Below, one piece after another: positions 1 through 64,000 of a DNA stretch of 64,000 nucleotides. Under the pieces are notes generated by a model. The model ran no database searches and was not told where the DNA came from. It saw nothing but the letters and a program-made list of their open reading frames with translations. The translations under genes were made by a program, and so were the position numbers. The stretch comes from Octopus sinensis (taxonomy: Eukaryota). The stretch covers positions 41,664,001 through 41,728,000 of the forward strand of contig NC_043012.1 in assembly GCF_006345805.1 (NCBI RefSeq), read 5' to 3'. Each line of letters begins with the position of its first letter. Position 1 is the first letter of the stretch.

Positions 1-1260
1 TTCCAGTCTGATTTGGCTTGGTTTCTACTGTTGGATGCCCTTCCCAACATGAGCCACTCCAGGAGTGTAATGGATACTTTTACGTGCAACCATGACTACA
101 ATTCATGGGTGCCGTTTGCATGGCACCAGTAACGAAAACTCACAGGTGCCATTTACATGGCACTGCCAATGAGAACGATTCCTGGATACCAATTTTCAGG
201 ACTTAATCAATGACCATGACTATGATACACAGATGCCATGAATGACCATGACCTCAATGCATTGGGTGTTATTTACATGGCACTAGCATGGCCACAACTA
301 TGATTTTATTTCGCCTGACGAGTCCTCTTACACACAGCATATTGCCAGAGGTCTCAGTCACTTGTCATCATCTCCATGAAGCCCAACATTTGAAGACCAT
401 GCTTCACCACCTCATTCCATGTCTTCCTGGTCTACCTCTTCCACAGGTTCCCTTCACAGTTAGAGATTGGCACTTCTTTACACAGTTGTCCTCATCCAGA
501 TGCATCATATGACCATATAAATGCAGTTGTCTCCCTTGCACATCACATCTGATGCCTCTTATGCCCAGCTTTTCTCTCAAGATGCTTACACTCTGTCATA
601 CATGCACACTGACTTTGCACATCCAGCAAAGCATACTCTGCTTCATTTCTTTCAAGATTACACATGTCCTTGGTAGTCATAGCCTGTGTTTTACTGCCAT
701 GTAGCACAACTGTTCAAACACAGACATCATACAGTCTGCCTTTCACTCTGAGGGAGAGGCCCTTTGGTACCAACAGAGATAGGAACACTCTGAACTTTGC
801 CCATCCTATTGTTATTCTTACAGCTATACTCTCGGAGCATCCACCTCCACTTACCTGCCTGGCATTTGATGGCATCTATTTTCTGTGCATTTGTGGTGTT
901 TATTGTACCCGTACACCTTACACACACAAAAACTATTTTCCAAGTTAACTTCCTCTGATATTGCTGCACCTCTTATGTATCTATAGCTCACACTGGGTAC
1001 ATCTTATTGAGTTTCTACCTATGCCTTTTCTACAGATTGAGCAGGGCTATCTACCTTAGGGGATTTGTGATTTGTCTGCTTTCTGGTGAGAATGTAGTCA
1101 ATCTGGCTTTATAGGTTATCAAGTGACTTGCTGGCTTTCTGATGTTGCAGATCATTAGGTCATTTGTGTGACAGAATTTCAGCAGCTTTATATACTTCTC
1201 ATTTTGGGAACCAATTCCATGTCCCTCATGCACCCCATGGAGGATATCTGGGTGCCGCTT
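1..1260 (-). mobile_element. Degenerate, internally deleted RTE-clade LINE (endonuclease remnant joined to post-RT region and 3' UTR)
   Basis: The reverse complement of ~520-950 matches the C-terminal region of the RTE at 4000-4700 (gtcagtgtgcat...gagagaaaag). ORF 1051..1329 has APE-type HGIGSQN...LLKFCHTNDLMICN. Bases 1-60 match the RTE 3' UTR. Confidence 0.75.
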
Positions 1261-1286
1261 ATGTGTGTGTATATATATATATATAT

Positions 1287-1562
1287 TGGTAAAAACGGTA
1301 AGATAACAAAAGAAAGAAAGAGACCTCAATATTATGTAAATAGAGGAAATTTATCTGTAAAATAATATGTGACAATTATTCAATAGCCAAGATAAAACTC
1401 TGAGTTTCGGATGCAGAGGTGGAAATCCACACCACCATCTCTTCGGTTATCTGGAGATGGCCAGATAACCGAAGAGATGGTGGTGTGGATTTCCACCTCG
1501 GCATCCGAAACTCAGAGTTTTATCTTGGCTACCGAATAATTGTCACATATTATTTTACAGAT
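1287..1562. mobile_element. Fold-back Penelope-like terminal (pLTR) fragment in (TA)n
   Basis: Arms ~1353-1454 and ~1461-1562 are near-perfect reverse complements. Flanked by TA tracts. Same family as 9840-10185. Confidence 0.65.
1461..1528 (+). ncRNA. Type I hammerhead ribozyme motif, variant core (CCGAAGA); mirrored copy on the - strand in the left arm
   Basis: ccagataa-CCGAAGA-gatg...catcc-GAAA-ctcagag-TT-ttatcttgg; stems I, II and III pair. Confidence 0.5.
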
Positions 1563-2356
1563 ATATATATATACACACACACACACACACGCGTGTGCGC
1601 AAACATGGCTACATGGTTAAGAATCTTGCTTCCTAAACATGTGGTCTTATCTAGGGTTCAGTCCCACTGTGCAGCACCTTGAGCAAGTATCTCTTATTAT
1701 AGCTAAACCCTTGTGAATGGATTTGATATATGGAAACTGAAAGTAGCCTGCTGTATATATGTATGTATTTGTGTATGTGACATCATGTGATGGTTGTGAA
1801 CCAACGTCTATAAAACATATGCCTGGCCATGGGTAAACATCATGCTAGAAAACAAGTGAGTGTTGATAACAGGAAAGGTATCGAGCCATAGAAAATCTGC
1901 CCCAACAAATTCTGTCTAACCAATGCAAGCATGGAAAAGTGGACATTAAATGACAATGAAGATGCTAATGATGGGATAAATATATATATATTATCATCGT
2001 GTCATTGTCATTTAATGTCCACTTTCCATGCTGGCATGGGTTGGATGGTTTGACTGGAACTGGTAAGCTGGAGAGCTGTACCAGGCTCCAGTTTGGTTTT
2101 GACTTGGCTTCTATGCCCTTCCTAACATCCAACCACTCCAAGCAGGATAATGTTTACTCATGGCCAGGCATGAAAAATATCACACATATATACAGCAGGC
2201 TTCTATCAGTTTCCATACATCAAATCCACTCACAAGGGTTTGGCTATAGCAGGGGACACTTGCTCAAGGTGCTACTCAGTGAGACTGAACACTAGACAAG
2301 ACCACATGTTTGGGAAGCAAGCCTCTTAAACATATAGCCATGTTTGTTTGTGTGTG

Positions 2357-2387
<31 letters not shown>

Positions 2388-3145
2388 GCGTGTGCGCAAA
2401 CATGGCTACATGGTTAAGAATCTTGCTTCCTAAACGTGTGGTCTTATCTAGGGTTCAGTCCCACTGTGCAGCACCTTGAGCAAGTATCTCTTATTATAGC
2501 TAAACCCTTGTGAATGGATTTGATATATGGAAACTGAAAGTAGCCTGCTGTATATATGTATGTATTTGTGTATGTGACATCATGTGATGGTTGTGAACCA
2601 ACGTCTATAAAACATATGCCTGGCCATGGGTAAACATCATGCTAGAAAACAAGTGAGTGTTGATAACAGGAAAGGTATCGAGCCATAGAAAATCTGCCCC
2701 AACAAATTCTGTCTAACCAATGCAAGCATGGAAAAGTGGACATTAAATGACAATGAAGATGCTAATGATGGGATAAATATATATATATTATCATCGTGTC
2801 ATTGTCATTTAATGTCCACTTTCCATGCTGGCATGGGTTGGATGGTTTGACTGGAACTGGTAAGCTGGAGAGCTGTACCAGGCTCCAGTTTGGTTTTGGC
2901 TTGGCTTCTATGCCCTTCCTAACATCCAACCATTCCAAGCAGGATAATGTTAACTCATGGCCTGGCATGAAAAATGTCACACATATATACAGCAGGCTTC
3001 TATCAGTTTCCATACATCAAATCCACTCACAAGGGTTTGGCTATAGCAGGGGACACTTGCTCAAGGTGCTACTCAGTGAGACTGAACACTAGACAAGACC
3101 ACATGTTTGGGAAGCAAGCCTCTTAAACATATAGCCATGTTTGTT

Positions 3146-3150
<5 letters not shown>
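1560..3150. repeat. ~797-bp near-identical tandem duplication containing SINE fragments
   Basis: ORFs 1999..2295 and 2796..3092 are almost identical and offset by 797 bp. The sequence matches throughout with few substitutions. Confidence 0.9.
1605..1970 (+). mobile_element. tRNA-head SINE with RTE-derived 3' tail (second copy ~2401-2765)
   Basis: A-box-like tggctacatggtt and B-box gggttcagtcc. The tail (aggaaaggtatc...gcatggaaaagtggacattaaatgac) resembles the RTE 3' end at 5155-5285. Confidence 0.65.
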
Positions 3151-3187
<37 letters not shown>

Positions 3188-3189
<2 letters not shown>

Positions 3190-5297
3190 GTAGATAAAGC
3201 AATTAAGAGTATGAAGACAGTGAAAGCCCTTGCCCATCAGAAACCACTGCAGAGATGCTCAAAATATCTGGCAGTGTCTGCTATAGCCTGGTCGTCCGTA
3301 TTATTAACCAGGTGATACACAAAGGAGTCATACCCAATGACTGGTGTAGCAGCATAATAGTCAACTACTACAAAGGAAAAGGTGACGCTTTAGATACAAA
3401 TAATTACAGAGGTATCAAGTTGTTAGATCAGGTAATGAAGGTCACGGAGAGGGTCATAGCCCAACTAATTAGGGAGAGAGTCAGTATAGATGAGATGCAG
3501 TTTGGTTTCGTGCCAGGGAAAAGCACCACTGATGCTATATTTCTAGTAAGACAGCTGCAGGAGAAATACCTAGCCAAAGATAAGCCTCTGTACCTGGCTT
3601 TCGTTGACATGGAGAAAGCCTTTGACAGGGTCTCCCGATCCCTTATCTGGTGGTCAATGAGGAAACTAGGGATAGATGAATGGTTAGTGAGAGCTATGCG
3701 AGCCATGTATAGGGATGCTGTCAGTAAGGTGAGGATTGGCATTGAGTACAATGAAGAATTCCAGGTAGAGGTAGGGGCCCACCAAGGTTCAGTCCTCAGC
3801 CCCCTCCTATTTATCATAGTCCTCCAGGCAATAACAGAGGAATTCAAGACAGGCTGCCCATGGGAGCTCCTCTATGCTGATGACCTTGCTCTAATTGCTG
3901 TGTCATTATCAGAACTAGAGAAGTTTCAGGTATAGAAGCAAGGATTAGAATCGAAGGGCTTTAGAGTCAACCTAGCTAAAGCAAAAGTCCTAATAAGTAA
4001 GAAGGCAGACAAACCACAAATCCCTTCAGGTAGATAGCCCTGCTCGATCTGTAGAAAAGGTGTAGGTAGAAACTCTATAAGATGTACCCAGTGTAAGCTT
4101 TGGATACATAATGGGTGCAGCAATATCAAAGGAAGGCTAACTAGGAAGATAATTTTTGTATATGGCAGATGCTCAGGAGCAATAAACACTGAAAATGTGC
4201 AGGGAACAACTGCCAGATTCCAGGGAGAAAAACTAGTAGTAGTTGATAGCTTCCATTACCTAGGTGACCAAGTCAGTAACGGGAGTAGGTGCTCTGAAAG
4301 TGTAGCTGTTAGAATAAGAACAGCCTGGGCTAAGTTCAGAGAGCTCCTACCTCTGCTGGTGACAAAGGGCTTCTCGCTCAGAGTAAAAGATAGACTGTAT
4401 GACGCATGTGTACGAACAGCCATGCTACATGGCAGTGAAACATGGGCTGTGACTGCTGAGGATATGCGTAAGCTCGCAAGGAATGAAGCCAGTATGATCC
4501 AATGGATGTGTAATGTCAGTGTGCATACTCGACAGAATGTAAGTACCTTGAGAGAAAAGTTGGACCTAAGAAGCATTAGATGTAGTGTGCAAGAGAGACG
4601 ACTGCGTTGGTATGGTCATGTGGTGTGAAAGGATGAGGACAGCTGTGTGAAAAAGTGTCACACCCTAGCGGTTGAGAGAGACTGTGGAAGAGGCAGACCC
4701 AGGAAGACCTCGAACATTAGGCCTCAGTGAGGCAATGACTAGTGACCGAGGCCTTTGGAAATATGCTGTGCTGGAGAAGACCCGGCAAGCCAAGTGAGAC
4801 CATAACCCGTAGCCTATGCCAGTAGTGTAACCAGCCCACTTAGGCGTACCTTTCTTTCATTGGACACTAAACTCTGCTTGCGAAGACCTGTTGAGACAAG
4901 TGAAATCGAAATCAAATTCAATGACGGCACCATCCAAGTGTGATCATTACCAGCATTGCCTTACCGGCATTTGTGCTGGTGGTACGTGAAAAACAACATT
5001 TGAGCGAGGGTGTTGCCTGTGCCTTTCGACTGGCTCCTGTGCAGGTGACACGTAAAAAGCACCATTTGAGTGTGGCTGTTGCCAGTACCACCTGACTGGC
5101 CTTTGTGTCGGTGGCATGTAAAAGCATCCACTACACTCTCGGAGTGGTTGGCCTTAGGAAGGGCATCCAGCTGTAGAAACTCTGCCAGATCAGATTGGAG
5201 CCTGGAGCAGCCATCTGGCTCACCAGTTCCCAGTCAAACTGTCCAACCCATGCCAGCATGGAAAGCGGACATTAAACGATGATGATGATGATGATGA

Positions 5298-5300
<3 letters not shown>
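3188..5300 (+). mobile_element. 5'-truncated RTE-clade LINE, RT pseudogene
   Basis: ORF 3255..3935 has NYRGIKLL, QFGF.PGKST.DAIF, FVDMEKAFD, QGSVLSP, YADD. A Cys-rich segment follows (CSICRK...CTQCKLWIH..C), then ORF 4197..4628 (RRLRWYGHV). Ends in a (GAT)n tail. Confidence 0.9.
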
Positions 5301-5358
<58 letters not shown>

Positions 5359-6569
5359 GGGGGACATTAATGGCAGAGTATTAGTACAGAAGCGAAAAAT
5401 TATGTGACATGGAATTCAACTATAAGTGGCCTATACTCTGCATTGGAGTGTTAAAGGCAGGAAAAAATATACATCTCTTATGATAAAAGGCAGATTTTCT
5501 CTGCCTCCCAAATAGTTTGTTTTTTATACAATTGTACAATATAGAATTTCTTCAATTGGAATTTACCTATGATTTTTCGAAGTAGATGTAAAGTTTTTTC
5601 AATTTCACCCCCAATGAAGCAAAAATTCGAGAAAACTCAATATTTTACGATTTCCCTCTCTCATTTCAAGTGCTTCACTCCTTCCATTACCACCACACTT
5701 TCTCCTACTTTCTCTTTGCAAGTGTGCAACAATTAAAGTGAAAGTATTTATATAACAGGGGTGAGCCATTAATACTGGTCATCCTTTTTGCTAGAGGAAG
5801 ATCCGCTATGGTCTTATATGCTATATCACTGGTTTTCAATTCATATTAATCAAATTAATATTCAATTTTTCACCCTTATTATGTGTGTGTGTGTATTAGC
5901 AATTCGTATAAAATTGCATCTATGACTTGAACTTGAATAAGTGGTTTCACATAAATGGGGATAAATTAAAAAGGTTTGTTGTTATTATTATTACTGTTTG
6001 ACTATTGTAATCACGTTTGTTGGTTCCTCGTCAGGGAAACGTTGTTGTGTTGCAGTTGTTAAAGAATTGTAAACCGTAACCCTCCCCCTTTCGGTATTGT
6101 TTAAAAATTGAATTGTGTGCCTGTTTGGGGATATTGACAATATTTTCACCGTCTTTACGGAAGCATTTTTGTTAAAATGCCTTCGATAGAAGAAAGTTAA
6201 AAAATGAATTTCGCTGCAGCCGTACACTTCAATACAAGAGGGAGGACAAGATCCAATTGATCGAAATTGCGAGAGACAGGCCTACAATTCCAGTCTGTTA
6301 TATATTTTGAGTATTGTTATCACTAGCGATATCAAGATATAACTTTGTATTTTCTATTTTATGTGTAGATGTATATATATATATGTACATGTAATATGTA
6401 CACATATATATATACACATATATACATGCATAATATATCTACCCATACACACATACGCACACACACACACACACATACATAGGGGTAGGTGTGGCTGTGT
6501 GGTAACAAACTACGTTCCAAACACATGGTCCTGGGTTCAGTCCCACTGTGTGGTGACTTGGCATGTGTA

Positions 6570-8841
6570 GGCACAAACACTCTGTCTTCATATTTGCTGC
6601 GTGAGACATGTTTTAATGTTGACGAGCTTGCCGAGTACATAGCCGACAATGAGCCAAAGCTCTTTCCAGAACAGAAGTTCGCTTACAATTCCGTTGTTAA
6701 TTCAGTCCGGGCCAAAGTTGGGGGGGGGGATTTTTTTCCTGGACGCTCCTGGGGGCACTGGGAAAACTTTTGTCAACAAATTAATATTGGCTGAGATTAG
6801 GCGAACACAAGTCATCTGGAATTGCGGATACTTTGTTGCCAGGCGGCAAGACAGCTCACTCCACTTTCAAGCTTCCGCTTGACTTAGCGAAGACTGAGAC
6901 ACCAACTTGCAACATCAGTAACAGCTCCGATCAGGCAGAAGTCTTCAGACGATGCAAGCTTATCGTTTGGGATGAATGCACGATGGCCCACAGACGTGCT
7001 CTTGAGGCACTAGATAGATCTCTCAGGGACATCAAACACTCTTCAGCTCCCATGGAAGGCATAACACTTCTTCTTTCAGGGGACTTCCGACAAACACTTC
7101 CCGTTATTCCCAAAGGGACTACAGCTGATGCAGTATGTGCGTGTCTTAAGTCATCCACATTGTGGCTACTGGTGAAGACTCTCAAACTTCACACCAATAT
7201 TCATGCTCATATGCGACGTGATATCACATCAAGCAGCATTTTCTCACACCTTCCTTGCACTTGGCGAAGGCAAAATACCAGGGGATGAAATGGTAATATT
7301 GCCATCGATTCCATTTGTACCATTCTTAAAACGCCGTCTGATCTCAGAGATGCAGATCTACAAGCTAATTATCAGAATATGGATTGGATTGGCCAAAGGG
7401 CTATTCTGGCCCCGAGGAATAAAACTGTTCACCATATTAATGATGAAATGCTAAAACTCATTCCTGGGGATGTCTATGTATATAAGTCTATCGATACAAC
7501 TCCTGACCCAGAGGACGTCATCAACTATCCAATAGAGGTACTCAATTCCTTTGAGCCCCTCGGACTACCACTACACATTCTCAAACTTAAAGTTGGTGCC
7601 CCTATAATGCTCATTAGAAATTTGGTTCCCCCAAAACAATGCAGTGGCACACGTTTCATCGTTAAGTCTTTATCTCCCAATCTGATTGAGGCCACCATTA
7701 TCACAGGGTGCGGTCGAGGCAACGTTGTGCTCATACCTAGGATGCATCTTTTCCCATCAGGAGCAGACCTACCTTTCATATTTCGGAGGTCCCAGTTCCC
7801 AGTAAGGCCATGTTTCGCAATGTCAATTAACAAAGCGCAGGGTCAAACACTGTCTGTGGCGGGAATACATTTGGGAGAGCCATATTTCTCTCATGGTCAG
7901 CTTTATGTTGCCTGCTCGCGTGTCGGCAGCAACAGTGATGCTTTCGCATTCGTTCCACAACGAAAAACAAAAAAACATTGTGTACAAGGAGGTTTTATAG
8001 GATTACTACGTTTCATCATTTTCGAACACGTTAGTATTTCACTTACATACGACTCTCTTTTATGATGGCATTTACATTTTTAGGCGTTTCATGATATTAA
8101 TTCACACTTAACCAACACCTGTCCTTCGCTCACCTCTATTTCTATCCATTCATCATCAAACCACCAGCCTCATCTTCTATATCCAACGCACATGACACAT
8201 CTACCCCCTACATCTACATTCTCACTGTTAAAGTTTACACAAGCGACAACACGATCGCAACATACACTTTGGAAACTAAGCAACAGATCATTTTATACAA
8301 CAACAAATTTAATCATAACGCCTATCAATGAAAACATCTCCACCACTGTGTTGTGATTCATCTATTCAGCACCACTACAGTCTTGCCGGTCTGACATATG
8401 GTGAGTAGATGCTATTGTTCTATATTTTATAAATTACCCATATTTACTTACCCATGCTTCATTCCCTTCTTGCCTACATAGGGCTTCCATTCTCTTCTAA
8501 CACAGCATGAAGTTTTGTAACAGCACATCCGCTGCCGTTCGTGGAAAACGAGGAGACCCTATTCACCTGCGAACGTTTTACACCGCCTTCCACGACTATC
8601 AAATTCTTACAATTATGAGAACAATAACATGGCTCTTTTCAAGGCAACCTCGCATTCAATTCTTACACCATTCTACGAGGGGTTAGGAACTCCTTTACAC
8701 GGCTTTCTATACACTTACAAATACATTCATTCGCCGTAAATTTATATCAATATTTGCCTGAATAATCATCATAATTCAGTGCAATCATTAACAGTACTTT
8801 CAAGCAATTCAGCCCCGAGCATCGCCGGGCAATTCTGCTAG
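6570..8841 (+). mobile_element. Helitron 3' portion: frameshifted PIF1-family helicase and 3' terminus
   Basis: Motifs FFLDAPGGTGKT, TAHSTFKLP, IVWDE, GDFRQTLPV, AILAPRN, QFPVRPCFAMSINKAQGQT, FSHGQLYVACSRV. 3' hairpin gccccgagcatcgccgggc followed by CTAG (8838-8841) and T. Confidence 0.9.
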
Positions 8842-8937
8842 TATATGTATAAATGTATACACACACACATATAAACAACCCGGCACTCTCATGTGTATGG
8901 ATGCATGCAAATCTTAAAATTTTCCTTATTTATTTAT

Positions 8938-9060
8938 TCATTACCCTGCGCGCGTAAGCGAAAGCAAGGTATTGTAGTCGCTCGTCTTGGTCTGTTTGCC
9001 TAGGATATCCCAGAAACAGTTGTAAGACTGGATTTTTCCAATAATAATAACGTACATGAC
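8938..9060 (+). mobile_element. Possible Helentron/DINE-like non-autonomous 5' end
   Basis: T-rich start followed by the short inverted repeat accctgc...gcaaggt, resembling the DINE-type layout. Confidence 0.3.
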
Positions 9061-9257
9061 TTGAGATGTTTGTCTTGCCTTAACGTTTGTCGTCCTCTTT
9101 AACAATTATATATCCGCTGTATCGGAAATCTACAATGGCTCCATAACTATCGTCTCGGCTATAACCTTTGAACCCTGGTAATCCTTTACAGCACTTACCT
9201 AGCGTACCTAGTCGTTTAGATCACCTGTGAACTAAACATCCATACTCTGTGTTTGTA

Positions 9258-9400
<143 letters not shown>

Positions 9401-9417
9401 TTTTATTTTTTATTTTT

Positions 9418-9805
9418 TTGTCTCGTGAAAGTTTCAAAAAAAGGTGGGTGAATGTAGCAAAGATGGTGCGTGCGAGCGACGAAACCACTTTGAGCATGAT
9501 CCTGTAAATAGAAAAAAGAGAGAAAGAGTACTTTGCTCTCATGTGTTTTTCTCCCTGCCTGAGGTTACCGTGGTCTTTTCCGTAGGCTTTTCTTTCCACG
9601 GATAAGCCTAATTTTGCTTCTTATATTTAAAAAATTTCTTCTGTGATACACGATCCCTTTTGATCGCCTTTTTTTCCCCGACCCTTTTGATCGGAATTTT
9701 ACTTCTTTTTCTCCTTTTTCCCCCCTTTTTCATTTTCGACAAGAAGAGCTCTACCTTTGTATTTGTCCCCTCTGTGTTCAGCCCTGTGTGGCCAATAAAG
9801 AAAGT
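9418..9805 (+). mobile_element. Tx1/L1-like LINE 3' end within a (TCTA)n tract
   Basis: Encodes RWVNVAKMVR, also found in the 47132-48270 element. 3' end ccctgtgtggccaataaag matches that copy. Confidence 0.6.
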
Positions 9806-9839
9806 TATCTATCTACCTATCTATCTATATTAATGGTTT

Positions 9840-10185
9840 GACAACAAAAGAATGAATGAGACTTCGATATTATGTAAATAGAGGAATTTATCTGTAATAT
9901 AATATGTGACAATTATTCGGTTGCTATAATAAAACTCCGATTTTCGGATTTCTATGAGCATTTTTACTTTTTTATTTTCTTCCTTTGGTTTTTTTCCACT
10001 TATTTAACGGTCATTTTGTCTTAATAACGGTCAACTACGTAGTAATTTCCCTTTGTTTAATAGTCATTTTCATAGCATTTTTTTTCTTTCCTCGATAACT
10101 GACGAAATGCCGGAGCAGTTTTCAGCCCCGCCATCCTAAACTCGGAGTTTTATTATGACAACCAAATAATTGTCACGTATTATAG
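9840..10185. mobile_element. Diverged fold-back Penelope-like terminal fragment with decayed hammerhead (10094-10154, +)
   Basis: Homologous to 1287-1562. gataa-CTGACGA...catcc-TAAA-ctcggag-TT-ttat; the arm aatatgtgacaattatt recurs inverted. Confidence 0.55.
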
Positions 10186-10329
10186 TACTGACAGACAGAC
10201 AGACAGACACACAGACACACACACACACACACATATATATATCTAAACTAATACATCAGTTTGTTGTCTACACGACCTGTCTTCGTCTTTTGTGTTTTTG
10301 TAAATTCCAACTATATCTATCCATCTATA

Positions 10330-10333
10330 TAGG

Positions 10334-10366
<33 letters not shown>

Positions 10367-10507
10367 TGTATGTATGTATGTATTATGTATGTATGTATGT
10401 ATGTATGTATGTAGTATGTATGTATGTATGTATGTATGTATGTATATATATATGTATGTATATATGTATATATATGTATATATATGTATATATGTATATA
10501 TATATAA

Positions 10508-10573
<66 letters not shown>

Positions 10574-10673
10574 ATATAGAAGTATATATATATATATATG
10601 TATATATGTATATAGAAGTATATATATATATATATATGTATATGTGTATATATGTATATATGTATATATAGAA

Positions 10674-10715
<42 letters not shown>

Positions 10716-10830
10716 ATATATATATATATGTATATATATAAGTATATATATATGTATATATGTATATATGTATATATATAAGTATATATATATATGTATA
10801 TATGTATATATATATAAGTATATATATTTA
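10330..10830. repeat. (TATG)n/(TA)n compound microsatellite
   Basis: Direct inspection. Confidence 0.95.
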
Positions 10831-11311
10831 TTGAAATGGATAAATGAATTATCTTGTTACGGATTATTCAAAATTTAACCGATACCTGGGTAGCAAAAAT
10901 CACAACAGAAAAAACACGGTTGAGGTTACGACCATGGGGTGTCGCAACCGTGCCTTAGCGCGGATAATTGAAGTTTTATATATTTAGTGAAGGGAAGAAA
11001 TGGAGCTGAACGAAGATTCTACAAAATTCCTTTTTATTATTTTCTACACATGTTTCAAAGGCTGCAAATTTCCAAATTCGGATTGAATAAGGAGACCATT
11101 TTGCAGCTTTCTCTTCAGCATTTGTTTGGTTGCTGCGCATTTGTTTGGAGATTTAAATTCCTGGTTTTCCTGAAGAGAAAGCTGCAAAATGGTCTCCTTA
11201 TTCAATCCGAATTTGGAAATTTGCAGCCTTTGAAACATGTGTAGAAAATAATAAAAAGGAATTTTGTAGAATCTTCGTTCAGCTCCATTTCTTCCCTTCA
11301 CTAAATATATA
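10828..11311. mobile_element. Fold-back Penelope-like pLTR fragment (same family as 32193-33775)
   Basis: Perfect inverted arms ~10978-11119 and 11170-11311 (mirror ORFs 10987..11244 and 11044..11301). 10828-10977 is the reverse complement of a homologue of 33625-33775. Confidence 0.8.
11165..11248 (+). ncRNA. Type I hammerhead ribozyme
   Basis: ttttc-CTGAAGA-gaaagctgcaaa...tttgcagccttt-GAAA-catgtg-TA-gaaaa; all three stems pair. Confidence 0.8.
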
Positions 11312-11336
11312 AGTATATATATATATATATGTATAT

Positions 11337-12020
11337 ATCACAATCAAGGAACGGCCATAATAGGCCATTCACCCACTAGAAATAACAGCCAAAAGCTTCA
11401 ACCGCAAAATAACATCAATTCCGTAAACCAGGAGAAAATTAAAAAACATTTACCCTGTAATTTCTTATACGATGCACCGTTTCATCTACTGTTTAATGGT
11501 AAACTAACCTGATTAAATTAAATCAAGCCAATCTTCCATAGGCCCTTAGAATCATCAGTAAGAAATAGCCAAGTCGGAACAGATATTTTCACGAGGCATT
11601 TCCGTCCCTGCCTCGGCAATATCTGACCTAAAATTTTCAAATCATCGCACTCGCGCCAAATTTATCGGCAGCAAATAAATATAAGCCGCCGATTCCATTA
11701 CGGAATTAACCAGAAAATTCATAATTAATCAATATAGGGTGGCAAAAAATTTTGTAGAATTTTTTTGCCACCAGCGGCCTAGTGGGAAAAAATTAAATAG
11801 TCATAGACCATTTTTAAGTTCAACATCACAATCAAGGAACGGCCATAATAGGCCATTCACCCACTAGAATAACAGCCAAAAGCTTCAACCGCAAAATAAC
11901 ATCATTCCGTAAACCAGGAGAAAATTAAAAAACATTTACCCTGTAATTTCTTATAAGATGCACCGTTTCATCTACTGTTTAATGGTAAACTAACCTGATT
12001 AAATTATTGATTAATTATAT
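11337..12020 (-). repeat. ~488-bp non-coding unit, ~1.4 tandem copies, hammerhead-bearing (retrozyme-like)
   Basis: atcacaatcaaggaacggcc begins at ~11337 and again at ~11825. Flanked by (TA)n. No meaningful ORF. Confidence 0.75.
11460..11566 (-). ncRNA. Type I hammerhead ribozyme with extended stem II
   Basis: Minus strand: atttctta-CTGATGA-ttcta...tagat-GAAA-cggtgcatcg-TA-taagaaat; 8-bp stem I. Confidence 0.8.
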
Positions 12021-12090
12021 ATGTATATATATATATATATACAAGTATATATATATATATATATAATATATATATATATATATTATATAT

Positions 12091-12137
<47 letters not shown>

Positions 12138-12162
12138 TATATACATATATATATAATACTTA

Positions 12163-12194
<32 letters not shown>

Positions 12195-12196
12195 CA

Positions 12197-12590
12197 CAAA
12201 TGCCAGAACTGGGCGCCACTGCGTGGTGCCAAGGACTCCAAATTTGCCATCAAGATGTAGGACAAGATACTGTGATAGCCTGGGCTTCAGAGGCCCACAG
12301 CTCCTCAATATCCTCCCGAAGAACCTGAGGGACCTGCATGGGGTGGATGCGCATGTCTTTAAAGTAGGACTGGATCTCTTCCTGTCAGGTGTCACGGATG
12401 AACCAACTTCACGACAGGAGGTGCAGATGAGGGCAGCTGCATCGAACTCTCTCATGCACAAATGGCAGTTGCTAAAAAGCATTCGTGAAGTAAAATCATG
12501 TAGCAACACCAAATGGCGGTGCCCCAGCATGGCCACAGCTCGTGAGCGGATACTAGATAAAATAAAATAAATAAATAAAAATAAAATAAA
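12197..12590 (+). mobile_element. CR1/L2-like LINE 3' fragment
   Basis: ORF 12223..12570 (SLGFRGPQLLNILPKNLRDL...FKVGLDLFLSGVTDEP) resembles a CR1-group C-terminus. (TAAA)n tail. Homologous to 51240-51510. Confidence 0.6.
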
Positions 12591-12595
12591 AAAAT

Positions 12596-12988
12596 TGGCT
12601 GTGTGGTAAGTAACTTGCTAACCAACCACATGGTTCCGGGTTCAGTCCCACTGCGTGGTATCTTGGGCGAGTGTCTTCTGCCCCGGGCCGACCAATGCCT
12701 TGTGAGTGGATTTGGTAGACGGAAACTGAAAGAAGCCTTTCGTATATATGTATATATATAAGTGTGTGTGTGTATATGTTTGTGTGTCTGTGTTTGTCCC
12801 CCTAGCATTGCTTGACAACCGATGCTGGTGTGTTTACGTCACCGTGACTTAGCGGTTCGGCAAAAGAGACCGATAGAATAAGTACTGGGCTTACAAAGAA
12901 TATGTCCCGGGGTGGATTTGCTCGACTAAAGGCGGTGCTCCAGCATGGCCGCAGTCAAGTGACTGAAACAAGTAAAAGAGTAAAAGAG

Positions 12989-12990
<2 letters not shown>
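12596..12990 (+). mobile_element. tRNA-derived SINE, near full length
   Basis: A box tggctgtgtggt and B box gggttcagtcc; core gagtggatttggtagacggaaactgaaagaagc repeated many times in the window. Confidence 0.8.
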
Positions 12991-13017
<27 letters not shown>

Positions 13018-13021
<4 letters not shown>

Positions 13022-14176
13022 ACGAAACGGACGGAATCGCCCGCCGTCGTCGCTCGCCCCGAACGGCTCACAAGTTCGCCACGGAACCCAAAGAGGAGAG
13101 AGGAGAGATACAACAACAACCACAACCGCAGCAGCACAGAGATACAGAGGCACAACCAGAGAGAACACCCAAAAGAGGCACAGAGGCAACAGAGACACTG
13201 GCTTATATTTAACAACAGTTTATACGACAATCAATGGTTACAACATCAAATACATTTAAGGCAGACATTTAAAGAGAAGACATGCACGTGACTACTCAAT
13301 ACATCATACAACAGATCAAAGCATAATAAACAGCAATTCAAGAGTACAATTTAAAGTTCACGTCCGAAGACAACAGTTCTCTAAAGTCTCTTCTAAACAT
13401 CACAGATAAAGTGACATCAACAAGTCCTTTACTCAATTCTGAACATAAATACCCCCAACTCGATATCGACATATCGACAGAGTCCTTGACTGTTCTCTTC
13501 ACTGTTCAATACACCGTGACACATATCAATGCACAACACATACCTCAATTCCTAATTGAATCTGCCAGTGTCCCATCCTCTCAATACTGCTAAATCCTCT
13601 GAATACTGCTAATTCCCTTCTGTGCCGCCAAGCGTTCTCGCATCCAACTTGCTCCTAAAATTCCAACGCTTCTAAGATTCCAACTACTCGCTCTGACCTC
13701 CAGAATCCGACTGTCTTCTTCGAGGACCGGCCAGCGACTGCAAGATCCGTCTGTGTTCTTCGACGACCGCTCAACGACTCCAAGACCTCACTTCGTCTCT
13801 GTGCTTCTCCCACTCCCTCATCTCCCTCTGTCTATATCGCTCATACCCTTTCTAACTGCTCTCTTAGCCTTATACTCTATCTCTATTCTCAATCTGTCCC
13901 TTACTGCCTACTGCCTATCTCTATCGCCTGCTGCCTATTACCCTCTCTTGACAGCTCTACCATACTCTCTGCCTGTCCCTCTCTGCCCCCTCATCATCTC
14001 TCACGACATATTCAAGGGGTGTCCAGAGCGACCCCTAATTCACCCGCACAAGGTCACAGGTCATTCCAAAACCCATTAGTCCTCCATTAGACAAAGAACC
14101 CGTCACATTTCACCAGATATCATGGTGCCATTATTCCTATGTGGGTCACCAGAAATGCACCCAGCCAACCGTAACA
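13018..14176. mobile_element. Solo LTR (probably Gypsy-type) in (TA)n
   Basis: Begins TGTTACG and ends CGTAACA (7-bp terminal inverted repeat, TG...CA). ATAT on both sides. Non-coding. Confidence 0.7.
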
Positions 14177-14759
14177 ATATAATATATATATATACGTATA
14201 TATATACATATATATATATGTATATATATAAGTATATATATGTATATATGTATATATATAAGTATATATATATGTGTATATATGTATATATATAAGTATA
14301 TATGTATATATGTATATATATATATAAGTATATATATAACGGGAAGCTTTATGAAAATAAACATATGTATATATTAAATGTGATATATATAATGTATATA
14401 TATATGTTTATATGTATATATATAAGTATATTATATATATGTATATATGTATATATATAAGTAATATATATATATATATGTATATATAAGATATATATAT
14501 CGATGTATATATAAGAATATATATATATATAATATGTATATATGTATATATAAGTATATGTATATATGTATATATAAGTATATATATATATATGTATATA
14601 TGTATATATATAAGTATATATATATATGTATATTTGTATATATATAAGTATATATATATGGCATATATATAAGTATATATATATGTATATATGTATATAT
14701 ATTAAGTATATATATAGTATATATGTATATATAGTATAATATATATCTATATATGTATA

Positions 14760-14833
<74 letters not shown>

Positions 14834-14866
14834 GTATATATATGTATTATATGTATTATAAGTATA

Positions 14867-16111
14867 TATATTAGAAGAAATGAGGTAATCAGAAGATCGG
14901 ATGGTTTGTATTTACAGATATTTATTATATATTACATTTTTTACATATATATCATATCACTTAGTTCCTTAGCGCTTTCTCCCATTCTAGTGGGGTTTTT
15001 AAATGAAAATAAGTTCCTTTGCTGGGGATTTTAATCATTTTATAGTTTCTCGTTGTGATGGGGAGGAATGTAAGACAGTACAAGAGGGTGAGGTGGATGA
15101 GGAGAAAGTGAGAGGGAGAACATGTGTGTATGTGTGTGTGTGTGCGTGTGCGTGTGTGTGCGTGTGTGTGTTTGTATCTGAGGTGATTGCTAAAGACAAA
15201 GGGGGAAGGGAGAGGGAAGAAGAAGGAAAGAACTTTTTTGGTCTGCTGGACAGGATATTGACTCCAAGGGGGTTCTAAGAATTTCAGCTTTGACCACTTC
15301 ACAATGTCACTGAGTGTGTGATGGCGGGGAGGTAAGCCATAAATTATATTTCCTTTTAACATTGTGGGGATGGTCAAATGTCTTTTTGGGTTTTTAAGAA
15401 TTCTTATCACTTTGTATGATCGTTTTGTGGAGGTGTGTGTGTCTGTGTGAGTGTGTTTGTGTGTGCGTGTGTCTGTGTGTTTGGAGAACGGGAGAGAGAC
15501 AAAAAAAAAGAAAAAGAAAAATAAGGGAGGAAGGGGAAAAAGTTGTTGATACCACTATATACATATATACACGCTTATACATGAACTATTTGAAAAAAAA
15601 ACCTTTTTATCGGTTCAAAATGAACAACTAAATTTCACCATCTTGAAAATTGTATATCATATTCAAAATAAATGCAGATATGAACTGCAAGACGCAGAAC
15701 GTTATATACTGCATAACCTGCCCCACGTGCAAGGAGAATACGTAGGTGAAACTGGTAATTCTTTGTGCCAGCGAACCAGGATTCACCGACAACATATTCG
15801 GCAGGAAGAACTACGCAAAATACCACTAAGTCACACCACTACGTGTGGAGAAGGAAATTTAAGATCTTTCCCTTCTACAAACGTCCGAAGAACGACACTC
15901 TTTCAGGAGGAATATGGAAAAATATTTCATAGCTAAGTTCTCGCCCCAAATTAAATGGCTGAAACTTTACTCATCAATACATTGAAGGATAAATCTTTCG
16001 ATTTACAATATAATATAGTAGAACTTTAATGTGTGTGTATATATATATATATATATACTATATATATATATTCTATATTATATATATATATATATATATA
16101 TCTGTGTGTGT

Positions 16112-16151
<40 letters not shown>

Positions 16152-17352
16152 TGTGTGTGTTATATATATATTACCTGTTTATATCATTATATTATTTTTG
16201 TAATTTACTTGATCTTTAACTTGCCAATTGTCATTCTAATTCTAACATTCTATATGCAATTTTAAGATGGTGTAATTTGATTGTTCATTTTGAATCGATA
16301 GAAGGTTTTTTCTAATATTTCATGTATAAGCAAGTGTATATATATATAGTGACATTGAAGGACACATCTTTCGATTTACAATCTAATATAGTAGAACATT
16401 TAGTATACGTCTGTATATGTATATATATATGTGTGTGTGTGTATATATATATATTGCCTGTTATATACATTATATTATTTTTATAATTTACTTCATCTGT
16501 ACTTTTTAACTGTCACTTTAATTTTAACATTCCTATGATATACAATTTTCAAGATGGTGTAATTTAGTTGTTCATTTTGAACCGATAAAAAGGATTTTTT
16601 GACATATTTCATGTATAAGCGTGTATATATGTATATAGTGGTATAAATATCAACACAACTTTTTTCCCCTTCCTCCCTTATTTTTCTTTTTCTTTTTTTT
16701 TTGTCTCTCTTCCCTTCTCCAAACACACAGACACACGCACATGCCACACGCACACCACACACACACACACCCAACACAAACACACACACACCTCCACAAA
16801 ACGATCATACAAAGTGATAAGAATTCTTAAAACCCAAAGACATTTTGACCATCCCACAATGTTAAAAGGAAATATAAATTTTATGGCTTACCTCCCCGCC
16901 ATCACACCTCAGTGACATTGTGAAGTGGTCAAAGCTGAAATTCTTAGACCCCCTTGGAGTCAATATCCTGTCCAGCAGACCAAAAAAGTTCTTTCCTTCT
17001 TCTCCCCTCTCCCTTCCCCCCTTTCTGTTTAGCAATCACCTCAGATACAAACCACACACACGCAACACACACGCACACGCACACACCCACACCTACACAC
17101 ATGTTCTCCCTCTCACTTTCTCCTCATCCACCTCACCCTCTTGTACTGTCTTACATTCTCCCCATCACAACGAGAAACTATAAAATGATTAAAATCCCCA
17201 GCAAGGAATTTATTTCATTTAAAAACCCACTAGAATGGGAGAAAGCGCTAAGGAACTAAGTGATATGGATATATATGTAAAAAATGTAATATATAAAAAA
17301 TACTGTAAATACAACACCATCCGATTTTCTGATTACCTCATGTCTTCTAATA
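14867..17352. mobile_element. Penelope-like element remnant: GIY-YIG C-terminus (~15660-15960, +) between ~800-bp inverted arms
   Basis: Frameshifted NVIYCITCPTC / GEYVGETGNSL..R..HRQHIR...IPLS. Arms ~14867-15660 and ~16535-17352 are reverse complements. Internal direct repeat at ~15981 and ~16354. Confidence 0.8.
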
Positions 17353-19013
17353 TATATATATAGTATATATGTAATATATGTTAATATGTATATATACTTA
17401 CTATATATAATACATATATCTTAAAAGCAACAAATATATCACAAAACTGTTATTCAGCGATTCACCGTTCCCCTTTGAAACCCCCATATACAGAGAGAGG
17501 GAACGAGAAGAATAGAGGAAAATAGATAGTGAGGGAGCAAACTGGGGAGAGATATATTGTGCTGGAAGGGTGCAGTTGGGTTGTGGTGGGGCTGCAGTTG
17601 CGGATTACAGATACGAGAAAAGTGTTTGCACTGGAGTGTTAAACAAATGTGTGCTAAAGCATAAGGGTGAGATGCGGGTGGAAGATAGCTAAAAACACGG
17701 TGTCGGCCGGGAGGCGAGTTTGATAAGGTGACCAGGGTGTTTGGGGTAATGGGGTAAGAACTAGCTACTGTTGTTATCATTGCTATCGCATCATCATCGC
17801 CGTCATCATCACCATCCCATCACCCTCACAGCCGCCGCCGCCATCGTCATCGTCATCATTGGGGCAATAAAAGAGATTTCGTAGTCACAAATCGAATAGA
17901 TATAGCGGCCTGAAAGTAAATGCTTGTGTGTTAAGATAGGGAGAACACATTAAGCAATGTTAGAGGAATAAAAAAAAACTGGATGATCACGTTGGTCGTG
18001 TGTTTGATTAGCGACTTTGCTGGATCGGTGATGACTGGAGGTCGGGGTTGTGGATTAAGCAACAGTGACAATATTCAATAAACAACAAGACATCTGTTAT
18101 AATGAAAACTGTTGCAACAACAAAGAGTAAATCACTACAGCACCAATAATAGCTATTATTATTATTATCAAACTCGCTATTAAATCACACACCCGAGCAC
18201 CCGAGGAAAGGATGCTGTTGACAAGGTGCTCCCTGTTTCCTCCGTTCCCTGGAAAATTATTGGAACAAGTAACAATAACAACGAAAACAACAGCAGCAAA
18301 CTACAACAACAACAATAGCAAACTAAAACCCCAAACTACAACAACCACGACAATGACAAACAATTCTTTTTAATTTTGGCTCCGGAAGGGGCGGGTGAGG
18401 GGAACTGATTACACTTTATCCTCGGAAGGATGAAACACAATGCAGACCTCGGCGGCTTTTGAACTCAGAACGTCAAAAACTTGAAGAAATATCTCTAAGC
18501 AATTTGTCTAACGCGTTAACGATTCTGCCATCAAACTAAAAAACGAAACTTGAAGAGTTGGCTACAACAACAACAACAGCAACATCAATGATAACACACG
18601 AAGTTGGAGCCACTGGCTGAGTGGTTAGAGGGTCGGGCAAAATGCTTTGCGGTTCTCTTTGTTTCGAGTTCAAATGACCCTGAAGTCAATTGTTTTTTTC
18701 GTGTCAGGTCCTTTCGTTTCCTTCTCGAAGACGGTGTGTGAGATTTGAGGGAGATTTGGCTATTATTTCTAGCAGGTAATGTGACTATGTAGAGCCGCTC
18801 TAGTTGGTTCAGTACTAAAGAAGGTTATGCTGTCATGATGGCGGTGGAGGTGATGGTGGGGTGGCTATATGGGAAGATGAGATGAGAGGGGGGGTTATAT
18901 ACTGCGGTGGTTTTGATGGTTTAAGGAGAAGGATGGGGTGGGGTAGAGATTCTGTTTTAGCGGCGGTGGCGGTGACGGTGGTTATTGTGTCATGAGTGTG
19001 ATGGTGAGGGGTT

Positions 19014-19044
<31 letters not shown>

Positions 19045-19909
19045 TTACGTTCCAGTGTTGGCGGTGGGGCTGCAGCTTGCAGAGAGGCACTGATAGGGGT
19101 TACGTTGTAATGGTAGCGGTAGGAGGCGGTAGGAGGCGGTGTTCGGCAGGAGAGAGAGAGAGAGAGAGTGAGGGAGAGGAAGAGGAAAATGTCTATTGAC
19201 GGTGATGGTTCGTGTGATTGTGGAATATTTCGCTATTTTCTGGTTTTAATTTTTGTTTTTTGTCGAATATTTCCAGGCAGGAATGAAGCGGGTCGGGAGG
19301 GGCAGGGCAGTTTGTTAAAAACGGTTTTTGCTTATTGTTTTTCATTTTCATAGTTTGTTCTTATTATTATATAATTTCTATTTCTACCCCTCACTCCACA
19401 CCACACCCGTCTTGTGTCAACCCACATCCGACTTCCGGTTGCTTACCGACAGCCATTTTTACACATGGCTAACTGAGGTCCACTCTCTCACCACCACCAC
19501 CACCACCACACCACACCACCACAACCGTCACTGGCCTTTCACCTCTGCCGCTGCCGCCATACATGCACCGCCACCGTTCATCACCACCACCACCACTACT
19601 ATTGCATTAACTACAACTACTACTACAACCACTTCTATCAATATATCCCTGCTACTACTATTCATTATTGTACGAAAATACTACTAACATACTATTACTA
19701 CTACTACTTGAAGAACAACAACAACAACTATTACTACTACAAGTACCTTATAACCTTGTTCGTGTCACCTATCAAAAGTCCACCCACCCATTCATACACA
19801 CACACACACAGACACCACACACACAGCACGCACAAACAGAACAACTCCCGCGATACACCATGGCCACCACCAAGCCTTTGCAGTATGCCTCATCTCCATT
19901 CTCCTCTTC

Positions 19910-20685
19910 AGCCTCCCCCTCCGTCACCCCTCCCCTCATCACCCACCCTCCATCACCCCTCCACTCCATACCCTTTCCCCTCTATCACCCCTCCTTCATC
20001 ACCCCTCCCCTCAATCACCCACCCTCCATCACCCCTCCCTCCATTACCTTTCCCCTCTATCACCCCTCCTTCATAACCCCTCCCCTCAATCACCACTCCC
20101 TCAACCTCCACTTCATTACCCTTTCCCCTCTATCAACCTCCTTCATCACCCCTCCCCTCATCACCCACCCTCCATCACCCCTCCACTCCATACCCCTCCC
20201 CTCATCACCCCTCTTCATCACCCCTCCCCTCAATCACCCACCCTCCATCACCCCTCACTCCATTACCCTTCCCCTCTATCACCATCCTTCATCACCCCTC
20301 CCCTAATCACCCACCCTCCATCACCCCTCCACTCCATTACCCTTTCCCCTCTATCACCCCTTTCATCACCCCTCCCCTCAATCACCCACCCTCATCACCC
20401 CCCACACTCCATTACCCTTTCCCTCTTAGCACCCCTCCTTCATCACCCCTCCCCTCAATCACCCACCCTCCATCACCCCTCCACTCCATTACCCTTTCCC
20501 CTCTATCCCCCTCCTTCATCACCCCTCCCCTCAATCACCCACCCTCCATCACCCCTCCACTCCATTACCCTTTCCCCTCTATCACCCCTCCTTCATCACC
20601 CCTCCCCTCAATCACCCACCCTCCATCACCCCTCCACTCCATTACCCTTTCCCCTCCATCACCCCTCCTTCATCACCCCTCCCTC
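19910..20685. repeat. C-rich minisatellite with ~77-bp higher-order unit
   Basis: Recurrent ccctcaatcacccaccctccatcacccctcc... built from atcacccctcc sub-motifs. Confidence 0.9.
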
Positions 20686-21090
20686 TTCTCGATCAACTTA
20701 AAATAAACGATCTTTAAACACAATTACAGTTGATTCTGAAGGAAAAGGGTGCTGCCCGTAGCCTTTGCCCCTTCAACTACGACTGCAGCATGTGACAGTG
20801 TTGGTGGCTGTGGTAGCGGTGGTGGTGGAAGATAGAAGGGGATGGGAAGGGAGGGAGGGACGTTACTCGAGGTTAAGATGGTTAATGTCCAGGTCGAACT
20901 TTACAAGGTCAATCATAGAGGTTCAAGGCGAAGCATTAAGAGGTAAGACGACCCCAACAAGTCATGTGTGTACGCACACGCACACACATTGGTACATACA
21001 CACACACCACACCAAACACGCATATGTATATATATAATATATATGCACACACACACAAATAAACATTTATTATATATATATATTTAAAAA

Positions 21091-21167
21091 ATAATCAAAA
21101 TAAGCAACAAGGATATCCAGAGGTAATGCATTATCTTTGGATATCCTTGTTGCTTATTTTGATTATA
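21091..21167. repeat. Short fold-back palindrome at a TA-flanked insert
   Basis: ataatcaaaataagcaacaaggatatcca ... tggatatccttgttgcttattttgattat. Confidence 0.85.
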
Positions 21168-21261
21168 ATCACTCCATTTTGAATTATATGGATAATACCA
21201 TACCAAATTCTGGTGCGTTTAACTTAAGTACCATATTCAATTGAATCTAAATTTTACTGAA

Positions 21262-21296
<35 letters not shown>

Positions 21297-21399
21297 GTGG
21301 CGTCATTCGAAGGCTAAAACAATGCGAACGCATTGTGACCAGCGATGTGTTACAACATCTGATGGTCTGGTCGGTCACGTGATCACGTGATATATAAAC

Positions 21400-22297
21400 A
21401 TATGTATATATGGGTACAGGACGTCACCAACAGTAAGCAACATGAAATACGAAAACAAATGAGTTCAATAGGCAAACAACGAGAGAAGCATACAACATGC
21501 CACGTGTCTCGAAGCGATCTTTCAGGCTTAGTTCATAACGCTTGATGTATTCAAAGCCAGGATACCGGACTATTATGAGAAAGAATGACAAACAAAAAAA
21601 GGAAGAACGTGGAGAAAAATAGAACAAGATCAACGCAGTTGTTTATGAAACCAAATTTACTGCAGTGCTCCAAGACAACATAATTGAGATGAGAAATTAC
21701 ATCGATTTATACGAAGGCAATTTTAAAGACCGTTAGACAAACCACATTCTTTCAGGCACAATGAGAAAAATAAGGCCTCTAAGTTGGCCAGCTATGTATG
21801 GCATCTGAAAACCAAATACAATCAAGTGTAGAATTGTTGAGAAATCTGCGCCGTGTATAAATGGCTAAAAAGATGCAAATTATGCTTTGCTGAAAAGATC
21901 ACACATTCATTTTATGTCCAAGAATTTCCCCACACTATTTAATTCCAAATCCGAAATGTTTAGCAAATGTAAGTGTCCATGGACAGATTTCTTTTGTCGA
22001 ACTGGAGGCCACCACCCTTTCTGGATTGAGGAGCTATCTTACTGACTTTGGCCTCCTTTCTCTTACATTATTCTGCCCCAGCTACATTAATTATATATTT
22101 TTTTTATTTTCTTACTTTTTTCTTTTCCTGTCGTTCTATTTTTTTTTCATAAATCTTCTTCGCGGTTTTTTCTTTTCGTTTTTTTCTCTCTCAACTGAAC
22201 TTGAAAGGTTGCTTGCAGATAGATGGCATGTTATATAAATTTGCCGTTTTAATATATCTTGAAGCTTGAAACTATTATTAGCTCTTTGTGTATATTA

Positions 22298-22300
<3 letters not shown>
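21400..22300 (+). pseudogene. Decayed Penelope-like GIY-YIG fragment with 3' region
   Basis: Broken frames ~21630-21980 read VVYE...NFKDR..NH / SKLASYVWHLK / RCKLCFAEK. 21400-21490 is an inverted homologue of 35375-35450. Confidence 0.55.
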
Positions 22301-22331
<31 letters not shown>

Positions 22332-22799
22332 TATATATGTATGTATGTAATCCAATGTAATCCAAGGAAAAGTTAAGGCCAATACTGCCTGGCCTCAGTA
22401 CCGTCACAGAACGCAAAGAACTGTAACAGAACGCAAGAACTGTAACATAAGGAATTCTGATGTTCTATCGATTTTATTAATTCTCCATCTTGGACTGACA
22501 TTTCATTTGATTGGCACCGGAGGGATAAAAAGAGAAGTGGATACCTCGGTGTGGTATGAATTCAGAACGTAATGAGTCTGAACAAATAGCGCAAAGATTT
22601 TAGCCAGCGCTCCAATGACTCGTCCAACACGTCTCCTTAACTGTCAGGAATCGGATCTATCCGTTTAGATTTCGATGTCACATTATGCTTTGCTGAAAAG
22701 ATCATACATTCATTTTATGTCCGAGAATTTCCCCACACTTCGTGTTTTTGACTTCATAAGGATACTATTCTAGAGAAACTTAAAATCGTTACATTAAGT

Positions 22800-22935
22800 C
22801 AGTGGTTGGTAAACTGCAACCCGCAGGACTTTCTGGATAGCATGCCTAACGAAAAAGTACCTTGATTTCTTTTTAATTGTGCGGTCCACCTGATAATGAG
22901 CCGTATCTCATGCGGCACGCTTCTCGATAAAGTTT
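22800..22935. mobile_element. Possible short hAT-type MITE
   Basis: Starts cagtggttggtaaactgcaacccgc; near the end are tgcggcacgc and aagtttgcaca, an imperfect inverted match. Confidence 0.35.
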
Positions 22936-24042
22936 GCACATATTTACATTAAGTGTAGAGTTGAATAGAGTCTCTAGAAGATATCCTAGAAGATTGTGGT
23001 GCAGAGTGAAAAACGTTTATTTCTTGGTCAGACTTGTTCATTTTCACAAATGGTAAATCTGTTTCCATGGCAGAATTTTGTCTGAACATTGATTGTTTTG
23101 TTGGTTGGATCTTTGCCTTCTTCAGACACTCTTTAGACAACCGATTCCACGTTTCAAATGTTCAAAAAAAAAACTATTCTATGTTTTCTTCAAACCTTTC
23201 TTTTTATTCCTTAATCTTAGAATTTTGCAGTCTATTGGTTTTTGTTTTGTTGCTTCTAATTTTTCCATAAATCTCTGCTGCTTCGCTTTGTTAGATCAGA
23301 ATGAATATAATATTTTTTTTCTTTTGATTACCAACAAAATTGCAGAAAGTAACTAAGTTTGTACACGAAATAAATGGAAAAAAAAAAGGAATAAAACTTT
23401 GAAATTAATTGGTCAACTAATTAGTCCAGGCTACAGAATCATTAATTACAAATGTCGCTTTAGACAAACAGAAGGATCAACAAAACCAAGTTTATCCCCC
23501 CCCACACACACACACCGAAGAAAACTTCTCAATTATTAATGAACCGAAATCGGTAATTCCTTTATCGCTGTATTGAACTCACCTACTCCAGCGTCTAGTT
23601 AAGAAATAGTCTGATCGACACAGGTGAAAGATATGAAACAAATATGATTGATTTCAATGACTCTTATGACTCGTCACTGATAAGTTGTTGAGTGAAACCT
23701 CAAGTTTTTATATTGTTTGTTTTATCAAAGAAAAACTTGGCGGTTAAACATATTCTTTAATTCTTATCGAATTTCTTTCAAGCTTTTCATTTTTTTTTTT
23801 TCTGGTTGCATGGAAACTAATTGTAGTGACTTGCAGGTGCGGGTTGCCATAATCAATCAGTAGATGCCCCCTACTCCAGGCAGTATCGATTTTACACTCT
23901 CGTTCTCCGGTTGACCCGCGGTTCTAGATTATCGCACAAATCCAATCGCTAAGTAAGCAACTGAATACAAGTCGTAGGAAATATTGTTATCATCATCCTT
24001 ATTATTGTTGTTGTTGTTATTGCTGTTTTTGTTATTATTATT

Positions 24043-24237
24043 AAGGCGGCGTTCTGGCAGAATCGTTAACACACCGGGCGAAATGCTACGTTCTGAGTTC
24101 AAATTCCGCCGAGGTCGACTTTGCCTTTCATCCTTTCGGGGGTCAGTGAAATAACTACCACTTGTGTACTAGGGTCGGTGTGATCGACTAGCCCTATCCC
24201 CTCAAATTCCAAGCATTGTGCTTATAGTAGTAAGGGA

Positions 24238-24276
<39 letters not shown>

Positions 24277-24660
24277 GGCGATGAGCTGGCAGAATCGTTA
24301 GCACGCTGGACGAAATGCTTAGCGCTATTTCGCCTGTTGCTATGTTCTGAGTTCAGTTTCCGCCAAGGTTGACTTAGCCATTCATCCTTTCGGGGACGAT
24401 AAACTAGGCTCCAGTTACGTACTGGGGTCAATGTAATCGACTGAGCCCTCCACCCAAATTTCAGGCCTTGTGCCTACAGTAGAGAAGATTATTATCATCA
24501 TTATTCCGCCGAGGTCGACTTTGCCTTTCATCTTTTCGGGGTCGATTAAATAAGTACCAGTTGCGCACTGGGTCGATGTAATCGTCTTAATCGTCTTTTG
24601 CCCATTGTGGTAATCGTCTTTTAATCGTCTTTTACCCATTGTGGTAAAAGTTTGAAATCA
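24043..24660 (+). mobile_element. Cluster of three copies of a second SINE family between (ATT)n tracts
   Basis: Repeated ggcggcgagctggcagaatcgttag...gagttcaaattccgccgaggtcgactttgcctttcatcc. Other copies at ~18400-18530 (-), ~48545-48755 (-) and ~26960-27025 (-). Confidence 0.75.
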
Positions 24661-24687
24661 TCATCATTATTATTATTATTATTATTA

Positions 24688-24719
<32 letters not shown>

Positions 24720-24920
24720 TATGTTTGACTTTTGCTCAAGAGACAACAGGGTTGGAAGTTCATGTTGTTGTTATGCCTAGTGTGCCATATATTTGGGGGG
24801 TGGGGATGTACTAATGAATGTCTAAAAAAAAAAAGGGGGGGGTTTCTTCTTTTTTGTTTCCTTTTTTCTTTCCCTTTAAACCGAAAATTATGTTTGTTTT
24901 AAACCTTGAGATTACATAGA

Positions 24921-24976
<56 letters not shown>

Positions 24977-24978
<2 letters not shown>

Positions 24979-26350
24979 GCTTATCTTTTGCTTTGTATTT
25001 GTACAAGTTGACTCCAAATCTCACCCAGGGACCTCAACAGAGAACAAGTTAGAAGTTCAAGTTGGCGTTATGCCTGGGGTGTCATATATTTGGTTTTGCA
25101 CATAGTATTGTTCTTGACAATGTTTAAGAAAGCATAAGAAAATTATAAGTTTGATTTAAAATTTGAGATTACATACAGTATTTTACGCAGGATATGGGCA
25201 GTTCCCATGAGCACTATCTTTTGAATTTCTGCGTTTTTGAGTGTCCTGGTATCTGAGCTAGGTAGGAATCAGCCCCTTTTGCTATCATTCCTAAGGCACC
25301 TATGACAATCGGTATTGTTTAAGTCTTCAGGTTCCACATTTCTATTTCAAGATCTTTATATTTGCTCAGTTTTTGGTAGGTCTTGACAGATACGTTTATA
25401 TCAATTGGGACAGTCATATCAATGAGGAGGCATGGTTTTTGTCTGAAGTCTTTCAATATGATGTTTGGCCTATTTGCATCTATCTTTCTGTCAGTTTGAA
25501 TGGTGAAGTGTAGCTCCATCATGCCTGTTGGGATACTCTGTAGGCGCAAGAAGACTGCACTTGGAGACAACATGATCAATGGTTTCATCTTGTTTACATA
25601 CACGACATGTTGGGCAGCTGCCATTTTTTAATATGTTGACCTGGTAGCACCTTGTAGGTAGACATTGATCTTGGGCTGCTATCATCAACCCTTTGGTTCT
25701 GATTCCAAGCCAGAAGCCACTAACCATTGATGGGTAAGGGCTTTGTCAACATCGGCATTATTAGCTCTCTTTGGGTATTTGCCATTGAGGGGTTTTCTTA
25801 CCATTTATCAGTAAGAAGATCTAAGGTAGCAGTTTTAGCACGGGTTTTCATACGCTTAGCTTTTTCTGTGCTTGTTTCCAATATGTCTATTTCTGAAGTT
25901 TGTTGTATTTGGAATTCATTTAGATATTCCTTTACCTGTTTTGTTACTGAATATGATTTCTTGTTTTCAAACAAGTTTTAACATCCGGTCATTAGCGTTT
26001 TTCATGTAGGTGTTTAGGCCAAATGTGGCAATCATCATTATTAATTCCACGGCCACCCTCTTTTCTTGGCAAGTAGAGTCGTTCTATATCTGCCTTAAGG
26101 TGGAGCATTCTATGCATTGTCAACAGTTTTCGTATTTTTCTGTCAAGATTACATATTTCAGTAATTGACCACTTAATGATATTAAAACTGTAAGTCAAGA
26201 CCGGTATGGCTAAAATATTGATCGCTTCGATCCTGATTTTTGCATTCAACTCTGTCTTGAGTATTGCCCTTACCCTGCGATAACAACCTCTTCTGATCCT
26301 TTCCCTCATCATTGAATGCTTGATTCCGTCCCCTTCAAATACCCCGTAGG
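24977..26350 (-). mobile_element. Degenerate Dong/R4-like LINE 3' part in (ATT)n
   Basis: ORFs 25992..26312, 25491..25727 (AAQDQ.L.TR, C.VC...ETIDHVVSKC) and 25319..25624 (ANRPNII...LIDMTVP) parallel the 44-47 kb element. Confidence 0.8.
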
Positions 26351-26516
26351 TATTATTATTATTATTATTTCTACTGTAGGCACAAGCCCTTGAACATTTT
26401 GTGGGGAAGGGGAGCTAGTCGATTCTGCCGCTCGCCGCCTTAATAATGATAATAATAATTTCTATTATAAATACAAGCCCTGACTTTTTTTATGGATGGT
26501 GGGGTGTAGTCGATTA

Positions 26517-26945
26517 CAGATCGTCGCCGACTTACGACCGCAAATGGTTCCGACTGAATGGTCGTATGTCGGCCTACATACCTTTGTTTTATATTTTTAC
26601 ATTCTTAAAGTACATTCTCAGATAAATGTCACACACAGCATTCTGTATCATAGTATTATAATGGCGTTAGTCAAAGATTTCGGAGTCTCAAGTAGTCGTC
26701 TTCTAAACAAATGAATTCTTATAAACGAGGTTTCCTCGATGTCTCGCGACAGAATGGTCATCCAACACAGTGGCAATCAATAACCAAACTTAGGGGAAGC
26801 GTTTGTTATCTGACATCATCCATAGACGGGTTAATTAGTAAGAAATTAAACCCATTAGATTTCAACTGGACTATTTATTATTGCTGCCGGGAGCTGGCGC
26901 TCCAATCTTCGTAAAGTCGATCGGTCGTAAGTCGACGATGACCTG
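26517..26945. mobile_element. Tc1/pogo-type MITE with TA target duplication, nested in a SINE
   Basis: TA-cagatcgtcgccgacttacgaccg ... cggtcgtaagtcgacgatgacctg-TA terminal inverted repeats. Confidence 0.7.
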
Positions 26946-27377
26946 TATATGGAACCTAGTGTTTCAATGGTACTCAATTTATCGATCCTGAAAGGATGTA
27001 AGGCAAAGTCGACCTCGGCGACTCTCATTTGATGGAGTACTCTCGTTTTGTTGATAGCTTTACGGAACAGTAAACAATCTGTTTGTCTGTCAAATACATG
27101 GTTCACGTCTACATGGCCTAATCGTTAGGAAATAGCAGCTAAAAATGCTTCAGATTTCTCCTTACCGCTTTAAAAATGAACGACACATTAGTTTAATGTA
27201 CTCCTCGATATACATAAGACTGGAAGATCATAGTTTTTCTTCCACACCCACTTTATCTCCCTCACTAACTTTCACAATATGCCTCCTTCCACTCTCACCA
27301 TCTTTGTCTCATCTAATCGCTCCTCATTTTACTCCCTCTCACCTTCCGCTCACTCTTTTTTCTCTCTCCTCTCTCTT

Positions 27378-27417
<40 letters not shown>

Positions 27418-29185
27418 TTTCGCTTCTCTTCGCTCACTGTCACCACTTTTCTTTCTCGAAGTTCCTCAGATAATATTAAGCCCCGCCTACTCATTTAATC
27501 AATCTCAGTTTGTCTCCACCCTTTCTCTCACTCTCACTCCCTTTCTATCTCTTTCTTTTCTTCTTCTCCCTTTCTCACTCACTTTACTTCTCTTTCTCTC
27601 CCTGTTTTCTGATAACTCAAGTCTTATTTCATCTTTACTATCCTTCTTTTTAAATCTTCTCCCCCCTTCTCTTTCTCTCTCTCTCTCTCTCTTTGTATGT
27701 TAATCTGTCTACATCCTTTTCTTACTCTCTCATTCTCTCCAGCCCCTGTGTCTGTCTGTCTGTCTTTCTGTATTTCTTGTTCTTTCTCAATCTCTGAGTC
27801 ATTGTCACAAGTTTTTGTCTAAGGTTTATTTCTCTCTCTCATTCTCCGAGGGCGTAAGGAAGGCGTGTCTGTATATGTACGTGTGTGTGCGCGCGCATGT
27901 ATGCCTGTGTGTATGAACCTAAACCAGTCACTGCCCTCTTTAACAATCGCTTACTATACTTCCATTATTAACGAACCACGCCCACTTTTACTCCGCCTTG
28001 CTTTCTCAGCTACAGGTAGTCTTTACTATCAAGCTCCTCCTCCCTCCTTCCATTTTGTCTTTCACTTAGCCTCCTCCCACTACTTAACTACTCTTACCCT
28101 CTCCTTGTTAGTATTAGTCTCCGCCTTCTCTCTTACTAAATCATGGTCTTCTCCTTTCACATCCAACTACACTTTTCTTCTTCTCTACCTTTTTCAGTTA
28201 ATTACATCCAAATTTCATCCACCGCACCCTCACTACTACTACTCCAACCCACAGCATCACTATTACAACAATTATAACTGCCACTGATGGTGTAGATTCC
28301 CATTATATCGGAATTTGTGAAATAAATTCCCCCCTTCAGCAAAAAAATGTGACGTGTGTCAGTATGTATGTGAGCTACCCCACCAGCTTTTATTTTCAAA
28401 TTAAATTCCGAAATAATCGTAATCTACATACTGTGGAGGGATTTGTCGAAAATTTCATTTAAAAATAGTCATTATCCCGAAACTTATGAGGAAATAAATA
28501 CGACTCGTGTGAATTTTCTGAAAAAACTTCTCCCCGCTCTTCGAAAAAAGAAATTTTATTTCGCCACATATAAGAATCTACATCTATAACGTATTTGTAG
28601 AAAATTTGGATCTTTTCAATATCGTGGCCAGGACCGCAGATCTTTCTAGTTAACTAAATAATTTGAAACTTCGTGTATTCGTAGAGTGTCTCGAAACAAG
28701 GCTCAAGTTGGAACTAGTTTATTTGAGAAAAATCTATTTTATGACTTTAATCGTAGATTAAAACTGCGAATTTTAACCAATGAGATTACTTGTTTTCATA
28801 TTTAATACGTTACTGCATTCTGTTAGTATGACGTAGAAAGCAGTTTTGTGACGTAGGCAACTGTGCACATTTGAGGCTAATAAGCACGTGTGTTATCCAG
28901 TCTGGTTATTTTCTTGTGTTGAAGACGAAAGAGTTCACGATCATTTTACAAATTCATTTATACATACACACACACATACATACAGATACACATACACCGA
29001 GTGAATCGGCCATACATACATACATACATACACACACACACATACATACACACACATACACACACACACACACACACATACATAGATACATACACACACA
29101 CACACATGCATACATATACACATACACCGAGTAAAAAATTTAATCGTTTTGTTTACATTTCACATCCCATGTGTGACATACACAC

Positions 29186-29217
<32 letters not shown>

Positions 29218-29936
29218 ACATAGATACATACACACATACATACATACATTCATACATACATACATTCATACATATACACATACACCGAGTAAAAAATTTC
29301 ATCGTTATTGTTTTGTTTACATTTGTTTACATACCATGTTTACTACGTCACCAAATTGGTGGTCGAGACGGAGTAAATAATATGAAGCCGAAAGACGGAA
29401 TACCATTGGTTAAAATTCTAATTATTAAACAATGTTAAACTTAGAAGTTACAATTCCGTTTTCATTCTGGTTTACAATTAAGTTTACTTTTGACACATTC
29501 TACCAGTATACGAAGTTTCAAATTGTTTGGTTCAGTAGGAAAAATTTGAAAAAACTGGCTTCACAAATGAAAAGATCCCTATTTTATTATTGTTTAAACT
29601 CAAAACAACTTTGATCAAGAAGACCAATAATCAGTGGCATTCCAGCCGTGACCATCCTTCTTTGATATGTTTTATATTTCAGACAGTCTAAGACAAAACA
29701 CATTATCTAATAACCTTTCATTTTGTTAGACATACAACCTAACTTTAGGGAGATTTAGCTACTATTGCTAGCAGGTCACCTGTTTAAGGAACGCACGGCT
29801 GTTTTCTGGTAGGTCCCTTGTTCTTGTTGTTGTGGTGGTGGTCGCCTTTGTTGTTATTTATTTGTTCCTGTCTTTGTGGTTATGAAGTTAAGTTTTCGCG
29901 GTTAGCATAGTATTGCGGCTAAAGTTGCACGTAACG

Positions 29937-30033
<97 letters not shown>

Positions 30034-30432
30034 ATCCATGCTTATATACATACAGACACACACGCATGTATGTATGCATATATGTATAAGCACTCACACA
30101 TATCTGTAAATATGCTTTGATTGTACGTGTTGCTGTTCTTGATTGTGCTTGCGTGTGCACAGTGTGTGTTTGTATGCATGGTGCAAGCTATGTATGCGAT
30201 GTGGTACGGTGTGTGTGTGTGTGTGTGCGCGTGCAAGCGCAGGTTGGGGGTCAACAAAGGACGAGGACTAAGTTACGATAGCACGGAACGTTACTATCAA
30301 CACAATGAATTAATTTCGTTATTAGTGTATATCATTAGTGTTATATTTCAACCAATCAGCACGAGTTAATTAATTGCCTCCAATTAACAATCTGCTTATT
30401 TATTCTTTTCAATTAATGAACTGATATTTCAA

Positions 30433-30496
<64 letters not shown>

Positions 30497-31328
30497 TAAC
30501 AATAAATAATAATAATGATCAATACAGACAAAATCAAGTCAACAGTCTTCACCCTGAACCCTAAACTCTTAACTACGACCCCTAAACGTAACCACAACCA
30601 TAAGTCTAACCCCTAACTCTCATTTAATCCATAAAAGATAAAGATGAAAAAAAAAACAGTGGTGGGGTGGTGGGGTGTTGCAAGATTAGGGTCCAAAGGG
30701 AAAGAGTTGTGGTTTCTGTTGCACAAAAGATATGCGTTGGGGTGGGGTCTCGGCAAAAAGGTTTTGGTGGTTGCGGTTCTGTATGTGAATGTGTGTGTGG
30801 TAGGGCCAAGGGGTTGTTGTTTGGTGGTGGCGAAGGAAGTATCGTTATAGTCATGTCTGTAATATTGGCTTGACATGTGTCCTTGTGGTTGCAGCGTAGT
30901 GGTATAGTTAAGAAGTTGATTCACAGTCATAGAATCATGGGTTCGATTCTGCTTCATGGAATCTTGGTCAACTGCCTTTTAGTATCACATCGTTTCGAGT
31001 CAACACTTGAAGGTGAAAACGAGTTGCCAGAAATTGAGGAAATAAATTTCTCCGTTTCTAAAATGCTTCCAAAATGAAGAATTACGTTAGAATAGTATCC
31101 TAAAGGAATATTTGGTTACATATATACATCACGGAATTTTGTCAATGAACAGGTCGCGGTCTCAAAGCGACGAAAATATTTTGGCAAATTAAATTTAAAT
31201 GTTGAAGTGAATCTAACGGTTTTTGTCTGTTTCTTAAATGGCTTATAAACACCTTCCACGCTGCAATTGTTTTCGTTCCAGCACACGATCTCAGATCAGG
31301 TCACTTGCTATGCAAGTACATCTCCGTA

Positions 31329-31367
<39 letters not shown>

Positions 31368-31388
31368 ATATATATTATATATATAATA

Positions 31389-31570
31389 TTAATTCGAGAC
31401 AAAACCACTATTTTAAAATCAAACAAGGAAAGACTTAATCAATACATAACATTTTAATATAAATTAAATAAACCGCCACTACAATTGTAGTGGCGGTTTA
31501 TTTAATTTATATTAAAATTTTAAGTCTTTCCTTGTTTGATTTTAAAATAGTGGTTTTGTCTCGAATTATA
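31389..31570. repeat. Spacerless fold-back palindrome (Penelope-like end) in (TA)n
   Basis: Centre ccgccactacaattgtagtggcgg; outer arms taattcgagacaaaaccact / agtggttttgtctcgaatta. Confidence 0.85.
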
Positions 31571-31656
31571 TTATATACTATTTTACTATAAAATTGGATT
31601 TAACCCTAAATCTGATTTTTCCCTGTAATTTTGGATTCATTCCCAATATTTATTAT

Positions 31657-31729
<73 letters not shown>

Positions 31730-31730
31730 T

Positions 31731-32061
31731 ATTATATAGAAGGAGCTTCTACAGGACTAGAACTGTTTCATTCAAGAGAAATCTTCAGGAAGCTAGTTAA
31801 CAAGAATTGTATTGGCATTATACATTTAGGCAGGTTTAAAGGGGTGTTGGTGGGGGACTTTTTGGGGGTAGGCATAGCGCAAAATATCATACTGGGGGAG
31901 TATGATATTTTGCGCTATGCCTACCCCCAAAATGTCCCCCACCAACACCCCTTTAAACCTGCCTAAATGTATAAATGCCAATACAATTCCTGTTAACTAG
32001 CTTCCTGAAGATTTCTCTTGAATGAAACAGTTCTAGTCTGTAGAAGCTCCTTCTATATAAT
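31731..32061. mobile_element. Fold-back insert with a hammerhead in each arm
   Basis: ~160-bp inverted arms around catactggggagtatg; TA-flanked. Confidence 0.8.
31999..32048 (+). ncRNA. Type I hammerhead ribozyme (mirror copy on - strand ~31744-31794)
   Basis: agcttc-CTGAAGA-tttctcttgaat-GAAA-cag...ctg-TA-gaagct. Confidence 0.75.
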
Positions 32062-32130
32062 AAATTAATTTTACTCTGCTATGTATTGAGTACCTTATTT
32101 ACTGTGGTTAACCCCGAATCAACCCGGGAC

Positions 32131-32171
<41 letters not shown>

Positions 32172-32192
32172 ATATATTATATATATATATAT

Positions 32193-33775
32193 ACATTATT
32201 GGTGAATTGAAGAAATGGAGCTGAACGCAGATTGAACAGAAATCGTTTTATTTCATTCTTACACGTGTTTCGAAAGGCACAAATTACAAAATCCGATTGA
32301 ATAATGGGACCATATTGTGTCTTTCTCTTCAGGAAGAAAATAGGAAATCCGTTGGAAAAACAAAAACAGAACAGAGGCGGAGCAAAAACAAATCGAACTA
32401 TGCTCCTAAGAGCCCATGGCGAAACTGTTTATCAGTGTATGTTGAGAACCGGTGGCTGAAGAATTCAACGGGTCAGGCATCGGTCAATCATGTGGGTGAG
32501 GGTGTGTAGATGTTCTTTGTGACCGAGAATAAAGTTCTGACTATTTAAGGAATATTGGATGTTTTATGTCTTCACTTATGTAGGGGCCTCATCCTCAAGA
32601 TTGTCTTTGCGTGTCTCCAACCATTACGCAACTTTTCGGGACATGAACAAGCGCCAGACCACGGGACTCAGTAAGCTAATATGGCGACTGAAGGATACGA
32701 ACTTAAGCTACAGGCTGGAATGGTCAATTTTGTCGGTGGCCCTCCCATTTGATAGGGGCAGAGGGCAGTGCAACCTTTGTGTCTCCGAACTCTTCCATAT
32801 TTTGTTTGCCAGAGGCCGGATGGTAAACGGGCTTTTACAGTCGGCTTTTCGATGCCCCCATTGGCGCGTTACACTTATCTGGCTTTTAAATAGCGTTTAT
32901 AAATAATACCGGCACCATAGCCCTTGGTAACAAATTCTGAAATAGCCTTTAAGATATCTACGATTAACCACTGCAAGGGGAATTACTCCTGTAAGACAAA
33001 CGGGGCTTGGTTTTTTCACAGCGGGGGGTTTCCTTGACAAGGCAGGCTTAGATGAACACACACACACATAAAATAATATATATTTTTTTTTCTGCCACCC
33101 AACGGTTCTCACGGCAGTAGCCACTGACAGCCGAACGATCAAACGCACACACGTACACAAAAAATGTTTTCTACCCCTACGCCAACACACACATATATAG
33201 AACAGTATACACACACCACGTCTCTAAGTAGATTTTTTCTCGCCCCTTATAAAACATCCAATATTCCTTAAATAGTCAGAACTTTATTCTCGGTCACAAA
33301 GAACATCTACACACCCTCACCCACATGATTGACCGATGCCTGACCCGTTGAATTCTTCAGCCACCGGTTCTCAACATACACTGATAAACAGTTTCGCCAT
33401 GGGCTCTTAGGAGCATAGTTCGATTTGTTTTTGCTCCGCCTCTGTTCTGTTTTTGTTTTTCCAACGGATTTCCTATTTTCTTCCTGAAGAGAAAGACACA
33501 ATATGGTCCCATTATTCAATCGGATTTTGGTAATTTGTGCCTTTCGAAACACGTGTAGAATGAAATAAAACGATTTCTGTTCAATCTGCGTTCAGCTCCA
33601 TTTCTTCAATTCACCAATAATGTTTTAATTTCAATTATCCGCACCAAACGGTTGCAACACCATATGGTTGTACCTTCAACCGTGCTGTTTACTGCTGTGA
33701 TTTTTGCTACTAAGGTATCGGTTAAACTTTTGATTAATCTACTACAAGATTATTCATCTTTCTATTTCACATAAT
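32193..33775 (+). mobile_element. Penelope-like element: GIY-YIG fragment between inverted pLTR arms
   Basis: ORF 32559..32906 has YVG...R.SNH..F...T.LSKLIWRLK...W.IL...CNLC..E. Arms ~32193-32566 and ~33249-33623 are inverted. Confidence 0.8.
33477..33565 (+). ncRNA. Type I hammerhead ribozyme (mirror copy on - strand 32251-32340)
   Basis: tttcttc-CTGAAGA-gaaagacacaa...ttgtgcctttc-GAAA-cacgtg-TA-gaatgaaa; palindromic stem III. Confidence 0.8.
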
Positions 33776-33778
33776 ATA

Positions 33779-33824
<46 letters not shown>

Positions 33825-34167
33825 TAATATATATAATATAATATATATATATATATATATATAATATATTATATATATATATGTATATGTCTGTGATTAT
33901 AAATAGAGAAATATACTATGACAATATTTATTATACCGTTGGATATTCATGTCTAATAACAGTTACTTCGCAGCTTAATAAATATATAAAAATAATTTAT
34001 TTTATCATATTTTGTATTAAATAATAAATTGCTTACATGTTCTGTATTAATGTATACATAATTCTTAAATTAAAGCAGTATTAAATAAATGTAATTGAGC
34101 TTGTCCGTCAGGTTAAAAGAATCTCATATTCAAAATCTTTTGTGTCGTGTATGCATACATACATTCT

Positions 34168-34875
34168 TTTACTTGTTTCAGCCATTTGACTGTGGCCATG
34201 ATGGAGCACTGCCTTTAGTCGAGCAAATCGACCCCACGACTTATTCTAGTATACTCTTTACTCTTTTACTCTTTTACTTGTTTCAGTCATTTAACTGGGG
34301 CCATGCTGGAGCACCGCCTTTAGTCGAGCAACTCGACCCCAGAACTATTCTATCGGTCTCTTTTGCCGAACCGCTAAGTAACGGGGACATAAATACACCA
34401 GCATCGGTTGTCAAGCAATGCTAGGGGGACAAACACAGACACACAAACACACACACGCATATATATACATATATACGACGGGCTTCTTTCAGTTTCCGTC
34501 TACCAAATCCACTCACAAGGCTTTGGTCGGGCCGAGGCTATAGTAGTAGACACTTGCCCAAGGTGCCACGCAGTGGGACTGAACCCGGAACTATGTGGTT
34601 GGTAAACATGATACTTACCACACAGCCACTCCTGCGCCTATATATATTTTAGTACTTATTTTATCGTTTTTTTTGCCGAACCGCTATGTTATGGGGACGT
34701 AAATGCACCAGCATCGGTTGTCAAACGATGCTGGAGGACACACACACACATATATACGATGGGCTTCTTTCAGTGTCCGTCTACGAAATCCAATCACAAG
34801 GTGCCACGCAGAGGGACTGAACCTGGAATCATGTGGTAAGCAAGCTATTTACCACACAGCCACTCCTGCGCCTAT
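34168..34875 (-). mobile_element. Tandem or nested copies of the tRNA-derived SINE
   Basis: Reverse complement of 12596-12990. Further copies at ~40620-40910, ~59500-59880, ~60610-60995 (-) and ~63140-63285 (+). Confidence 0.8.
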
Positions 34876-35728
34876 ATATATATATAAATTCAGTGTGTTG
34901 CGTTCCACTACTTGAGAAATTAAAAAAAATGTATAAACAAACGACGTACCTTATCGTGAATGTAAAAACGGATGGGAGACAAACAGAAAGTCCATAATTC
35001 TTCATCAGTCATCGACCAATGGTACTCTTCAGTTTCGCACCTTTAACGATAAAACCGATTGCTTCTCAACTGACTGGACGTCTTCTATCTCTCTCTTCTA
35101 GAAAATATTTCTCCCAGCGTTCGCTACTTTCCCCTCGTTCTGATCAAACGACCCTCCATGTTTGTTTTCGTTCGGTTTCATTGTATGTCTCCACTGTTCT
35201 GTTTTTGTTCCCAACTTTTACCGTCCGTAAATCCCAAATTATATTTTGGTATTTATGGGAGAAACTGTCTTCGAAGACTCATACAGCCATTGAATGCTCG
35301 AAATGAGGAGTAGATAGGCAGCCGACAACTGATGAAGGGTCGTTCTTTGTGTTGCTTGTCCTGTTTTCCATTTGTTTCTCTCGTTGCTTGCGTATTTAAC
35401 TCCTTTGTTTTCGTACTTCATGTTGTTTACGTCCTGTACCCATATATGCAAATATATATATCACCTTCCAAACACGCTGGAGTTGAACTAGGGACAGCTG
35501 ATGAAGGGGAATTTTCCTTGTGTAGTTTGTTTTGTACTCTGTTTTTCCGTTGTTAAAAAAGGTCAGTTTCCATGTTTGTTTTTACGTTTTCGTTTCTCGT
35601 TGAGTTCTACGTTTATTTGTGGTGTCCTGTACTCACGTATATATATTTATATATGCATGTATATATACATGTAGATGTAGGTACGTACATATATGTATGT
35701 ATGTATGCATATATTTTATTTATTACAC

Positions 35729-35796
<68 letters not shown>

Positions 35797-36099
35797 TATG
35801 TGTGTGTGTCAGTGCATGAAACTTCCGGCCCTTGAATAACTCTTGCTTTTGCTACAGACACACACACACACTGATGTATATCCCGCCTCTGTCTTTTTTT
35901 TTTCGATAAGCAAAGTCAGCCATTTCTTTCAAACTACACCTACTACAGTTTCTCGCCACAGATCTCTTGTTATCTTCCTCTAAATGTAACTCCATCTTAC
36001 ATTTCAGTAACAACTTTCTGGGCTTGAAGTAATGGACGGCTTTGCAAAAAGAAAAATGCGATCTAAAGACTTTCATTAATCATGTGACGCCATGATTAA

Positions 36100-36222
<123 letters not shown>

Positions 36223-36334
36223 ATCTGCCTGTTTGTGTGTCTGTCTGTCTATATACATATGTGTGTGTATATGTGTGTGTATGTGTGCGCGTATGTGTGC
36301 ATGAGTGTGTGTGTATATATATATATATATACAT

Positions 36335-36381
<47 letters not shown>

Positions 36382-36392
36382 ATATAATATAT

Positions 36393-36429
<37 letters not shown>

Positions 36430-37691
36430 GCATATATTCATGCGTACAAGCATACATAGTCACACGCACGCACGCACACACACACGCGCGTATACACACA
36501 CGTATCACCTCTACCCCAACGACTACCACCACCTTAACACACCGTGCAAACCACAAACATATTATAACCTGATCCTCACATCTTATCGGATATTTAACCC
36601 AATCTTCCCCTTTTACAGTCTCACATTCACCAAAATTGATCTCGTTAAGTTGGGCCATAGTAAGGTGGAGGGGTAGGGAGGAAGGAGGGAAGTGCCTATG
36701 TATTTAGGGGTATGTAAATAGTTAGGTGGATCGAAGGGCGGTCGGTGGGTACTCGAGTCGTTAGGATGTTTGGTTAGATAACGGGTGTGTGGGTAAATTG
36801 TTTGTCTAGTTGTTAATCTCGCAGGACGAACGACGATCCACTTATCTACCCATTCACCTAATTGACCATCAACTGATCTACCCATGAACTTATCTCCCTG
36901 GATATATTCTAGCATACAAATCAACCAACCTATCTGACCTAAAAAAAAAATAAACAAACAAATCTGCTGATCGATCAGTTTGATAAACCAACCTTCATTA
37001 TCTAATCAGATAAAACTTGATCTGCCACCCTGAAATGGCGTACCCACTATTTGAAGGGTTACCTAGCCACCCGTCATACAACAACCATACCAGTCACTCG
37101 TTATCCATCTTACAACATTTCCTGTCAGCTAATAAACGCAATGGAAATTGCTGAGACAAGAAAGTATTTCGTTTCGTAGCGCCAAGGGTTTGAACAAACC
37201 ATAAGATAGGCATCAAGTGAGTCGAGATTGGAGTCTGGTTTTCATATTCGTTTGTTTAAAAGTTCACGAAATATCGAATTCTTCTAATCGAGGTGCAGAC
37301 ATGTTTGGATAGTCAACTCGTAATTTTGTGCTTTCGAATCGAAACACAATGCGTGGAACCTTGAGAAGATGAAGGACTTGGATAAAGTTTACCCTAGCTT
37401 TCGGTCGAGTAATGTTTTGTGAGTAAAACTTAGTGAAAGGAAACTGTGGGGAAGCTTTTCAAAAACACAATATTTGTTTTAATGTAGCTGACTTAGCTCG
37501 TCGCACTGTTAAACACCACCACCTAGTCTTTTAGTGCCTTTGTTTATGTGGAATGTTTTTATTCTTGCCGAGTCGGTCGGTCACTTCTCTGAAGAATAAT
37601 GAGCGACTGACTCCAACAAAATTTTATTAACGAGTATCAATGTATATATACATACATATATATGAGTATGTATATATACATACATATATAT

Positions 37692-37737
<46 letters not shown>

Positions 37738-37739
<2 letters not shown>

Positions 37740-40129
37740 CAATATAGGATGAAGTCCCTTACTCTACAGCAAAGGAATTCATCAGGAAGCGTGGCAGTAT
37801 ATTTTAAAAAAACCGTTACGGTTGCAATAACATCATATAATAAGGGCTAAAGAGGGTTATTCTAAAGCCAAATACACTGCTTTATCCACTTATAATCCGC
37901 TTGTTACAGGAAAATTGAAACTGAAAACGGGCAACTAACTTTAGAAAATTTAAATTTCGTTATCTCTATATTGAATCAATTTCGGACTTAATCTTATAAA
38001 AAAGATATATTCCTTCTTCAGTAGAAATTTCGATGGGATATAAATAAAATACTCACGTATGATCATGGAAAAAGCACAAGCTAAAAACATAACTACACTT
38101 GAGTACATCATTTATATCTAAAAATAAAAATTCTTTGGTCAGCCTCAGAAAACAACGTCCAGACCTTTCGCCGCTACAAATTGTAATGGTTACCAGTCCT
38201 CCTGTAGCAAGCATCGAGTTTACTACTAAGCAATATAGGATGAAGTCCCTTACTCTACAGCAAAGGAATTCATCAGGAAGCGTGGGCAGTATATTTTAAA
38301 AAAACCGTTACGGTTGCAATATACATCATATAATTAAGGGCTAAAGAGGGTTATTCTAAAGCCAAATACACTGCTTTATCCACTTATAATCCGCTTGTTA
38401 CAGGAAAATTGAAACTGAAAACGGGCAACTAACCTTTAGAAAATTTAAATTTCGTTATCTCTATATTGAATCAATTTCGGACTTAATCTTATAAAAAAGA
38501 TATATTCCTTCTTCAGTAGAAAATTCGATGGGATATAATAAAAATAACTCACGTATGATCATGGAAAAAGCACAAGCTAAAACACACTACACTTGAGTAC
38601 ATCATTTATATCTAAAAATAAAAATTCTTTAGCTCTTTAGCCCTTAATTATATGATGTATATTGCAACCGTAACGGTTTTTTTAAAATATACTGCCACAC
38701 GCTCCTGAATGAATTCCTTGCTGGAGTAAGGGACTTCATCTATATTGCTTAGTAGTAAACTCGATGCTTGCTACAGGAGGACTGGTAACCATTACAATTT
38801 GTAGCGGCGAAAGGTCGGGACGTTGTTTTCTGAGCCTGACCAAAGAATTTTTATTTTTAGATATAAATGATGTACTCAAGTGTAGTTATGTTTTTAGCTT
38901 GTGCTTTTTCCATGATCATACGTGAGTATTTTATTTATATCCCATCGAAATTTCTACTGAAGAGGAATATATCTTTTTTATAAGATTAAGTCCGAAATTG
39001 ATTCAATATAGAGATAACGAAATTTAAATTTTCTAAAGGTTAGTGCCCGTTTTCAGTTTCAATTTTCCTGTAACAAGCGGTTATAAGTGGATAAAGCGCA
39101 GTGTATTTGGCTTTAGAATAACCCTCTTTAGCCCTTAATTATATGATGTGTTATTGCAACCGTAACGGTTTTTTTAAAATATACTGCCCACGCTTCCTGA
39201 TGAATTCCTTTGCTGTAGAGTAAGGGACTTCAGCCCTATATTGCTTAGTAGTAAACTCGATGCTTGCTACAGGAGGACTGGAACCATTACAATTTGTAGC
39301 GGCGAAAGGTCTGGACGTTGTTTTCTGAGGCTGACCAAAGAATTTTTATTTTTAGATATAAATGATGTACTCAAGTGTAGTTATGTTTTTAGCTTGTGCT
39401 TTTTCCATGATCATACGTGAGTATTTTATTTATATCCCATCGAAATTTCTACTGAAGAAGGAATATATTTTTTTATAAGATTAAGTCCGAAATTGATTCA
39501 ATATAGAGATAACGAAATTTAAATTTTCTAAAGGTTAGTTGCCCGTTTTCAGTTTCAATTTTCCTGTAACAAGCGGATTATAAGTGGATAAAGCAGTGTA
39601 TTGGCTTTAGAATAACCCTCTTTAGCCCTTAATTATATGATGTATATTGCAACCGTAACGGTTTTTTTAAAATATACTGCCCACGCTTCCTGATGAATTC
39701 CTTTGCTGTAGAGTATAGGGACTTCATCCTATATTGCTTAGTAGTAAACTCGATGCTTGCTACAGGAGGACTGGTAACCATTACAATTTGTAGCGCGAAA
39801 GGTCTGGACGTTGTTTTCTGAGGCTGACCAAAGAATTTTTATTTTTAGATATAAATGATGTCTCAAGTGTAGTTATGTTTTTAGCTTGTGCTTTTTCCAT
39901 GATCATACGTGAGTATTTTATTTATATCCCATCGAATTTCTACTGAAGAAGGAATATATCTTTTTTATAGATTAAGTCCGAAATTGATTCAATATAGAGA
40001 TAACGAAATTTAAATTTTCTAAGGTTAGTTGCCCGTTTTCAGTTTCAATTTTCCTGTAACAAGCGGATATAAGTGGATAAAGCAGTGTATTTGGCTTTAG
40101 AATAAACCTCTTTAGCCCTTAATTATATG

Positions 40130-40131
<2 letters not shown>
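37738..40131. repeat. ~495-bp tandem array (~1.8 units on -, then ~3 units on +), one hammerhead per unit; retrozyme-like
   Basis: agcaatatagg at 37738 and 38229. Orientation flips at ~38630. ctctttagccc at ~38633, 39124, 39618 and 40108. TA tracts on both sides. Confidence 0.9.
38950..39015 (+). ncRNA. Type I hammerhead ribozyme (further copies 39445-39510 +, 39936-40001 +, 37962-38028 -, 38457-38523 -)
   Basis: atttcta-CTGAAGA-gga...atctt....aagat...tcc-GAAA-ttgattcaa-TA-tagagat. Confidence 0.8.
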
Positions 40132-40160
<29 letters not shown>

Positions 40161-40796
40161 TATACATGCGTATGTATATATACATATATACGTTTGTATA
40201 TTCATATATCGTAATACACACACACACGATATATCGATATATATATATTATACACACCGTAATATTAGCGCCAAACAATATTTAGGCATAATCTAATCTT
40301 AGGTTAGTTAAAGTATGTTTGTGCCAGATTTCAACTGCTAAAAGGCAAATTCACTGCATTTACCGCGGAGAGAATTTTCTCTTATAGTAAAAAGATATAT
40401 AAACATCTTTGTCCAGTGACGGCGCCTGTCAGTATTCCCAGACATCCATGTTTCTAGCTCCTTAGCTTTTATCAATGGGAAATACTTAAAAGAAGCAACT
40501 CTGGATAGACCTTATAATAGCATTTGCTTTAGTTAAAATGCAGCCAACTATATTGACCGATTTGCGCCAGTAGACCAGCAAGACGTGGAAGTTACCGTAA
40601 TATTAGCAGCAAGCTAATATTTAACTTGCTTCAGTCATTAGACTGCAACCATTCTGGGGCAGCGCATTGGATCGATCCCAGTACTTGGTTTTCATTTTAA
40701 TGCCTGATATTTATTCTATCAGTCTCTTTTGGCCGAACCGCTAAGTTACGGGGACATAAACACACCAGCACTGTTTGTCAAGCGGGACAAACAGGG

Positions 40797-40827
<31 letters not shown>

Positions 40828-41277
40828 CAACGGGCTTCTTTCAGTTTCCGTATACCAAATCCACTCACACGACTTTCGTCGGCCCGAGGCGATAGTAGAA
40901 GATCCTTGCCTAAGGAATCAGTAAGATCTGTAATTCTTATTTCCTGAGATTTATTCTTGTAACAGTTCAGCCAAAGAACATGTTTTTGTTTCTCGCTGTT
41001 TTTTCCTTGTGCAAAGTTAGTCTTTTTAATAAATTATAATATTTTACATTGTTTCTGTATGTGTATGCACGTATATATGCGCGCGCACACACACACATAC
41101 ATAACGTTATATATATATATATATATATACTCGTACTGACGCACTCGTTTACATCAATAAACTGCGATGCTTGTATACACAAATCTATTCAACCTATAAA
41201 ATAATTTGAGATGAATGTATATGGCCATACGTCTATATAGAGAGACATTGCCATTTTTATTCGAAATTAATTACTCA

Positions 41278-41321
<44 letters not shown>

Positions 41322-41479
41322 ATATATATTATATATATATATATATATACACCCTACACTCACACACACATACATTCATACATATTTATACACACATATA
41401 CATATGCAAATATATACATATATATGCATATCTATATGCATATGTGTGTGTGTGTGTATGGATATGTCCATATATATTG

Positions 41480-41526
<47 letters not shown>

Positions 41527-41913
41527 GGTGCAGGTGTGTATGTATGTTTGTGTGTGTGCACAGTGAAAGGCAAATTTAGGGTACCTAAGCGTGTAAGTTC
41601 TTTTAAGTCACCCGACATATACACCCCATCACGCTTTAAATGGATGTACCCTCTGTTAAAGTACTTATGGAGCACGTGCGCCACTCGTGTATATAAATCT
41701 ACAGTATACACCCATATTAGTGTGTATAATATAGATTATAAAAATAGGATCACATGCGGTCGTATCGTATAGGAGACACGGTCGCACGTGGTCATATTCT
41801 TAATGATTATTTTACAGACCATATAATACGTGCAGCGGCAATAAAACACAAGTGGAATGACAAGATTTCTTTTTGAGATATATACATTATTTATTTTACA
41901 TATTTTTCAATCA

Positions 41914-42875
41914 TGTTGATGTTGGGAGTTTGTGAGTGTTAGCATGTTTTTGTGTCTGTGTGTTCGTGAGGCATAAGAGGTACTGACCAGAGAAATAACA
42001 ATGGAATTTGGTTCACAGTTCATGTTGTTGGTATCAGCCTAGCAACATGTAGTAGCAGATGGCTTAAGGTAGTTCTTAGAAGAACTAGAACTCAAGACAG
42101 ATAATTGATTTACCGTTTATGAGGTACACGGAGGGTAAGAGTTCCATATCAAGATGTTGCGTCTCGTAGTTGAGATTAATTGAGTCACTTGTTGTGTTTA
42201 TCTTTCTCTTGATATGAATATACTTCCAGGTATATTAACTGTAGCCGTTTTTCCCGTGGTGATATTTTCACCTAACCGCTATAGTTGAATCTGTAGTTGC
42301 CTTGTGTACAAATTAAACCTTAGTAGATAGAGACGATGTTTGGCGATGAGTTGTGTCTGTCGCTTGGTTTTTGCTGCGTCTTCATTATATATTCTGCTTG
42401 GTTATTTTTCTCTAGTTATAGATATCCTGTAACCGTTCTTTTCGTGGTGATATTTTCACACTAACAATATGAGAGGTATCTGTAACATCTTGTATTAATG
42501 GTGGTCGCCTGCCTTTCGAACTCGAACATGGTCGAGTATGCTCTGTGTGGTCAGAGGTCCGTTCTGAGAAGAACTAGAACCTAAGACGAGCTCTGTGGTC
42601 AGAGGTTAGTCCTGAGAAGGACTAGAACCAAAGACGAACTCTGTGGTCAGAGGTTCGCCCTGAGAAGGACTTGAAACAAAGACGAATATTTGTCTGAGAA
42701 CACTTCTTTTATAAGGTTTATGTGGCTCAAAACGAACTTCAGAAATAGAAAGCTGTGATTGGCTGCTTGGAACAATGGCGCGAAAATAAGCGGAGGCAAA
42801 TCGCGTCACGTGACAACCAGCGGTGCGAACGTAGTAGAGACCACGTGTCAGCCAATCGAATTAGTGTTTACAACA
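41914..42875 (-). mobile_element. Possible solo LTR with internal ~47-bp tandem repeats
   Basis: TGTTG...CAACA ends. On the - strand, a CCAAT box precedes a TATAAAA. Repeats ctctgtggtcagagg...ctgagaag at 42540-42685. No clear TSD. Confidence 0.35.
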
Positions 42876-43074
42876 ATGTTAAACTAGCCGAAGATGTTTG
42901 TAATCTCGAACGAGATTATTCTTAATGCTCTTCTCAAACAGTGAAGATAGCAATGAGTGTAACGATATTGCTACAAGATCATTAAATCAACACTGTCACA
43001 AAAGGGCTAAAGTTGAAATGCGTAACGGAAAACAGAAGTATTTAAATATGAATGGAACACGCATGAGCATTCAC

Positions 43075-43144
<70 letters not shown>

Positions 43145-43400
43145 AGTCTGTCTGTGTGTGTATGTATGCATATATATACGGGCATATATATACGTTTGTA
43201 TTATGTGTGTGTATGTCTATATACACATACACACACACACACACGTGTTCAGTCATATACGAAATATATATATATATTTACACATATATGTTTGTGTATG
43301 TATGAATATACCTATATATACACACAAACACACACATACGTATATACATAACAGTGTGAGTAAACGCATACACACATACATGCATACGCATGTATGTGTG

Positions 43401-43446
<46 letters not shown>

Positions 43447-44094
43447 TATATATAAGTATATACACTCATATATACACGCATATGAGTGAAGAAGGAGTTA
43501 GAGGAGGAGAATGGAATAAGTGGAAGCGAAAAAAGGGGTAAAAGTAGAAATATCTGAATTCATGAGAAATAAAAAAAAAGTCAAACTACAAATAATCCGT
43601 CATAAAAGTTGAAAATATACGAATGACAAGAAAGAGAGAACGAACAAATGAATGAATGAAGGAAGGAAGGAAGGAATAGGAAAGAAAAACGAGTAGATTG
43701 AACATCGGATAAGAAAATAACTCAAAAAGGGAAACGGAGAAGGAGAGATAGCAATAATGAAAGAGAAAGGAAGAAAGAAAAAGGGTGAGGAAAAGCAGCA
43801 AATGGACGGCCATATTTGTTATTATATCACAACGATCGACGAATGTGTGATCAATTTTATTATCACTTCCGGTAGTTCTTTATTGTTACTTCCGGCAACC
43901 AATATATTCTTTTGTTACTGCACCCCCCCTTTTTAATACTTCTTGTCCGGATGTACCTTTTTTTCTTTTCTTTTTTTTATAACCGCCCATCTATGAACTG
44001 TTTTAAGAAAACAACGATTCAAGCGGTAGAGAGGCGTGAAGCACAAAAACAAGAACGAAAAAGAAATCTGCGGAATGGACAAACGCAGTGATGT

Positions 44095-44125
<31 letters not shown>

Positions 44126-44172
44126 AACAATACCTGGAATATTCAAAACAAGATTAGCAGCATCAACAAACG

Positions 44173-44240
<68 letters not shown>

Positions 44241-44289
44241 CATAATAATAATAATAATGATAATAATAATAATAATAACAAAATAAAAA

Positions 44290-47096
44290 CAAAATAAAAA
44301 AAATTAGAAAAGACCTGTCGATTCTTAATGAAATCAGCAAACAATCAACGCTACTGAGCAACAAAAAGAGAACAAAAATGCTCCGCAAATATAACATCAC
44401 AGAAAAAGATTTGCCGGAGATAAAAGAAAAGCTGAAGCAAGATATCCTTGCCAAAGCACAAAGGATCCGCCGGTACGAGAAACGCCAACGCTTCTTTGAA
44501 CAGAACAAAAAGTTCAACACCAACCCCAAAAAGTTCTACCAAGAACTGGGAAAAAATAAAATAGAAGTCACTGCAGCACCAACGGCAGAAGAATTGGAAG
44601 GATTCTGGAGAGAAATATGGTCGGCGAACGAACAGCCAAAAAAAAGGAGTATCAAAATAACAAACTCGGCATCTGAACAACTTTGGACCCCCATAACAAC
44701 TGAAGAGGTCACCCAGGCACTGCAAAAACTAAGCAACTGGAAGGCACCTGGGCATGACAAGATGCCCAACTTCTGGTTGAAATATCTAACAGGAATGCAC
44801 AAAAAGCTGGCTGAAAACTTTAACAGCATACTAGCAGAGCCAGAGACAAAGCCTGAATGGCTCACGAAGGGGAAAACCATCTTAATTCCCAAATCAAATG
44901 AAACAGCAAAACCAGAAAACTACAGACCAATAACCTGCCTCCCTACTATGTTCAAGGCATTTACTGCAGTGATATCGCAAAGGCTGAACAAGCACCTGGA
45001 CGAAAACAAACTGTTCCCAGAAGAGCAGAAAGGATGCCGCAAAGGCTCATATGGCTGTAAAGATCAACTAATGATTAATAAAGCCGTAACTGAAGACAGC
45101 CACAGAAAGAAGAAAGGCCTCAGTATGGCCTGGATTGACTACAAAAAGGCGTTTGATAGCATCCCCCACACATGGATCCTCGAAACACTAGCCATTAACA
45201 AAGTAGCACCAACAATCATAAAATTCATAGAGCATTCTATGAATAAATGGCAAACAGTCCTACACCTCCAAACAAAAGAGGGACTCATGAAAACCAAAGA
45301 CATCCCCATTAGAAGAGGAATATTTCAGGGAGACACGCTCTCTCCACTCCTTTTCTGCTTGACACTGTCACCTCTATCTGATATGCTAAATAGAACTGGA
45401 TGCGGATATAAATGTTACGGCAAAACGATCAGCCACCTTTTATATATGGATGACCTAAAACTATACGCTGCAAATGACAAACAGCTGGAAACACTACTAA
45501 AGACAGTTCATGGATTTACCAAAGAAATAGATATGAAATTTGGATTAGAAAAATGCGCCAAAGTAACCATGAAAAGAGGAAAACTAGTTAAGAGTAACAA
45601 CATCACACTAGATAAAACCAATGAAATAAAAGAATTAGACCAAAGCCAAACTTACAAATACTTAGGAATCCATGAACTAGATAAGACACAACACACACAA
45701 ATGAAAGAAAATAAAAAAAGAATATTATAGACGAGTTAGATCAATACTAAAAACAGAGCTCAATGCTAAAAACAAGATAATAGGTATCAACACTTTAGCT
45801 GTCCCAGTTATAAGTTACAGCTACAATATCCTTAACTGGACACGAAATGAACTGTCCAAAATAGACAGGAAAACAAGAAAAATACTGACAGGATCTAGGA
45901 TGCATCACCCAAAATCTGACATAGAAAGACTATATATACAACGTATAGAAGGTGGTAGAGGCCTTATACAGCTGGAAAACTACTATAAAATAACCACCAT
46001 AGGACTGCAAGAATACTTACTTCAGAAGGAAGGAAAACTGATCCAGATAGCAGCAAAACACGAGCAAAACAAAAAACTGTTCTCAGTATTTAAGGAAGCT
46101 GACAAATACAAACAAGAAATCATACCACCTAATAAACACGAAGAAGAAAAAGAAGATGATGAAGAAACAACAAAAGCTTTAAAACAAATGAAATCCAAAC
46201 TAAAAATAGAACAGCAACGAACCATGATAAAACGATGGCAAGAAAAGCCCCTTCATGGTAAATACTGCACTAAACTAAACGCAAAAGAAATAGACAAAGA
46301 AAAATCCCAGCAATGGTTGAGAAGCTCCGGACTCAAAGCAGAAACAGAGGGATTTTTAATTGCAGCACAAGACCAAAGCCTCCCCACCAGAAATTACCAA
46401 AAACATGTAATGAAAAGAAATATTACAAGTAACTGCAGAATATGTGGAGATGGACAAGAAACAATAAATCATATTATCTCTAGCTGCCCAGTCCTGGCTA
46501 AGAAGGAATATATTCACAGACATGACAGAGTTGGAACCTACATACATTGGAAGCTACGCCAACATTATGGAATAACAACAGAAAAAAGATGGTATAGGCA
46601 CACACCAGAAAAGGTCACAGAAAACGAGAAAGCAACCATACTCTGGGATATGCCGATACACACAGATAGAGAAATTAAGGCCAACAGACCAGATATAGTT
46701 GTCAGAGATCATGAAGAAAAAAAATGCTTTCTAATTGATGTATCAATACCGGCAGATGACAACGTGTCTCTAAAAGAAATGGAGAAACTCTCAAAATATA
46801 AAACCTGGAAATAGAGGTAACTAGAATGTGGAATCTGAAAACAGAAACAATTCCTATCATAATAGGTGCATTAGGCACGATAAAAAAATATTCAGACAAA
46901 TACATAACAAAAACACTAGGACTTACAAACACATATAACATACAGAAAATTGCACTACTAGGCACTGCACACATCCTACGCAGAACACTTTCCATACAAT
47001 AACCATCAGAGCATCACAACAAATCACAGCACATACCCAAGGCACACAGAGCTGCGCTCGGTAGTGAAGTGAAAGCACGCTATAAAAATAAAACTA

Positions 47097-47100
<4 letters not shown>
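44290..47100 (+). mobile_element. Dong/R4-like non-LTR retrotransposon (RT + CCHC + restriction-like endonuclease), 5'-truncated, in (TAA)n
   Basis: ORF 44378..45730: WKAPGHD, NYRPITCL, WIDYKKAFDS, GIFQGD.LSP, YMDD. ORF 45900..46814: CRICG...ETINHIISSC, RHD, NRPDIV..LIDVS. Frameshifts near 45715 and 46800. (AAT)n on both flanks. Confidence 0.9.
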
Positions 47101-47131
<31 letters not shown>

Positions 47132-48268
47132 TAATTTCATTTATTGGCCACCAGGGTCGACATGTTGTGGACAATACAGTAGATGTGGACAGTGGTGATT
47201 TTACACAAAACAACAAGTACACAATTAAAACAATAACAATAATATGAGGCAAGAAGAATATAACAATGAAAGTTCTCCTATAGCGGGGTAACCACCTGAG
47301 GTTGGCTCAGGTACGCCACCAATCCTGAACCAGTCGATGCTTTTAGGGCACCCGGGTAGGGTACCCTTCTCCCTCTCAAATTCAATAGCCTCCAGGCGCA
47401 TTATTAAAGTAAGTCCACTCACACGGACCATTTTCGCTACATTCACACACCTTTTAGCAAATGTACTGGGTGGGGGGCAAGCACTTCTCTCTCAACCCTC
47501 ATCTTCCTTTTCAAGTGAAATTTGAAAAAGTTGATGAAGGATTGGCCGAAGAGAAAACAGTCTGTCTTCAGTCCTTTCAAACTCGTCCACCATACAGCCA
47601 CTTTCGCTAATGCTACCGGACAGGAAAATTGCCTGCCCTTCCTGACCAATGGAAGGCGGCGGATCGATCTTCACCATGAACTCGGCCGAGAGCCAGATCC
47701 GTCCTACATGTGATAACAGCTGTTCAGCATAACTCCACAAGGACACTGTACGAGTGCGTGCAGAACGGTTTCATCACTTTGCGTACATCTGACAGCACTT
47801 CCGTGCCTGTAGAGTTTATCTCGAACCGGCAGTGCCCCCCGCCCCCGGTTGCACTTCCAAGCTAGGGATTTCTGGAAATTATCCATCGTCCCCGGTACAG
47901 ACTGTTCGTCCCCGGTACAGACTGTTCACATGTTCGACTTCGTCGACGCCTAGCACCTCTCGAGTGCGCCATCGCTCTTTCCATCAACTAACTCTCTAGA
48001 GAACTCGAGAGAAGATGTTCCCCTGATCGCATTGCCTGCCTGGTAGAGGTCAGTGAGTGCCTGGCAACATTCCAGATGTCAGTCACCCTATCTCGGTCTC
48101 TTCTTGACCCGGGACTGCAGCTCAGTCAGGGCGACGAGCTGGGGGAAAGGCCAGTTTAACAAACAGGGACCACACCTGCTCACCGTTAAAGCAGAATATC
48201 TGAAGATGCCGCAGTCTCAGTGCATGTCTTCGCATCATTGGCCACGGCAAGCTCAGCGCACCGCGTAG

Positions 48269-48270
<2 letters not shown>
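47132..48270 (-). mobile_element. Tx1/L1-like LINE ORF2 C-terminal fragment and 3' end in (AAT)n
   Basis: SLAWKC.RG.ALPVRDKL...RC.QSDETVLHALVQCP zinc knuckle; VNVAKMVR; AATAAA before the (ATT)n tail. Confidence 0.65.
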
Positions 48271-48321
<51 letters not shown>

Positions 48322-48487
48322 TAATTTTTTTTTTTTAGACATTCATTAGTACAACACCAAAAACTCCCCCCAAATATATGGCACACTAGGCATAACAACA
48401 ACATGAACTTCCAACCTGTTGTCTCTTGAGGTCTCTGGGTGAGGCTTGGAGCCAACTTGTACAAATATAAAGCAAAACTCAAACATA

Positions 48488-48542
<55 letters not shown>

Positions 48543-48755
48543 CCTTTCTACTATGGGGACAAGGCCTGAAATTTTGGGAGAGGGGACTAATCGATTACAT
48601 CGACCCCAGTGTTTCCCTGTTACTTAATTTATCGACCCCGAAAGGATGAAAGGCAAAGTCGACCTCGGCGGAATTTGAACTCAGAACATAAAGATGGACA
48701 AATGGTCGCTAAGCGTTTTTCTCGGCGTGCTAATGATTTTGTCAGCTCACCGCCT

Positions 48756-48811
<56 letters not shown>

Positions 48812-50814
48812 AATACCCTGATGCAGTGCCAGGCAGTGGCTTTCGTTGCTTAACTGATTGGAAGTGTCATCATGTACATTGTTTTGTCTTGGTATAAAAA
48901 GATGGCCTACAGCAAATATTCTGCTCAATACCACAGATTTGCTTGTCATTGTTTGACCATAACCAGTTGAGCATGTCCCTTAGTGGCTGAGGATATGTGC
49001 ATCTCTGATCATGAACAGAAGTAGTGTGGGGACATAATAGCCATGTGTTGAAAGGAATTCTTTGGGGTTTGGATAATTCACCTTTGGAGACTTTGGTGTT
49101 TTGTTCATCATCCTTAAACAAACCTTATTCAGGGACCTTTTGAGCGGGGTGGGCTACTCGACCTGAGGAAAAATTCTAATTGGACCCCACCTGTGAGATC
49201 ATATGCTGTTTATCTTGATAGGAGATCACCATGTCGCGCACATATGGTTGTGATGCATGTGCCTGGTGTACTCTTATCAGACGGGTGGTCATGATGGGTA
49301 TAATGAGCATCGTATATTTGTGCCCCAGTGTCACTTTGATGGTATGCACTACTCTCTCACTCAATAATAATGATAATGATAAATATTTGGTACATATATA
49401 TTTTACTGTTCAGACTGACCATGAGATTCCAACCAGGTGACAATTATCATTCTGGTCAATGTGTAGAAAGAGTGCATCCTCATAGATGTGGCTGTATGTG
49501 ATGATATGACTGTAGCGGTTAAAGAACAGGAGAAAATAGGAAAATACCACGGCTAGGCTAAGGAAATGTGGAAAAATCTCAGAAGACATAGGGTCCCTTA
49601 GCACCATACACCAACAGACTTGTTAGAACGGCGTAACTATGACAATTATATTAACACAGAAACTTGTTCTGTTAAAAACAGCAAGAATTGTTCGAAATGT
49701 GCTCGCTATGTACGGAAATTGGCTGTGACTCGCCATGAAGGGCGTCGATTCCAAGGGCAACACATTTCTACATACCTTTAAATAATTATGGTCGTTTCAA
49801 GTGAAAAAATTTACAGATTTTTTCTCTTATGAGGTTTTTCACGCTAACTACCTGATAATTTCTTATTAAGATTTTATCCTATTTTTTAAATTTGTTCCGA
49901 AGAAGCACGTTTCTTACCGAAATGCAGTTCGAAAAAGCCCGCCATTTACATAAATATATGAGGAGTGAACATTTTTATATGCTACGATGGAGGCGACGGT
50001 TGTCTGTTTGGTTCCACCTGGTATGTTGGTTTTGTTCATTCATGATATATTTTGAATTCGTTTCACTGGAGAGCAAGAGACGTAGATAATACGTTAATTG
50101 CGAAATCACAGGTGATCTGGATCTAAATTCTGTTTTTAAATGTCTTGCTTCGAGAGCTGCATTCGGTACGATTCGTTTATTTTTGGTAGTTATGACTTTA
50201 AAAGTCCCTCCTAGCGTGTGGCATTTATGTGTAATAATGCCCTCTATATAATATATATATATATGGTGGTTGTCTACTCCTTAAGCAGAGTTCGACCACC
50301 TCCTGCACCTACACCTTAGCACTATCAATGCATCTGATGTGGCTTTTTAAATCAATGTTCTGAAAAGACACCAACATAGATTGCACATCCAATTTGGACC
50401 ATTAAAAGCTGCAGATAAAATCTGATCTTTCCGTTAGATTTGCAAACCTTCTGGCATACACTGCACTCAAAGGTGAGCACAGAAATATAGGCAGAATAGT
50501 TGATGGAGGTTCGTTTCCCATGGGTTCGCAAATGAGATTTGAGCCCAGCAAAAGACAGGCATGGTCTGTCACAAACTGTGCACCCAAAAAGACATTGTCA
50601 TTCACCTTCTCGATCGTAACATTCTTCCTTAGATCTGTTTTGAGTCTTACAAATGCTTTCACTCCACTCCACAGTTTTGTTCGCCATCCAACTCCAGCCA
50701 AAGCAAGAATTTCTATGTCTTCATTCGACTTTGTATACTGGAAAATACAAAGCTGAATGAAAAGCAGACAGGATAGACTGGCCCAGGAGGGAATGCATTC
50801 CCTCAATCAAAATA

Positions 50815-51510
50815 AGTGCACGATCCGGACACTGACTTGAACAATGATGCATCTTTCCAAGTGCATATGACTAAGATGGCAATAAGATGCAGATGGCCGA
50901 CTAGATGGATCCTTATAACTTTCAGAACGAGAGAGCAGTAGACCATGTTCGTCCTCTGGAGAACATGTCCTCAACTATTTAGATAACTGCTCCCAACTAT
51001 GATCGTCACACAGTATAAAATTAACAGAGGAACTCGAAGCAATCCAACGAAGCTACACAAAAGGATCGCCGCAGTGCAACATGTCAGCTACTGGGAGAGA
51101 CCGAAAAAGTTAAAATGTACACTCAACAAGGAAGGCAGGAAAGAGATGCAGTTATATACACCTGGAGGCTCCTGGAAGGACTTGTACCAAACTTTGGCAT
51201 TGAGAGTTACACAAACAGCAGAACGAAAATCCCAACATCGCTATCAACATATAGGACCAGATACTACAACAGCTTCGGTTTCAAGGGGCCATAACTCTTC
51301 AATATCTTTCCAAAGAACCTGAGAGACCTGCATGGTATGGATGTAGGTGTCTTCAAAATAAAAGTGCATTTCTTGCCAAAAGTTTTAGAAGAACATACTT
51401 CACGGCAGGAAACAGATGAAGACAGCAGCATCAAACTCACTCATTCGCTTAATGTCATATATCAAAGGAGGTTTCAAGTGGTGCATGGCCACAGCTCTCG
51501 AGCTAGAACT
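50815..51510 (+). mobile_element. Decayed CR1/L2-like LINE 3' fragment
   Basis: Homologous to 12197-12550 (ggcccataactcttcaatatc...aacctgagagacctgcatgg...catggccacagctc). Confidence 0.6.
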
Positions 51511-51989
51511 ATATATATATATATATATATAGTAGAAATGTTTTGAAAAAAATATAAAATACACGTGGAAATGTAAAGGTAAATTATGAAAAATCAACGA
51601 AAATGCATATTGTAGATACAAAAAGGCTATTTATGACAGGTAGTGACAAATATATACATTTAGAGTATTACTAGTCAAAAAGGTCATTATTATTTATGAT
51701 TATAAGAAGTTAATAATAATAATAATAAGGTAAGAGACTACGGTGTAAAATGCGATCTTCTCATCAGGAAAGAAAGAGAGAGCCTCTCTCAACAACAAGA
51801 CATTATAACAATTACGATGACTGCCCACATGATAAACAGAACGTTATTAAGTATTTAAAAAACCGTTAGTAGATTTGATGTCAAAGGCAGATACTAGGAA
51901 GAGAAGAGTTAAAGAAATAATAGGTAATTGAATTTTCCTTGTTAACGGTAAACATAGGATAATCCATTTAAATATTCTTATATATATAT

Positions 51990-52026
<37 letters not shown>

Positions 52027-53144
52027 GAATGAATATAATATACCATATGGATAGAGTATATATTTTGTATTTTTGATTTTGAAATTTTGATTTTGACTCT
52101 TGAACTGGTGTGTGAGCGCTACGATGGATTTTGTTTTGTTTCAAGCTATGCAGATTTTAATCCGTATAGCAAAGTCTTATGTTTCTACATATACATTAGG
52201 AAAAACCTTCGACTTTGTTTATTTCATGTTATTGTATTGTATAGGATTACCTTGATTATTTATTACCTTGATTATTTATAGATGATCCAAAATAGGGTGT
52301 TATATTTTATATGTCTTTTGTATATATATTTTATATGTCTTTCGTATTTTTAAAAAAAGCAATGTTGTCAAAAATTAGAATCTTGATATAAGTATGTGTA
52401 TAACCATGGATATGTATTTGTAAGCATGCGTATCTGTGTATGTGTAAGTGAGCGTATGTTTGTGCTTAAGCACACATATACACGACTGTATGTGTATGTA
52501 TCCATTCGAACTTGTGTATTTGTATACTTGTCTCCATATATGTCAATAATGCCGTTACACAGCTTGTATACATAATTTTTTTCTTATTTCGTTTTTTTCC
52601 CCACCCCTCCTTTTTCTTTTTTCCTTCCCCCTTCTTCGTTCCTTTTTCTCTCTCTTCCTTTCTTTCGTTTCCCCCCTTACTCAGTATATGAGAATCGCTA
52701 CATAGATGATTTTAGCTTGCGTGCGAGATGGTTTGCGTGCATATATGTACGAATGCATTTATGTGTATATTTAGATTTATATTTATACATCTGTATATGT
52801 ATGGCGTTTGCACGCATCCTTCTGTGTATGTTGATATATATATGTACACTTTAATATAAATATGTATTGCAGTGTAATATTTATAATAGGTTTAATTGCT
52901 ATGCTTTAATTATACTTTCTTCATTAACGTCAATATGTATTTTATTCAATGTAAGGTTTTTTCCTCGAATTTTATAATTTTTATAAGTATTTATATATAT
53001 ATACATATATTTTTGACCTTTTTGTTTATCGCTCGAAGATTGACCGTTTTTTCTAAAGGGCCAATCAAACAAGTCCATTTTTTTAAAAAAAGGTGTAGCG
53101 TTTGTAAGAGTCTAGATTGAATTGATATATCGGTTCCATTCTAG

Positions 53145-53194
53145 CAAAAACTGTCTGATGAACGGCAACGAGAAACTCAGAGTAACAGATTTTG
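53145..53194 (+). ncRNA. Minimal type I hammerhead at a Penelope-like 3' end
   Basis: caaaaactgt-CTGATGA-a-cg-gcaa-cg-a-GAAA-ctcagag-TA-acagattttg; followed by AATAAA and (TA)n. Confidence 0.65.
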
Positions 53195-53221
53195 TTGAAT
53201 TTTCTGCTGCTTAAAATAAAG

Positions 53222-53268
<47 letters not shown>

Positions 53269-53298
53269 ATATATATAATATATATAATATATAATATA

Positions 53299-53388
<90 letters not shown>

Positions 53389-53442
53389 ACGTTAGTTATA
53401 AATATAAATAGTAATATTATAATAATAATAGTAGGGAATATA

Positions 53443-54734
53443 CGAGGGACGATCAATAAGTAATGCCCCTGACCCATTTGCAGTTGTTTGATCTATCTGA
53501 AATTTTGCATGTGAAATCATTTCTATCTCTATAGATTAAGTGGCAAATTACAGCTCTGAACTAATTGTGGTTTCTGATTTACAGGTGTTTGAACTGAGTT
53601 AAGTGTGAAATGGAGCCTGTTGAGTGTCGAGCAGTGATCCGGTTTTTGTATTTGAAAGGACGCACACCACGGGAGACTTTTGATGAAATGAAAGTAACTT
53701 ATGGTAATGATGCCCCATCATATGACCTTGTAAAACGCTGGCATCGTGAATTCAAACATGGTCGGAACTCTGTGGAAACAGCTCCCAGATCTGGTTGCCC
53801 CCTTTCTGCCATTGATGAGGCATCTGTCCGTCAAGTTGAGGCTGCCATTTTGGAAGATCGACGCATAACTATTCGCCAAATAGCCTATGAGGTCAAGATT
53901 AGTACCGGGTCTGTGGAAACTATCATTCATGACCATTTGCATATGCAAAAGGTGTCTGCCAGATGGATTCCCAAGTTGCTCACACCTTTCCAGAAGCAAG
54001 AACGCGATGAGTGCTCGATGATGAATTTGGAGATGTGCCAAGAAGATGAGTCAAAATTTTTCAAAAGACTGATTACCCAGGATGAAACCTGGGTCCATCA
54101 CTATGACCTAGAGACCAAAGCCCAGTCAATGCAGTGGAAGCACCGTGACTCACCTCCTCCAATGAAGGCAAGGGTGCAGCCCTCCGCTGGTAAGGTCATG
54201 CTCACAGTCTTCTGGGACCAGGACGGAATAGTGATGACAGGTTTCCTGGCAAAGGGTTCCACAATTACAGGAGCCTATTATGCTTCACTTTTGAGGAAAT
54301 TAAGAGAAGCTATCAAAATCAAGAGGCGAGGCAAGATCAGCAAAAGCATCCTCCTCCTGCAGGACAACGCTCCGGTCCGCAACTCACGTGTTGCCAGATC
54401 AGAAGCACAGGCGTGCGGCTATGAACTCCTCCTCCATCCCCCAACTCTCCTGACCTTGCACTCTCTGATTTTCACCTCTTCCCAGCCATGAGGTTGTTTT
54501 TGAAAGGAAAGCGTTTCCCAGATGATACAGCCTTGATTTCTGAAGTCACGTCGTGGTTGGAGGACCAAGCTGGGGTCCTCTACAAAAACGGTCTCCAGAG
54601 CTGCATCAAACGATGGGAGAAATGCGTAACTCTGGGTGGTTCCTATGTAGAAAAAGACTAATAACTGTGCCAAGTTTCGTTGCTCTACTGCTATGAGAAG
54701 TGGGTCAGGGGCATTACTTATTGAACGCCCCTCG
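53443..54734 (+). mobile_element. Full-length mariner (DD34D) transposon with TA TSD; transposase frameshifted
   Basis: TIRs cgagggacgatcaataagtaatgcccctgaccca / tgggtcaggggcattacttattgaacgcccctcg. ORF 53610..54491 has WIPKLL, TQDETW and QDNAP; SPDLA.SDFHLF continues in another frame to ~54660. Confidence 0.95.
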
Positions 54735-55034
54735 TAATTCCAAACTTAATTGCCTAATAGAGGTTTTTCTCTAAATTTTATACACATATTATATAATGTG
54801 AAATTTGATTCAGAATTGCTAAATTGAATTTTTCCCTGTAAGTTTGGAATTATATTCCCTATTATTATAATATATGTATGTATATAGGATAAAATTTTCG
54901 AAAATTTTTTATAAATGGCCAGCATATTAAAAAGACGCGTGCTTAGAGTGATAAATTATATGGTTATTAACGATTAAGTCTATTTTCGGCATATTTTACA
55001 TTGGAATTTTTATACTTTTGTCCTTGTTTATAAG

Positions 55035-56882
55035 TTGTATATGAATACTGAGCAATATAAAAACTCTGTATCTCTCCTTTTAGAGGATACCACATACTAC
55101 GAAAGAGTAGTCGACTACCAGCAATCCAAAACAATGACCAATCTGAAGGCACTCATTTACCAACACCGGAATGACTTGACAGCAAAGGAATGCGACTACA
55201 TTACTAAATTTAATTGCAAAACCAGCACACTCTATGGGCTTCCAAAAATACACAAGAGTCAAATTATCACAGAAGCTTGCAAAAAGTCCACTTCAACCTG
55301 CATCACTATACCACATCCCACTGATCTCAAACTGAGACCAATAGTGGCAGGCCCAAGTTGTGAAACACACAGACTTAGCAACTTTATAGATATCATCTTA
55401 AAGCCAATACTGAAACACATTCCAAGTATTGTAAGAGATGACCTGGACCTATTAAACCATCTCCCCAAACATGCCGATAAAGACACCTTAATCGTTTCTT
55501 TTGATGTTATTAATCTTTACACCACAATCCCACATGAATTTGGACTGGAAGCCATTAAATTCTGGCTGGATAAATATCCCAATGAGATCCCGGAAAGAAT
55601 TAAAAAAGAATTCATAATTCAGGGCCTCAAATTTATTCTGCAAAACAACTTCATGTATTTCCAAAACAACACTTACAGACAGGTCTCAGGAACTGCAATG
55701 GGTACGAAAGTTGCACCTACCTATGCAAACCTGGTGATGGCCTACCTGGAATCACATATCTATGAAAAATCCAAATATAAGTACGGCCAGTCTTTCCACA
55801 AATACCTGTTGGAGAACTGGAAACGCTACTTAGATGATTGCCTCATCCTATGGTCCCACACACTCGACCAACTTATAGACTTCAAAAACCTTATCAACAG
55901 TGTAAATAACAACATTCAATTCACAATGGAATATAGTCAGGACCAACTCCCTTTTCTTGACATCCTAATCATTAAAAAAGGCGTCAACATTGAAACTGAC
56001 ATCCATTACAAACCCACTGACTCTAAACAATACCTTCTATTCACCTCCAATCACCCAAAACACACAAAGACAAATATCCCCTTCAACCTAGCGAGAAGAA
56101 TCTGCACTATTGTCTCAAATGACACAACACGAAATAGAAGACTCCGGGAACTAAGGACAATTCTTCTCGAAAGACATTACCCGGCATCACTAGTAGACAA
56201 CGGAATAGAACGGGCCAAATCAATCAACATTCAAGACCTTCGAAAACCCAAACACATCCACAGTACAGTCAATAGCCTCCCTTATCTCTCAACACACAAC
56301 CCAAGGAATGCAGAAGCTTACACTATTATATACAACAACATTCCACAACTAAATCAAGACCCACGCCTGAAAAAAATACTGGCAGCTCATAAAATAATAA
56401 AAAGTAAGAGACAACCTAAATCCCTAAAAAACCTCCTCACCAACGCAAAATTACACAACACAAACCCACCGCCCACCATCAAAAAATGTGGTCGCCCCAA
56501 CTGCAAGACCTGCATCCACCTCATTGAGGGATCATCGTACAAGTTCCACTCGGGACACACATTCATCATAAAAAATAATTTCACGTGCGCATCAAAAAAT
56601 TTACTCTACGTCATAAGGTGTGAAGGATGCCACGAAGATTACATAGGGCAAACGAGCCTTACCCTCAGAGACAGAATGACAGTTCACCGACAACAACTGA
56701 GGGACCCCTCCACAAGACAGATACCACTAAGTGGACACTTAGACCTTTGTGCACACAATAAGTCCCCCAAATTCTTAGTCTTCCCACTATACCAATGCTC
56801 GGACAACACCACAGACCAAACACGAATAAATAAGGAAAGTAATCTTATTCAAAAATACAGACCACAACTAAACATACTCTAA
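55035..56882 (+). CDS. Penelope-like element reverse transcriptase + GIY-YIG endonuclease (5'-truncated, uninterrupted 615 aa)
   Basis: LYGLPKIHK, LRPIV, SFDVINLYT, GTAMG, RYLDD, LPFLD, HYKPT, Cys linker CGRPNCKTC, NLLYVIRC..C...YIGQT..L..R...H. Confidence 0.92.
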   Translation: MYMNTEQYKNSVSLLLEDTTYYERVVDYQQSKTMTNLKALIYQHRNDLTAKECDYITKFNCKTSTLYGLPKIHKSQIITEACKKSTSTCITIPHPTDLKLRPIVAGPSCETHRLSNFIDIILKPILKHIPSIVRDDLDLLNHLPKHADKDTLIVSFDVINLYTTIPHEFGLEAIKFWLDKYPNEIPERIKKEFIIQGLKFILQNNFMYFQNNTYRQVSGTAMGTKVAPTYANLVMAYLESHIYEKSKYKYGQSFHKYLLENWKRYLDDCLILWSHTLDQLIDFKNLINSVNNNIQFTMEYSQDQLPFLDILIIKKGVNIETDIHYKPTDSKQYLLFTSNHPKHTKTNIPFNLARRICTIVSNDTTRNRRLRELRTILLERHYPASLVDNGIERAKSINIQDLRKPKHIHSTVNSLPYLSTHNPRNAEAYTIIYNNIPQLNQDPRLKKILAAHKIIKSKRQPKSLKNLLTNAKLHNTNPPPTIKKCGRPNCKTCIHLIEGSSYKFHSGHTFIIKNNFTCASKNLLYVIRCEGCHEDYIGQTSLTLRDRMTVHRQQLRDPSTRQIPLSGHLDLCAHNKSPKFLVFPLYQCSDNTTDQTRINKESNLIQKYRPQLNIL

Positions 56883-57039
56883 CATACCCCCTGGAAACAC
56901 ATCCAGAGCAAGCACACAGGGACGCGCGCACGCTCACAGCATATCGTGCGGGCGGGTACATGCGCGCATCGGCACGCATAGGACACACTAGCGGGCATTG
57001 ACCGCACACATACGTGGCATGCACACGCATGCATCATAT

Positions 57040-57339
57040 ATATGTAGGTGATGTATGTGTGTGAGTGTTGTGTGTGTGTGTGTGTGTGTGTGCACGTTGT
57101 GTGTGTGTGTGCGCGGATGTATATATATATGTGTGTGTGTGTGTGTGTGCACTGTGTGCGCGTGTGTGTGTATGTGTGTGCGTGCGCGCGCGTTGTGTGT
57201 ATGTGTGTGTGCACGTGTGTATATATGTGTGTGTGTGTGCACTGTGTACGGGTGTGTGTGTATGTGTGTGTGTGTGAGCATTGTGTACGTATGTATGTAT
57301 TTACATGTGTATTTGTTTTAAATATATATATATATATAT

Positions 57340-57374
<35 letters not shown>

Positions 57375-57837
57375 TGGTGTGTATATGCATGGTATGTGTG
57401 TATATGTTAGTACTTTGTTTGTGTGTGTGGTGCGGCATGTAGAGATATATTTGAGTGTGTACGCTATAGGTTTGTAATTTGTGTGTGGGGGGGGGTGAAT
57501 TTTTTATATATATATATATGTATGTGTATGTGTGTGAAAAAATATATGTATGTGCATGTATGTATGTATGTATGTGTGTATATAATATATATATATATAT
57601 ATATCTATATATATATATATATATGTGGGTGTGTGTGTGTGTGTGTGTGTATATGCATGGTATGTGTGTATATGTTAGTACTTTGTTTGTGTGTGTGTGC
57701 GGCATGTAGAGATATATTTGAGTGTGTACGCTATAGGTTTGTAATTTGTGTGTGGGGGGGGGTGAATTTTTTATATATATATATATAGTATGTGTATGTG
57801 TGTGAAAAAATATATGTATGTGCATGTATGTATGTAT

Positions 57838-57869
<32 letters not shown>

Positions 57870-58444
57870 GTGTATATATATGTGTGTGTGTGTATGTGTG
57901 TGTGTGTATATTTATTTGCTTGTTTATGTGTGTATAAACATGTACATTATTTGCATGCGCATTGTGTATATGTATATTGTATGTATGTGTATTGTATATG
58001 CATGTGTACAATTAAGTGTATATATGTGTGTGTATGTATGCAGTGTATATATGTATATTGTAGGTGTGCTATATATGCATGAATACATGTATGTGCATTA
58101 CGTGTATATATATGTATACATTGTGTATGTATGTTATGTGTGTGTGTGTATATATATATATTGTATGTATGCGTACGTGTATGTGTATGCGTTGTATGTA
58201 TGTGTATTGTGTGTATATGTGGTACATCTATGTATGTGTATGTAAACACTATTTATATGTATATGTGTATATATGTATATGCATTGTCTATATATATATA
58301 TTATATGTATGTACTGCGTATGTATATTGCATGCATATATTGTGTATGTATATTACTTACATGCGTATGTGTGTATTGTATGTGTGTATATATATGCTAG
58401 GTGTATTTGTGTGATATTATATTATGTATGTATGTGTGCGTGTG

Positions 58445-58483
<39 letters not shown>

Positions 58484-58710
58484 GTGTGTGTGTGTGTGTT
58501 ATATATCTGTGTATGTTATATATAGATACATATTATATTTGTGTGCTGTGTGTATATGTGATATATGTGGGTGCGTTGTGTGTGGGTGTGTGTGTTCTGT
58601 GTGTGTGTGTGTGTTGTTTGTATGTGGTGTGTGTTTGTTTACTATGTGTGTGTGTGTGTGTTGTTGTTGTTGTGTGTGTGTGTGTCTGTGTGTGTGTGTA
58701 TATGTGTGTG
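57040..58710. repeat. (TG)n/(TA)n compound microsatellite block with an internal ~270-bp duplication
   Basis: gcggcatgtagagatatatttgagtgtgtacgctatagg occurs at ~57432 and ~57700. Confidence 0.9.
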
Positions 58711-59402
58711 ACAAACAGACGCTATCTGACCAGCGGGCACGGACACATCTATTCACACCCGCATACTAACCTCCTGATAACCCCAAAATCATTCATGCAT
58801 AAAGGGGAAGTATACACCACATTGGCTACTTCCTCTGTTCTCTCAGTTCAGCCTTTCTGCTAATACCGACAGGTCAGTAAAAACATTCTCGCCTTGTACT
58901 TAAAATATTCTGAGATGTATAAAAAATCCATTTTAATTTTTGCTGTCAAAAGGCTGTATATATATACCGAAGATTGTATATATATACATGTAATGTGACA
59001 ATTTGCGACAACCAATAATTAACGCAACCAATTCCCAATAATATATTTGTTTTATCCTTTTCTGCCAAATTTTCCCAAATATTCTCATCACACTATTGAA
59101 CTTCTCTGTTACCAAACACTATATTTATACATGTAATGTGACAATTATGTATAAAAAAACATTTTTGAATTCATAATATCCAATGTGACAATTATGTAAA
59201 AACTTTTTGAATGCATAATATTCAATGTGACAATTATGTAAAAACTTTTTTTGAACCCATATTATTCAATGTTTCCTTAAATGTAACTTTTGACAATCTT
59301 TTACCAAAGAGTGAAACCGGTTAAGTAAATAAACATCGTTTAAATTGCATTTTCAAACTTTTTTCTTATATAATCCCACTCGTGCGATACCCCACAACTC
59401 AA

Positions 59403-59473
<71 letters not shown>

Positions 59474-59612
59474 TACATACATACACACACACACACACAC
59501 TTTTATTCGTTTCAGCCATGCAGCCGTGGTTATGCTGGAGCACCACTACATACACACGCACGCACACATACATACACACACACACACGCACACACATAGC
59601 TAGCTAGCTAGC

Positions 59613-59647
<35 letters not shown>

Positions 59648-59908
59648 GAAATATATATTGTGTTTTATACTTTGAATCATTCACTTCTTTCACTCATTGG
59701 ACTGTGGCCTTGCTGGGGCACCGCTCTGAGGAGTTTAGTTGACCAAACGGACCCTAGTGCTTACTTTTATGGATATCTTTAGTCTGGTAATTATTCTAGC
59801 AATACTTTATGCCGAACTGCTAAGTCTCAGGAAGGTTAACAAACCAATGCTGGTTGTTAAGCGGCCTGCAGACAACACACATAGACACAAATAAAGTAAG
59901 AGAGAGAG

Positions 59909-59992
<84 letters not shown>

Positions 59993-60004
59993 GTGTGTGT
60001 GTGT

Positions 60005-60065
<61 letters not shown>

Positions 60066-60994
60066 AAGAGAAAGAGAGCGAGAGAGAGAGCGAGAGAGAA
60101 TGAGAGAGAGATATTGCAAAGCCTATTTCGGTGTTATGAAAGCAGATGAATCTCGCAGTAACAGTTGGGAAGAGAAGAAGAATTATATTTGTTATTTACA
60201 GCAATTGAAATGTATTTGTATTTGGAAGTTTTATCGCTTCAGCGGCATTTTAGATTAGGTTTAATCTTGCATGGAGTAGACATCCGTTTTATATTATCAC
60301 TTAGCGCACGTGGCAATGGGCGATTAAGCATGCACGCACATAAGGTCACACACACAAATACACTCACGCGCATACACACACAACACACACAACAAACACA
60401 CAAACACACATACACGCATACATGCACGCGTGCGCACCCACACACGCACACACATTGATATACAAATACATATACACACATTCACGCAATCACATACACG
60501 TAAGTCAGAAACTCAGTTTTATACAGTATATTCATGCATATATTTGCATATGAATACACACACACACACATAAGGATGTATATGTATGCATATATTATAT
60601 TTATGATTTTTACTTGTTTCAGTCATTTGATTGCGGCCATGCTGGAGCACCGCCTTTAGTCGAGCAAATCGACCCCGGGACTTATTCTTTGTAAACCCAG
60701 TACTTATTCTATCGATCTCTTTTGCCGAACCGCTAATTGACAGGGACATAAACACACGAGCATCGGTTGTCAAGCAATGCTTAGGGAACAAACACAGACA
60801 CACAAGCATACGCACACACACATATATATATATATACATATATACGACGGGTTTCTTTGAGTTTCCGTCTACCAAATCCACTTGCAAAGCTTTGGTCGGC
60901 CCGAGGCTACAGTAGAAGACACTTGCCCAAGATGCCACGCAGTGGGACTGAACCCGGAACCATACGGCAAGGAATCCAAACCTGTAGCCACACA

Positions 60995-61345
60995 TATGGC
61001 CATCCGGCAGCAACCCTCTCCTATCATAGTTTTTGCCACAGTCATCAGTAGTTTCACATAGCCATCTGAATTGAACCGAAAGCCCCGGTCAGAGATGTGC
61101 GGACGAGTTCCAACGTATGGACTCAGTCAGAACGCCTGCTGTGTCCCTTTCTGCTGGCTTCGACTTCGTAGTCTCCGTTGAAGTTGTTCATGTCACGTTT
61201 TACAGGCCCTTACAGCGTCCATACGATATTGGCATTTTGGTACACGGCACGATCACGATACGGAGGTAACTCTTTTCCGACATTCAGATGGCTTCGAATC
61301 CTTTGTGTCAGCTTTTTCTGAATTAAAACTTTAGTTTTTAGGCAC
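60995..61345 (-). pseudogene. Decayed Tc1/mariner-superfamily (maT/DD37D-like) transposase fragment
   Basis: Minus-strand frames read RKGHSRRSD and FNSDGYVKLL.TV.K / RVAAGWPYVW; interrupted by a SINE. Confidence 0.45.
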
Positions 61346-61427
61346 TCCGATACCGTTGACAGTTCACCAACAAATCAAAAGGTTCCCGGAAAAAAGAAAA
61401 AACCGTCAAATTTAGCCCGAACACATT

Positions 61428-61470
<43 letters not shown>

Positions 61471-63046
61471 ATCCGCATGACTAAGAATCTATTTGTTGAA
61501 TTTATCTTCCTTTCCTTCTTTTTTCTCTTCTTCTCATGCTCACTCTCTCTCTCTCTGTCACTCTTTTCCTCTTTCTTCTACACTCCCCCCATCTCTCTCC
61601 TTCTCTCTCTCTCTCTCTCCATGTATACATACATTTATGCAGATATACATTTATTATGAATATTTTTTAGCTAAATATAAAACTATAAAATAAGCCAAAT
61701 AAACGAGTCTGTCAGGTGAAGTCAATCATTTCTTTCAAATAATTAAATTTGAGTATTTGTCATCGTCAAGTGGGAATTAAGCTCGTTTATTTGAATTAAT
61801 ATTAGAGTAATAATATATGGCGGAAATGTAGAGATTTTTCGGAAGTCTTCAGGCCTCTGATGTGTTCTTAAATACCATCATTAGTCTGTCTCTTATCATT
61901 TTCATAAGATACTTTGAAAGGCTTGTGCTTTTCTTTTCTTTTCTTTTTTCGGACCGACGTTGACGCAACGAACATAGTTGTTGGTATGGCCTATCTTTGA
62001 GTCAGTGCCATTTTTGTAATCGAAATACCAGCACCGTATACAATGTTTTCTTTTTAGTCATATGCCTTTGGGGAGACAAATCTTTGTTTCAGTTTTGCAT
62101 GAATGAGCAACGAGTAAAAATATTGCCAGCAAACCAGGGCGGAGCAAGCAGACATTCATTTGTTGGAATATAGAACTTTTACTAACTAAAAGGCAAATGT
62201 TTAAATAAAAACATTATATAACGCATTGGTGGTTCTACCAGCAAAATATCAACAAGCTATATAGAACTTACAGAGGACTTGTTGAAGTGACAGAGCTGAC
62301 TCAGAGCACCCCAGATGTGACCGTCCTGCCTTTTTCCTGTGTTCAAGGGAGCTTTTTCTTCGGCAGTAAAGGAGGTGATTTAAGGGAACCTTTTTGGTTA
62401 TATTTTCTAAACGTGATGTAAAGGGAATTTGACTGGTATTTCTAACAAATCCAGTAACTACATAAATGCTTCTTCACTGAGTCATGTGATTTAGTGGGGT
62501 ATGGGGGAGTGGGGGGTGGATATGCAAATTTTTGGGTCAAAGGTCAAAGTAGTAACTTTATTACCGAAAAATGATAATAAAGTCTTTTCCTTGCACACCC
62601 GACATCCTGCCTCCCAACCACCACACGTTTAAGGGTGGGGTGTGGGTTAAGTCGGGGATCAGGTGAGAGGAAGAGGAGGAGGGAGAGTTGTGGTGTAGTG
62701 GTTTAGTTGTTAGTGACAAGTGAGTTGACAACCTGTCACTGGGTCGGCGGATCAGTCACACCTGACTGATTCTATTGCTTCTCAGTATATATACACTTTG
62801 TGCGGCTAATCAGGCTTCTGCTTCGAAATAATCGTCATAGTCATTGTAGTCATCACCATCGCCACCACCACCACCACCACCACCACCATCATTATCATCA
62901 TCATCATCATCAACGTTGTCATCATCTTCGTTAGCCTAACTTATTCATCTCATCAGTTTTGGACGCTTTCTGATCTTACACGCTGCCCTACCACTGACTA
63001 CGCAGACACGACTCCAGGAGCTCCAACAAAACCTGTGATAAAGAGA

Positions 63047-63126
<80 letters not shown>

Positions 63127-63289
63127 TAATAATAATCTGGAGTAGCTGTGTGGTAAGTAGCTTGCTTACCAACTACATGGTTCTGGGTTCATTCCCACAA
63201 CGTGGCATCTTGGGCAAGTGTCTTCTACTATAGCGTCGGGCCGAACAAAGCCTTGTGAGTGGATTTGGTAGACGGAAACTGAAAGAAAG

Positions 63290-63535
63290 TGGAGTCTAAA
63301 AACTGAAACAATTCCTATCATAGTAGGCGCATTAGGCATGATAATAAACATTCAGACAAATGCATAACAAAAACACCAGGACTTATATAACATACAGAAA
63401 ATTGCACTACTTGGGCACTGCCCACATCCTACGCAAAACACTTTCAATACAGTAACCATAAGAGCATCACAGCAGACCATAGCACATACCCAAGGCACAC
63501 AGAGTTGTGCTCGGTAGTGAAGTGAAAGCACGCTA
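63290..63535 (+). mobile_element. 3' end fragment of the Dong/R4-like LINE
   Basis: Close match to 46830-47085 (acaattcctatcat...cggtagtgaagtgaaagcacgctata). Confidence 0.85.
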
Positions 63536-63787
63536 TAATAATGGCAAGACTGTATGGCATGCCAGAAGGTAATGTAAAAGTGATGATACTAGTGGTGACT
63601 GGAGTGTTGAGTTCAATCCCATTGAAACTTCAACACTTCTTAAGGCAGCTGGAAATCCCATGCAAGATTGATGTCTTGCAAAAACAGCCTTATTGGGCAC
63701 AGCGCACATCCTAAGGAAAATATTATCTGTCTGTGACTTGACAGATGACTAAAGACTCTGCTGCATTTTTACCTACGCTGTGTTACG

Positions 63788-63835
<48 letters not shown>

Positions 63836-63957
63836 GAAGAAGAAGAAGAACAACAACAACAACAACAACAGTAGTAGTAGTAGTAGTAATAGTAATAGTA
63901 ATAGTAATAATAATAATAATAATAGTAATAATAATAATAATAGTAATAGTAATAGTA

Positions 63958-63988
<31 letters not shown>

Positions 63989-64000
63989 TATAGTAGTAGT

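Follow-up and report, generated by a model that had tools for sequence, protein, structure and literature searches.

Positions 11337 to 12018 of the 64,000-nucleotide stretch of Octopus sinensis DNA analyzed here (the window) hold 1.37 copies of a 488-bp unit with (TA)n on either side, as an earlier note made from the letters alone had described (a direct repeat of about 488 bp in about 1.4 copies, flanked by (TA)n). The stretch 11825-12006 repeats 11337-11520 at an offset of 488, 487 or 486 nt, with one substitution and two 1-nt indels. The unit has 37% GC and a longest Met-ORF of 26 amino acids and is non-coding. The short inverted piece that the note had seen at the right end is also present, 12005-12018 being the exact reverse complement of 11721-11734. 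The features of the locus are as follows.

11305..11336, no strand: left (TA)n-rich target flank, common to the neighboring hammerhead element
11337..11824, minus strand: full 488-nt unit, arm A of the insertion (repeat comparison, ORF scan)
11337..11348, minus strand: site A, a fixed 3' end lying 131 nt 3' of the cleavage site and reading ..TTGTGAT before (AT)n; putative RT start 1
11349..11370, minus strand: predicted hairpin immediately 5' of site A
11460..11566, minus strand: predicted type I hammerhead ribozyme (stems I-III and core; U.U at 10.1/11.1)
11721..11737, minus strand: site B, the second fixed 3' end, reading CTATATTGATTAATTAT and then (AT)n, 104 nt past site A; putative RT start 2
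11738..11772, minus strand: long hairpin of the 104-nt tail, immediately 5' of site B
11825..12006, minus strand: unit positions 305-488 of a second, incomplete copy, forming the 5'-truncated end of arm A, with the 3' half of the hammerhead only and G>T in stem III
12005..12018, plus strand: 14-nt arm B, head-to-head with arm A, terminating at site B and overlapping arm A by 2 nt
12016..12194, no strand: right (TA)n target flank

The inverted piece at the right end is a second arm, primed at site B, and the locus would be one insertion event made up of a 670-nt arm A and the 14-nt arm B. There is only one complete hammerhead, because the second copy begins at unit position 305, lacks CUGAUGA and carries the G>T change in stem III, and with a single complete ribozyme the window locus is likely a dead-end daughter. 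Sites A and B both lie in predicted single-stranded stretches directly 3' of hairpins, and in the hairpin preceding site B the pair at unit positions 55/85 is altered on both sides in 6 loci. The folding z-score of the unit is -6.75 (0/100 shuffles equally stable); the fold of the 488-nt circle, which the earlier note had suggested computing, gave a z of -8.5 over 25 shuffles, with -6.6 for the opposite strand.

A different two-arm hammerhead element adjoins this locus at 10821-11312. It has a 143-bp perfect inverted repeat (10976-11118/11170-11312), a hammerhead core at 11170-11243 on the plus strand and a left arm that is ∼156 nt longer, in effect a longer tail, and its relatives are found in L220, L286, and L295.

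The Predicted Hammerhead Ribozyme

The minus-strand hammerhead proposed in the earlier note, with an 8-bp stem I, a stem II domain of ∼70 nt and a near-palindromic stem III, was found in all its parts. Stem I pairs 11566-11559 with 11467-11460, the core consists of CUGAUGA at 11558-11552 and GAAA at 11483-11480, and between them lies a branched stem II domain of 68 nt (11551-11484). The palindromic stem III, formed from CGGUGCAUCG, has 4 bp with A15.1-U16.1 and a UGCA loop, and the GUA cleavage triplet places the predicted cut between 11468 and 11467. At 10.1/11.1 the motif has U.U, and the canonical G10.1-C11.1 pair, described as highly conserved and as a feature of PLE and metazoan hammerheads (PMC4209133), is absent. 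A strict hammerhead scan did not pick up the motif at 11460..11566 because it demanded a pair at 10.1/11.1, and Rfam, at the gathering threshold over the whole window and at E<=10 over 10800-12100, returned no hammerhead family, only generic hairpins. Across copies, unit position 274 is T in 156, A in 118 and C in 2, and unit position 341 is T in 244, C in 40 and A in 9. The U..U layout suggests a tolerated variant, since the hammerhead of a coding PLE family of the same genome has it as well, together with the UA cut.

The core is intact in 266 of the 273 copies that span it, stem I shows a compensatory U-A>C-G change in 6 loci of one subfamily, and none of 70 locus-fixed variants falls at the 11 core positions, where ∼1.6 would be expected. 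Because the family is so young, this conservation is weak evidence for a real ribozyme. Depletion of pair-breaking variants across the unit was not significant (22 vs 27, p = 0.10), nor was selection at the level of structure across the unit. The active fold (-30.9 kcal/mol) lies 3.4 kcal/mol above the minimum free energy fold (-34.3 kcal/mol), in which the core is sequestered. Such sequestration, as modeled, would help a circle to stay closed, and blocking of the ribozyme fold is described for plant retrozymes, viroids, and some mussel circles (PMC7229834).

Size and Sampling of the Family

A 24-mer of the unit has 1,213 exact matches in the 2.7-Gb genome, compared with 0 for the reversed control. 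The loci read comprised 39 best matches, among them the window locus, every one of the 38 loci defined by pattern on contig C1, and a further 16 on contigs C2 and C3. Two loci were common to the best-match and C1 sets, and L031 (a 99.8% duplicate of the window locus) and L111 and L112 (duplicates of L110) were dropped, leaving 36 C1 loci and a total of 89, out of roughly 500-600 as estimated from 80 matches in the 38 C1 loci. L031 lies on a small contig, and L110, L111, and L112 are three identical copies of one C1 locus; in both cases the copies are segmental duplicates or redundant haplotigs.

Copies are ∼92-100% identical to the window unit, and there is also a subfamily at roughly 90% identity. 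Arrays reach 17 units and arms up to 8.3 kb, and 49 of the 89 loci contain at least two full units. Two or more complete hammerheads in succession, the published mark of an active retrozyme (10.64898/2026.07.22.740005), thus occur in the family, although not at the window locus. Public sequencing runs under five organism labels contain the unit sequence, and no RNA run is listed among them; in the assembled contigs of four runs, one contig of 478 nt crosses the head-to-tail junction, which fits a tandem array or a circle equally. By its sequence, this young and non-coding tandem repeat of high copy number is most fittingly classed with the non-LTR retrozymes.

Two Fixed 3' Ends and Their Pairing

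The earlier note had expected the start points of genomic copies to be circularly permuted, and this was rejected: the 150 arm 3' ends in the 89 loci lie at two fixed sites, A and B, 104 nt apart, and the 5' ends alone vary, being scattered across the entire unit. In ribozyme sense, an end was classed as A from 18 nt before to 12 nt after that site, and as B at 95-112. In 61 of the 89 loci two arms stand head-to-head and each ends at A or B, and 60 of these 61 pair A with B (60 A+B, 1 A+A, 0 B+B); 4 loci combine A with some other end (A+other), and the loci with a single arm end at A in 21 cases (one-arm A) and at B in 3 (one-arm B). The unbiased census of the 36 C1 loci gave 25 A+B, 1 A+A, 0 B+B, 1 A+other, 7 one-arm A and 2 one-arm B. 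Were the arms to choose their sites independently, the probability of at least 60 A+B loci among 61 would be 3e-17, and for C1 alone (25/26) p = 4e-7. Even among the 21 one-arm-A loci, 4, including the window locus, have a tiny B arm, compared with 4 of 1,486 control windows at TA runs.

(TA)n adjoins 149 of the 150 A or B ends. Where two arms meet, they overlap by as much as 12 nt or are separated by up to 28 nt. The exact A or B ends are kept even in multi-unit arms, and a copy diverged by 10% likewise ends at B. Single contigs of three runs from other studies (X1, X5, and X10) pass into loose (AT)n at 11721/11724 or 11824/11825; the ends are therefore no artifact of this assembly. By analogy, the two-site ends match the internal priming and "tail" signature of Penelope, whose RT is reported to start at two positions within the RNA, which delimit the genomic tail (PMC11167929), a tail of 30-40 bp that is often present at one end only of inverted insertions (Craig et al. 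2021, PMC8557442).

A Single Unit, Probably a Circle, as the Likely Template

When 410 aligned pieces were compared with the column-majority letters, 292 variants were fixed, being present in every unit of the locus that covers them, 318 were singletons and 53 were partly shared. Among 206 full units, the substitution distance was 0.46% when the two arms of one locus were compared, as against 0.67% inside single arms and 2.4% from locus to locus, and the 49 multi-unit loci carried 36 haplotypes. An exact genome-wide search was made for 4 of 8 candidate sample-private variants. One had 8 matches, all at its own locus (4+4 in the two arms, 8/8 units), and another had 7, again all at its own locus (2+5, 7/7 units); the other two each had 4 further matches outside their own locus. 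Since a new variant arises in one unit, its fixation along an insertion and in both inverted arms needs passage through a single unit. The cleavage site is crossed by 134 of the 150 arms, and at least twice by 71, so that the template must be continuous there.

A ligated circle would explain the single-unit passage and the continuity at the cleavage site most simply, and the template was likely one monomer copied repeatedly, probably a circle. The earlier note had proposed reverse transcription of a circular hammerhead RNA. The haplotypes, the private variants and the read-through support its retrotransposition and, as likely, its monomeric circle; the permuted ends that formed part of the proposal are absent. 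A-to-I editing was considered as the origin of the locus-fixed variants and gave no clear signal (A>G 13, T>C 14 and G>A 10 of 67). Repeated or skipped blocks and short inversions inside arms in L063, L106, L167, L065, and L103 suggest template switching by the RT.

The same Penelope-type two-site priming could also act on a linear template, either uncleaved multimers from homogeneous arrays or cleaved monomers with RT jumps, the ribozyme being perhaps slow or dead; we consider this unlikely. The non-canonical 10.1/11.1 pair and the competing fold speak for it, as do the published reports that ribozyme mutants still insert and that uncleaved RNA is the main substrate in vitro (PMC11167929), and that 1 of 9 tested Xenopus retrozymes cleaved (10.64898/2026.07.22.740005). 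So too do the two of the four tested variants that are carried elsewhere in the genome and a slight clustering of arm stops around the cleavage site (10/308 passages vs 1.5%), which has an uncorrected p of 0.02 and is exceeded in another interval. A further point in its favor is a 4-unit higher-order pattern that occurs twice within a 13-unit arm (L068:3975-7880) and reflects either a multimeric template or a later local duplication; together with the 53 partly shared variants it goes beyond what a pure monomer circle explains. This assembly may also lack a source array with the private variants, and an RT that jumped from one linear monomer to the next would produce marks similar to those of a circle. 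Against a linear template stand the two variants fixed in both arms with no other carrier in the assembly, arrays of up to 8.3 kb, and the 36 haplotypes of the 49 multi-unit loci, whose fixation throughout each array requires repeated single-unit passage.

The repeated block in L068, and the variants shared by neighboring units in L177 and L181, would also fit a minisatellite-like history, a model raised by Li et al. (10.64898/2026.07.22.740005), in which the insertions were short at first, and unequal crossing-over and gene conversion of the DNA later lengthened and homogenized the arrays. This is very unlikely here, given that the same private variants occur on both inverted arms, that the distance between arms is no larger than that within them, and that multi-unit arms retain their exact A or B ends.

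Coding Penelope-like Elements and the Search for a Helper

The search for a helper comprised a GIY-YIG scan, in which 150 of 5,029 candidates were scored, three PLE families and a third retrozyme-like family. The coding PLEs of this genome have an RT with a C-terminal GIY-YIG domain and terminate at (TA)n, some with a tail of ∼35 nt and some lacking one. One young family (L214-L218) has five intact 781-amino acid RT+GIY-YIG frames that are 98-100% identical, and its 3' end contained no canonical hammerhead core by our scan; an overlapping upstream frame of up to 479 amino acids was also seen in it. A second coding family shows two arms whose ends are 26 nt apart (a 26-nt tail) in 3 of 30 loci.

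PLE protein matches were found in the flanks of 6 of the 89 loci, five of them at a distance of 435-2,064 nt. In the sixth, L059, a 5'-truncated PLE whose tailed end passes into (TA)n forms the left arm, and a 488-nt unit ending at A forms the right one. The junction lies mid-ORF, the PLE piece is broken and 93-98% like its relatives, and the PLE family concerned has its own, different pLTR. This single case fits a co-insertion and a nested insertion alike. Two further candidates were rejected: a unit near a PLE end in L371, considered as a pLTR, is a separate insertion 1 kb away, and the L181 flank, considered as a partner arm, was read as a separate small element. A chimeric head-to-head insert at L342:440-3250 joins an arm of the third hammerhead family to a 5'-truncated RT/GIY-YIG arm, both into (TA)n; the RT/GIY-YIG arm contains a minimal hammerhead-like motif, and its PLE differs from that of L059.

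Fixed ends were, in the earlier note, to be the mark of an ordinary pLTR always attached to a Penelope ORF. The ends are indeed fixed, yet none of the copies in the 89 sampled loci stands as a terminal repeat behind an ORF of its own. The termini of 110 PLE loci showed no homology to the unit, and the three PLE families had no pLTR or 3' end homologous to it (best E 0.35). The unit could still be the pLTR of an autonomous PLE missed by the sample, the copies being its 5'-truncated products, as the ends, the tail, the inversion and the (TA)n targeting are all PLE features, and the sample covered 89 of roughly 500-600 loci and 150 of the 5,029 GIY-YIG candidates. We can nevertheless hardly credit this, because arms of up to 17 units pass from unit to unit and never into the N or C terminus of an ORF, the only PLE match abutting a copy (L059) is mid-ORF and from a family with a different pLTR, no PLE terminus in the 110 loci resembles the unit, and the unit itself encodes at most 26 amino acids.

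The Penelope-like helper protein of this family is thus a putative one, since no PLE terminus in the 110 loci resembles the unit and the scored candidates were 150 of 5,029. That the family is a non-autonomous hammerhead repeat mobilized by PLEs is, all the same, very probable.

Other Hammerhead Families of the Genome

The window contains a second array at 37738-40130, built from a 495-nt hammerhead unit that has the canonical G-C at stem II and 903 first-look candidates in the genome. All 21 loci read for this family have an end at the family's own site A, one of them with a tiny B arm, and in two-arm loci the second end is at or near B or, in 2 loci, at an alternative site. This is the same head-to-head, two-site architecture as in the 488-nt family, and the fixed ends follow the cleavage site at similar distances (131/235 nt in the 488-nt unit vs 139/239 nt in the 495-nt unit). 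The earlier note had seen no shared sequence between the two, and this holds in part: similarity over the whole unit is not significant (global z 1.5; 30 of 300 shuffles equally good), so that the units are not detectably homologous overall, but CCCTATATTG.TTA following the hairpin at site B is common to both and the end distances match. A third, older hammerhead family (L214:1640-2060; L312-L341), with ∼90% identity among its copies and 3,770 first-look candidates, is 67% like the 495-nt unit over 184 nt and ends after a hairpin at a CTACATTA motif.

Discussion

Both the retrozyme class and its link to PLEs are already known. For metazoan non-LTR retrozymes, circles have been proposed to be copied into tandem cDNA by a PLE RT (Cervera & de la Pena 2020, PMC7229834), and retrozymes have been linked to pLTRs by homology in work that calls the mechanism unresolved (Li et al. 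2026, 10.64898/2026.07.22.740005). The 488-nt family resembles the elements described in these two papers in its low GC, its non-coding tandem units with one type I hammerhead each, its dispersal as anything from partial copies to long multimers and its co-occurrence with PLEs. The unit length slightly exceeds the 150-450 bp given in the first (PMC7229834) and falls within the 51-972 bp of the second (10.64898/2026.07.22.740005). In contrast to the main-text descriptions of non-LTR retrozymes, it has two-site fixed ends, head-to-head arms and haplotypes fixed within a locus. It also differs in its branched 68-nt stem II, in the absence of G10.1-C11.1 and in that no homologous pLTR was found, and is known here from genome sequence. 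The open literature gave no account of a counted A+B rule, a 100-nt tail or locus-private fixation in a retrozyme, although supplements (Fig. S9 of PMC7229834 and the preprint tables) may bear on this.

Like PLEs, as portrayed in PMC11167929 and PMC8557442, the family has a hammerhead followed downstream by two fixed 3' ends, inverted insertions in which one arm carries a tail, 5' truncation at variable points and AT-rich or (TA)n targets. Unlike them, it has no ORF, a tail of 104 nt rather than 30-40, and up to 17 head-to-tail units. The near-strict A+B pairing contrasts with the report of no strand difference in start site in vitro (PMC11167929). Non-autonomous Chlamys PLE derivatives such as MRC1 are likewise multicopy, head-to-tail and provided with PLE-type ends (PMC8557442). 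Their 3' ends, however, resemble those of autonomous partners, a similarity that was not found for the 488-nt unit, and the Chlamys group is reported to lack canonical hammerheads (PMC8557442), whereas the 488-nt unit contains a predicted one. As far as its sequence tells, the 488-nt family works like a PLE insertion and falls within the sequence-level definition of a non-LTR retrozyme, and is not an autonomous PLE.

The reading that we favor, and regard as probable, is that of a predicted type I hammerhead retrozyme inserted by a borrowed Penelope-like RT/GIY-YIG protein, which would copy a single RNA unit, probably a circle. Arrays would be transcribed, the transcripts would cleave themselves at GUA and the units would be ligated into 488-nt circles. 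The helper would cut both strands of a (TA)n tract, and the two 3'-OH ends would prime at internal sites, one at A and one at B. Both cDNAs would then go round the unit with the same polarity and past the cleavage site, giving multimers. The two cDNAs would stop at variable points and be joined head-to-head. Purified PLE protein is reported to cut and extend both DNA strands in vitro and is predicted to be a dimer (Frangieh et al. 2024, PMC11167929). A more specific version, which we put forward tentatively as a possibility, has a dimer of the Penelope-type protein seated on one 488-nt circle at two structured sites and carrying out two rolling-circle reverse transcriptions, one for each cut strand.

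The movement of animal hammerhead repeats and the origin of the PLE tail and inverted ends are described as open in the published accounts (PMC7229834, PMC8557442, 10.64898/2026.07.22.740005). The loci presented here provide counted in vivo rules: each start site gives rise to one arm, the two arms share a single haplotype, and copying proceeds across the ribozyme cut. They also name exact RNA sites and a DNA target for work in vitro. Should a dimer act on one circle, one mechanism would account for the origin of hammerhead satellites as well as for the PLE tail and the inverted 5' ends, and several unrelated circle families of this genome would have converged on the two-site layout. If the circle model is true, a small non-coding circular RNA undergoes two-ended rolling-circle insertion by a telomerase-related RT, and this would have a bearing on RNA-templated insertion tools.
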